DNA from: Magallana gigas
Lineage: Eukaryota
Direction of reading: 5' to 3'
Assembly (NCBI RefSeq): GCF_963853765.1
Contig: NC_088856.1
Location: 44,950,001-45,014,000, forward strand
DNA length: 64,000 nucleotides
The position numbers and the translations under genes were made by a program. A model generated the notes under the pieces. The model was not told the DNA's origin and searched no databases. It worked only from the letters and a program-made list of their open reading frames with translations. Positions 1-64,000 of this stretch are shown here, one piece after another. Within the stretch, counting starts at the first letter, position 1. Each line of letters opens with the position of its first letter.

Positions 1-2512
1 TATTTGTTTATATCAAGAAAACTATACGCTTCATTTCTAAATTGCGTGTGTTGTAGGTAGGACTTTTTTTAGAGTATCTATTTTTTGTTCAAAATATAAA
101 AAAAATGTCAGCGTTAATAAAGTGCAATATATTATTTATTCATCAATATACATGCAAGTCATATATATAAAGTAAAATGAAATAAAAACAAGCAATAAAA
201 ATTTCTAAAATATTTAAATATATATTCTTCTATTGTTGAGCTTCATCGTGTTTTTAATATGTGCATTGATATGCATGGAATAACATCTTCAATATATAAT
301 CGAATTGGCTTTGTAAACTAAACAATAAACATTGAAAGGATACATAATTATGTAACATCAAGTAAGTAGGGTTTTTTTACTGCAGGTGCAACTCTTCCAT
401 TTTCGGTTTTAAATAAATCAAATTTAAATTTTTAATGACTCAGTGTTTCAATCAAAAGCAATTTTTTTTTACATTTCAAATTTGATGATTTTTCTATGGG
501 TTATAAATCCAAACCTGACAAACATAGCGACCTGCAGAAAATTCTCGCTGTGTGACATCTAAGTGAAACATATGAAGTCAAGAGAAAACCATCTCCGCTA
601 GCCATGGTTTTTTGGTCCACTCTGCTCAGTTTATGGGGAGCGGAGTAAACCGAAAACTGAAAACCCTTGGCTAGCAAAGATGAGAGAATAAATAACCATG
701 GTCGGAAAATCAATATCAAACAATCAAAAATTACAATGTACGTATTAATAAAATTATCTTAGAGTACCGGTATCATTAAACATAACATCTACATGTACAT
801 ATATCATAAGACCAATAGACCACATAATCATATAACACTGCTAATAAAATAATTTTAAAATTAAGAGGTTTCATGAACACAAATTCAGCATTAGTTTTGT
901 TGGATTGAAGAAATCGTTGTCACTGCACGCAATATTTTTTGTACAGTTTATACAATTGTTTGATCTAAAGCATAGATTAAAAAAACCCAGCATATTCAAA
1001 ATAACTCATGGAACACAGCAGCAATTAAAAAAAACTGTTTTAAACAAGTAGGCTTCGATTCCATTTTCTATTTGTACGTCCTCTACATAATTAAAAAATC
1101 GTGCAAAAATTAAAAGTAGCATGTTCTATATAAAATTAAATAGTACCGAAACCACTTTTCTAAATACACAATTATAGTTACTGAATTTTTTTTTTAAGTA
1201 AACTGACAATAAAAATTTGATATGAAAAATGATAAAAGCAGAGTAGTTACAAAATTGATCGTCCCTGTAGTTCATGTTTGTGTGAATCATCGTACAACAT
1301 ACAACATTATAATTTGATATAGATTGAGGTATGTTTTGTTAAGCATATAATGCAAGGCATACATGTACATGTACCAACTCTGTGCAATTACTACACTAAT
1401 TAATTAATCATTCGTGAGGTATATATACATAAATAATGGTCAAATGAGGAGGAAGAAGAAACTTGTTCTTAAAATTAACTTTATGAAAAATTTACAAACA
1501 AACAAAAATTAAAAAATTGGAAATGCTAATCTACATGTATAAAATATCAGAAAAAAGCTAAACAATATGGTTTTGCCAGATTGTGTCTACAACGATGATA
1601 AAAAATTGATTTGAATAATGGTAATTCCAGAGAAAGCATGATATTCATATCACGTCCAACTATATGTACCTGTATAGCAAGTTATAAAAAATCAAAATTA
1701 TGATATTTTGCAGTTGATTGTTTCACATGTTTTGTGATATACCTGAATCATGTATTTATTTTCTTTTGGCCATAAGTGCCCGAAATTTCTATCAAGGGAC
1801 GATATGAAAATTATATTAAAATAATGAAAAAATTGTGTAAGTTTCTCCTGTATCTTATAATTGAAAGTAAATTTGACCAGTATGTATAGCACCGATTCAT
1901 GATTGGCAAAATCTACTAACTTCAGATTACAACAAACAGAATGTATGTAGGGCCAATTTACATACAGACTTCATTGATAAAAAAATAAAAAATGAGACTT
2001 CTTTGTTCATCTTATTAATAAATAAATACCAGATAAAATCAGATCCAAGTTTAATAATATACCATCACATAGAAACATCCTCATATTCTCCTTAAAAGAT
2101 TCAAATTGAAAAAAAATCTTTCAATTTTTTTTTTGAAATTAAATGTACATGTAAAAAAATAAATAAATAAAAAAAATGGATTTTAAATTGTATGTAATAT
2201 CTATTTAAAATGGACATGTCCTAGCTCAAATCATATTTAAAAATTTAAAAACTGTTTTGACAGTTGTTATAAGATACACAAATAGTTAAATGAAAAAATA
2301 CTAAATATTATGCCTACATGTATGACGTGTTCACTAAATAAATGCATTCTGAAGATTCTGAAGATTCAATTTAAAGTAGAGGCCATTTTCCTTCACTTTG
2401 AGTATTATGATCACTGTGAACAATTAAGAGCACCTTTCATTTAATATATTTTTTTACAGCCAACTAGTATTTTGCTGTTTTCTTTTCTTTTCCCATCTTT
2501 CAAAACTTCTTT

Positions 2513-5500
2513 CTAAATCCTCTTTTTCAGCCAGTTTAGTATGTCATCCTGTACCCTTTGCCTGTCTTCATTTGGTTCCAAAAGTAGCGAATGGTAAAAC
2601 CCTTTGTAAATCTTAAAAGAGAAAAATCATGGTAGCTAGACTTCTATAATTAACGTGAAATCTCACTTCAATTTATCTGTACCATCATAAAACCAGAAGT
2701 ACACTATCAATACTGTTAAATGAATTGAGTTGACGATATGTTTTCACTATCTATTTAATTATAGTTAGATTATTCCGGATTAGACCCTCGTTTTTTATTT
2801 GGCTTTTATATTTTCTGAATTTCAAACCCGATCAAATTTAAAAAAAAACAAACAAACAAGATGGCAGAAGAGAGAATGACAGAGGACATCAGCATCAACA
2901 ACAACGAAATTCAACGATCAGAATCATCTGATAGAGGAGATGTGGAAATTTATCCCTTTCCAGCAATTACAAAATCTAAGGTCTGGGATTTCTACGGTTT
3001 TTACAAAATTAAAGAAGGACCCCCACTGAGAGAGAATTTGGACATGACTAAAGCGGTGTGCAGACTCTGTCTAAAAAAGTATATAAACAAAGGTTGGTAG
3101 ATCAATATGAATAAATAGGTATCAAAATAAATTCCTGATTTTTTTCTAAATAAAGCTATAGAAAAGCTACATTTTATATCATTTTTCTAACCAATTACAG
3201 TAACTGCTACGTACTATTATTGAATTGGTACTTACCAACAAAATTTCTTTAAAACATTTTAGTGTTGCTGTTTTTGCATTTTACAACAAATATTGATTGA
3301 TTTCTTCAAAACAGTTTACACAATATTTGAACACTTGCACTGAAAAAAGATTGGGGCAGTTGGCTTGAAATACTATTTCTCAATTTATCTATTCACATAT
3401 ACTCATACAGGTCCAGTACAATCACTCAATTTAGCTACATACATACTGGCGGGCGACCAGTTCTCGCCGAGTACCATTTCTCGCCAGTACATTGTGACGT
3501 TATTTTTCGTATGTAATTTTATGTGTTGCTAAAATGACGTCACAATGTACTGGCGAGAAATGGCACTCGGCGAGAACTGGTCGCATGCCAGTATAGCTTA
3601 ACTAGCTTGAAAAATTGACAAAGCTTTATCTACTTACAGCTATTTTCTTGTATTTAAGCAATATAACTAAAATTAATTGAATGTATCTGATAAATACAAG
3701 AAAATGGATAAATGCAATAAATTCAGTGAGAAGATACATGTAACTGTAACAATTCAAATAATTTCAGGCAATACATCCCACTTAATGGGCCACATAAAGA
3801 AAGTGCATAGTGAAATGTTCAGCACAGGATCCGTACCGGGTGCTCAAACAACAGCAAAGTCACAAGAGTCTAGAAAATTTAAAAACAGAGAGACTTCAAC
3901 AAATGGAAGGCTATCACAAGACAAGCAGGAACTAATTGACAATACACTGTGTAAATTAATCGCTAGTAGAACAATTTCTCCCAGTGTGGTGGAAGATGAA
4001 TTGTTTCAGACATTTGTGGAGTTGTTGAATCCAAGGTTAGAAACAATATGAATTACTCATGTTACTTTTCTGAAGTTTATCATTAACTGTTCTGAGTGTT
4101 TTTTTCTCCAACAATTACATGTGTAAAAATAAAAATGTTTATCATGTTGAATTTGACCAGTTTAATTGAAAGGATTAATTTTATTTTGAATAAATTCAAT
4201 TGTCAAAATCTGAACCAATTTTTAAAGAAAAATTGAAATTGGATGTATCCTTGTAGGTACAAAATTCCCTCTCAGAATGCCATAATGAGAAGTTTAGAAG
4301 ATCTGTCCACAACTGTATTCATCCATCATGACGCCTGAACAACGTTTTTAACACTCCATCCTGCTTTCCAACAAGTGTGCATAATTTTAAACTCAACTCT
4401 CGAGTGCACTGTTCTTGAAACAATGCAACATGTGCAACTTAAGAAGAAGCGGCTGTATGTGACATCAATGAATATTTCTGAGCAATTCAAAGCCACACAC
4501 CCGATGGAATTTTCCACCTTGACAGACGATGCAGTCAACTTAACTGACAGAAAGCATTTACATCCTTTAAATGTCCTGCTGTGAACTGGGATTGATTGAA
4601 AATCATGGCATAGGGATAAAATCAAATGATATATGATCTCTTAACACTTAAGAAATAAAGCCAATGAGAAAAAGAAAGAACGATTATTAATATATTCATA
4701 GTGCAGTTGTAATGATGACATTTTCAATGTGAAACAGAAGTTGCTTCCATTAGAATATTTAGTTATTCAGGGCCAGAAACATCCATTCAGAGACTTTTAT
4801 GAATGCAATGTACAGTGTCATCACTACATGTAAATTATTAATATTAAAAACATGGTTAATTTAACTAATGTCTTAAGCTTTTCTGCATTGCTCAAGGCAA
4901 ATCAAGTATCCAAATAAAAAATATTATATAAATTGTAACCCTATGTAATGAAGTGTGTTAACATTGAATTTCAACACAAACCAGTACCTCTTTCTATGTA
5001 TTTAAACCAACACATTCATTTCTTATTTTATGCTTGATTATCATTTGGAGTCTTTGATAAAAGATTAGATTCTTTTACAATGTGTATTGGTATTTCCAGT
5101 ACACAACGTTTGTACCTTGATTTCTTTGTCCTCACTCTTGGCCTTGTCGTACAACATTTGGGATCCCTGGACGTCACAAATGGCATCAGCATCTCCGTGG
5201 AGCGCCAAGAATGGAAACTCGATGGACTCCATTCGCTCCTCTATTTTCTTCACGCACTCGATCCAAGCCGATCCCCACCTAAAAGTTTAAAGTATTTTCT
5301 CCCCATAAAAAAAAGTTGCACTCGTAAACAGTTGTTCAAACCTACAGAAAAAGTTTCCTTTAATAAAAGTTTACCCCAACATTCTAATGATAGGGTTATT
5401 TCATCATTATGTATTGGAGAAATCTTATATTGCAGAAACAAGTGCCTGTGTTTTAATCTAAAACTTACACTAGAATGTTTACAAAACACCAGACACTGCG

Positions 5501-8500
5501 ATAGTACAATACTTTGATCAGAATTGTTGTTTTCCAAGTATTAGAAGCATTATTTGCAAACAATGTTGTTGCTTACAGTGTATTAAGCAATTCAAAATCA
5601 AACAAAGCAATAACTGCAGTAAAGCTGACATTGCATGCATGAGAATCACCAAAATGTCTCATCTTTCTGGCTTGGCTTACTTGTATTAAAAATGATAATT
5701 CAGAAAAAAAAAAAAGATTTCAAACATGAACCATAAAGTACATGTCTTAATTGTTTACACAATTAAGATTGGATATTCACTTTATGTAGAAGAATAGGTT
5801 TTATTTTTTTGTTGTTTTAAATTAATTAATATATATCATGTATATCTTATATAAATCAATAGGTTGTATTCATATTCACTTTGTTGTTTAATAACCTACT
5901 TCACTCTGACATACGGATGCACCATAGGGTCCTCTTCATATCTCTTGACCTGTGTTAAAGATTAATATGAAAACAGAATATATATTACATGCGTACATTG
6001 CATAAAAACAGAAAATATATTGCATGCATATTTTTCCATCACTGTACAATTCTCATTAATACTCTGACTATGATCTTATAAAATTCAAACCTAAATGCTT
6101 TATAACAAAATATTCAAACACTGGAATGAAATTTGGCTGTCAGTAAAATACAAGAAAGGAGCAATGATATTGGATACAGATAGAAAATGTAAATGTGCTT
6201 TGGCCCAGATGAGAACAGAGATAGCAATCTTTATGTAAAGCTGACCTAAGGGAAAAAATATCCCATGTAGAGAAAACATTCATTTTATGAAATGGACATT
6301 TTTTTATTCAACATGTTTTTATATAAATGTCCAATTTTTGATTGACATACATTTTATGAAATGGACATTCTTTTATTCAGCAGGTTTTTATATAAATGTT
6401 CAATTTTTGATTGACATACATGTATTTTGGTAAATTATTATTATATAGTTCATCTGACCATCTTCACAGTCATCCGCTTATCATGGGTCCCAATTTTTTT
6501 TATGATATTTAAGACAGGATGAAAAAAAGTTTATAAAGAAAACACAAGAGGAAACACCTTGTTTATTATAACGGTAAGAGGTCAAAGTCATCAAGATTTA
6601 CAAGTAGTTGGAATGATCATAGTTGTGATAAAACAGATGACATGCTGCTAGATATGACAGGAGAAAGAACCTTGTATATTTATTATGTTTAAGTTCAAAG
6701 GTCAAGGTCACTTGGACATATTCATATAAAAGAACAATGTGCTAAAAGTTACTTTTCTTTTACAGAAACTGAACACATCTTCAAAATAATTATTTTCTTG
6801 TAGCTTACATATGGTATTAATTTACACAGTGGTATAATACATTGTATATATACATTATTATTTAAATAGTCAACTTAATAGTATATGCACGTACAAAGGT
6901 TGCAACATCACAAAATACATTGCCAATACATTTTTGCCTACCACACCTTTCAGCAACAACCTTTTACAAGGAGTCAAGGATCATATTTGCCTAAAAAAAG
7001 AGTGAACAAATGTTTGTGATTTCTCATTATTTTGGACCTAATTCATTTGGCAAACCAGAGTCTTCCTATATATATGGACATACAGATATACCTCAAATAC
7101 AATGACTCCTATAGACTTCATGTGCTGGGAAAGGGAGTGGGGGTGTGTGTGAAAAACCTTATATCACATACTGTAGGTGAGGTGCATTGTGCAAATTGCA
7201 TGTATGCCAAGTGAACAAAAAAAAGCCGAAAGAAAGTAGAAGAAAAAAAAACACTGACCTGAATAAGTAATGTAATAGCTAGACCCTGTGTACACCAAAC
7301 TACATGTATGAAATATCATATCACATAGAGGTGCATATTAGCTGAGTTTATTTGTTTCATTTGCAGCAATCATAAGTTAAACTTCCTACTTAGATCAGAC
7401 AAGTATATTCAATTTATTGACCACCCATCTTAGCTACTGTAACAGTGATTTGATCCATCCAACATTCCAAAAGTGTAAAAAAGAGTGCATCACAAAATAT
7501 GGGGAAAAGGGATTAAAGAATGCATAATGTTATACCCATGGTCGAAACACATGTATTTGAGGTGGTTGAAGAGATAATCTTATTCTGTCCCTACAAAAAA
7601 TATTGTCCCTACAAAAAATATTGTTAGTAAAACAGCACTGTCGACTGAATCAATGGCATGCAAGCATTGACTGCAAAACTATAAACAGAACTACAATGCA
7701 TGGTTAGTAAAAAACATGAGAATTCTAAAGTTAATGACTAGAACAAACACTGCATTTGTACAAGCCATTCGCTATCAAAAAACAAACAATAGCACTGATA
7801 GAAAAGTGTAACATTTATATGTAATTTTCCCTTTTTATTTTTTTTTTCTGAAAGAAGGTAATTATGCCAGTGGAAATATTCAGTTCATCACTGGCAATGT
7901 TTCCAAATGAGTACATAGTTTACATACACATTATACATCAAAGTTATTGCTTTAGTTCATATTCTAAAACAAATACTAGTATATATATTACGATCTGTAT
8001 ATTAAACCAATCTCTTCTTATTTGTGACGTCAACTTTATATATGGAATGACTTGGGGTGTACTGGTTTGCGTAATTTTTTCATCTTTCTGACGTCGTATC
8101 AGTAAATGTTTAACAGTAATTTTTAAACAAACTTGAGCCGATTTTCATGATCATATGCTATTTGAAGAAAGATCTGACTAAGACAACAAATGATATTGTT
8201 ACGACCAGTGCCTACATTTATACCTCCTTTAAACCATCATGATGATTTTTAAATATCAACAGGACTGGGAGGTCATGGCCATTTCTTAGCTACATGTATA
8301 TGTAACTCCCTTACATAGAGAGTTCTGCGTAAAAAGGTTTAAATTTTAAACCAATTTTACTAAATAATAGTTTATGGCCAATTATGTTAAAACTTTACTG
8401 CAGATTGTTGGCCACCCAGCACTCTTCATTAAGAAAAGGATGATCATGAATATTGAGGAGACCACAGTCAAAGTTTGTTTACAATCTTAGTTCTACAACA

Positions 8501-10811
8501 GTTAGATGTGGGGGTGAATTGATTACGCTACCTGCTCTTTGTCTCGTGAAATCATCCAGGATGCTATGCCGCTTATTTTGAGCAATGGAAAGAAACGTGC
8601 CAAAATTTTTCCAACAAATATCTGAAAATTAAGAGAATATAAATGGTTTTTAGTCAGATCATCAAATCCCAAGTATATTGAGTTATTATTAAGGTTCCAT
8701 CAAAATATACCTCTCCAAACTCAAGACATCAATATAAATATATAATTTTTTATGCTACTGCAAAATGAAAAGTTTGCATCATGTGCATGTTTGGGATGAT
8801 TTTATGCACTTTTTGAGGGTGATACACTCTATCAATTTCAATTATTTATTTCAAAGTGTTGATCCATTTCTGCTTAAAAGCCATTGAAAAATACAGCTGA
8901 ACTTCTCTGTTCTGAGCACCAATATCTTGAAAACCATAGATATGTTGAATATTTGGGAGTCCAATATCCAAACCAATAATTTTTAAAGTATTATCTTAAT
9001 CCCATGGACTTCAATCCCACTATATTGAATACTCTATTGACAGGAAGTTTTTTCATGGAGTTTAAGGTACCTGAGTTAAGTGTTTGATTACTCTTGAATG
9101 CCCTGATAACTTACTTTAATTGAGACCAATGGCCCTGGGGTTGCATGTATGGCTGGCGATGAGGTTATCACTCCATCAAAGAAGTCAGGCTGTCCAGTGG
9201 CGGTCAGTAAAGTAATGGCTCCACCCTTGATAAAAAAAAAAGCATCACAAACACAGTATTCACTAGGTTTTTTTTTTTTTAGATGAATTAATTTTCAAGC
9301 AAAGTCTTTCTAATTCTGGTGTTACAGTAGATGTCTAAATGATTATAAAGAAGTATATATTCATAATCTATCATTATAATATATTAGTTTACACAGATAC
9401 ACATTTTTGTCATTTTGTTTTTACTGCCCCCTCTCCTTTTTATTTTTTTTTTTTATTTTTTTTTGGGGGGGGGGGGGGGGGTTGGTTGGGAAAGAGGTTA
9501 AGTGTTAAAGTATAAAATTGATCAAACATCTAAAATGACATGAAAATTGCTGTCTATTATTAGTTTTATTCCATTATCTTGACTTTGAAAGTTCATAAAT
9601 TTAAAATTATAATTACGTCTTATTAAACATGTTTAAATAAACCTATTAAATTAAAACTTGTAAATGTACCATAGAATGTCCAAATATAAAGAGGTGAAGT
9701 CCTTGGTGTTTGTCCTTGACCTCATTACAGTGCTGGTAGATGACCGAGGTGTACTCAGAGAAATCGTCCACGTGGTTGTGGGTGCCTTCACTCTGACCGT
9801 GCCCAACTGCAAAAGTATCCGCCCAATATTTGGTAATTGAATGAAGACTAATAAATTAAAAATAGTTCCTTCCTTTGTACATTTTGTAGGAAGTACATGT
9901 TCATGTAGTCTCTCTCTCTCTCTCTCTCTCATATTCTCTCTCCTATTTTATCACTTTCTATCAGTTCTGCTTATCCATGTAATCATGAATTACATGGTAT
10001 ATGGAGATCAAGCTCTTACCCAGGAGAATTTAACTCCACCTGGAAACTTGTAGTCTTGTGCCAATACAATTACGATAAATGTGCTGTCTGGGGTATAATT
10101 TTCTGGATATGCATTGAACTCTACTATTAAATTTCAAAATTATGATTTATGATATCCATGACAGAAAAAAAGGTATAATCACCATGATCATGTGCAAAGA
10201 CATAAAATCCAGTCTTGACAAGTGCCTCTGCTATATCATCATACCAAAGACAATGCTCTCCCAAGCCGTGGCACAAAAATATCAAGGCTCTGTAAAGAAA
10301 AAAAAAAAGGAATCTTACTCTTTTACATCTGCGATCATAAATGCACATAACTTATCATGAATTCACTGGCGTCGGAAGCAAATTGGAAGTGGGGGGGGGG
10401 GGGGGGGCTAGACTAATCCTCAGAAATATTGAGAAATAAGTAATACCAAAAATCATGGAAATCCTAATCCGTGGGGGGGGGGGGGGGGGGGGGGAGGGAC
10501 CTTTACTTTAAAAAAAAAGAATTAGGTTCCGACGCCTATGATGATTATTGCTAGATCATATTAATTGAACTTCATTTTAGAACTATAAAAGGGAATCCTT
10601 TAAGTAAACGTCCATGTTTTTTTTATATAATGAGAATTACAGGACGTACGAAAATCATTTTATCGTACTGTCTACTGTGATTGTAAACAGAAGATCTCAA
10701 ACAGTATAGTGTTACATACCTGGGTTTTTCATCTGAAAACCAATGCTTGCAAAATATACTTTTATCATCCTTAGACTTGATCAATTTTGTTTCGCTTCGA
10801 ACTTCTGACAT
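2513..10811 (-). CDS. MGLL: Monoglyceride lipase-like alpha/beta hydrolase, 8 coding exons, about 282 aa
   Basis: Exons with GT-AG borders and consistent phases: 10811-10720, 10289-10183, 9806-9670, 9225-9115, 8621-8532, 5949-5900, 5278-5116, 2611-2513 (849 nt). The translation has HGLGEH, AHDHVGHGQSEG, nucleophile GHSMGG, HGDAD (Asp) and FYHSL (His). Confidence 0.92.
2861..4338 (+). CDS. BED zinc-finger / hAT transposase N-terminal protein (ZBED-like), truncated before the DDE domain, about 193 aa
   Basis: Exons 2861-3092, 3768-4035 and 4257-4338 join in frame. They give SKVWDFY..CRLC..GNTSHLMGHIKKVH (BED finger) and SVVEDELFQTFVELLNPRYKIPS (hAT DNA-binding region). The gene lies within the last MGLL intron on the opposite strand. 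Confidence 0.8.
3446..3591. mobile_element. Foldback MITE flanked by TA (Tc1/mariner-like target duplication)
   Basis: Arms of about 57 bp (3444-3500 and 3537-3593) are near-perfect reverse complements. TA lies on both sides of CTGG...CCAG. Confidence 0.8.
6281..6418. repeat. Tandem duplication of a 69-bp unit
   Basis: cattttatgaaatggacatt...gattgacata occurs at 6281 and 6350 with few mismatches. Confidence 0.85.
9909..9930. repeat. (CT)n microsatellite
   Basis: Direct reading. Confidence 0.9.
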
Positions 10812-11126
10812 GATGACGCTAAAAATGAAGTATGATCCCCACCACAGGCGAATTCATTCAAGATTGCGTATTGTTATGATTTACATATTGAATATCGAAC
10901 CCGATGTTAAATGTCGCTTAATGTAGAAAGAGTGACTTCCCTTGTAAATATTGTATGTAAACAAACACGTTGCACCAAATAAACAGGATCATGTTTTAGG
11001 ACGCAGTGCGTGACGGTTATATTCTGGTGTGATCCTGATTTTGCAAGGACTTTTCCCAAAGACCGTTGTCCTCTGAGTTGAGGTTGACTATTTTCTCTTC
11101 TTGACCCGTGATAAAAATTGGTAAGT
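10812..11126. promoter_or_regulatory. Probable bidirectional promoter / 5' UTR region shared by MGLL (-) and the dehydratase (+)
   Basis: The MGLL ATG is at 10811. A strong + strand donor (TTG|GTAAGT) at 11121 could splice to the acceptor at 12364 just upstream of the dehydratase ATG. Confidence 0.5.
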
Positions 11127-11701
11127 ATAAGATATTGATATACCTTATATTTTAATGCTCATTAATCTATATATAATTATGTTCCACTTCAAATAAAGAC
11201 ATGGGGGAAACCAAGATACATGTAGCCGGAAACGTTAAGTAACACAGAGATCAGGTATACTTTAAAACGATTTTAAAAATATGACCTGGTTTTTTTTTCT
11301 GAGGTTAATGACCTCTGTAATCTTTGTTATCTCATCTGAAGCAGATTGATTTGAGGACCGATCGTGCCAAATGTCATAACAATTAATATCAAAATATATC
11401 ATGATTACTATCCTTCATGGTAAAATTTAGAAGGTACGTGTATACCCCCCCCCCCTTCCCTTCTCCCCATGCCTCCATATACATGTAGATAAAGAATTAC
11501 ATGTATGTACACGTACATTACGGGTACATGTACATATGCATGATGAATAAGAAAACTGTTGCAACCGTCATGACAAAAAATCACTGAAACTAAAGTTAAA
11601 GTTTTTCAAGTTAAACTGGGTGTACATGGACAAAGTATTTTCTTGTGGGCCTATGTATCTCTTGAATGATAATTTCCAATGTGATTATAACTATACGAAA
11701 C

Positions 11702-11723
11702 CAGGGACGTATATACGTCCCTG
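11702..11723. mobile_element. 22-bp perfect palindrome flanked by a 7-bp direct repeat
   Basis: CAGGGACGTATATACGTCCCTG with ACGAAAC at 11695-11701 and 11724-11730. Confidence 0.7.
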
Positions 11724-12385
11724 ACGAAACCAACAAGGGTTTATTTCTGTAAACTTTGGCCTTACATGGTTTGCAGAACTGAATAGAGTGTATTTCAATA
11801 TAAAATTTATAGATTTTATTTTAAATTAAGAAATCATTATTTATGCAATGATCACGAAATCGAACACATTCTCTGTGCTAAAAATAACCAAGCACGTGCA
11901 TTTGATCACAATTTTAAAACAAGTATAAGGCTATTTAAAACTCAATGGTCATGAAAAGTGTGTGATTTTTTTTATATCAACTGTACATAATTGCATGAAT
12001 AAATGTTCAGAATTTAAGGCACATCGATCAGACTGAATTCAGACAGAATCCACGGACCACGGTATTATAAAGATCATAACTTGTCAGAGTCTTTTTTTTT
12101 TTTAATTGAATTTAAACTATTAGCTGTTGCATGTCGATTTAAGACAACAGTACTATGAATTTTGTTTTTAAAATATAATGACCAAAATTAATGCACGCAC
12201 ATGCAATTCTTTATTTTTCAAAGATTTTGTTATACTTGTTTTCAGTACAAATAACTTACGTCTAAGGGAGCGGACAGGCTTTTCTTTACTGTTACATGTA
12301 CTTAAGTATGTAAAACCATCATTAATTTTGTTTGATATACGTATTTATCATTTTTTTTTAACAGGTAATACAAACAGCTTCGAAA

Positions 12386-15300
12386 ATGACGTCAGATGAT
12401 GATGTAGTGACCCTTGAGGACATTGAAAAAGCAAGAGAAGTAGTCATGAAATCACCGCTCAACGTTCGTAAAACGCCCCTTTTGAAAAATATGACGTCAT
12501 ATTTCCCAGAACTGGACCCAAGCATAAATCTACACCTGAAGCTTGAAAGTCTACAAACCACAGGTTAGAAAATTGAGATTGATTTATGTATAATATTAGC
12601 TTTTATTTATAAACGTGCTCGGTTTATGATCTTTTTTATCGGTTGTGGGGGGGGGGGGGGTCCTTGGGGGTTACACTGTATGCGTCTTGGAGATGTATAA
12701 TATACTATAATCTGATTTTTTTTCGATCTATAGGTTCTTTCAAAATACGTGGAGTTGCAAACCAGATGGCAAATCTTCCCCAAGAGGTGAAAAGTGGCAA
12801 AAGGAAGCTGATAACTATGTCAGCAGGGAACTATGGGAAGGCATTTGCATACACATTGGACAAACTTAATCTGTCTGGTCTTTGCTTGATGCCCTTAACG
12901 GCGCCATCAAGCAGGGTAGCCTTAATAAAGGTATGATGTTATAATTATTACAGTGATAACGCCGATATGTTGTTTTATCCTGCATGTTTGTCGAAATTAT
13001 TAATCTATTAGAATTATGAAAAAAAGAAGTTAGCATAGTGTTTTGTGGAAATATTTATGCTTCACAAGGAGAAAATTGTTAAATGATTTAAGGTTAAATT
13101 CTTCAAATTCTACTATAAATTCATTTTTTAATACCTCTGGTCTGAGATGGTTGCTTTACTTCCGAGTGAATGATGATAAGCATGATATCTTCCGTTAATG
13201 ATCAACTATTTGAAAGGAGTTTTCCACTTCAGCAACTCAAAAATTGAAAACAAATTTTAACATCAACTGCAGTCACATTGCCAAAAGCGTCATTAAGCCA
13301 TATTGTAGGAAACATTTCCACTATATGTAGATGCACATGAAGGTAGTAAGAATTCATTACAGATTTATTTACTGTCCAAAATTAGATAATAGCTTGATTG
13401 CACAAACTGAGAAGTTTATTTATTGGGAATTATTAATAATCTTCCCAATCTACTTTCTGTTTGGTTTTATAATTATATAAATAGCAAAGGTACACTTGAC
13501 CTTTCAACCCGTACTCATGTTATCACGTTTGTTATCTTCACATTCGTGTTCGTTATTGATAAAAAAAGTGAAATAGGTAACTTTTCGTTATAGTTAAAGG
13601 TTTCTCTGTTGAATACGATCATACATGTAACTATAAAAGGTGACTTATTAAACACAAAACTGAATCGCATTTCTGTTAGCTGCAATATCATAGCTCTCTC
13701 CGANNNNNNNNNNNNNNNNNNNNNNNNNNNNNNNNNNNNNNNNNNNNNNNNNNNNNNNNNNNNNNNNNNNNNNNNNNNNNNNNNNNNNNNNNNNNNNNNN
13801 NNNNNNNNNNNNNNNNNNNNNNNNNNNNNNNNNNNNNNNNNNNNNNNNNNNNNNNNNNNNNTTGCTGTAACTCCATATTATTGTGAGTTTAATTAAGTAA
13901 AATTATGAAATGCAATTTTACTTTTAGTTAATTTAGTTTGTAAGGGAATTGTAAGGGATACTAGTTGTCCATGCACCCATAGCTGCCCCTTTTGTAATGC
14001 GTCGCATTTATACACACGCACTTGTTACTGCTTAAAGTCTGCCCTAGTCTGACTATAGCGTGCTCCTACTTTTTCACTTTGTTATACAAAGTGTAATAAT
14101 AGGGACTGGCTTTAGTCAGACTGAAGTCTGTCCCAATTTATAATGATAACGGTGTTATTTATTATAATACTCTGGGGTAAACTGTGTCACAGAAACAAGT
14201 GCCCGTGCATATGAAATGCATGTGAAACCTGAAGCCACAATTAATCAGTTGGACTTAGTATAAAACAAAAATATGCTATACATGTAGATATGATAAACTA
14301 GTTATATACAGGGCAGTCGTTTATAAATGCATGCATGGATACGATCCGTATTTCGTGTTTATTTGCATGACAATAAGTGTGCTATTGCGAGTGTGTATCT
14401 GTGATAAAAATCTAATGTTATTGAAGAAATCTCAGTTCCCCCGTCAACGGTCATCAAATTTCGATATCTGATTTAGTTTTAAAATTGTTGAGGCATTCTC
14501 CTTTCATTTATATGTGCCTTTTATAGTTAATGTGCTACATGTTTTGAAAAATATATTTAAAAAAAAACAACACCCGTAGCAGTTGGTCTAAATCATTTAA
14601 TTGACAAAACAGGCCATGAAGATGCGACAAGTCTTTCAAAACATTTTCTTTTGATTTTTTTTTTATCATTATAAATCTTATTATTGTATAGAATTAGCAT
14701 CGTAAGACGGCTTTTTTTTCTTTCTTTTTTTTTGGGGGGGGGGGGGGGGGGGCGAATTGCCAAATAAATTTTATCTTGTTTTTTTTTTACCCTCAATAAG
14801 CACTGACCAATTTTAAAACGCCAAAAGTAAATGTACTGTAAAATAAAATCACGAAATCTTGTATATTTTTATGTAAATAAGAAAATATATTGAAAACTTC
14901 TTACATGTACTATAAAATAATTAACATTATCGAGCATTTGCGACGCATTTTTATTTTGCAAATTTTGTTCTATAATCATCACCGATGTTTACATGTAGTT
15001 TCAGACGTGAAGTTGAAGTGGAAAACTCCTTTTTATCGGTTTTGTTCAACTTATATGCTTGAAACACGTTTCGTTCTCATCGAATTTTGGTCTCTTAATG
15101 TGGACGTTTTTCTTAATGTGCTTGAAAAGTATGCCATTTCTCCTTTTAGAGTTTAGGGGTTTCTGTGGAGCAGTGCCCCACCTCTGAATTAACTAGTGAA
15201 GTAAACAGATATGTCCAGAAAGAGAACTTTATATATTACCACTCCTTTGATGATGCTAGATTGATTGCTGGTTACGGAAGGTATCCACGGAGCTCGACTC

Positions 15301-18300
15301 TTGAACTCTAACCTTTCACCTTACTGAACCTTTAACCCTATTGTGAACTGCTGTGAATTGCAAGAAGAATTACTGTAGAAAGTTATACTTTTGTTCGTTT
15401 CAGGGACGAGAGAAAAATAACTGCATGGGTTTTAAAGCTAATTTTCCCTTCTATGCCAAAACATATTTTTGGTTGAAAAGAGTCAAAATGACGAACTATA
15501 AGTGGAGCATATTCTACAGTAATTCTTTGCCCAATTTTAGTATGTATTAGTTTTTATACCTAGCTATGTATGTATCAGTACAAACGTTTGGTAGAATAGG
15601 GCAAGTGTTTTTAACAAGCTAACTCAAAATTAACTTGGTTACTAACATTGTTACATGTAGCATTTGTTGCACAAGACAAACGATACAGCATCCGTTTAAA
15701 AAAAATCCCGCGACAATCCCGTCCAAAACCAGAGGTTCGATGAAACAAAGTCAGCGCAATAATGTATTTAAGAAACAATAAGCTTAACTTCCGTATTTTC
15801 TGTTAACCTATAGAGCTATGGTTGTGAGGTGGCCATTTATCCGAGCCATGAAATTCAGGCAGCCTTTTCTCAGTATGACGCTCATAACTTCCCTGTCCTT
15901 GATCCAATTGACGACGCGTCGTACATAACAGGCTGCGGCAGGTAACAGAGAGCAACCCCAAGCAAAAATATTGAAGTTTTACATAGGAATCACCCCGAAG
16001 CTTGCTTATAAACACATTTATATGCATTTAAAGGATTACTTATCGTGTACTTGTCATTTTCAAGAACATATGAATTTGATACTTAATATCAGTATAACGC
16101 AAATTGAATAATTGAATATAGATTCATAGTGGTTTCTAAAATACAAAGTCAGTTATTGGAAATTATATATATATATATTTTTGGCATCATGAAGCTAACG
16201 GCAGCTGTGGCAGGTTTTTATTTCATATTTTAATTTTCAATAGAGATAAATTAAATACTGCTCTTGGTTTGTTTTTGTGTCACGCAGACGTGCTCACGTT
16301 TTACAGATTCGATTTAGAAAAAAACAACAACATTTGAACCACGTAGTAAAAATGATGTCGTAAAATTAGGTTAAAAATTAATATCATCATGAATGTGTAG
16401 TCAGTTACAATAATAATAGCAAATTAGGAGTCCCGTATTCCTATCTTTGGGGTAAACCCTCGTTTTGCTGCCCATTCGTTTAAGTTCATAGCCTCATCAA
16501 TGTAATGGAAACAACAAAATACTTGTATACATGTATTTTTGCGTTTGTTTAATGTATATTTTTTGATTCCGTAGGATTAATTAAAGTTGTGGATTCTTAC
16601 TTTTAGTAATTGCAATTCTAGATGATGGAGTCTACGCCCTTTGCATGTATTTCAAACTTCATTATAGTTTTCAAAATTTCACTAATTGTACTTAACATCG
16701 GATGTGTTCGGGATCGGTTGCACAACGTCTCTTTGTTTTAAGAAAGGCAGATAACGAATTTCAAGCAATTCAAAGCCAGTTGTTGCTCTTGGTCTTGGAA
16801 ACCCGAGCAAAGGGACCAGTTTTGTCATAATGAGGCGATTATGTTCTTCTTTTTATTGTCTAAAACTTAGTTTTAGCCTATATTGATTGTCCTTTTGCAA
16901 CACTGTCTATTAATACCACATCTTCATAAATACTAATAAAAAAACAAGGAGATATTACCTACCTTACCAGCATATGCTAGTATATACTTGATTTTCCTGA
17001 GGGAAGAATGGAATGTGTTAACACACTGTTCGCAATAACCTTTGGGTGCAAATCCAAAGCAATGAACATAGGTGTCCTCACAGACCAATTTGCAAGTGAA
17101 AGAAATTATCAGAGTTCTTCAGAGTTAAAAGTGTCTTGAAAGTGTCAACTAATTTTTGATTTTACTCCTTATATGCCACCTTTCTTACGAGTTAGACCCA
17201 TTTTGCCGAGAGCTTTGTCATCCCTGATATAACGATATCTAAGTTAAACGCCATGGGATGAACATGCAGTTATACCTTATAGATATTCTCAATGGTGTCA
17301 TCTAAAATAATATTGATATATATATATGCTTTTACATACTTGTTTATCAGTTGTTAAAGTTTTAAATGCCTTTGCTTAGGAATGGCTACAGTATTTGCCA
17401 GTTCCTCCGAATTTCTGAAGCATTAGAAAGAAGAGTTCTTGACAATTAAGTTTTAAAACACGTTATAATAATAGATTTCCTTTGGTACCATGTCTTTCTT
17501 TTGTAGATTATTTATCCTGATAGTTAGGGCTTCTTTTTTTGTCCATTTGGAATTGTTTCAGGTCACGTACTTTTGATTTAAAATCAGGTGCCTAGGAATC
17601 TTGAATTATTCCTAGCAATAGAAGAAGGGATAGTGTTACTGTTACATAAAGGTTAATTGTGGTTCTGCTATCAATTAAGATGAGGCTAGGAACATTTTGA
17701 TACTACATGGAGTTTTACCCTCGAACATGCAGCAAGAGTTCCTTAACTAAGATTTTTATAGCCCTGTGATTTAATCACAACAGATAAAACCTAGCTTTAC
17801 TGACCAAAATGAAACTCTGAACTTCTAAAGTTTCTTATTTAGTCCCCTCCTTGAACCTCATTCACCCAGTTTGTCTTTGCCCTAACTAATTTTTTTTAGC
17901 ACAGTCTCTCTAGAAAAATGAAAAGGTAATCCTCAAATATCAAATATGCTTTTGTCGCGTCTTGTATTGTTGTTGCTTGATTTTGTTTACAAGTAACCGT
18001 TCATTTTGGTTTCTGTTTTCATTGCATGAGTTTCTGTTTTCACATGTCTAATTTAATATCAGTATTATAATTATGCATTTACAAGTTTGTGTCATGATTT
18101 AACGTTTGAAATATCATGATTTTATATATTAATTTCAAAATTACACTATAATTTCAATATCAAAGAAAGTTCCGTTAACGATACTTTCCAAATTCCAATG
18201 ATTTATCAGACATTTCTTTGTCTAGTGTTGCTATGGAAATTTTGGAAGATGACGTCAGACCTGACGTTGTTGTCGTCTGCTGTGGCGGCGGGGGACTAGT

Positions 18301-19523
18301 TTCGGGAATAGCCGCGGCCATTAAATTGTCCGGGTTGAGGGACTGTAGAATTTATGCAGTAGAACCTGAGGGATGTAAGTCAGAGAAATAGTGCATGTAT
18401 CAGGTACCGTGTTAAAACATTGCGAAGATCGGTTTTCATAACAATTTCTCAAGGTTGCAATGTATCCATGTGAGAGTTGTCTTTCCTATTAGAGGATATT
18501 TATACTTAAATCTCCATTTCATAAATATTCATAATTACATGTGTATAGATGACCCTTATTATCTTATATTAATGAGTTTTATAAATGGAAAACATGTACA
18601 TGGCCTGTCTTATAATCTGAATATCTAAGGCGAAAGTATCTATGACTGTTTATTACTTGACCTTATTCATTATATGAAAGTGAAACATCGTTTCTATAAA
18701 CACAGTATATCTTTGTAGCCCGGACAATGTATGAAAGTTTTCAGAAAGGGGAACCTGTTACAATGGCCGTTAATTCAGTAGCTACAGGGCTATCACCTCC
18801 ATATGCAGGTAATAATCAAAACAATATTCATTAAGAATAAACACACATCTGATGTTGTTGGCAGGCACTTAGCTATGGGGGAGTGGGGGTGGTCACCTCC
18901 CCACCCCCATCCCCACACACTTTTTCTCGTAGCATATAATTTTCTTAATATGACATATGATATTGAATTATCATGGAGTCCCCCCATCTTTTTGTGGACA
19001 TGCAATAGATGGAAGTAAAAATAAGGAATTTAACACAAAAGTTAAAGGTAAAAGAGTACTTCACCCCCACCCCCTTTCCCCTTCCCCATTAAGGTTTTCA
19101 TGTTTTTGAAAACTACCTTTTTTTTTTAATTGTCAAGATTTTTTGGATGCAACTGTTTACACATTTAAAAACGATACAATGCTACGTGCTTGGTTGTTTT
19201 ATATATAAAAAATTATGTTTAGCTGAAAAAATTGATTAAATCTGTATGTAAATTATTTCCTTTCTTTGTTTTTTTTTTTAGGAAAATTAACTTATCAGTG
19301 CTGTCGAAGATATGTAGAAGATGTCATTTTGGTGTCCGATAACGAAATCTTAAAGTGTATGTCAAGACTCTTTGATATTGGGTTAGTGGCCGAACCCTCT
19401 GGCTGTGCTGCTTTGGCGGCCATTTTAAATAATAAGATCCCGGATGTAGCGGGAAAGCGAGTTGTTGCTGTTGTCACCGGAAGTAATGTCACGCTGTCAG
19501 AAATGAGTTCATATATTCAATAA
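12386..19523 (+). CDS. PLP-dependent serine/threonine dehydratase family enzyme (fold type II), 6 coding exons, about 328 aa
   Basis: Exons 12386-12563, 12734-12930, 15150-15280, 18226-18374, 18719-18808, 19282-19523 (987 nt, phases consistent). Motifs: LKLESLQTTGSFKIRG (PLP lysine), SAGNYG, CCGGGGL phosphate loop, AVEP, AEPSG, TGSN. Confidence 0.92.
13704..13861. other. Assembly gap (N run)
   Basis: Run of N. Confidence 1.
14045..14123. mobile_element. 79-bp TIR element with about 10-bp target duplication
   Basis: TAGTCTGACTA...TAGTCAGACTG, flanked by AAGTCTGCCC (14035) and AAGTCTGTCC (14124). Confidence 0.65.
15814..15941 (+). CDS. Alternative (duplicated) exon 3b of the dehydratase gene
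   Basis: Bounded by TATAG| and |GTAACA, 128 nt, phase 0 to 2 like exon 3a. It encodes SYGCEVAIYPSHEIQAAFSQYDAHNFPVLDPIDDASYITGCG(S), which aligns with 3a SLGVSVEQCPTSELTSEVNRYVQKENFIYYHSFDDARLIAGYG(S). Confidence 0.75.
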
Positions 19524-20940
19524 AGAGTGAAGAGACATGTTTGCGGATGATTTTTTCTGTCAGCTTCCTTCGTTCACTTTAGTTGAGTTTTAATTTGTGA
19601 ACATGGATGGTTGTAACTTTTGATAAAATACAATCCGGTATTGTATCATATGATATATAAACCAGAATCTGTTTTCATTATATGATACAATATTATTGTA
19701 TGTTGTGATTTAGATTTATATGTTATAAGTACAAATTGATATTGTATTTGGCATGATACATTATTGTATCATATAACATGATACGATATTGGTAAAACCA
19801 AATCAAGGCTAGAAATTGTTACATATAACATTAACTGTGATATTCATAGATTTTGATAATGGTGGTATCATGATGACGATGCGTCGATTACCTATGTCTT
19901 GATATTATGATTAATCTTTACAAGGTTCTGGTTCTTACTATTTTTAAGTACAATGTGCAATTATAGCTGCATGTTAAGTGAAATATACTTAATAGAGAAA
20001 AGAAACAAGAATGATTTTCATTATTGAACAGGAAAACTGACGAACACTAAATGGGATTGTTTCAGAAGAGTGGAATCTTGAAAACATGACAATGTAGTAG
20101 TTTTGGCGTATTCCAATGGCCATGCTATAGGGTTTACAGGGAATTTCTTATTTTGTTTGATTTTTAAATTCTTGAATTCTAAGCTTGTTTTGATATTTGT
20201 TAGGGATGAACAAGTATTCCTTTTAAAGGAATATTCGGAATGTAATGCTATTGGTCAGCTCTGTTAATGTATTACGAAAGCATTACGCTACATACAGTAA
20301 ATATAGATATAGCACCGTTTTGAAGATTTCCGAAATAGCTTTATTTTTAGTAGGCGAATTAGACTGCTGGTGAATATTCTCTCGCATTTGTAAAGAAAAA
20401 GGCGATTTAAATCATTATGTATGTAGCTGTATCAATGTTTATTTTTAATGCAATCGGATAAGAGTAACGTTTTAAGCAATCTACGTGTAAAAGGTTGTCA
20501 TTGCATAGAAAATAAAGAAGTGCAAGGTGCAATGCTTGTGCAAGCAGTAAAAATTGCCGGATGCTTCATATGGACAGAACAAAAATAATTACTTATATCT
20601 GACTGTCCTTAGATATTGTGGTACGAAAATCCAAAATTTAATAAAATATAGCCCTATATTTCATGGCACTCTTCCTTTTTAAAAAGAATTACTTATCATC
20701 CTAAAACATCGAAACTAAAGATAAATTTTTATTGGCCGTTATCAAAAATAGTAGAATTGCAGTATTTTAAAGCTTTTCTGGAGTCTTCTTCAAATACACA
20801 TGCACTTTTAACATAGACATTATACTTGATTGTATATTTCAAGTGCCGATCTCCAAGTAAGCTAGCTTATTATTGTTTCTCAAGTGATATTTTTTTTAAA
20901 CAATAGGTTTTTATGGGGTTTTTTTTGTGTTTTATAATGT

Positions 20941-21058
20941 TGTAAATTTTTTTAATTTACTGGTTGGATGTAAATACAAATTAACAACATGACAACTTTT
21001 GTCATGTTGTAAATGTAAATTTTGTATTTACACCAACCCAGTAAATTAAAAATTTACA
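20941..21058. repeat. About 118-bp near-perfect AT-rich palindrome (foldback element)
   Basis: Outer arms of about 41 bp plus an inner ACAACATGACAA/TTGTCATGTTGT stem. Confidence 0.8.
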
Positions 21059-21561
21059 GGATGACAGTTTCATGAGCTTAATAAACAAATGTAACAGTTG
21101 AAGCAAAGTTTAACGCTTCATCTTCTATCAATAAACGAAAAGGATAACGTGTTTACCCAATACATTGAGACATTAATATCTTCATATTTTTTCTTTATAA
21201 ACTCCGTTTTTGCTGCACCATAGTTAGAATAAGCTCGGTTTTGTAATAGGATGCCAACAGCTCTGTGGCTTTTTTTTTTTTACCAATAATTACCAGCTTG
21301 GATTAAAAGAACACCACATAGATAAAACTGAGAAACTTTAAACTGCAAACTTTAAATATGAAATGTTAAAAAATTAAATACGCATTGTTATAACTTCCTG
21401 TTTCGACTTCCCGCATCATATTAGACATCCGAAACAAATTGACTTTCATCATTTAGTAAATTACTTATCGAAAGCAAATCGCCTGCTCACAATATACTAT
21501 TTACACTAAAAATCGGAACACCTTAGTATTCTTTTTAGTTGAATAGTCAATATATCCTAGA

Positions 21562-22838
21562 ATGGGCGGTGGTGGAAGCTGGCCCAGACAACCGCAAGGT
21601 AGTTTATAAATAAGTGTACTGTTTGTTTTTTATGAAAAATCTAATCGTAATAATATCACTGTAAATAAATAAGGTTGTATTTTTCATAAATTTGATCAAA
21701 ATATTAATTGTCATTTAAAAGGTGCCTCACTACACCTTGAAAAAGTTTCTCAAATCAGCAGAAAATTACTTGATTATGATAGAAAGCATGATGGATAAGA
21801 AGTATTTATGTCAAATAGGCGAAAAAATGTGCAATTTTAGTAAAAAAATGATATTTTCAAAAATTTCATTTAGTAAACATAAACAAAAGCCCCAGGTGGA
21901 TTCGAACTCATGACCTGCAGTTCACAAGCCTGATACTTTAACCACTGAGCTATGACGATATACATTTGAATCGATTGATACAAACAGTTTAACAAAACAT
22001 TTAAATCGCCATCTTGTGACGTAGTGTCTTAAAAAGTATAAGTCTCGGTGTAGTGAAGTACCTTTAGTTAATTAAAAAGCTCAATGATAAAACATCGAAC
22101 GATGCAGATTTATGGTAATATCCATTCGACATTTATGTCAATAGGAATTGTTACTGAATCTATTTTGGGTCCAACTACAAATGTGACCTCAACATCTGGA
22201 TTTGCAGATACTTTCAGTGTTCCATTGTCAGGTATTTTCTAATGAGGCTTTTTTTGTATTGATATTGAAAAGGGTATTTTTATACATAATTTTTGATAAA
22301 TATGCAAACATAAGAATCCTTTTATCATAATCGGAAATCAGCTACAGTGGAACGGATCTTATAGGCATTTATCGTGAATCTGAATTAAATTATGGCATGC
22401 TTTTTCTAAAGACTTTGAAATTATAATTATGTCACTTGATTTTTAACAATTGAAATATATTAAATTTTAGTAATTCGCCTTCTCATAAGATTTATTCAGT
22501 GTTATCAACTAATTGATTAGGATTTGAATTGGTAGACAAAAAATGTTCCTGATACTTACAAACGTAAAGTCATCACTATTTCTAAGGATCTCTTAAATGA
22601 GAAATGAAAATACCAGTCGCTGATGTGCCCTTATATGTTCATCGTTTTGAGAATTTATTATACTAGTAATGCCTTTTTAAAAATCATTTAACGAAAGTTA
22701 GCAAACTTTTCTATTAGCGTCAAAAGTATTATTTTGTAAAATCTGTAATGTTTGTATATCAAATGGATTGATAGAATGAACTTTTAGATATGACTTCAAC
22801 ATTTTGATTTGCAGATAACTACAGTGATCCGTTCGCAG
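21562..22838 (+). CDS. Partial gene A: MGGGGS-type first exon plus two small phase-1 exons; no downstream exons found
   Basis: Candidate exons 21562-21598 (MGGGGSWPRQPQ), 22145-22231 (S/T-rich) and 22815-22838, all with GT-AG borders in phase 1. Confidence 0.4.
21719..22064. mobile_element. TIR element (GGTACCTCACTACACC-type ends, TTAA-like flanks, possibly Kolobok-type) containing a tRNA-derived segment
   Basis: TIRs at 21719-21736 and 22047-22064. The minus strand at 21889-21957 reads TAGCTCAGTGG (A box) ...CTTGTGA... GTTCGAATC (B box). Confidence 0.7.
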
Positions 22839-24190
22839 GTAAATATGTTCTATGGAGGAAGGTGTAAATATATTCTAAGAAAAGTATAATTATTATTTTG
22901 CTTTAAGTATATTTCAATTTTCGTTACATATGACACGTGTCGTTGATTAATCAGCAAAACTTTGAGTACTAGTAGATGATTACTTACATGTAACTATACT
23001 AGTTTATCGTAAATTTATTTAAAATCACGAGTTCTAGGATGCTCGTAATTAGACATGAACAGTTCAAGGAGTGTTAGTGTTGTACATGTATAAAAAATTC
23101 GTTGGCTTGTTGCGTTACTTAACAAAAGTAGAGTTAAACGTATTTCTTTACACACATTAAGTACTAATTTCCGGTAAAGCGTCCGGTGTAGGCATAATTT
23201 GCTGTCGATACTGGCAAAACACAACGTACATTATTTACATCAATCAGCAAATTGTATCATATGAACACACAATTAGTAAATTAATTGGTATTAGTTGGTA
23301 TACTTCCTACACCAAGAAAAGAACATTGTGTAAAATTTAAGCTACATGTCTACGCTTTTATCTAAAAAATACAAACGGCTCTTATACCGATAATCTATTA
23401 TAATCTATTATGATTTAATGCTAATTTTAATAATAATAATAATAATAATCAATTATAATATAATTTGGTTATACATGAATGAACGTTAATTGTCACTTAA
23501 CCTTATAACTGAAATGAAATACCAACTCATATATTTATCAAATTTAAAAAAATAATCATAAATATTAATTCATATTACGGACATGTTTTCACAATAAAAA
23601 AAATCGCGATTATACGAAGATGAAGAGAGAAGAGGAGAACTTTAGACGTACCGTTCTTTAGCCACCAGAATGATTTACAAGTACAACAAATGACTTCAGA
23701 AAAAATCAGAAGACTATGCTGGCTGAGTGTGAATTACGGTATTTGTGTTGGTCAAAACTTACCATCAATGTTTCATATCTGCCTTCTTGTTTGTCATTTA
23801 CTTTCAAAGAACTGATAGATTGACCTCTTATATGGCCGGCGGACAAGCTTTTGGGTTTTGTGCCTAGTTGCTGACACATAATGTAACGTAAAAACAATTA
23901 CTTTCTCGTTCTTATTGATATCCATTGTTATGTTTTAATATCTGTGTATTTTTGTTTTGTTTTTATAATGTAAATGTTTTCCGGAAGATATATTTACGAA
24001 TTACCATCATATATTGTAGTTACCACATTCTATAGCACAGATGCTTGCTGATTGGACTTTGTTGGTTTGTACTTAATAGTTGTTGATGCATTTTTATTGA
24101 TTTGTCATTGCAAAAGTGTTATTGATGCATTTTCAAATCTTCTTTTTATTGTTTGACATTGATAAGCAAACAACAAATACCTTATCATAA

Positions 24191-24382
24191 TACTTTATAC
24201 GGAGTTATTTTCGCCCCGTGTTATTTCGCCCTTCTTCATTTGCAAACGGTTTTGATTTCGCCTATACAACGTTGTGTTTTAAGAGATATATTTTAAGACA
24301 TGGAAACGTTTTAATTTCGCTTGCTGACGACGAGGACAAAAGGGGCATAATAAGACAAGGCGAATATTTCCCTGTATACAGT
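24191..24382. mobile_element. Degenerate MITE
   Basis: Imperfect TIRs ACTTTATACGGAGTTATTTTCGCC / GGCGAATATTTCCCTGTATACAGT. Confidence 0.45.
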
Positions 24383-25958
24383 TCTCAATAATTGTTATCA
24401 TAGTTAGGGTTAACTTAGCTTTTCTTTTTTAGTACATGTAACGTAAACTGCCGTTCCAATGGGGAAAAATGAAATTCCTTCATGATGCATATATATATAT
24501 TTGCAAGTATTTGAGGTTTATTTTGTTGATGTTACGTTTGCCAGTGAAAACATCGTAATAAATCAGATAAATAGGTAGGGCCCCCACTCCCCTATTTACA
24601 TAATCTGGGTACAAGGAATTGTCATTGTATTAGATAAATAGGTCGGACTGTGTGTTACATAAGTAATAAAAACGTATGTATTTCAAACTAATATAATTGG
24701 TGTTTGCAAAGGAACATCTAAAACATTCCGTGACGAATATGAATTCCTTGTTTTGAGTTAGACTTGTTTTATATTGATAGTTTTATTCACAATATGACCA
24801 AAAAATGGCAAGTATCAATAAAATATTTGATGGGTTTTGCGTGTGAATATAGAATTCTTTCCAACATCCCCCCCCCCCCGAAAAAAAAAAAACCCAAAAA
24901 AACCAAAACAAAGAGATTTAACTACTGGTGTAATAGCATTTTAATTACTCAAAAGCTAAAAATAAATGAGAGAAAACATTCCGTTGGAAATGCAACCTTT
25001 AAGCCGTCAAACCATGATGAATGCATTTGAATATTTTAAGGTTTTTCATAATAATGTATTTATATTATCGAGATAAAAACAAAACCAGCAAAAGTTGATA
25101 TATTGTTATTCAGAGATTTTAATTAGAAATTGGGTGTTCAAAAGAAGGACAATTAAGAAGATAAATTTCTATAATGAACAAATAATAAAATAAGCCATGC
25201 GTGTTTTGAAGGATGTTTTTTTCAAAGAAAGCAAATATTTACTTTCTAAAAGGCTTAATAAATGATATGCTACATTCAAAACAGGACACAGCACAATTAA
25301 ACTAATATTGAAACCATATGTATATCATAAACGAATAAACACTAATGCCATGAACAATCTTTCTGAAGAGTCCACTAATATTTCTAAATTATATACATGT
25401 AATTTCCTCGGACTAGTTATAATCGCTGCACCATTTATATGCATGCAATGTTAAATGCACAATGTTTGTTTCGCGAAACTCCCTTTAAATAATAGATGTT
25501 TAACATAGATTTCAGGTTCAAAGGATGTTATGCTCAATAGGCTATTGTACATCTCCTTTCTTGAATCAAAGTTCTGATAGTACTGAAATAAAAGTTAGCG
25601 ATCACTCCTTATTCAATTTAAAAAGTTGTCAAATTATGGGAATCAGCCTCCATTTTAAGCCGCATGCTACAAGAAATTTAGGAAAGGGCTATTGTTGATG
25701 GAATTTGTGATGACAATTATGTTGAATATTAGAAATTAGAAAATTCTCAAACTCTAGTCAATGGGATTCTTAGTTTTTATGTGCTCATAAGATTTTACTT
25801 CTAAACAACTTCCTTATTTCCAACACTACTTACGATGACTTTATTTTAGTAGTATCTACGCAGAAAACAGGGAAATCACGACGAATACTTGTATTGTTGA
25901 TCACATTATATAACATTATACTCTAGGATACTATAGTGAAAAGACCGATATATCTGTC

Positions 25959-28900
25959 ATGGGTGGACTTTGGAGTAAAGATGAACCGCGGAGTAAAGCT
26001 GAACCGCCTCAAGGTATTATATACTCTGATTTTATTTCCTTCTAAGATGAAGATTTAAGGAAAAAGATATGTCGTGAAATTTTGACTGAAAATCAGACAA
26101 CTGTTAAATTTAGATGAAAGGTCACCTACATCTTTATTGTCTAACATTTCTTTCAGTTTCAAACAACGGTAAAACAACAACATCGATCATTGAACTCCAG
26201 GAGGCCTCATGCGATGAATATATGTTTGATACTACAGGTAAATAAAGTTGATTTATTTCATATTAATATCTTTTACATCTTGCGAGAGGATGTTCAGTCT
26301 TGATTTGTAAAACCATACGATGGTAGGTTTCTTAACATGACTTTCGCACCTATTGGATAAATACGTTCCCAACGAAAAAAGAATGTTCATTGATTGTTTA
26401 AGCTATTTATTTGGAATTGAAAGGATAGAATATCGTATTGAAAAGTGTATAATCCCATTTGCTGTATGTTTCAAAAGCAAAGAAACCATTCCAAGAACAA
26501 TAAACTTATATCAAGATTAAGGTCTCATATAACACTTACAGAAACCACATTTTGTACGATGAGTTTAAAAAATCGGCATTGACTTTGATTTTTCTACAAA
26601 AGAGAAGCGAACGATATTGACGCACTCTAATTCCTGTAAAAAGTTTACTTTAAAGCTGCTCATGGCTAGTAAATAGGCACTATCCGCCATATTTCTTTTT
26701 TATCAACGCTATCCCTATAACCTGTCTATAAGCCACAGTCCTCTTAGCAGTGTTAAGTATTTCGCTGCAGAGGTCTCACCTATGTGGACGTACACCTTGT
26801 CTTGTGTTACTCAGTCGCAATGAAATTATCAAATTCTACGCATTTCTTTTAAGCCAGAAAAATACTTGCATCAAATAAACAGGCCAAAATTTATTATTTA
26901 ACAGAATATGCACATAAAATAAGAATTAAATGCATAAAATCCAAAGACCACGAGATGAATACTACACGTCGGGCACGAGTTTCAGGTGTGCAATCGGGTG
27001 AAATGAAATCGATAGGTTTATATAGCACTACAGAGGATATCGTGAAGAAAAATCCGTGACATAGCATGCGACATTTTTTATTTCCATAAATCTAGACAGT
27101 AGACAATTTTAGCTTTGCAATAACACCCCTGCGAATGTTATTGTCATTTAAATTTTAGACCACGTGGTTTTTTTTTACCCTTTCAGTTTCACAGTAAAAA
27201 TCATGCCTCGTGTAACCACTATACAATAGAGATTGTAGACTGAATCAGCAACCATGATTTTCGTTGAGTTCATTTTTTTAAAACAAATGTACAGAATCAA
27301 ATTATATTTAAGAAAAAATATTCATATAGATGTATTTCATTGTGTTTGTACCAATTTTTACAAACAAATTTACTATCATGAATCAATCATCTATGCTTCT
27401 ACCTGGTTCTTACAAATAGCTGTATTTAAAAGATTTTCATGTTTTAACATAAATCAAAGTAAGATATGATATAAAAAATAACCAGTACTTATGTATTTTG
27501 AGAATATTATCCGAACACTTATACTTCCGCTCGAAATTTCACAGGAACTGATCAAATCTCGGTGAAGTCTCGTGAACTGTCATTTGAGCATCTCTGGATA
27601 TATTACATACTTGGCAATGATAAAGAAAACATTCCGAACACATTCGCAAACCAACTTCGAACACGATTGTTACGCTATATATCACTTCAAATCCTGGTAA
27701 CAGACGTATGTTCAGTTGTTGCCGGTATATCCTCAACATTGATTTTAAGAAACACAAATAATGTTCGTAGTATAAGTTATAATGATTTTTTCCCGTGTCC
27801 ATTACCTAGACTTGATTTCTATATGAATAATGTAATGTTGTATTACATTTTTTGAATGTTTATAATTTCAGGATGTAATATAACAATACAGGGAAAGTTA
27901 CTGTTAGTTTTGGATTCCATCAACTCGACTTTAAGAAATTATTTCTCATGTTTTTGTGAAGTTGTCCAAGCACGACTCAATAACACCAATGTGACGATCG
28001 AAATAATGGCTGGCGGAAACCAAACGTCATGTAGCAATCCTGATATCCATTCAAATGTGGATGAAGCCCTTCTTGAAGAAAATCTGAAAGATCTTAATTT
28101 AGTATATGAACCCCAAGACAGATACGCAGGCATGGCGGTATTGCTAACTGACCGCGGATTCACCTCCGAAAACTTTTCAGCATTGTCGGAAGATCAGGAA
28201 CCCTATGTGTATGTCGTTAATTTTGGTGAAAATGAAAGTGAAAATAGCTCTTGCCTTCGTCAGTTTAGACAATTAGAGGATATTGCGCAGATAAGCGATA
28301 TTGGACTGGAACTGGAATCAATGGCGTGTAATCGTATGTAACTTTATTCTGATTTGTATGATAATTCGGCTAAACATTGAAGAAAAATGCTACAATATTG
28401 CACTTGTCACAATTTAAGTTTACTGTGCACCCGACCATTTTCTTTAAAGTTGTTAAAACCAAAAAAATAAGGATATTTTTTCCATTATTTCACAACATAC
28501 ATAAAGAAAATCAATCGATAGTATGTAAGTTTTGCCGACGACTAATTTTTCTGTGTGGAGAGTTTTGTAGAGTAAGCTGATTATATTAAATTAGCATTCT
28601 TTAAAACGTTATTACAATACATGTAAACATTTCATTATAAAGTTTTATGCAAGCCGACCTTGAATTTGTGAACAGAACCTGTAGGCCTTAGAGTACATGT
28701 TTAAATCAATATCAAGGGATTTGATCAACTTTCAGCTTAAAACAATGCAATCCAAATGCCTGAAGTAATATTTAGGCCAAATTTTAGAATACTTTTTCTC
28801 TCTTTATAGTAAACTGTATCACTGATCCCCATTTTTATAATGTCAGTTACAATCTGAGAATAGATTTAAACAAACTACATTGAATTAAAAAAAATGATAT

Positions 28901-31034
28901 TCAGAAAGATTCTATCTGAAATTGAAATGATACTTTTGAAAAAAAAGTCAGTTTAAAGTGCAAAAAGGTTATAAAATTTGTGCAGCTTAATATATGATGA
29001 TTTTTCTTCTTGCATACCATATACAATCTGATCATTGAGCATAATTGAAAAAAACCCAAGAACAAACAAAAATCCTTAAAAATGAAAAAAAAAAGCTTAA
29101 AAAAAGGGAAAAGGTCCTTTTAGATAATTTGTCACATTTACATGTATGTTTTAATATGTTACTCATATCAGAGTGTAAAAAAAGTCTTTCAGAAGTATGT
29201 CATTTCTGTTTTTGTACCTAGCTGTTTAGATTAATATACTTTTCTTGAGATATATGATGCAATTTTACAATCAGTCACTTTTAACATCTCAAAGTTACTG
29301 TAGTGTTTTGGCAGCAACAGTTATCTATTAACTGTAAACCACAAATCTTACCTGAATGTTTTTTTGGAACGTTTTGATAGTAAATTGTATTTCTTTTACA
29401 CAGCTAGAAGTTTTTATATGAACAATACCTGTGTGCGTGAAATACCAAGTTCATCCACCCCTTCTTTGGGAGTTAATCAAGGTATTTTCTTTTAAATTAG
29501 AAGGTTGCACTCTACAGGAAAAAATATTCTCTGACATATTGCTTTAATTTGTATTCAATTTTGGGGAGATTTATAGCTGTGTGCACCTAAAGTTTTTTTT
29601 GTTTTTTTTTGGTTTTCTTTTCTTGTCTTTCTTAACATACCTTTTTAGTTGAAATAATTTGAACAACGTACATATAAGTTTACACGACACTTTTAATTCA
29701 TGGAGACTAAGTGGTCAACAAATTAATTATAAATCTGGCTTAATCATTTTATTATGATATTTTTACTATACCCAGTTATTAAGTAAAGAAAATATCAAAT
29801 CGTTTTGGCTTTTTTTGAACATTTTCCTATATCTTTATAAAAAGCTATTCCGCTGTAGATGGTAAATTTAGCCTAAGATATCCACAACCATTTAGGTCCC
29901 TTAATATTGGCCAGGGAAACATCCTTGTAAATCAACAGAAAAAACAATTTCGTGACACTGAAGTTTTTGTTTATAAATGAACAATGTTTTGCTCCAATGT
30001 AAGATAGACTGCCTGCAAATACTTCAATAGAATATGAAACCTTCAATCATTAATTCGTTTCATCTGGTGAAAAGCTTATTGAAATGCCAAAATGTATTTC
30101 TCAATATTTAAATTTATTTATTTATTTTTTCTTCTTTAACATACAGATCTATAAATGACAGGTACTACCTTACTATCAAATTGTAAATGTTGTACTTAAA
30201 CCCACTCAGTAAGTTCAATATTCTTAATTATCAGTATGGCATCACTTTGATTACTAGTAACTTTTATTTGGTTAGTGGCTAGTTTGCCATTGCTCATTTC
30301 GAGTGTTGTGGCTGCTTTGGTCATGGTTGTTTTCATCATCCTGTTCTTTGCCAAAAAATGTAAAAGACGAGAAATGTGTAGGAGCAAGAACACAGATATG
30401 GAAAACTCTGCTGTAAACAGTGGGGTAGGTTTTTCAATCAATTCATTTATTTGACAATTAATCACAACTATAACGTAAAGGAAATACTGAAATGCATGTT
30501 CTGCAATACAAAATAACAATTTTTGGGCATATTAAATGTTTATTTATATCAGTCACGGCTGATACGATACAATCTGATTGAGCCTGTAAATACTTCAATG
30601 AATCCACGACTGATCGCGTTGAAACCAAGTCAACTAGCATTTTAGGTCACCTGATTCACGAAGGCGACTTATTGCGATTGGTCTTCCTTAGTTGTCGTAT
30701 GTCGTCCGTTTACAATTTTACATTTTTAAATTTATTCTCTAAAACTACAAGGTCAAATGGGTTTTAAAAATCTCAATGATAAAAAAAAAAATCTAAATTT
30801 GCAATTTATAACACAAGCGCGTACGGTTCTTCATAGGCGGGGTCAAATATGAAGAACAGGAAGCTTTTGAAAAGTATTCTTCTCTTCGCTTAGACTTGTT
30901 GGATTAAAAATAAATGCATGATCTATGAAGCCCTTAGCCAAATTTGTGAAATCCATGGCCCCTGTGTCAAGGGGTTCAGGTCCTATGGTGGGGCCAATAT
31001 GGCCATATAGTAATATATGATAAATCTTGGAGAA

Positions 31035-31107
<73 letters not shown>

Positions 31108-32164
31108 ATATACCCTCCGCCTAAAATGTGCAATGCATGAATCCTTGGTTAAGTGTTCAGGTTCTTGGGTTGGGCTAAAATCACCACATTATGAAAATGT
31201 ATTTTTTAAAATTTTCTTCTGCACTTCTACAGTCTTGAACGATAAAGTAACTGCATTGTTAATTATCTTCATAATTCAATGTCCTCTTCTTAAAAATTGT
31301 AAAATTCACTGATCATGGGTGTGAGGCTATTCATTGTTTATGGGAGGGGGGGGGGTGTATATTGTACGACAATATAGTAAGCATTCTTTTGGTCCCTTGA
31401 GTCACCCAATTAGCCATTAATCACTAGTCCTGCGTCGTCAGCTCACAATTTTATATTTTTAACTTCATCTTAAAACTACAAGGTAAATTCTCACTTGGCC
31501 CTTTGAAATTAATAAGTGTTCTATTTTAGTAAATCTAATTCAATTTACTATGCATATGTGCATTATAAACGAAACTGTGAATATTAAAGGACATTAAAGT
31601 ATAAAGGAGTGTAGGTCTCTTTTGACCAAAAGTTTGTAATCTTTTGGTCCTTGAAGCTAATATATACGTTATCCGAGACTCCTCTAAGGTTTGCGCGCTC
31701 CCTTTTTCATGAATTGACGTTTGTAAACATGAAATGAAAAACTCGGTTGCTACAGAGAAGTCTTGGATGATTGTATAGGCTCTCCAAAATAAAGCTTAAA
31801 AAGACTCTCTAACAGGTCCAAATGGCTATAGTACTCGCCGAGGCATGTGGGTCTTTTGTTTCATAACTATTTTGCAAACATATGAAATGCATGATATAAA
31901 AAAAAAAACAATTCTTTGAGATTTTTTCATACATGTTATTCATTGCAGTTTGGGACTCAGGAAGGTTCTGAAATTGGCCTTTTGCCTGTAAACGATACAT
32001 ACAATGAACTTCGGGAACACGAGAAACGGACAAATGACGATGGGAATCAGGAAAACTATCACCATTTGGATTTGACTTTTGTTAAAGAGAAGATTGACCC
32101 TTCACAGTATGATCATGTGACCAATAAAAGTGGTCCTTACGAGTTTGTTATATCACCTGGCTGA
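25959..32164 (+). CDS. Gene B: single-pass membrane receptor-like protein with a degenerate vWA-like ectodomain, TM helix and tyrosine-motif tail (about 346 aa in the simplest model)
   Basis: Exons 25959-26013, 26157-26237, 27872-28333, 29404-29481, 30276-30424, 31949-32164 join in frame. vWA-like strands KLLLVLDS, MAVLLTDRG and YVYVVNFG, with many N-x-S/T sequons. TM is LPLLISSVVAALVMVVFIILFFA followed by KKCKRR. The tail has YNEL, YHHL, SQYDHV and YEFV. The 5' exon structure is uncertain, with other open segments at 27254-27458 and 27545-27852. Confidence 0.6.
30640..31500 (+). mobile_element. Probable Helitron/Helentron-derived non-autonomous element (HINE-like) with internal satellite-like units and a (CT)n tract
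   Basis: Starts TTTTAGGTCACCTGA...GTCGTCCG and has repeated GGGGTTCAGG..GGGCCAATATGGCCATATAGT-like units. The family assignment is from recollection of bivalve repeats. Confidence 0.45.
31038..31104. repeat. (CT)n microsatellite
   Basis: Direct reading. Confidence 0.95.
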
Positions 32165-34593
32165 GAGTCCATTTCATCGTTTTATCATTCACCATTCTTT
32201 TAAAACAATAACAATAAAGAGAACTATATATTTATTTTCACTCACTGATGACGCCAGCATATATTAATGTAAAAAATGTATACATTATATGACTTTCTTC
32301 TCCCAAAATAATGACATTACATTTTTGTTCGACTTTTATTAAATACTAGTATATGCCTAATTGGTCATTATGAAAAAAGAAATTGACCTCGCCTTTCATT
32401 TGACCTCGCCTTTCATGTATATGGAATCATAAATCACAGAATTCATTGTTCCCTATTTTATATATACAAGTATATTTTTACAAAGTTCGAGTTTAAAAAA
32501 AAACCCATTGATTGATGATATATATTCAATCGAAAATGGTTTGTTAAAGAAAAACATAACTGAAGAATTGCAGTTGAAAAATATTTTTTCTATTGATAAA
32601 AATGCAGGGTTAGGAATTTTGAAGGACACCGGCAAGACATTAATAACAAATTACATGTATAATGTTCCAGTGATAGAAATCGTATTTTTTGTGTTGATTA
32701 TGATATGCTCCACCAAGCTTTTTTCTTTTAAATTAATAAACTCTCACTCTTTGAAATATTTATACGGTTTGTGATTTTTCTTTAAATTAGCGTTTGTGTT
32801 AAATTTGCAACACGCCACGCATTTTAGAGTGCATGTGCAAAGTCGAAATACAAGTAACTCTGTCACTGACACTCCCTTACTAAATAAAATACAAGCTTCA
32901 AAAGAGAAGAATGACAGTATTTTCTTTGTGTATTGTGAAGTACGTTTTATATAAAACACTTAATTCATTGTTGCATTCTATTAATGACCTGGTGCACACG
33001 GTGCATATAAGTACAATATAGGATGAGCTCTGTTAAAAAATTCACTTCATTCTTGATATTCAGTTTACCACAGTCAACGATCAAATAAATGAATCAGCGT
33101 ACTCACAGTTTGTACTTGTGTAGCTAATTCGTTTCTCTCCAAATAAACAGCGTTCTTATAAACATACTTTTCTAAATTTATACTTTAAAATATATATTTG
33201 CAAATTATAAATAATTGAATAGACATTTACATAATACTAAAGAAAATGCATTAAATCAATATTTGATATCTTAAAATATGTTCAAAATGTATATTATTTA
33301 GATAAATCAACAGAAGAAATATTACAAACAGTTACGGTTCAAAGGTTCCCCTAAGTCTACTTTCTCGAAGTATTTTTCTGCCAGTAGATGCTAATATTTG
33401 GTGCAATTGATTTTTCTATAGCCAAAAATTGTATCATGCTGTTTTCATATTCTTCATGAATAAACGATGCCACCCCCCCCCCTCCCCCCCCCCCTCCCCC
33501 CATTGTCCTCTCTTGTAGAAAAAGAAAAAATCAAACTTGAAATATATGAGATGAAAGACAATTAACCATACTTCTGATGCGTCTTTCCTCACTGCTTCTC
33601 ATACGGTATTTACATGTAACTGCTTATTGTAGAAAATGCTGTAGATTTTTTGATCAGATAGAACATATTTGAATGATTAAAACGAAAAATAAAATGTGTT
33701 TACAAACCAGAACCTCTCGAAATAAATTTATTAATAACTTAAAGATTAACAGCAACTTCATGTTTTGTTTCAATCACCCCGAATCTAAGGTAGATTGATT
33801 CAGTTAAACAATGAAATGCTATCGTTGATGATTCATTCGGGATATGAAGGTAGCGACATTGCAGAAAAAAATACATAACCTGCGTTAGCGAATCATCAAG
33901 GAAAGCATTTTAATGTTTATATTAATATCTTTCTTTTAACTAATTAATAAATTGATTTTGAAAAAGAGTTAGTAAAATTCACGAAATTACTGTTAACGTA
34001 CATAAGTACGTTAGCTAAAAGAAACGTCCACATCGTATCATGTGAAACTTTGGGTCTGACAACACGATGAATATTTGTGCAGTCCGTGATTTTCCTTTGG
34101 TCGCTGTAGGTTTCGACCAATCGATAAAAGGCGTGTCAATTTCATACCTGTCAGTTTCTTGTCAGTTTCAGCCGCTGTAGATTTCGACCAATTGATTAAA
34201 TAGGGCGTGTATATTTCAGACTAGTTGTTTCTATAGAGCTAAGGATTAACTTTAAGTTTCCGTAAGAAATAGAAGAATTAAAACTTGGTAGATGTAAATA
34301 TAATATAATATCAAGTTTAAACTTTCTAAAAAAAACTTTGCAAGATTCTTTTTGATAATTTAAAAAAAAAAACTTTACAAATCTGCTTGCTTCATTACAT
34401 TTTGTATTTGTAAAGATTAGATATAACTATACAAACTATTGTGATTACTATATAGCAGTCTGGGGGCGAAAATACATAGATACCTTTTTGTTATTAAGCT
34501 TCTACATTTCAATATTTATATTTTGTTGAAAGAGATGTCGATTCTGCAATTGAAATAATCTGAAGAATTTTGAAGAAGATATTTTTTATATCA

Positions 34594-34929
34594 AAGTGGC
34601 TTACTACACCTTGAAATAGTTTCTCAAATCAACAGATAATTTCTTGATTACGATAGAAAGGATGAAAATATAAGTAAAATAGGCGAAAAAAAAATGTGTA
34701 ACGTTGTATAAAAATTTGTATTCTAAAAAATTTAATTCAGTAAGTGTGAACAAAGCCCCAGTCAGATTCAAATTCATGATCTGCGGTTCACAAACCCGAT
34801 ACTTTAAACACTGAGCTATGAAGACATTCAACCTAAACAATATATACAAACAAGTTAACAAAATATTTAAATCGCCATCTTGTGACCTAGTATCTTGAAT
34901 AGTAGAAGTCTAGGTGAAGTAGGGTACCT
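34594..34929. mobile_element. Second, more degenerate copy of the tRNA-containing TIR element
   Basis: Colinear similarity to 21719-22064, including the tRNA-like segment at 34755-34820. Confidence 0.7.
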
Positions 34930-36127
34930 ACACAGTCAATAAGAGGCATTAACTGTACATTTTCTTTTTTTCATCGCCTCATAAGTTTGGCATCCAAACC
35001 TCGATCATTTATGAGATCGCAATATAAATATTTTGATACCGTAAACAAATTGACATTGATTTTTTTCCCCTCTGTAATACAAAAAAGTTCTTAATTAGTG
35101 TACAATTCGTAATAAAATACCGATGTTTTCAAAGTTAAAATATTATCACAGTCTCTGTTTTTATCAAATATTTAAGAAATGATGACTTCAAATTAAAAAT
35201 CCAAAATATATAGTTTAAAATTCTCTCTTGAAAGAAAAAAATGGTTCATCAGGTTCATTACATTGAACATATTTAAGCTTTATGCCTCCACTAAAACATT
35301 TAACATGCAAAAATTATTTATATATGCTTAATTATATAAAATGTTGCTTTGGAGTTTAAAAAAAAAGACTTTAACCTAACAACAACCCAGGTGATATCAG
35401 CAGTAGGATAAGCAGCTTATCAAAGGACTCCTTTAGCAGGTAATGAATTGCTTTTGATCGAGAGGATTTGAGATATTTAATGTATCATTAACAAAAAAAA
35501 GTTTAACAAAAAGCGAAGCGAAAAATGCAGATAAATACATAGTTATTTTTCATTCTTTAACACGAAACTTCAACGGCAATGTCCAAATAAAAAATTAAAG
35601 AATCATGAAAACTATACGCATGTTGCGTCTTTTTTATTTTGCATGAACCTATTTCGCGACAAAGTCCAAAAAAAATGGAATTTAGTTATTGTTATTCATG
35701 TCCACGTCGTTGAAACAGAAAGTTTCAAAGCATTCAGATAAGATTTAAAACAGAGGACACGTTTCTTGCGTATACTAAGAAAATTTTATAAAGTTCATCG
35801 TCGCAACGATCAGAAACAATGCACTATTTTTTTCAAACATTAGATTCATTGTTCTTAGAACATCAATAAGTCAATACACTCCTACAATGACGTCAACGTA
35901 TCTCTTGTTATATACATGCTTAAAGTACATGTAAAGACAGCGTTTAAATATGTTGCCATTTGCGTTTAAAGGAAAAACAACGTTAAATTGTTTAGCAACA
36001 GAGTCGAGAACAGTGTGCATAACATCATCGATATTAGAGTAGTATATTTTCTTATCCAATCGTATTCAAGAAAAACACTTCTTGGATTTGTTTGATAAGA
36101 TTTCAAACATCAAACATAAGACCTTGC

Positions 36128-36380
36128 CCTACACAGGGCGAAAAACATCATTTAAGCAAGTCCTTAAAGGCGGCTTAAAGATGGCGTACATGTAAAGGTG
36201 GCTTAAAGGACATACAATCTTTAAGCCACCTTTAAGTCACCTTTAAGCCGAGCTTATAGGTCCTTAATGTCCAGAATTCTTTAAGGCGCCTTTAAGCCAT
36301 CTTTAAGCCACGTTTAAGCATTTACGCTCCCTTTAAGTTGTCTTTACAGTCACTATCTTTTAGTTCCCTTTAAGCCAAGT
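36128..36380. repeat. Array of CTTTAAG/CTTAAAG heptamers (possible transposon subterminal array)
   Basis: More than ten copies in both orientations; a similar cluster lies at about 40150-40225. Confidence 0.55.
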
Positions 36381-36685
36381 TTGATCAAGCTGAACAACAA
36401 AAACATATATTAAATGCAAAAGCTCTTTTATAGGGATGGAAGGGGATGATCCCAGTGATGATATAATATCCAAGGAAGGGGGGTGTTCCAGGCGGTTTTA
36501 ATTGTCGCTGCATTGAGCACAGATCGCTATCATCAACACCGCTCCAATGGACACAGATTGTTCTTATAAAATTCTTTATAATTTTTTTTTTTGCTTTCAG
36601 AGTTATTGTAGGGGTGAGCGCAGTCTCTGATCTATATCTGTGCATGAAATTATATTAAAGTATGTTTGTTTCCTATCATAAATTA

Positions 36686-36990
36686 NNNNNNNNNNNNNNN
36701 NNNNNNNNNNNNNNNNNNNNNNNNNNNNNNNNNNNNNNNNNNNNNNNNNNNNNNNNNNNNNNNNNNNNNNNNNNNNNNNNNNNNNNNNNNNNNNNNNNNN
36801 NNNNNNNNNNNNNNNNNNNNNNNNNNNNNNNNNNNNNNNNNNNNNNNNNNNNNNNNNNNNNNNNNNNNNNNNNNNNNNNNNNNNNNNNNNNNNNNNNNNN
36901 NNNNNNNNNNNNNNNNNNNNNNNNNNNNNNNNNNNNNNNNNNNNNNNNNNNNNNNNNNNNNNNNNNNNNNNNNNNNNNNNNNNNNNNNNN
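36686..36990. other. Assembly gap (N run), followed by a 25-bp tandem repeat at 37000-37048
   Basis: Run of N, then GTTGAGCGAAATTAATCAACAGTTT twice. Confidence 0.95.
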
Positions 36991-37255
36991 GGGGGGGGTG
37001 TTGAGCGAAATTAATCAACAGTTTGTTGAGCGAAATTAATCAACAGTTCTACAACATCGTCACACGCCCTATCAGATGTACATGTATTCTTCTAGGGGCA
37101 ACATTAATTTGTGCTTATATATTTTCTTAATAAACTTCCTGCTCTACTGATTCTAGTATGGAGATAGAGAGTAATGGACTCAAAAGAACACCAAACATGT
37201 CTGTATATACAATAGGTTCATTGTGTTATGACGATGACTTTTTGCATTACATATA

Positions 37256-37429
37256 CAGTAAAACACGGTTATAGCGAACACGCTTTTAATGAATTGACGC
37301 TTACAGCGAAGTGAATTTCATTCCCCAAGTCTCTATTTCATGTTGTAAACTTGACGGATATAACGAATTACGCTTATAACGAAGTTAAATTGCCCATCCC
37401 TGGGACTTCGTTATAAGCGTGTTTTACTG
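37256..37429. mobile_element. 174-bp MITE with TA target duplication (Tc1/mariner-like)
   Basis: TA|CAGTAAAACAC...GTGTTTTACTG|TA. Confidence 0.8.
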
Positions 37430-38783
37430 TACATGTACCTTAAGTTCTTTATCTTGACTTGGCGCCTCGTCATATAGTGTCTGGGAGAACTTGACGTCAC
37501 TGATTGGGTCAGCGTCACCATGGAGAGCGAGGAATGGCCAACTCACCAATTTTAGGTTTCTTGGATTTTTGCCGCGCAGTCAAGCCAGGCTTTTCCAAGT
37601 CTGCAAAGGGATATGTAGAGAAAAAAACCGATATGAATTAATCCAACTGATAATACATGTATAACAAATCCCATTAAACTCTTAAGGCCAATATTATTTT
37701 ATATTATCAATCAATATAATAAACAAATGGCGTTGTTTGTTTTTGTTTTTGTTTGTTGTTTTTTTGTCAATTTCAATATTAAACAGTTTGAACATCTATC
37801 ATATTGTGTGTTTACAGTGGTTGCTTGTTTTATTTTCATAGATATATGGAGTGAAATCAATCTTTATCTTAGATTTCTGTATGCTATACTTAACCCTGCT
37901 TTAAATGCCGAGTGGAACATGGGATCATTCCTAATGCTCTCAACCTGTAATCAAAGTACTGAAGAACTGACGGGAGTTGATTTTGTCGATGTTTATTCAT
38001 TTTAAAATCAATGATATGCTATTTTGCATGACAGGTACATGTTGTTTCTAATTTGAATTAAGGTAGCTCCATACTCGTAAAATTCTCTGAGGAAAGTTGA
38101 AAAACTGAACTGATTTCGACTTAATAGACTTAAATGTCATCAATTGTTAGAAAAAATATACATGTCATCACACTTTTTGAGATGCCAGATAAACATAAAC
38201 TAAAGCATATTTTAGCATTAGAAAAATGTATTTTTTTTCTGTTAGAGGTAAAATCTTGTAGGCAGAAATTTGTTTTTCTTGTTTAATTTTAATGTCAACT
38301 TTATCAGAAAACTGAAATTACAAAAATATTTTAAAATTAATCGTTGGAATAAGAATAAGAAAAACTATAGCATTTAGACATACAACTGAGAGAAAAGTCA
38401 GAAAAAGAGTTATTTCCCCTTTGCATAAATAAAATATATAAAAATTTGGAAATTTAGTATAAAATTAAGTGCGAAAATATCTTTAACCTACCAATAATTC
38501 TAATTACATCCATGTGATTATATTCACATAAAATAAATAAAACTATCTTGCACAATTTTTATAGAATTCAAAGTTTTACAAAAATGTGTGACGACACAGA
38601 ACACTGGATCTACTTTAAGCACAGTTTTATAATATGTAGTGGACTTTTTCGACAAGAATGTCGAGAAACCCCCATATGAATCATGTTAAATAATATTTAA
38701 AGATAATATTAATTCAATCAAACTATGTATCAGTGATAGAAATATTTCTCGAAAATTGTATAGATCCAAGCAATATTGAACTC

Positions 38784-38872
38784 TAGTCTCGTTCAACCAA
38801 ACGTATGGCTGACACCGTAAATCTCCGACAAGGATTTACAGAGACAGCCGAGCGTCGAGTTGAACGAGACTA
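38784..38872. mobile_element. 89-bp TIR element with about 10-bp target duplication
   Basis: TAGTCTCGTTCAAC...GTTGAACGAGACTA, flanked by TATTGAACTC (38774) and TATTGAACAC (38873). Confidence 0.75.
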
Positions 38873-51005: not shown

Positions 51006-51986
51006 ATGCAAGTGGTTTTTGTTTTAGTTTTAGTGTTTAGTTGTAGTTTAGCTCAGCCCTGTAGGAGAGAAGAAGATGTTGTTACGTGTTTTAGATTTGT
51101 TAGGAGAGAGTTTGAAGGCAGTAGAATTATGAAAATTGCAGAAGTGAATGCCCCACGTCTAGATCTGACAGAATTTGAAAATTTGGAACAATTACAGATA
51201 GTCAAGACCAGGCTATCCAGCAACGACATACAGAGAAACCCAAGGACGATAGTCATTCTTGGCTCTAAAGAATGCTCACATGTAAGTTATAATTATGCCT
51301 ACATGTTCACGTAGATAGTCAGTTAAAAATAAAAAGAAAGTGTTTGTTAACATTCATATTTACTTTATTTATTTTAGGATGTAACTACCGAGGAAAAAAC
51401 GAGCACTCTGACCAGCACTCTGACCAGCACTCTGACCAGCCTGACGAGAGACATCTTAACAAACGGCACAGGTAAATAAATTTTTTTTTTTTTTTTTTTT
51501 TTTTTTAAGTACGCGTCTCGGAGACTTTGACAACGATGACTGAAAAATTATGATTTTTTTTTTCTATTTAAAAACGAGAGAGATACGTTGAATGTAAATG
51601 ACACAATATTCAGAATGTATTATTTTAACTTTTAGATGTTAAGCTGATTGTCCTATACGGAGTGATTTCCGTCATTTTTATTTTGACGGCCGTGATATGT
51701 ATTGCCCTTGCGCTATGGAGGAAATGTAGGGGGCGCACCCACCCCATACCGATGCCGAATCCCTCGTGTACTTCGATATGAGTGACTTTAAAGTCGAATA
51801 AATTGTATATATTTTTTTATAGTGGTGACTATTTTGATTTGCATTCTGGAATGGATTTTCCGGGAGGAAGAGCTAATCCCACAGGAGGAAGCAGCAATTC
51901 AGCCACGGCAAGTGGAGATTCCCCCGCCACCAGTCCCCCGTAGATCCAACCGTACCAGGAGACCCCCGAATCGCTTAACGTATTGA
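51006..51986 (+). CDS. Spliced type-I membrane protein: signal peptide, Cys/LRR-like ectodomain, Thr/Ser stalk, TM helix, Pro/Arg-rich tail
   Basis: Exons 51006-51281, 51378-51471, 51636-51725 (or to TGA at 51781) and candidate 51823-51986. Signal MQVVFVLVLVFSCSLA; (TSTL)x3 from a 12-bp repeat; TM LIVLYGVISVIFILTAVICIALALW followed by RK. Confidence 0.7.
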
Positions 51987-52635
51987 CTTGTAAATAAAAC
52001 GGACTGTGTGTGATGTAAATAAAAGTATGTTGTTGTTGTTGTTTGAACTACATTGATATACTTTGAATTAAATTGTTATAACTGATTATTATCGTCTTTC
52101 TTTTCCTACTGGTACAAAGTTGAATCAGGTGTTACTAAAAGTTCATTATATAACCAAGATCCTTGAGGCACCATGAGTACGATGCATAAGAGCAGTCGTC
52201 GATATGTTGGAACTAGTTGATAAGAAAAAAAAATAAGTCTTAAGTATCAAGTATCATGAAGTATTCAAACGTGTCAGCGAGGAACAATAAGTTAACAAAA
52301 TGTCTGAATTTCAGACCAAAATGTTGTTGTTGATATGTTAAAACATGTTTATGACCGAATCATGTTAGAATTATTCTTACGTAAAAAGTTTCACGAGGTA
52401 ATCAAACAAGATCAATGAGGAACAATAAGAGCAAACGAAATATTATATCAGAGTTAACAAAATGTCTAAATCACATGCTGAAATGAGGGGCGATGGAAAT
52501 GAGTTTGAACACGACTTTATCTCTTAATAAAATAAAAGGTTGCGAAATTTTTATGTAAATAATGAGGTAACATATAGATATATATAAAGTCGACAATTTC
52601 ATCAAAAATACTGACATTCTGTATTCAACACAGCC

Positions 52636-53148
52636 ATGGCCGTAACTCTGTTCAGCTGCGAATTGGGAGAAGGGAGAGTTTTGAGCATTATAAAAGACGA
52701 GGCGGAGTATTTTATAGATCTCCGGATTGTTGAAAACGACGATCAGCCGTCCAGGAAAGGCCAGCGCCTAACACTGAGCCGTTGGAAGAACCTAATCAAC
52801 AACATTGAAGACATAGAAAAGGAAGTAGAGAGTATGAAAAATAAAGAGGACGTCGACTACCGACTTCACTTGGGAGGAAACATATTTGTTTCAATTAAAA
52901 CACCGTACTGGTGCGTGAACCTCCGGAAGTTTAGGGACGGGACCATCCCCACGCATGAAGGCCTATCCTTAAAATTTGGACAGTGGCAGCATATGATTGG
53001 GAGGTTGGATGAAATCCACTTCCAACTCCCAATTGACATTGAGACAGTGACACCCTGTCAGCTATCGGAAGACCACCAGAACCAAGTCGGAATGCTCCGG
53101 TGTCCCGAGTGTAATCCAAACGATTTTGATGCATACAGTGACGATTAA
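52636..53148 (+). CDS. Tandem PC4-like ssDNA-binding domains with a C-terminal C/H...CPEC motif
   Basis: Two repeats of the PC4 pattern: FIDLR..SRKGQRLTLSRWKNL and VNLRKF..HEGLSLKFGQWQHM. Confidence 0.75.
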   Translation: MAVTLFSCELGEGRVLSIIKDEAEYFIDLRIVENDDQPSRKGQRLTLSRWKNLINNIEDIEKEVESMKNKEDVDYRLHLGGNIFVSIKTPYWCVNLRKFRDGTIPTHEGLSLKFGQWQHMIGRLDEIHFQLPIDIETVTPCQLSEDHQNQVGMLRCPECNPNDFDAYSDD

Positions 53149-53226
53149 CTGTTTTTGATTTGTGTCTGTTTGAATTGAATTTGTTGAATATGTCTATCTT
53201 ACAAATAAAAGCATGTGTTCAAACGT

Positions 53227-53910
53227 ATGATTTTTCATTTGGTGTTTCACTGTAAGTCACTAAACATGTTTCCTTTTGAGAGTCATACAACGATGTCTAT
53301 ATCTGGCTGTACGGGCTCTGGTAAAACTACGTGGGTACGAAAACTAATGAAATATACTCGGGAAATGTTTGAGGGACCAAGTCCTGATAATATTTTATAC
53401 TGCTATGGTATTTATCAGAATGCATTTGACGAAATGGAAAAAGAGTTACCGAACCCAACATTTTTGCACGGGTTACCGTCCGAGTTGGATATTAACGCCC
53501 TCTGTCAAAATGGAGATCATAACATAATCATTATCGATGACTTGATGCACGAGGTAGTTAAAAATGGAGAGATGGAGAGGTTATTTACTCAAGGGGCTCA
53601 TCATCGTCGACTGACGATCGTTTACTTAAATCAAAACATGTACTGTCAAGGGAAGCACTCTAGAAATATTAATTTAAATACGCATTATATGATTTTACTG
53701 AAAAATCCGCGGGACGTGAACCAGATCCGCTGTTTGGGCAGACAGGTATTTGGCGGGAAATCCAACGCTTTGATAGAGGCGTATAACGACTGTTTATCCA
53801 GTCCCTATGGATATCTCGTTTTAGATCTTACCCCCCATGCCGAGGAACAATACCGGATTAGAACCGGGATATTCCCGGATGAAACCTGCATCGTATATAT
53901 TCCGAAGTAA
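53227..53910 (+). CDS. A32/FtsK-HerA-type genome packaging ATPase
   Basis: Walker A GCTGSGKT, Walker B IIIIDDLM, HHRRLTIVYLNQN, NTHY..LKNPRD. Start is at 53227 or 53266. Confidence 0.92.
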   Translation: MIFHLVFHCKSLNMFPFESHTTMSISGCTGSGKTTWVRKLMKYTREMFEGPSPDNILYCYGIYQNAFDEMEKELPNPTFLHGLPSELDINALCQNGDHNIIIIDDLMHEVVKNGEMERLFTQGAHHRRLTIVYLNQNMYCQGKHSRNINLNTHYMILLKNPRDVNQIRCLGRQVFGGKSNALIEAYNDCLSSPYGYLVLDLTPHAEEQYRIRTGIFPDETCIVYIPK

Positions 53911-53964
53911 TACTTATATTAGTCTCATTTTGGACAATGACTTGTAAGAGGCCACACGTGTATA

Positions 53965-54328
53965 ATGAGTATAAACATATCTAAAGTTTTCATTTACCTG
54001 AAATTAATGTTAGACGAACAGACGCCCAAAGAGCAAAAGTTTGGTTTACTAATATACAGCGAGCCCAGTCCAAATCCGGGCTTTAACAGAAATAGTTCAC
54101 AACCTGCTTTTAGGTTCCCTAACTTTGAACGAGAGTTTGATCAAGCTAATTCGTAAAAGAAGAAAGTTACTATTAAATTTTAACAATCCAGAACGCTCGT
54201 TTAAAACCAAACTCCGCGCATTGAGATCGCATTACCGTTACTTCACGGAACTTTTATGTCTGGCAAGCCCCGTTATTTTTCAACAAAACAATGAACTACA
54301 CTCGGAAAATGGTGTTAATTCCGATTGA
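53965..54328 (+). pseudogene. Small basic Polinton protein split by a frameshift near 54052
   Basis: Joining the two ORFs gives MSINISKVFIYLKLML...TASPVQIRALTEIVHNLLLGSLTLNESLIKLIRKRRKLL, which resembles the small conserved Maverick protein found next to the ATPase. Confidence 0.55.
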
Positions 54329-54482
54329 GCAGTACGAACGACTGTTAAAAAGAAAGCATACTGAAGCGCAGTCCGGTGCGGGAAAGTCCGCACGCGCAGA
54401 GCCGCCGCCGCCGCCGCCGCCGCCGCCGCCCGGTATTCCCGCAAAACGAAAAACCGACAAGTGGATTCAATTGAAATTTTGA
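54291..54482 (+). CDS. 63-aa Pro-rich protein with a Polinton PZ-like N-terminus
   Basis: RKMVLIPIEQYERL, QSGAG motif, poly-Pro and a terminal KW. Family assignment is from recollection. Confidence 0.5.
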   Translation: MNYTRKMVLIPIEQYERLLKRKHTEAQSGAGKSARAEPPPPPPPPPPGIPAKRKTDKWIQLKF

Positions 54483-54490
54483 TATAAACA

Positions 54491-55545
54491 ATGAATAAGA
54501 CGAAGTATTTACAACAGATCTATTTTGATTCCTCTCACCCGGCTGCCTATTCTAGCGAGGAGAAATTGTATAGATGGGTGAAAGAAGAAGGGAAGTATAA
54601 GATTCCGAGAGCCGAAATTAAAAAGTGGTTACAATCTCAAGAAGCTTACAGTGTACATAAACAAAGTCGGGGTAAATTCGCTAGAAGGAGTGTCATAGCA
54701 ACCTACAAACATTATCAGTGGGATATTGATACAGCGGTTTTAGAGTCTTACAAATCCGAAAACGACGGTTACGCTTACTTTGTACTGGCCATTGATATAT
54801 TTTCGAGATTCGTATGGACCTTCCCGCTAAAAACCAGAAAAGGAACAGAAATGGCGAAAGCATTGAGCGAGATTTTTAAGACGGCTGGTCAGACCCCCCA
54901 CAATATTCGGACAGATAAAGGTACGGAATATCTCAATTCCAATGTGAAGGAATTATTGAAACGGAAAAAAGTTAAGCGATAAAAACGATCAAAAAGAAAA
55001 TAGCCCGTTTATTGACCCGTAATAAGACTCATCGGTGGAAAGACGAACTGGTTAATATTACCCAAAGTTATAATAGTACGTACCATCGAGGAATTGGTAA
55101 AACACCCAAATCCGTGACCAATGACGACCGGTACCGGTTTTGGCATTTACAACGGCGTAATGCGAAAAATCCGTCAACAGCCGCGGCATTTAAATACCTT
55201 ATCGGAGATGCCGTAAGAATTTCACACTTGCGCGATCTATTTCGGAGAGAGTACGACGAGAGGTGGACTAGAGAAATATTTTTCGTTACCTCTCGCTTCA
55301 TTAGAGACGGGTTTCATTTCTACACTTTAAAAGACTTTAGCAATGAGGAAATAGTAGGTAATTTTTACCAAAGCGAATTGCAGAAAGCGATCGTGAACGC
55401 GGATACCCAATATACCGTTGAAAAGGTAGTGCGCAAAAGAAAAAGAAATAACGAGACAGAGGTTCTCGTTAAATGGCTTGGCTGGGGGCGAAAATTCAAC
55501 AGTTGGATTCCCCAGTCGCAGCTCAAGGGCGCGCCAACAACATGA
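54491..55545 (+). pseudogene. Retroviral-type (rve) integrase with C-terminal chromodomain, disrupted by a deletion/frameshift at about 54976
   Basis: WDIDT (D1) and IRTDKGTE (D2) are present. The segment carrying the third acidic residue is missing between KVK and AIKTIKKKI. The chromodomain reads YTVEKVVRKR..LVKWLGWGRKFNSWIP. Confidence 0.92.
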
Positions 55546-55967
55546 GCGAGCAATACGTATTTTGTACCTCTAAAGATAGCCTTAATTTTCACCCCGAGAA
55601 TAATTCCCATAGTTTCATCGTAGAGCTGCCATACCTGTTAGAATTTTCCGGCGATTGGGAGTGCGGTTTAGTAGATGTTAAATTCGAGACTTTAACTCCC
55701 ATACAAATACCCGTCATAAACATTTGTTCGGACTTGTGCGTAAACAGTTGTCTCGGTAGTGAAAGAGTACCGATTTTAAGGAGATTGTTACACCCGAACC
55801 AACCCCTAGTTAATCCGTATTACATTCGCCTTGCACGTGATCAGATTCAAAGATTTCGGATTTATTTAATGTACGACACTCGTACCGTAGAATCATTACC
55901 GCTTACAAAGCTGTACTGTACACTTCACTTTAGAAAATGTCTAGGAAACCGTTCATTCCGGATGTAA
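55542..55967 (+). CDS. Minor capsid protein (penton-like single jelly roll), compact form
   Basis: SKDSLNFHPENNSHSFIVELP..FSGDWECGL..INICSDLC..PILRR..PYYI..TLHFR. The ATG overlaps the integrase TGA (ATGA). Confidence 0.75.
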   Translation: MSEQYVFCTSKDSLNFHPENNSHSFIVELPYLLEFSGDWECGLVDVKFETLTPIQIPVINICSDLCVNSCLGSERVPILRRLLHPNQPLVNPYYIRLARDQIQRFRIYLMYDTRTVESLPLTKLYCTLHFRKCLGNRSFRM

Positions 55968-56236
55968 ACGAATGGAAAAAACATTTTGTAGAGAGCGCGG
56001 ATATGAAATATATTCCGAATCAAAAGACTTACGTTATCGGTCAGTTCGGGAACGGAAGTAGACCAGTGACGCAGATTGAACTAATCACCCCTACCCAGCA
56101 AGCGGTTGAAATGGCCAGATCTGAGCTGAAGAAACGAAAGAATGACGGAGAACCCATCGTACATTTTGAGGCGCCTCCGGAGCCGAGACGAGCCGCTAAG
56201 AAAAAGAAGAGAAATTCATTTGTTTACACCCAATAA
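55937..56236 (+). CDS. Small basic putative virion core protein precursor
   Basis: PFIPDVNEWKKHF..QFGNG..TPTQQAVEMARSELKK with a Lys/Arg-rich tail; it lies between the minor and major capsid genes. Confidence 0.55.
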   Translation: MSRKPFIPDVNEWKKHFVESADMKYIPNQKTYVIGQFGNGSRPVTQIELITPTQQAVEMARSELKKRKNDGEPIVHFEAPPEPRRAAKKKKRNSFVYTQ

Positions 56237-56310
56237 TTTTTTTTTCTCAATAAATTATAGCTAGCATTTGGTTATTATTTCATTCTTTCGCTGTCTCTCA
56301 AACCGAAAAC

Positions 56311-57620
56311 ATGTACTGCGCCGAGGGCTCCAAACCGGCATTTAGTCGGCGATTAGCGCTTTTCCATAATTTCCCCACCGAGGCGGGGGTAGAACAAACG
56401 GAATGGATTGATATTAGACCTACGTCAAGTCCAGTATACGGGGGCGCAGTAGAGTTTAATATATCGGGGTCAGGTACGAATTATATCGATTTACAAAGAA
56501 CAAGACTCTACGTGCGTTTGAGACTATTGCATGAAGATGGTTCCATTTTAAACGAGAAAGAAAAAGTTGCTCTTATTAACCTCCCCTTACACTCTATGTG
56601 GAACCAAGTAGATATTTCCCTACAACAACAAATCATAACTTCGAGCGTTTCTAACAATTACGCGTACAAAGCCTACATTGACATGCTTTTAAAACACGGC
56701 ACTCTTCCGAATGATCCCGAATGCCAGACTCAGCTCTACAATCAAGACAACGCCGGAAGTTTTGATGACGCCGATCCGATCACCGGTAGCAATTTAGGTC
56801 TTTACATAAGGAGCACTTTTACTGCAGGTAGTAAAAGTTTAGACCTAGAGGGACCTATATTTACAGACATTTGTCAACAAGAGCGGTTTGTCATCAACGG
56901 GGTTCAAGTGGGAATTAAACTTTGGCCCGCTCGAGAAACCTTTTGCCTCATGTCGTCCGAAAGCGCTGTCCGATATAAGCTACAAATAGAAGACTGCGTC
57001 TTGAAATGCTGTTACGTAAAAATTAACCCCGGGGTCATTCTCGGGCACAGCGAGGTTCTCCTCAAGCAGCCTGCCATTTACCCGCTTCGACGCTCCGACC
57101 TGAAATGTTTTACTATCGCCGCCGGTCAGTTCCACATGAACATTGACGACGTGTTTCAGGGAGATATTCCGGAAAGCTTAGTAGTCGGTCTGGTTTCTTC
57201 CAGAGCCTACAGCGGGGACTACACCCTCAACCCTTATAATTTTCAACATTTTAAGTGTAATTTCGCCGCTTTCTACGTGGATGGAAAATCGGTACCGACA
57301 AACCCGATAGAGCCCAATTACAGCAAAGGTACTTACATATCAGCCTATCTGTCTCTGTTTTCCGGAAAAGGTACAAATACTACTGCGCATCCATTTTCTC
57401 TCAGTCGCGAAGATTACGCGAGGGGATACTGTTTATACATGTTTGATGTCAATAGTACATATGATAGTGAAAATAATCTACCCCTTCTAAGGAAGGGACA
57501 CACTAGATGACAATTCAAATTCGATACCGCTTTGCAAGAGGCAGTAACATGTATATGTTACGCGTATTTTCCATCAGTATTAAAGATTAATGCCGCGCGC
57601 AACGTTGAAGCGAAATATTG
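56311..57620 (+). pseudogene. Double jelly-roll major capsid protein with one premature TGA (57508-57510)
   Basis: GAVEFNISGSGTNYIDLQRTRLYV, DLEGPIFTDICQQERF, NPYNFQHF, REDYARGYCLYMFD. The same frame continues after the stop as QFKFDTALQEAVTCICYAYFPSVLKINAARNV. Confidence 0.92.
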
Positions 57621-58070
57621 GAAGATAGACACTTACAGAAAGCGATGCTTCAGGACCCATTTATTAAAGCCGGAGGAGTATTTCCGGCTGACGGCCTTTT
57701 ACGCATTAGTAGTCCGCGAGGATTTTATATTTTGAACACCGATGAAACGGGGCAGCCTGGCAGTCACTGGTGTGTTTTTTATTTCAACGATGAAAATTCA
57801 GAATTCTTTGATTCTTTAGGTCAACCCCCCGAGTCTTATCATGCTTACTTTAGATACTACCTTATAGCTAGGGGTAAACCAGTTGTTTACAATAAACAAA
57901 GAATTCAAAGTCGAGATTCGAGTGACTGCGGCCAATATTGTCTCTATTACTGTTATTTTCGAGCAAGAGGACTAAGCATGCGTGATGTTTTAACTAATTT
58001 CGACCCAGATTCACTGCTTCAAAATGATAAGTTTGTTCACGACTTTACAGAAAGGATATTTCAATTATAA
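57618..58070 (+). CDS. Adenain-like (C5/Ulp1-fold) maturation cysteine protease; begins with TTG (ATG possibly mutated)
   Basis: GVFPAD, NTDETGQPGSHW (His), FFDSLG (Asp), IQS..SDCGQYC (Gln/Cys). Confidence 0.9.
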   Translation: MEDRHLQKAMLQDPFIKAGGVFPADGLLRISSPRGFYILNTDETGQPGSHWCVFYFNDENSEFFDSLGQPPESYHAYFRYYLIARGKPVVYNKQRIQSRDSSDCGQYCLYYCYFRARGLSMRDVLTNFDPDSLLQNDKFVHDFTERIFQL

Positions 58071-58113
58071 AACCCGGGTACTTATCCTCTCCTTACTTCA
58101 TTTGTTACCAAAC

Positions 58114-58521
58114 ATGGAGACTGAAAGGTTCGTCGATTCCAGCTGTTCGCTCAAGAAAAAGTTCAACTCTTTCAAATTAAAAGGAATTCTCAGTCTACTG
58201 TCAATTACATGCATGGCTATAGTGATCGCGATGACAACCATATCTTCGTTACCCTCGCATAAGACAGAGAAAGAAACGAATATCACCACCGTGAATATGA
58301 ACAATACTCTTTGTGACTTTATACAGTCTTTTTCGATTTCTGGGAATGTTTACGTGTCCATTTGTCTATACCAAGAAACTTTCAGAATTGATCTGAGATT
58401 TTTCATCAACAAGAAAGCTACGATTAAAGGTTTACACCTAACTACCGAACAGTGGCAAAGACTTATCAAGATAATTCCTATCATAAACAATGTACTCTCT
58501 AGACTTTCATATAAACAATAA
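58114..58521 (+). CDS. PC4-like domain protein with an N-terminal hydrophobic (TM-like) segment, about 135 aa
   Basis: GILSLLSITCMAIVIAMTTISSL, then SISGNVYVSI..FRIDLRFF..ATIKGLHLTTEQWQRL. Confidence 0.7.
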   Translation: METERFVDSSCSLKKKFNSFKLKGILSLLSITCMAIVIAMTTISSLPSHKTEKETNITTVNMNNTLCDFIQSFSISGNVYVSICLYQETFRIDLRFFINKKATIKGLHLTTEQWQRLIKIIPIINNVLSRLSYKQ

Positions 58522-58616
58522 TGCCTGAGTTTGTAGATATTTATTTATAAAAATGTAGATATTTATTTCAATAAACAATTTAAAAAACAAAACAAAACAT
58601 GGCTTGTATTTTATTA

Positions 58617-61600
58617 TTATTCGGGACTCAGCGTAATGTCAAGCACCTTAGTGTCTACACCATTGTCCTCCACTCGACGTTTGCAGTAAAAGTAAGTGAA
58701 GCCGGCTCGTTCCTGCTCGTATGAAAATATTCCATTGTCCTTTGCGCGGAATCCTTTGTTCACGGCGCTAACGTACTTTGTTGTTTTTAAAACAGTTCTA
58801 AACGTGTTCAATGGCGTTAGGACTGCGCGCTTTGAAATTCCTTTGCAGCTGAATTTGGTCTCTCTCGTCAACCGCGAAGATCCCGCTTGTAAACGCTTGA
58901 TGGGTTTTAGGCCTTTTGCCTTTCTAACAAGGCGTCTCGCCCTAAGATACCCCTGCATGCGGAATTGTTCAGTCTTATTTACATTATAAGTTTTCGAACA
59001 AAGACCCACAAACTCGTCCCCTTCAAATTCTAACTTAAAAAGCCCCGGTGTTCTTTTGTCCCTTTTTGCGTGTTTGCTACAACATTTCCGAGGAAACCAG
59101 TGATGTTGGGCATCGGCTTCGATGTCTAGCTGGTTACAAAAATCGTAAAGACCCCGCAAATACTGTTGTTGCATGTGAGGTTTCACAATACAGTCCAGGC
59201 TTTTCCCGGATATGGCCATATAAGCGCTGTCCGTATCCATCTCACAATACATGAAATCTGTTCGTTGACAATATCGATCCATAAAATCGTAGTAGAACTC
59301 TAGCATTCTAAGTTTGGCATATTGTAAAATAAAGTAACCTAACTGTATGGGTAAATCTAACACAATGTTAGATTTTGCCTTTTCAACTTCATACACGGAA
59401 TCTTCTAGCAAAGTCAGATTAACAAAGTCTGGTTTATTTACGGCTTTCTGGGCTTCGTCCACTCCTTGAATATACTGTACATTTCTGTGTTTAAGCTTGT
59501 CCATAATTAGACCGCCGTATGCTGAATTTCCTATCGTTTTGTTAGTGTCTACAATGACACTCAGTTTTGGATCATCATCCCCCTGGCGTCTGGCCTCTGT
59601 TACATTAGTAACGAATGACTGAAAACATTTCATCGGGGTATATTCTATAACTTGATAAATATTTTTTACTTCGAGGTCGTGCTGTAGATACCATTGTAAC
59701 AAGGGAGAAGCTAATAGCAATTTTCTGGCTTTCATTCCACCCACCAATAGTCGCCTCGGTTTTTCCGACAAGCCGTTTTCACGCACATGTTGTTGCATGT
59801 GGGGTCCTATTGCTTCAAATGGTATATCTGAGGTACAAAATAAAGGCGCCATTTCTTCAAAGTAGTCGTAAGGCTAGCGCTGTAGCTGCGATTGAAAATG
59901 TGAAGGCCATTCATCCGGAACACAGATATCAACCTCTATCATTCCAAATAGTCGACCGTCATAGACGGCTTCCAGAATTTCTGACTCGGAAACCTTCCTT
60001 TTATAATGTCGAAAAAAGGGTGGCGATTTTTTATTTATCAAGTTCTGCAGTGACTTGCTGCTTGTCTTCAGGTTTCTGTACTCGCATTCCCATATTTGAT
60101 TTAACCTGTAGCCTCGCTCTTGTATATACTGATTCGTTTGCAATGTATTTTTATACTTGTCTGCTCGGTTTTGTCGCCATTTCTCATTCCTAACGCGTTT
60201 CGTTATTTCACAGTCATGGCCATGGCGATAACATCCATGAAACTTGAAGATTGTCGAGGTACTGGAACAAAACCCATCTACTGGATAGGGACCCACTCGT
60301 TTTTCTCGCCCGTAATTTAATTTATGCTTAATTCTATGCTTTGTTGTCTGTGACAGCCAGTCCATCCAGTGGTATGCAGACACGAAATGATCCCGTGCTT
60401 CTGGTCTAAACGCATTCTCCTTTAGACGACGAACGTAAGTACCAGTAGGCATGGCTTGATTTAAAGCCCATAGGTATAAGGCATTTGCATCGTAGCCCAC
60501 AATCCGCCCGCAGGGTTTGTTAACATTATGTCTAATGTTGGTTAATCCCACTTTTGAAAATCGATTAAAGATAATCGAGGGTCCTCCTATAATGTTCTTC
60601 TTAACTGTTTGAAATAGGTCTTTGTCTTCTTCGCCAAATAAAGCAAACGACGCCCCGCTTTCTTTGCTGGCCTGGAATAACATCTCTCGAGCGATTCCAG
60701 GTACTGTCATGGCAACTTTAAAGACATCGATGCATCTATCAAAGTAAAACTTTTGTAACCTTTGCGCGGCTTCTACGAAGGGGCCGACATCCAAATTGTT
60801 GTACCAGATTAAAAAGTCTTCCATAGTTTTCATTTTCTCTCTTCGCCACACATCCAAACAGTAAAGATATTCTTCTTCTGTTATGTTCTTTCCTTTAAGC
60901 GAACTGTAGAATGCCGAATGTGAGGGGAGTTTTGTCTCTAACAATTTGTCGGCGTTTGTTAAGTATTCATACGAGAAAAAACCTTTTGATTCCGTCACAT
61001 CGTACGCTTTCAAAAAACCGGAATAACTCGTCCCAGCTGCTAAGTAATTAGAGATGTCTAAAAACTTGAACTGGTCATTTGCAATGCATGTATAGCTGTT
61101 GTTTTTCTTGATGGTTATGCCCCCAGTTTGATGCATGTACATGTGTTTCGCGATGTGTTTTTTGATTAAGTTCAAATCATATCTGGAGGAGTTAAAACCC
61201 AACACCGGGATCTGCTCGCAATACATTTCAAACTTCTTTTTCATTTTCTGTAAACCGGATGACATCAAAACACCGTCTTCTTCCGTTTGCCATTCATCGA
61301 TCTTACAGTCCAACTCAATAAAAACGCCCTCCCATCTCTCGCAAGACAATGCATTTGCTCGTTCTGCTATTTCTGCCATGTATTCCAGCATGCTTTCCAC
61401 TAGCGCATCGCAATTTGCATTGACAAAACATTTTGGTTCTCGGAAGTCCTCTACATTTGAACACACGCTGACAGATATTGGTTGATGTTCGGCGCTCCAT
61501 TTTAATTTTCCTGATTGTGTTTCATCAATGGCTTGAAGAATGGCCTCAAAATCAAACACAATGAAATATGGATAGTGTCTAATATCGTTGTCGACGTGGA

Positions 61601-63301
61601 TATCATATTCATCCAATTGCTCGAAGATGTTTCTTCGCTGGTCGTGGAATCCTCCGGGGAATTTCAATTTTGTTTTGTTTTCGCACCTTCGTTCATGTTG
61701 CATGCAGCGCCACGCTGAAGGAAACAGTTGCTCGCAAGAGGTACACTGATAGCTTCTGCTGTATGCGTTTATGTTTGATATGTACGAAAGGTGGTTTTTG
61801 TACAGATTTAGATTCATGCAGGCCTTGAAATGGCACGGACTTCGGCGTATGACTTCCACGCTGCCGTCTTCTCTTAGTTTGAATATGTTGACATTTATTT
61901 CAAAACACTCTTCAAGTCGATGCATGTCCTCCATTTCTAATCCCGGGTAGTCTTCAATCTGGATACTTGCATTCCCGATGTGTTGCATGAATGTCCTAAA
62001 GTTGGTTTTGGTGGTTTTTTCCATTTCTTTCCCCTCATTTGAATACATGCTTAGACACCTAAACGCGCATAAGTTGTCTCTGTAATAATCCCCCTTTGTG
62101 TTTTTGGTCAGAGCTCTTATATTTTGATTGGCTAAAATGTAATCCGGTAGCCGAGTTTCAGCAGCTCCTAATAAATAAGACGTCTTAAAGACGGAAATCC
62201 GTAAATTCGTTAAATAAAACAGCCTCCATTTAGTGTTATCTCGTTGACCATGTAAAAAATCCTGCAAGGAAATATCTTCCAACTTTTTCTTTAAACGACG
62301 AATGCTGGTCATGTTCTTGATTAAAAAGGGCCGTTCTAACAGAGTTAAATTTCGAGCAGGAATAAAATATCTAAATTCTCCGGTTTCGATGTGCCGAAGG
62401 ATAAAGCCAAAAGAAAACTGTATTTTAAATGCTGTTTGTTGTTTGTTGAAAATCTGTTCTGCTTGGTTAACGATCTCCTGAATAGACACATCATTTTGAA
62501 GCGGAATATTGATGGTAGATTGTACATCATCCTCCGCGTTGTCTTCAAAAATAAATTTGCTATTGGCTTTAAATACATTTTGAAGTTTTTGATCGGTAAT
62601 ATTCGGAGGAATAACGCTCTTTCCATGTCCCGTTTGTCCGTGTTCGATATTTCTATGAACATAAAGTTCCCTTCGCGTCGGAAAGAGATTTTGACATAAT
62701 TTACATCGGTATAACGAGGGGCCTGGGGAACTGGGGCTAGGACTTCTAACCTCCGATGACTACAATTTAAAAAACAAAACCAAAATAATTAAATATCGGA
62801 AAGAGTTAAATTCAAAATTTAGAAAAAAACAAAAAAAAAAACAAAAAAAAAAACATTAATTATAATATTACCTTTTCCGGTGTTTTGTGATGATGTTTGG
62901 CATGGGCATTGATTTCTTTTTTCCCCTTCAGGATTATCCCACAATGCCTACACTTAATACCTTTATTTCTTTCTTCCTTAAACAAAACATAAAATACATA
63001 CTGTAAAGTCTCTGAAGATTCAAAAGGGGGGGGGGGGGTTACTTGTAATTAAGAATCCAAATATCATACCTCCGGCAGTTTCTCCGCTTTTTGAGTAGCA
63101 GGTGCCCGTTGACAATCCTTTTCATGCCTGATTTTATTTGATTGATAGGCAAAATTCTTCAAACATTTTGAACAGGAATAGGTTATTCTGTGATGAATGC
63201 TCTTTCCGTGTCTATTGAGTCCAAATTTTGTCTTGAATGTTTTTGAGCATTCACTACATCGATATGTCGAGTTGTTTATTACCTCCTCTCCATTCGTATT
63301 T
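58617..63301 (-). pseudogene. Protein-primed family B DNA polymerase with spliced N-terminal C2H2 fingers; one in-frame TAG at 59876-59874
   Basis: Exons 63301-63070, 62976-62872 and 62759-58617 join in frame; a further candidate exon lies at about 63580-63411. Exo motifs FDFE, FNSSRYD and YNNLD; Pol motifs YDANALY, KTIGNSAYG and EMDTDS. Confidence 0.9.
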
Positions 63302-63699
63302 CTGAATAATTAATTATACTACATTACAAAGTCATCATTTTATTCATTTATTTCCCCATCATATTTTTATTATATATATTTTAAATCTTGTAGCTTTTAT
63401 AATAACTTACTGTATGTCTTCCCGCAGTTCAGTTGTACGAGCTATTACTTCTCTGTGAGTCTGAAGATTTAATCTATTAGCCCATATTTTCAACGCCTTG
63501 GTTTCAACAAGATTTGCTATTTCTTTCCGTATAACCTCTTCTTCAGCGTTAAATAAGAGCTGGTCTATATTATCTTCGCATCACCGTTAAGTGACACTGG
63601 ATCTAGCTATGTATATATATACACCATTTATAAATCTCTTACGTGGTATATTTACATACTTTGTTAACCAATTTTCTCAGTGGACCGCTGGTATAAATT

Positions 63700-64000
63700 A
63701 CATGAAATTACATGCGTCGGTGTAAACGAACATCAAGTCAATTCCTGTCTGTTTAATCATTTAACAGTTTTCCCGTGTTTATTCTTAGTTTCATTTATTA
63801 TATAATCATTGTTGGTATACTTTAATCCCATTCATTAAGCGGGAGTGTTTTTATTTAACTCGCAGACTAGTATTAATACATAAGATCTTCAAGACATGAA
63901 ATTACATGTGAACGAACATCAAGAAAATTCCTGCCTGTTTATTCTCCAGTGTTTATTCCTAATGTCATCTATTATGTAATAATTGTTCGTATACTTTAAG
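63700..64000. repeat. Diverged direct repeat (period about 194 bp) upstream of the polymerase
   Basis: ACATGAAATTACATG..AACGAACATCAAG..ATTCCTG.CTGTTTA at 63700 and 63894. Confidence 0.7.

What the first reader, a model, noticed from the sequence alone, without database searches (positions are those of the whole stretch)
15150..15941. Probable mutually exclusive exons in a PLP dehydratase that swap a substrate-specificity loop
Seen: two homologous exons, 3a (15150-15280, 131 nt) and 3b (15814-15941, 128 nt), both phase 0 to 2 with intact splice sites and open frames. Including both, or neither, shifts the frame. They share the G.xV..P..E...DDA..I.G.GS scaffold but differ at the HPxDD-type loop (HSFDD versus DPIDD). 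Known: the equivalent loop (about residues 150-154, the triple-serine loop) modulates substrate and racemase specificity in the serine/aspartate racemase family. Inference: one gene may yield two enzymes of different specificity by splicing. The ORF track misses exon 3b entirely.
Basis: partly seen in the sequence, partly recalled or inferred. Interest (0 to 1): 0.82.

Follow-up and report, generated by a model that had tools for sequence, protein, structure and literature searches.

The report
Swappable exon pair in oyster dehydratase
A Pacific oyster gene for a vitamin-B6-dependent serine/threonine dehydratase-like enzyme carries two alternative versions of one exon; RNA shows both in use, one at a time, and oysters, pearl oysters, mussels and scallops all keep the pair, but both isoforms are already in RefSeq and what they do differently is untested.

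Summary
Exons 3a (15150-15280) and 3b (15814-15941) are homologous, have AG/GT splice sites, and have lengths of 2 mod 3. Using one of them gives a 328 or 327 aa PALP enzyme. Using both or neither shifts the frame.

RNA supports both exons. A 1184-nt transcript contig runs E2-3b-E4. Junction reads in three polyA runs total 10 for E2>3a, 3 for 3a>E4 and 6 for 3b>E4.

Both isoforms are already in RefSeq for Magallana gigas (XP_034305835 X1, XP_034305838 X2), so the splicing event itself is not new. I found no paper on it.

- The pair, in the same order, is intact in Saccostrea, Pinctada, Mytilus and Mizuhopecten. It is absent from Mactra and Sinanodonta.
- 3a is the canonical metazoan form (dN/dS 0.04). 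3b evolves faster but is still constrained (0.36).
- The exon encodes a strand-helix-strand unit plus the loop equivalent to the serine racemase "triple serine loop".

The enzyme has Ala where racemases have the re-face Ser, so it looks like a dehydratase, not a racemase. The HSF versus DPI loop difference is confined to the oyster order. The only 3b-wide mark is Cys129. A functional switch is plausible but unproven.

The parts
10955..11117 (+). Non-coding 5' UTR exon of the gene
   Evidence: The first 163 nt of transcript contig L001 align here at 99.4% and then jump to about 12360.
12386..12563 (+). Coding exon 1: ATG to the donor ACAG|gt
12734..12930 (+). Exon 2, constant. It carries the Schiff-base Lys63 (SFKIRG) and the S89-A90-G91-N92 loop, and ends in phase 0.
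   Evidence: The PDB alignments place Lys63 and the SAGN loop.
15150..15280 (+). Exon 3a (131 nt), the canonical metazoan form. It encodes residues 126-169 of isoA: strand 130-134, helix 136-149, strand 152-154, loop H156-S157-F158-D159-D160, and the start of helix 161-176.
   Evidence: Junction reads: E2>3a 3/6/1 and 3a>E4 2/1/0 in runs X20/X21/X22, plus one contig in X5. Outgroup profile 76.8 bits. AF2 secondary structure. dN/dS 0.04 against Saccostrea.
15281..15813 (+). Intron of 533 nt between the two alternative exons
   Evidence: It does not align with the Saccostrea intron. It holds a 25-nt imperfect hairpin, 15356-15380 with 15512-15536, whose function was not tested.
15814..15941 (+). 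Exon 3b (128 nt), the alternative form. It encodes the same structural module, with Cys129, loop D-P-I-D-D and ...TGCGS.
   Evidence: Transcript contig L001 (SRR11285542) splices E2-3b-E4 exactly. 3b>E4 junction reads are 2/3/1 in X20/X21/X22, and an X5 contig starting at 15812 carries the end of E2. Outgroup profile 26.4 bits, E 9e-7. dN/dS 0.36. It is a conserved island against Saccostrea (15793-15945, 73%).
18226..18374 (+). Exon 4, constant, with the Gly-rich phosphate loop GGGG (residues 189-192)
18719..18808 (+). Exon 5, constant
19282..19523 (+). Exon 6, constant, ending in the stop codon TAA

Best explanation
This is a tandem-duplicated, mutually exclusive exon pair in the Magallana (Crassostrea) gigas gene that RefSeq names 'L-threonine dehydratase catabolic TdcB'. 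The protein is a fold-type II PLP enzyme of the Ser/Thr dehydratase and serine racemase superfamily.

Shown here:
- Every mature mRNA seen carries either 3a or 3b.
- Both exons are 2 mod 3, so double inclusion or double skipping shifts the frame and creates early stops.
- All invariant catalytic elements lie in constant exons: Lys63, the S-A-G-N loop and the GGGG loop.
- The swapped 43-44 residues are one structural cassette: strand, helix, strand, the loop that sits above the PLP-imine in serine racemase (hSR 152-155), and the first turn of the next helix.
- 3a is the ancestral form shared with other animals. 3b is a faster-evolving copy that is still under purifying selection.
- Oysters, pearl oysters, mussels and scallops all keep 3b with intact splice sites.

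Inferred, not shown:
- Frameshifted double-inclusion or double-skip transcripts are removed by nonsense-mediated decay.
- The two isoforms are both active dehydratase-type enzymes that differ in substrate preference, kinetics or regulation through the changed small-domain cassette.
- Racemisation is unlikely, because the re-face Ser is Ala.
For: - Exon anatomy and frames.
- Both exact isoforms are in RefSeq (X1, X2) and in about 1.1-1.2 kb RNA contigs.
- Spliced 3b transcript L001.
- Junction reads for E2>3a, 3a>E4 and 3b>E4, with no 3a>3b joint listed.
- Both isoforms pass Pfam PALP.
- AF2 gives pLDDT 94.7 and 93.4 with the same secondary structure across the cassette.
- 3b is homologous to exon 3 by an outgroup-only profile (E 9e-7).
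- Intact 3a and 3b, in the same order, in Saccostrea echinata, Mytilus galloprovincialis, Pinctada imbricata and Mizuhopecten yessoensis.
- 3b isoforms are annotated in C. virginica, two Saccostrea species and four Mytilus species.
- A single exon 3 in Mactra and Sinanodonta.
- dN/dS is 0.04 for 3a, 0.36 for 3b and 0.04 for the constant exons.
- 3a and 3b are the only alignable islands in the E2-E4 interval between Crassostrea and Saccostrea.
- Loop mapping to hSR H152-Q155: with PMC6424897.
Against: - No enzymology exists for either isoform, so the functional difference is pure inference.
- In Crassostrea 3b the His that is conserved in 111 of 113 canonical sequences is Asp, and in Pinctada 3b the DD pair is SE. 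Some 3b forms could therefore be catalytically altered or weakened rather than re-specified.
- Read counts are small: 19 junction reads in all, from three runs of unknown tissue. Relative usage is only a rough figure.
- Absence of 3a+3b transcripts is not proven. The listing threshold was 3 reads.
- dS between Crassostrea and Saccostrea is near saturation (0.7-1.0), so the dN/dS values are approximate.
- NMD of frameshifted forms was not tested.
Confidence: 0.85

Rival explanations
1. Isoform B is not a re-specified enzyme. It is a weakened or inactive subunit that modulates the enzyme, for example by forming heterodimers with isoform A or by changing stability or allostery. On this view the exon switch tunes activity rather than substrate choice.
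For: The nearly invariant His156 is Asp in Crassostrea 3b and Gln in Pinctada 3b, and the DD pair is lost in Pinctada. 3b evolves about nine times faster in dN/dS than 3a. The 3b sequences differ widely between orders (28-44% identity), which fits a relaxed or regulatory role better than one conserved new specificity. Solved homologues such as TdcB and serine racemase are dimers (general knowledge).
Against: Saccostrea, Mytilus and Mizuhopecten 3b keep His and DD. The AF2 model of isoB is as confident as that of isoA. isoB scores slightly higher than isoA against S. pombe SR (146.5 versus 138.8 bits) and against the threo-3-hydroxy-L-aspartate ammonia-lyase model (191.9 versus 186.1 bits), so it still looks like an enzyme.
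Confidence: 0.15
2. [quoted passage not shown]
For: The loop equivalent to hSR 152-155 lies inside the exon and differs between 3a and 3b in C. gigas (HSFD versus DPID). Mutations in this loop shift the balance between racemisation and elimination, and between Asp and Ser, in SR and AR (PMC6424897).
Against: The re-face base Ser84 is Ala90, in a constant exon. Arg135 and Asp216 are also absent. S84A abolishes racemisation (PMC6424897). The best matches are dehydratases (TdcB 2gn0, NCBIfam threonine ammonia-lyase models). The loop difference is absent in the Mytilus and Mizuhopecten 3b exons.
Confidence: 0.08
3. Exon 3b is a decaying duplicate that is spliced in only as noise, so the X2 isoform has no function.
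For: 3b diverges fast. The sequence cluster holding isoform A (84 members) is larger than the one holding isoform B (9 members) in the protein collection.
Against: The open frame, both splice sites and the 2 mod 3 length are kept in five genera of three orders. dN/dS of 0.36 is below 1. 3b is a conserved island in otherwise unalignable introns. 3b>E4 junction reads (6) are not fewer than 3a>E4 reads (3) in the runs sampled.
Confidence: 0.02

Closest known systems
RefSeq isoforms X1 (XP_034305835) and X2 (XP_034305838) of Magallana gigas 'L-threonine dehydratase catabolic TdcB', with matching X1/X2 pairs in C. virginica, Saccostrea and Mytilus
   Same: They are identical to the two proteins built here from the window (exact look-up). 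The same 3a/3b alternation is annotated in other bivalves.
   Different: These are automatic annotation only. I found no paper on the splicing event, its age, the structural module it swaps or the function. Older UniProt models (K1QWD3, A0A8W8LNF0) wrongly string both exons together.
COQ-2 a/e mutually exclusive exons in helminths, annelids and molluscs (PMC7434440)
   Same: Both are homologous, mutually exclusive exons inside a metabolic enzyme. One is the pan-eukaryotic form and the other a lineage-restricted variant that remodels the catalytic core. Both occur in molluscs, including oysters.
   Different: For COQ-2 the switch is proven genetically (ubiquinone versus rhodoquinone), and two residue changes are invariant in all e-exons. 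Here nothing is tested, and only one residue (Cys129) marks all 3b exons.
Serine racemase / aspartate racemase 'triple serine loop' (hSR H152-P153-N154-Q155; SSS in bivalve AspR; PMC6424897)
   Same: The fold and the loop position are the same. The loop lies inside the swapped exon.
   Different: This protein lacks the re-face Ser84, Arg135 and the Asp216 metal ligand. It is a separate metazoan clade annotated as threonine ammonia-lyase or phenylserine dehydratase-like.
Catabolic threonine dehydratase TdcB (PDB 2gn0) and related bacterial Ser/Thr dehydratases
   Same: TdcB is the best solved-structure match for both isoforms (1.8e-43 and 3.3e-42). It shares the SAGN loop with Ala at the SR Ser84 position, and a P-Y-D-D type loop that resembles 3b of Saccostrea.
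   Different: The NCBIfam TdcB equivalog scores 201 and 197 bits against a cut-off of 453, so neither isoform is a TdcB equivalog. The substrate is unknown.

Membership tests
Tandem-duplicated mutually exclusive exons (MXE cluster) | Neighbouring exons are homologous to each other | tested here: met
   14 of 43 residues are identical. An outgroup-only profile hits 3b full length at E 9e-7.
Tandem-duplicated mutually exclusive exons (MXE cluster) | Same phase, splice sites intact, and inclusion of both or neither breaks the frame | tested here: met
   The exons are 131 and 128 nt, both 2 mod 3, with AG/GT on both. The translations with both exons and with neither have early stops. The same holds in four other genera.
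Tandem-duplicated mutually exclusive exons (MXE cluster) | Transcripts carry exactly one of the two exons | tested here: met
   L001 is E2-3b-E4. E2>3a, 3a>E4 and 3b>E4 joints were read, and no 3a>3b joint was listed. Absence of rare double-inclusion RNAs is not proven.
Tandem-duplicated mutually exclusive exons (MXE cluster) | A defined exclusion mechanism: competing RNA pairing, steric hindrance, incompatible spliceosomes, or frame plus NMD | tested here: inconclusive
   The frame logic fits NMD. The 533-nt intron rules out steric hindrance. No intronic pairing elements are conserved against Saccostrea. Inverted repeats exist but were not tested.
Fold-type II PLP enzymes (Pfam PALP, PF00291) | Profile match above the gathering score over the whole domain | tested here: met
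   219.4 bits (isoA) and 207.5 bits (isoB) against a cut-off of 35, covering profile positions 5-295 of 295.
Fold-type II PLP enzymes (Pfam PALP, PF00291) | Schiff-base Lys, S-x-G-N loop and Gly-rich phosphate loop | tested here: met
   K63, S89, G91, N92 and G189 are invariant and G190-G192 nearly invariant (90% or more) in the 60-sequence alignment. They align with the same motifs of TdcB and SR.
Serine/aspartate racemase family | Re-face catalytic Ser (hSR Ser84) | tested here: not met
   It aligns to Ala90. S84A loses racemisation (PMC6424897).
Serine/aspartate racemase family | Arg135 and the divalent-metal ligand Asp216 | tested here: not met
   Arg135 aligns to Thr140 in 3a; the 3b residue, Gln, is read from the exon alignment. 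Asp216 aligns to Thr221, while Glu210 is kept as Glu215.
TdcB (NCBIfam NF006389 equivalog) | Score above the curated cut-off | tested here: not met
   201.2 and 197.3 bits against a cut-off of 453. No NCBIfam model reaches its cut-off.

The most novel reading that the evidence does not exclude
The strand-helix-strand-loop cassette of this animal dehydratase family may be a recurrent target for exon-level diversification. An old alternative exon (Pteriomorphia-wide, or gained in parallel in oysters, mussels and scallops) would then give two enzymes with different substrate or reaction preferences from one gene. An apparently separate alternative version of the same segment exists in amphioxus, and Solemya has reached two versions by duplicating the whole gene. 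If the isoforms prove to have distinct substrates, for example Thr or Ser versus hydroxy- or acidic amino acids, linked to tissue or to hypoxia, this would be a second COQ-2-like case of metabolic rewiring by exon choice in molluscs.
Probability: 0.3. Interest if true: 0.7.

Novelty: new member of a known kind. Interest (0 to 1): 0.45.

Why it matters
Mutually exclusive exons that swap part of an enzyme's active site are few, and few are understood; COQ-2 is the clearest case. This one is a clean, testable example:

- One small soluble PLP enzyme comes in two natural versions of the lid and loop module that controls reaction choice in the related serine racemase.
- The pair has been kept across Pteriomorphia.
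- An apparently parallel event exists in amphioxus.

The case offers a natural experiment on how the small-domain cassette sets specificity in fold-type II enzymes. It may also bear on bivalve amino-acid catabolism.

Two facts limit its weight. The isoforms are already in RefSeq, and no functional difference has been shown.

Tried and rejected
1. The look-up of encoding contigs failed for the shorter X2 isoforms and for C. virginica and Pecten maximus. That index holds only the longest product of a gene. I used the X1 or longest products instead. No C. virginica genomic locus was obtained.

2. A region-limited homology search with the Mytilus 3b segment found only itself and one 3a-type protein. 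It gave no new 3b carriers, and Arcida were not sampled.

3. I looked for conserved intronic docking or selector pairings. The introns between Crassostrea and Saccostrea do not align at all. The inverted repeats found in C. gigas alone cannot be judged.

4. I tested whether 3b had a single origin. The ML tree unites all 3b exons (support 88/82). AU tests do not reject separate duplications in mussels, scallops and oysters (p 0.34-0.45). With 44 columns and long 3b branches the question stays open. Cys129 is present in 7 of 7 3b exons against 3 of 113 canonical sequences, and the exon order is constant; both favour one origin or convergent selection.

5. A further exon copy (3c) in the window: none found.

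6. Literature searches for the gene, its accessions, or MXE plus oyster plus dehydratase found nothing specific.

7. The earlier scan notes near this place concern a Polinton elsewhere in the window and do not bear on this gene.

Full report
**What is in the sequence**

The gene lies on the + strand. Its coding exons are E1 12386-12563, E2 12734-12930, then 3a (15150-15280, 131 nt) or 3b (15814-15941, 128 nt), E4 18226-18374, E5 18719-18808 and E6 19282-19523. All have AG/GT boundaries. A non-coding first exon lies at 10955-11117.

Splicing in 3a gives a 328 aa protein (isoA). Splicing in 3b gives 327 aa (isoB). Using both exons or neither shifts the frame and produces early stops.

**Are the two exons homologous beyond chance?**

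The peptides share 14 of 43 residues, which alone is weak (E about 1.3 within the window). I built a profile from 100 exon-3 segments of non-pteriomorph animals, so it holds no 3b information. It hits 3a at 76.8 bits and 3b at 26.4 bits (E 9e-7) over its full length, and nothing else in the window.

Both isoforms match Pfam PALP end to end, at 219.4 and 207.5 bits. AlphaFold2 models both confidently (pLDDT 94.7 and 93.4). The secondary structure across the swapped part is the same: strand 130-134, helix 136-149, a short strand, a loop at about 155-160, and the start of helix 161-176.

**Is 3b used?**

Yes.

- An exact look-up shows that both proteins are already RefSeq entries for Magallana (Crassostrea) gigas: XP_034305835 (isoform X1, equal to isoA) and XP_034305838 (isoform X2, equal to isoB), named 'L-threonine dehydratase catabolic TdcB'. 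Both also occur as complete ORFs on RNA contigs of about 1.1-1.2 kb.
- One such contig, L001 from SRR11285542 (1184 nt), aligns to the window as UTR exon, E1, E2, 3b, E4, E5, E6 with exact junctions.
- I laid three polyA RNA runs and one contig set on 12700-18400. Junction reads in runs X20/X21/X22 were: E2>3a 3/6/1, 3a>E4 2/1/0 (plus an X5 contig), and 3b>E4 2/3/1.
- X5 contigs that begin at 15148 and at 15812 both carry the last 16 nt of E2.
- No 3a>3b joint was listed.

The numbers are small and the tissues unknown. In these runs 3b is not a trace form.

**Which family?**

The best solved relatives are catabolic threonine dehydratase TdcB (2gn0, 1.8e-43), followed by serine racemases and IlvA. 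No NCBIfam model reaches its curated cut-off; TdcB scores 201 bits against 453. The RefSeq name therefore rests on resemblance only.

The alignment to rat serine racemase, which shares human numbering, gives these equivalences:

| Serine racemase residue | This protein |
|---|---|
| Lys56 | Lys63 |
| Ser84 (re-face base) | Ala90 |
| Arg135 | Thr140 in 3a (Gln in 3b, read from the exon alignment) |
| His152-Pro153-Asn154-Gln155 | His156-Ser157-Phe158-Asp159 in 3a; Asp-Pro-Ile-Asp in 3b |
| Asp216 (metal ligand) | Thr221 |

PMC6424897 reports three relevant points. S84A abolishes racemisation while elimination persists. Arg135 positions acidic substrates. The 152-155 loop, the 'triple serine loop', sits just above the PLP-imine and tunes racemisation against elimination and Asp against Ser.

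But the enzyme has the dehydratase signature (S-A-G-N, as in TdcB and IlvA) and lacks the racemase hallmarks.

isoB scores higher than isoA against S. pombe SR, which has a P-P-Y loop (146.5 versus 138.8 bits). It also scores slightly higher against the threo-3-hydroxy-L-aspartate ammonia-lyase model (191.9 versus 186.1 bits), while most other scores fall. This is a hint, not a result.

**Evolution**

Across 113 homologues from cnidarians to fishes, the 3a type is the canonical form...G-V-x-V-E-[QRK]-x-P...H-[SP]-[FY]-D-D...A-G-[YH]-[GA]-S.

The 3b type is annotated as an isoform in C. virginica, Saccostrea echinata and S. cucullata, and in Mytilus galloprovincialis, M. californianus, M. trossulus and M. 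edulis.

In genomic DNA I found both exons, always with 3a upstream of 3b, in these four species. All have AG/GT sites and lengths of 2 mod 3.

| Species (locus) | 3a | 3b |
|---|---|---|
| S. echinata (L003) | 3771-3901 | 4337-4464 |
| M. galloprovincialis (L002) | 4906-5036 | 6194-6324 |
| Pinctada imbricata (L004) | 12682-12812 | 18364-18491 |
| Mizuhopecten yessoensis (L006) | 8274-8404 | 13599-13729 |

The heterodont Mactra antiquata (L005) and the unionid Sinanodonta woodiana (L007) have a single exon 3 and no 3b-like sequence before E4.

An ML tree of 33 exon-3 peptides joins all 3b exons with support 88/82, and joins oyster plus Pinctada 3b with support 98/93. With 44 columns and long 3b branches, however, AU tests do not reject separate duplications in mussels, scallops and oysters (p 0.34-0.45).

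Cys at residue 129 occurs in 7 of 7 3b exons but in only 3 of 113 canonical sequences. That argues for one origin in the pteriomorph ancestor, or else for convergent selection.

**Selection**

Between C. gigas and S. echinata, dN/dS is 0.04 for 3a, 0.36 for 3b and 0.04 for the constant exons. dS is near saturation, so these values are rough.

In the whole E2-E4 interval, only 3a (84%) and 3b (73%) align between the two oysters. 3b is therefore constrained, but much less tightly than 3a. It differs widely between orders, at 28-44% identity.

**What differs between the forms**

Saccostrea 3b has HPYDD and Pinctada has QPHSE. Mytilus and Mizuhopecten 3b keep HSFDD.

Cys129 for Val at the start of the strand is the only change shared by every 3b. 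Two further changes are frequent but not universal:
- loss of the E-[QRK] pair at 132-133, though Mytilus keeps Glu132;
- a changed helix face, with position 143 shifting from Val to Phe, Ile, Met or Leu.

Any ancestral functional difference therefore lies more probably in the strand-helix part of the small domain. The loop change is a later addition within the oyster order (Ostreida).

In Crassostrea 3b the His conserved in 111 of 113 sequences is Asp. This is a radical change next to the cofactor.

**Mechanism proposed**

- *Shown:* one gene gives two mRNAs that differ by one homologous cassette, and the frame logic forbids productive use of both exons or neither.
- *Inferred:* aberrant combinations are cleared by NMD. 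The 533-nt intron excludes steric hindrance, and no conserved RNA pairing elements could be identified.
- *Inferred:* both products are PLP dehydratase-type enzymes that differ in substrate or reaction preference, kinetics or regulation.

The main rival is that isoB is a weakened or regulatory subunit. The 'dead exon' reading is effectively excluded.

**Novelty**

The two isoforms are already public through automatic RefSeq annotation. I found no paper on this gene or its splicing.

The closest described analogue in kind is the COQ-2 a/e exon switch of helminths, annelids and molluscs (PMC7434440).

I rate it as a new, well-supported member of a known kind, of moderate interest until the isoforms are assayed.

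Noticed in passing
Proteins P0059 and P0069 (Branchiostoma lanceolatum): The two amphioxus proteins are identical except in the segment homologous to exon 3 (about residues 128-167) and three scattered residues. The X2 form lacks the His and one Asp of the loop. This looks like a separate mutually exclusive exon at the same place in a chordate.
   Followed up: partly
L006 (Mizuhopecten yessoensis) 6728-8316 and 5426-6009: The intron upstream of scallop exon 3a holds about 20 tandem 77-bp units. Each contains the acceptor site and the first 14 codons or so of exon 3a (GYGVEVEQLPTSDL). A second 77-bp array lies further upstream. This is a satellite built from an exon 5' end, so it provides many decoy acceptor sites.
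   Followed up: partly
Proteins P0041 and P0043 (Solemya velum, neighbouring genes 007529 and 007530): The protobranch Solemya has two tandem whole-gene copies that are 70% identical. It reaches two versions by gene duplication rather than exon duplication. The second copy ends its exon-3 segment in A-G-C, like the oyster 3b exons.
   Followed up: no
window 15878: All reads in all four runs, and most isoform-B proteins from RNA contigs, have C where the window has A. This turns Asp into Ala in 3b (SQYD... to SQYA...). The reference allele therefore appears to be the rarer one.
   Followed up: partly
window 13213-13231 / 15014-15032, and 15356-15380 / 15512-15536: A perfect 19-nt inverted repeat lies within intron 2, 1.8 kb apart. 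A 25-nt inverted repeat (84% complementary) lies inside the 3a-3b intron. They could affect exon choice or be transposon remnants. They are not conserved in Saccostrea.
   Followed up: no
Proteins P0025, P0031 and P0018; window about 22084-22242: The older UniProt models A0A8W8LNF0 (395 aa) and K1QWD3 (507 aa) string 3a and 3b together through retained intron sequence. The C. angulata model XP_052677380 (525 aa) fuses this gene to the downstream gene, whose first coding part matches the window ORF at 22084-22242. All three are annotation artefacts.
   Followed up: partly
window 12931-18225 in run X5: Contigs from an RNA library cover much of the introns (15251-17821) at a depth of 20-50, which suggests pre-mRNA or DNA carry-over in that run.
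   Followed up: no
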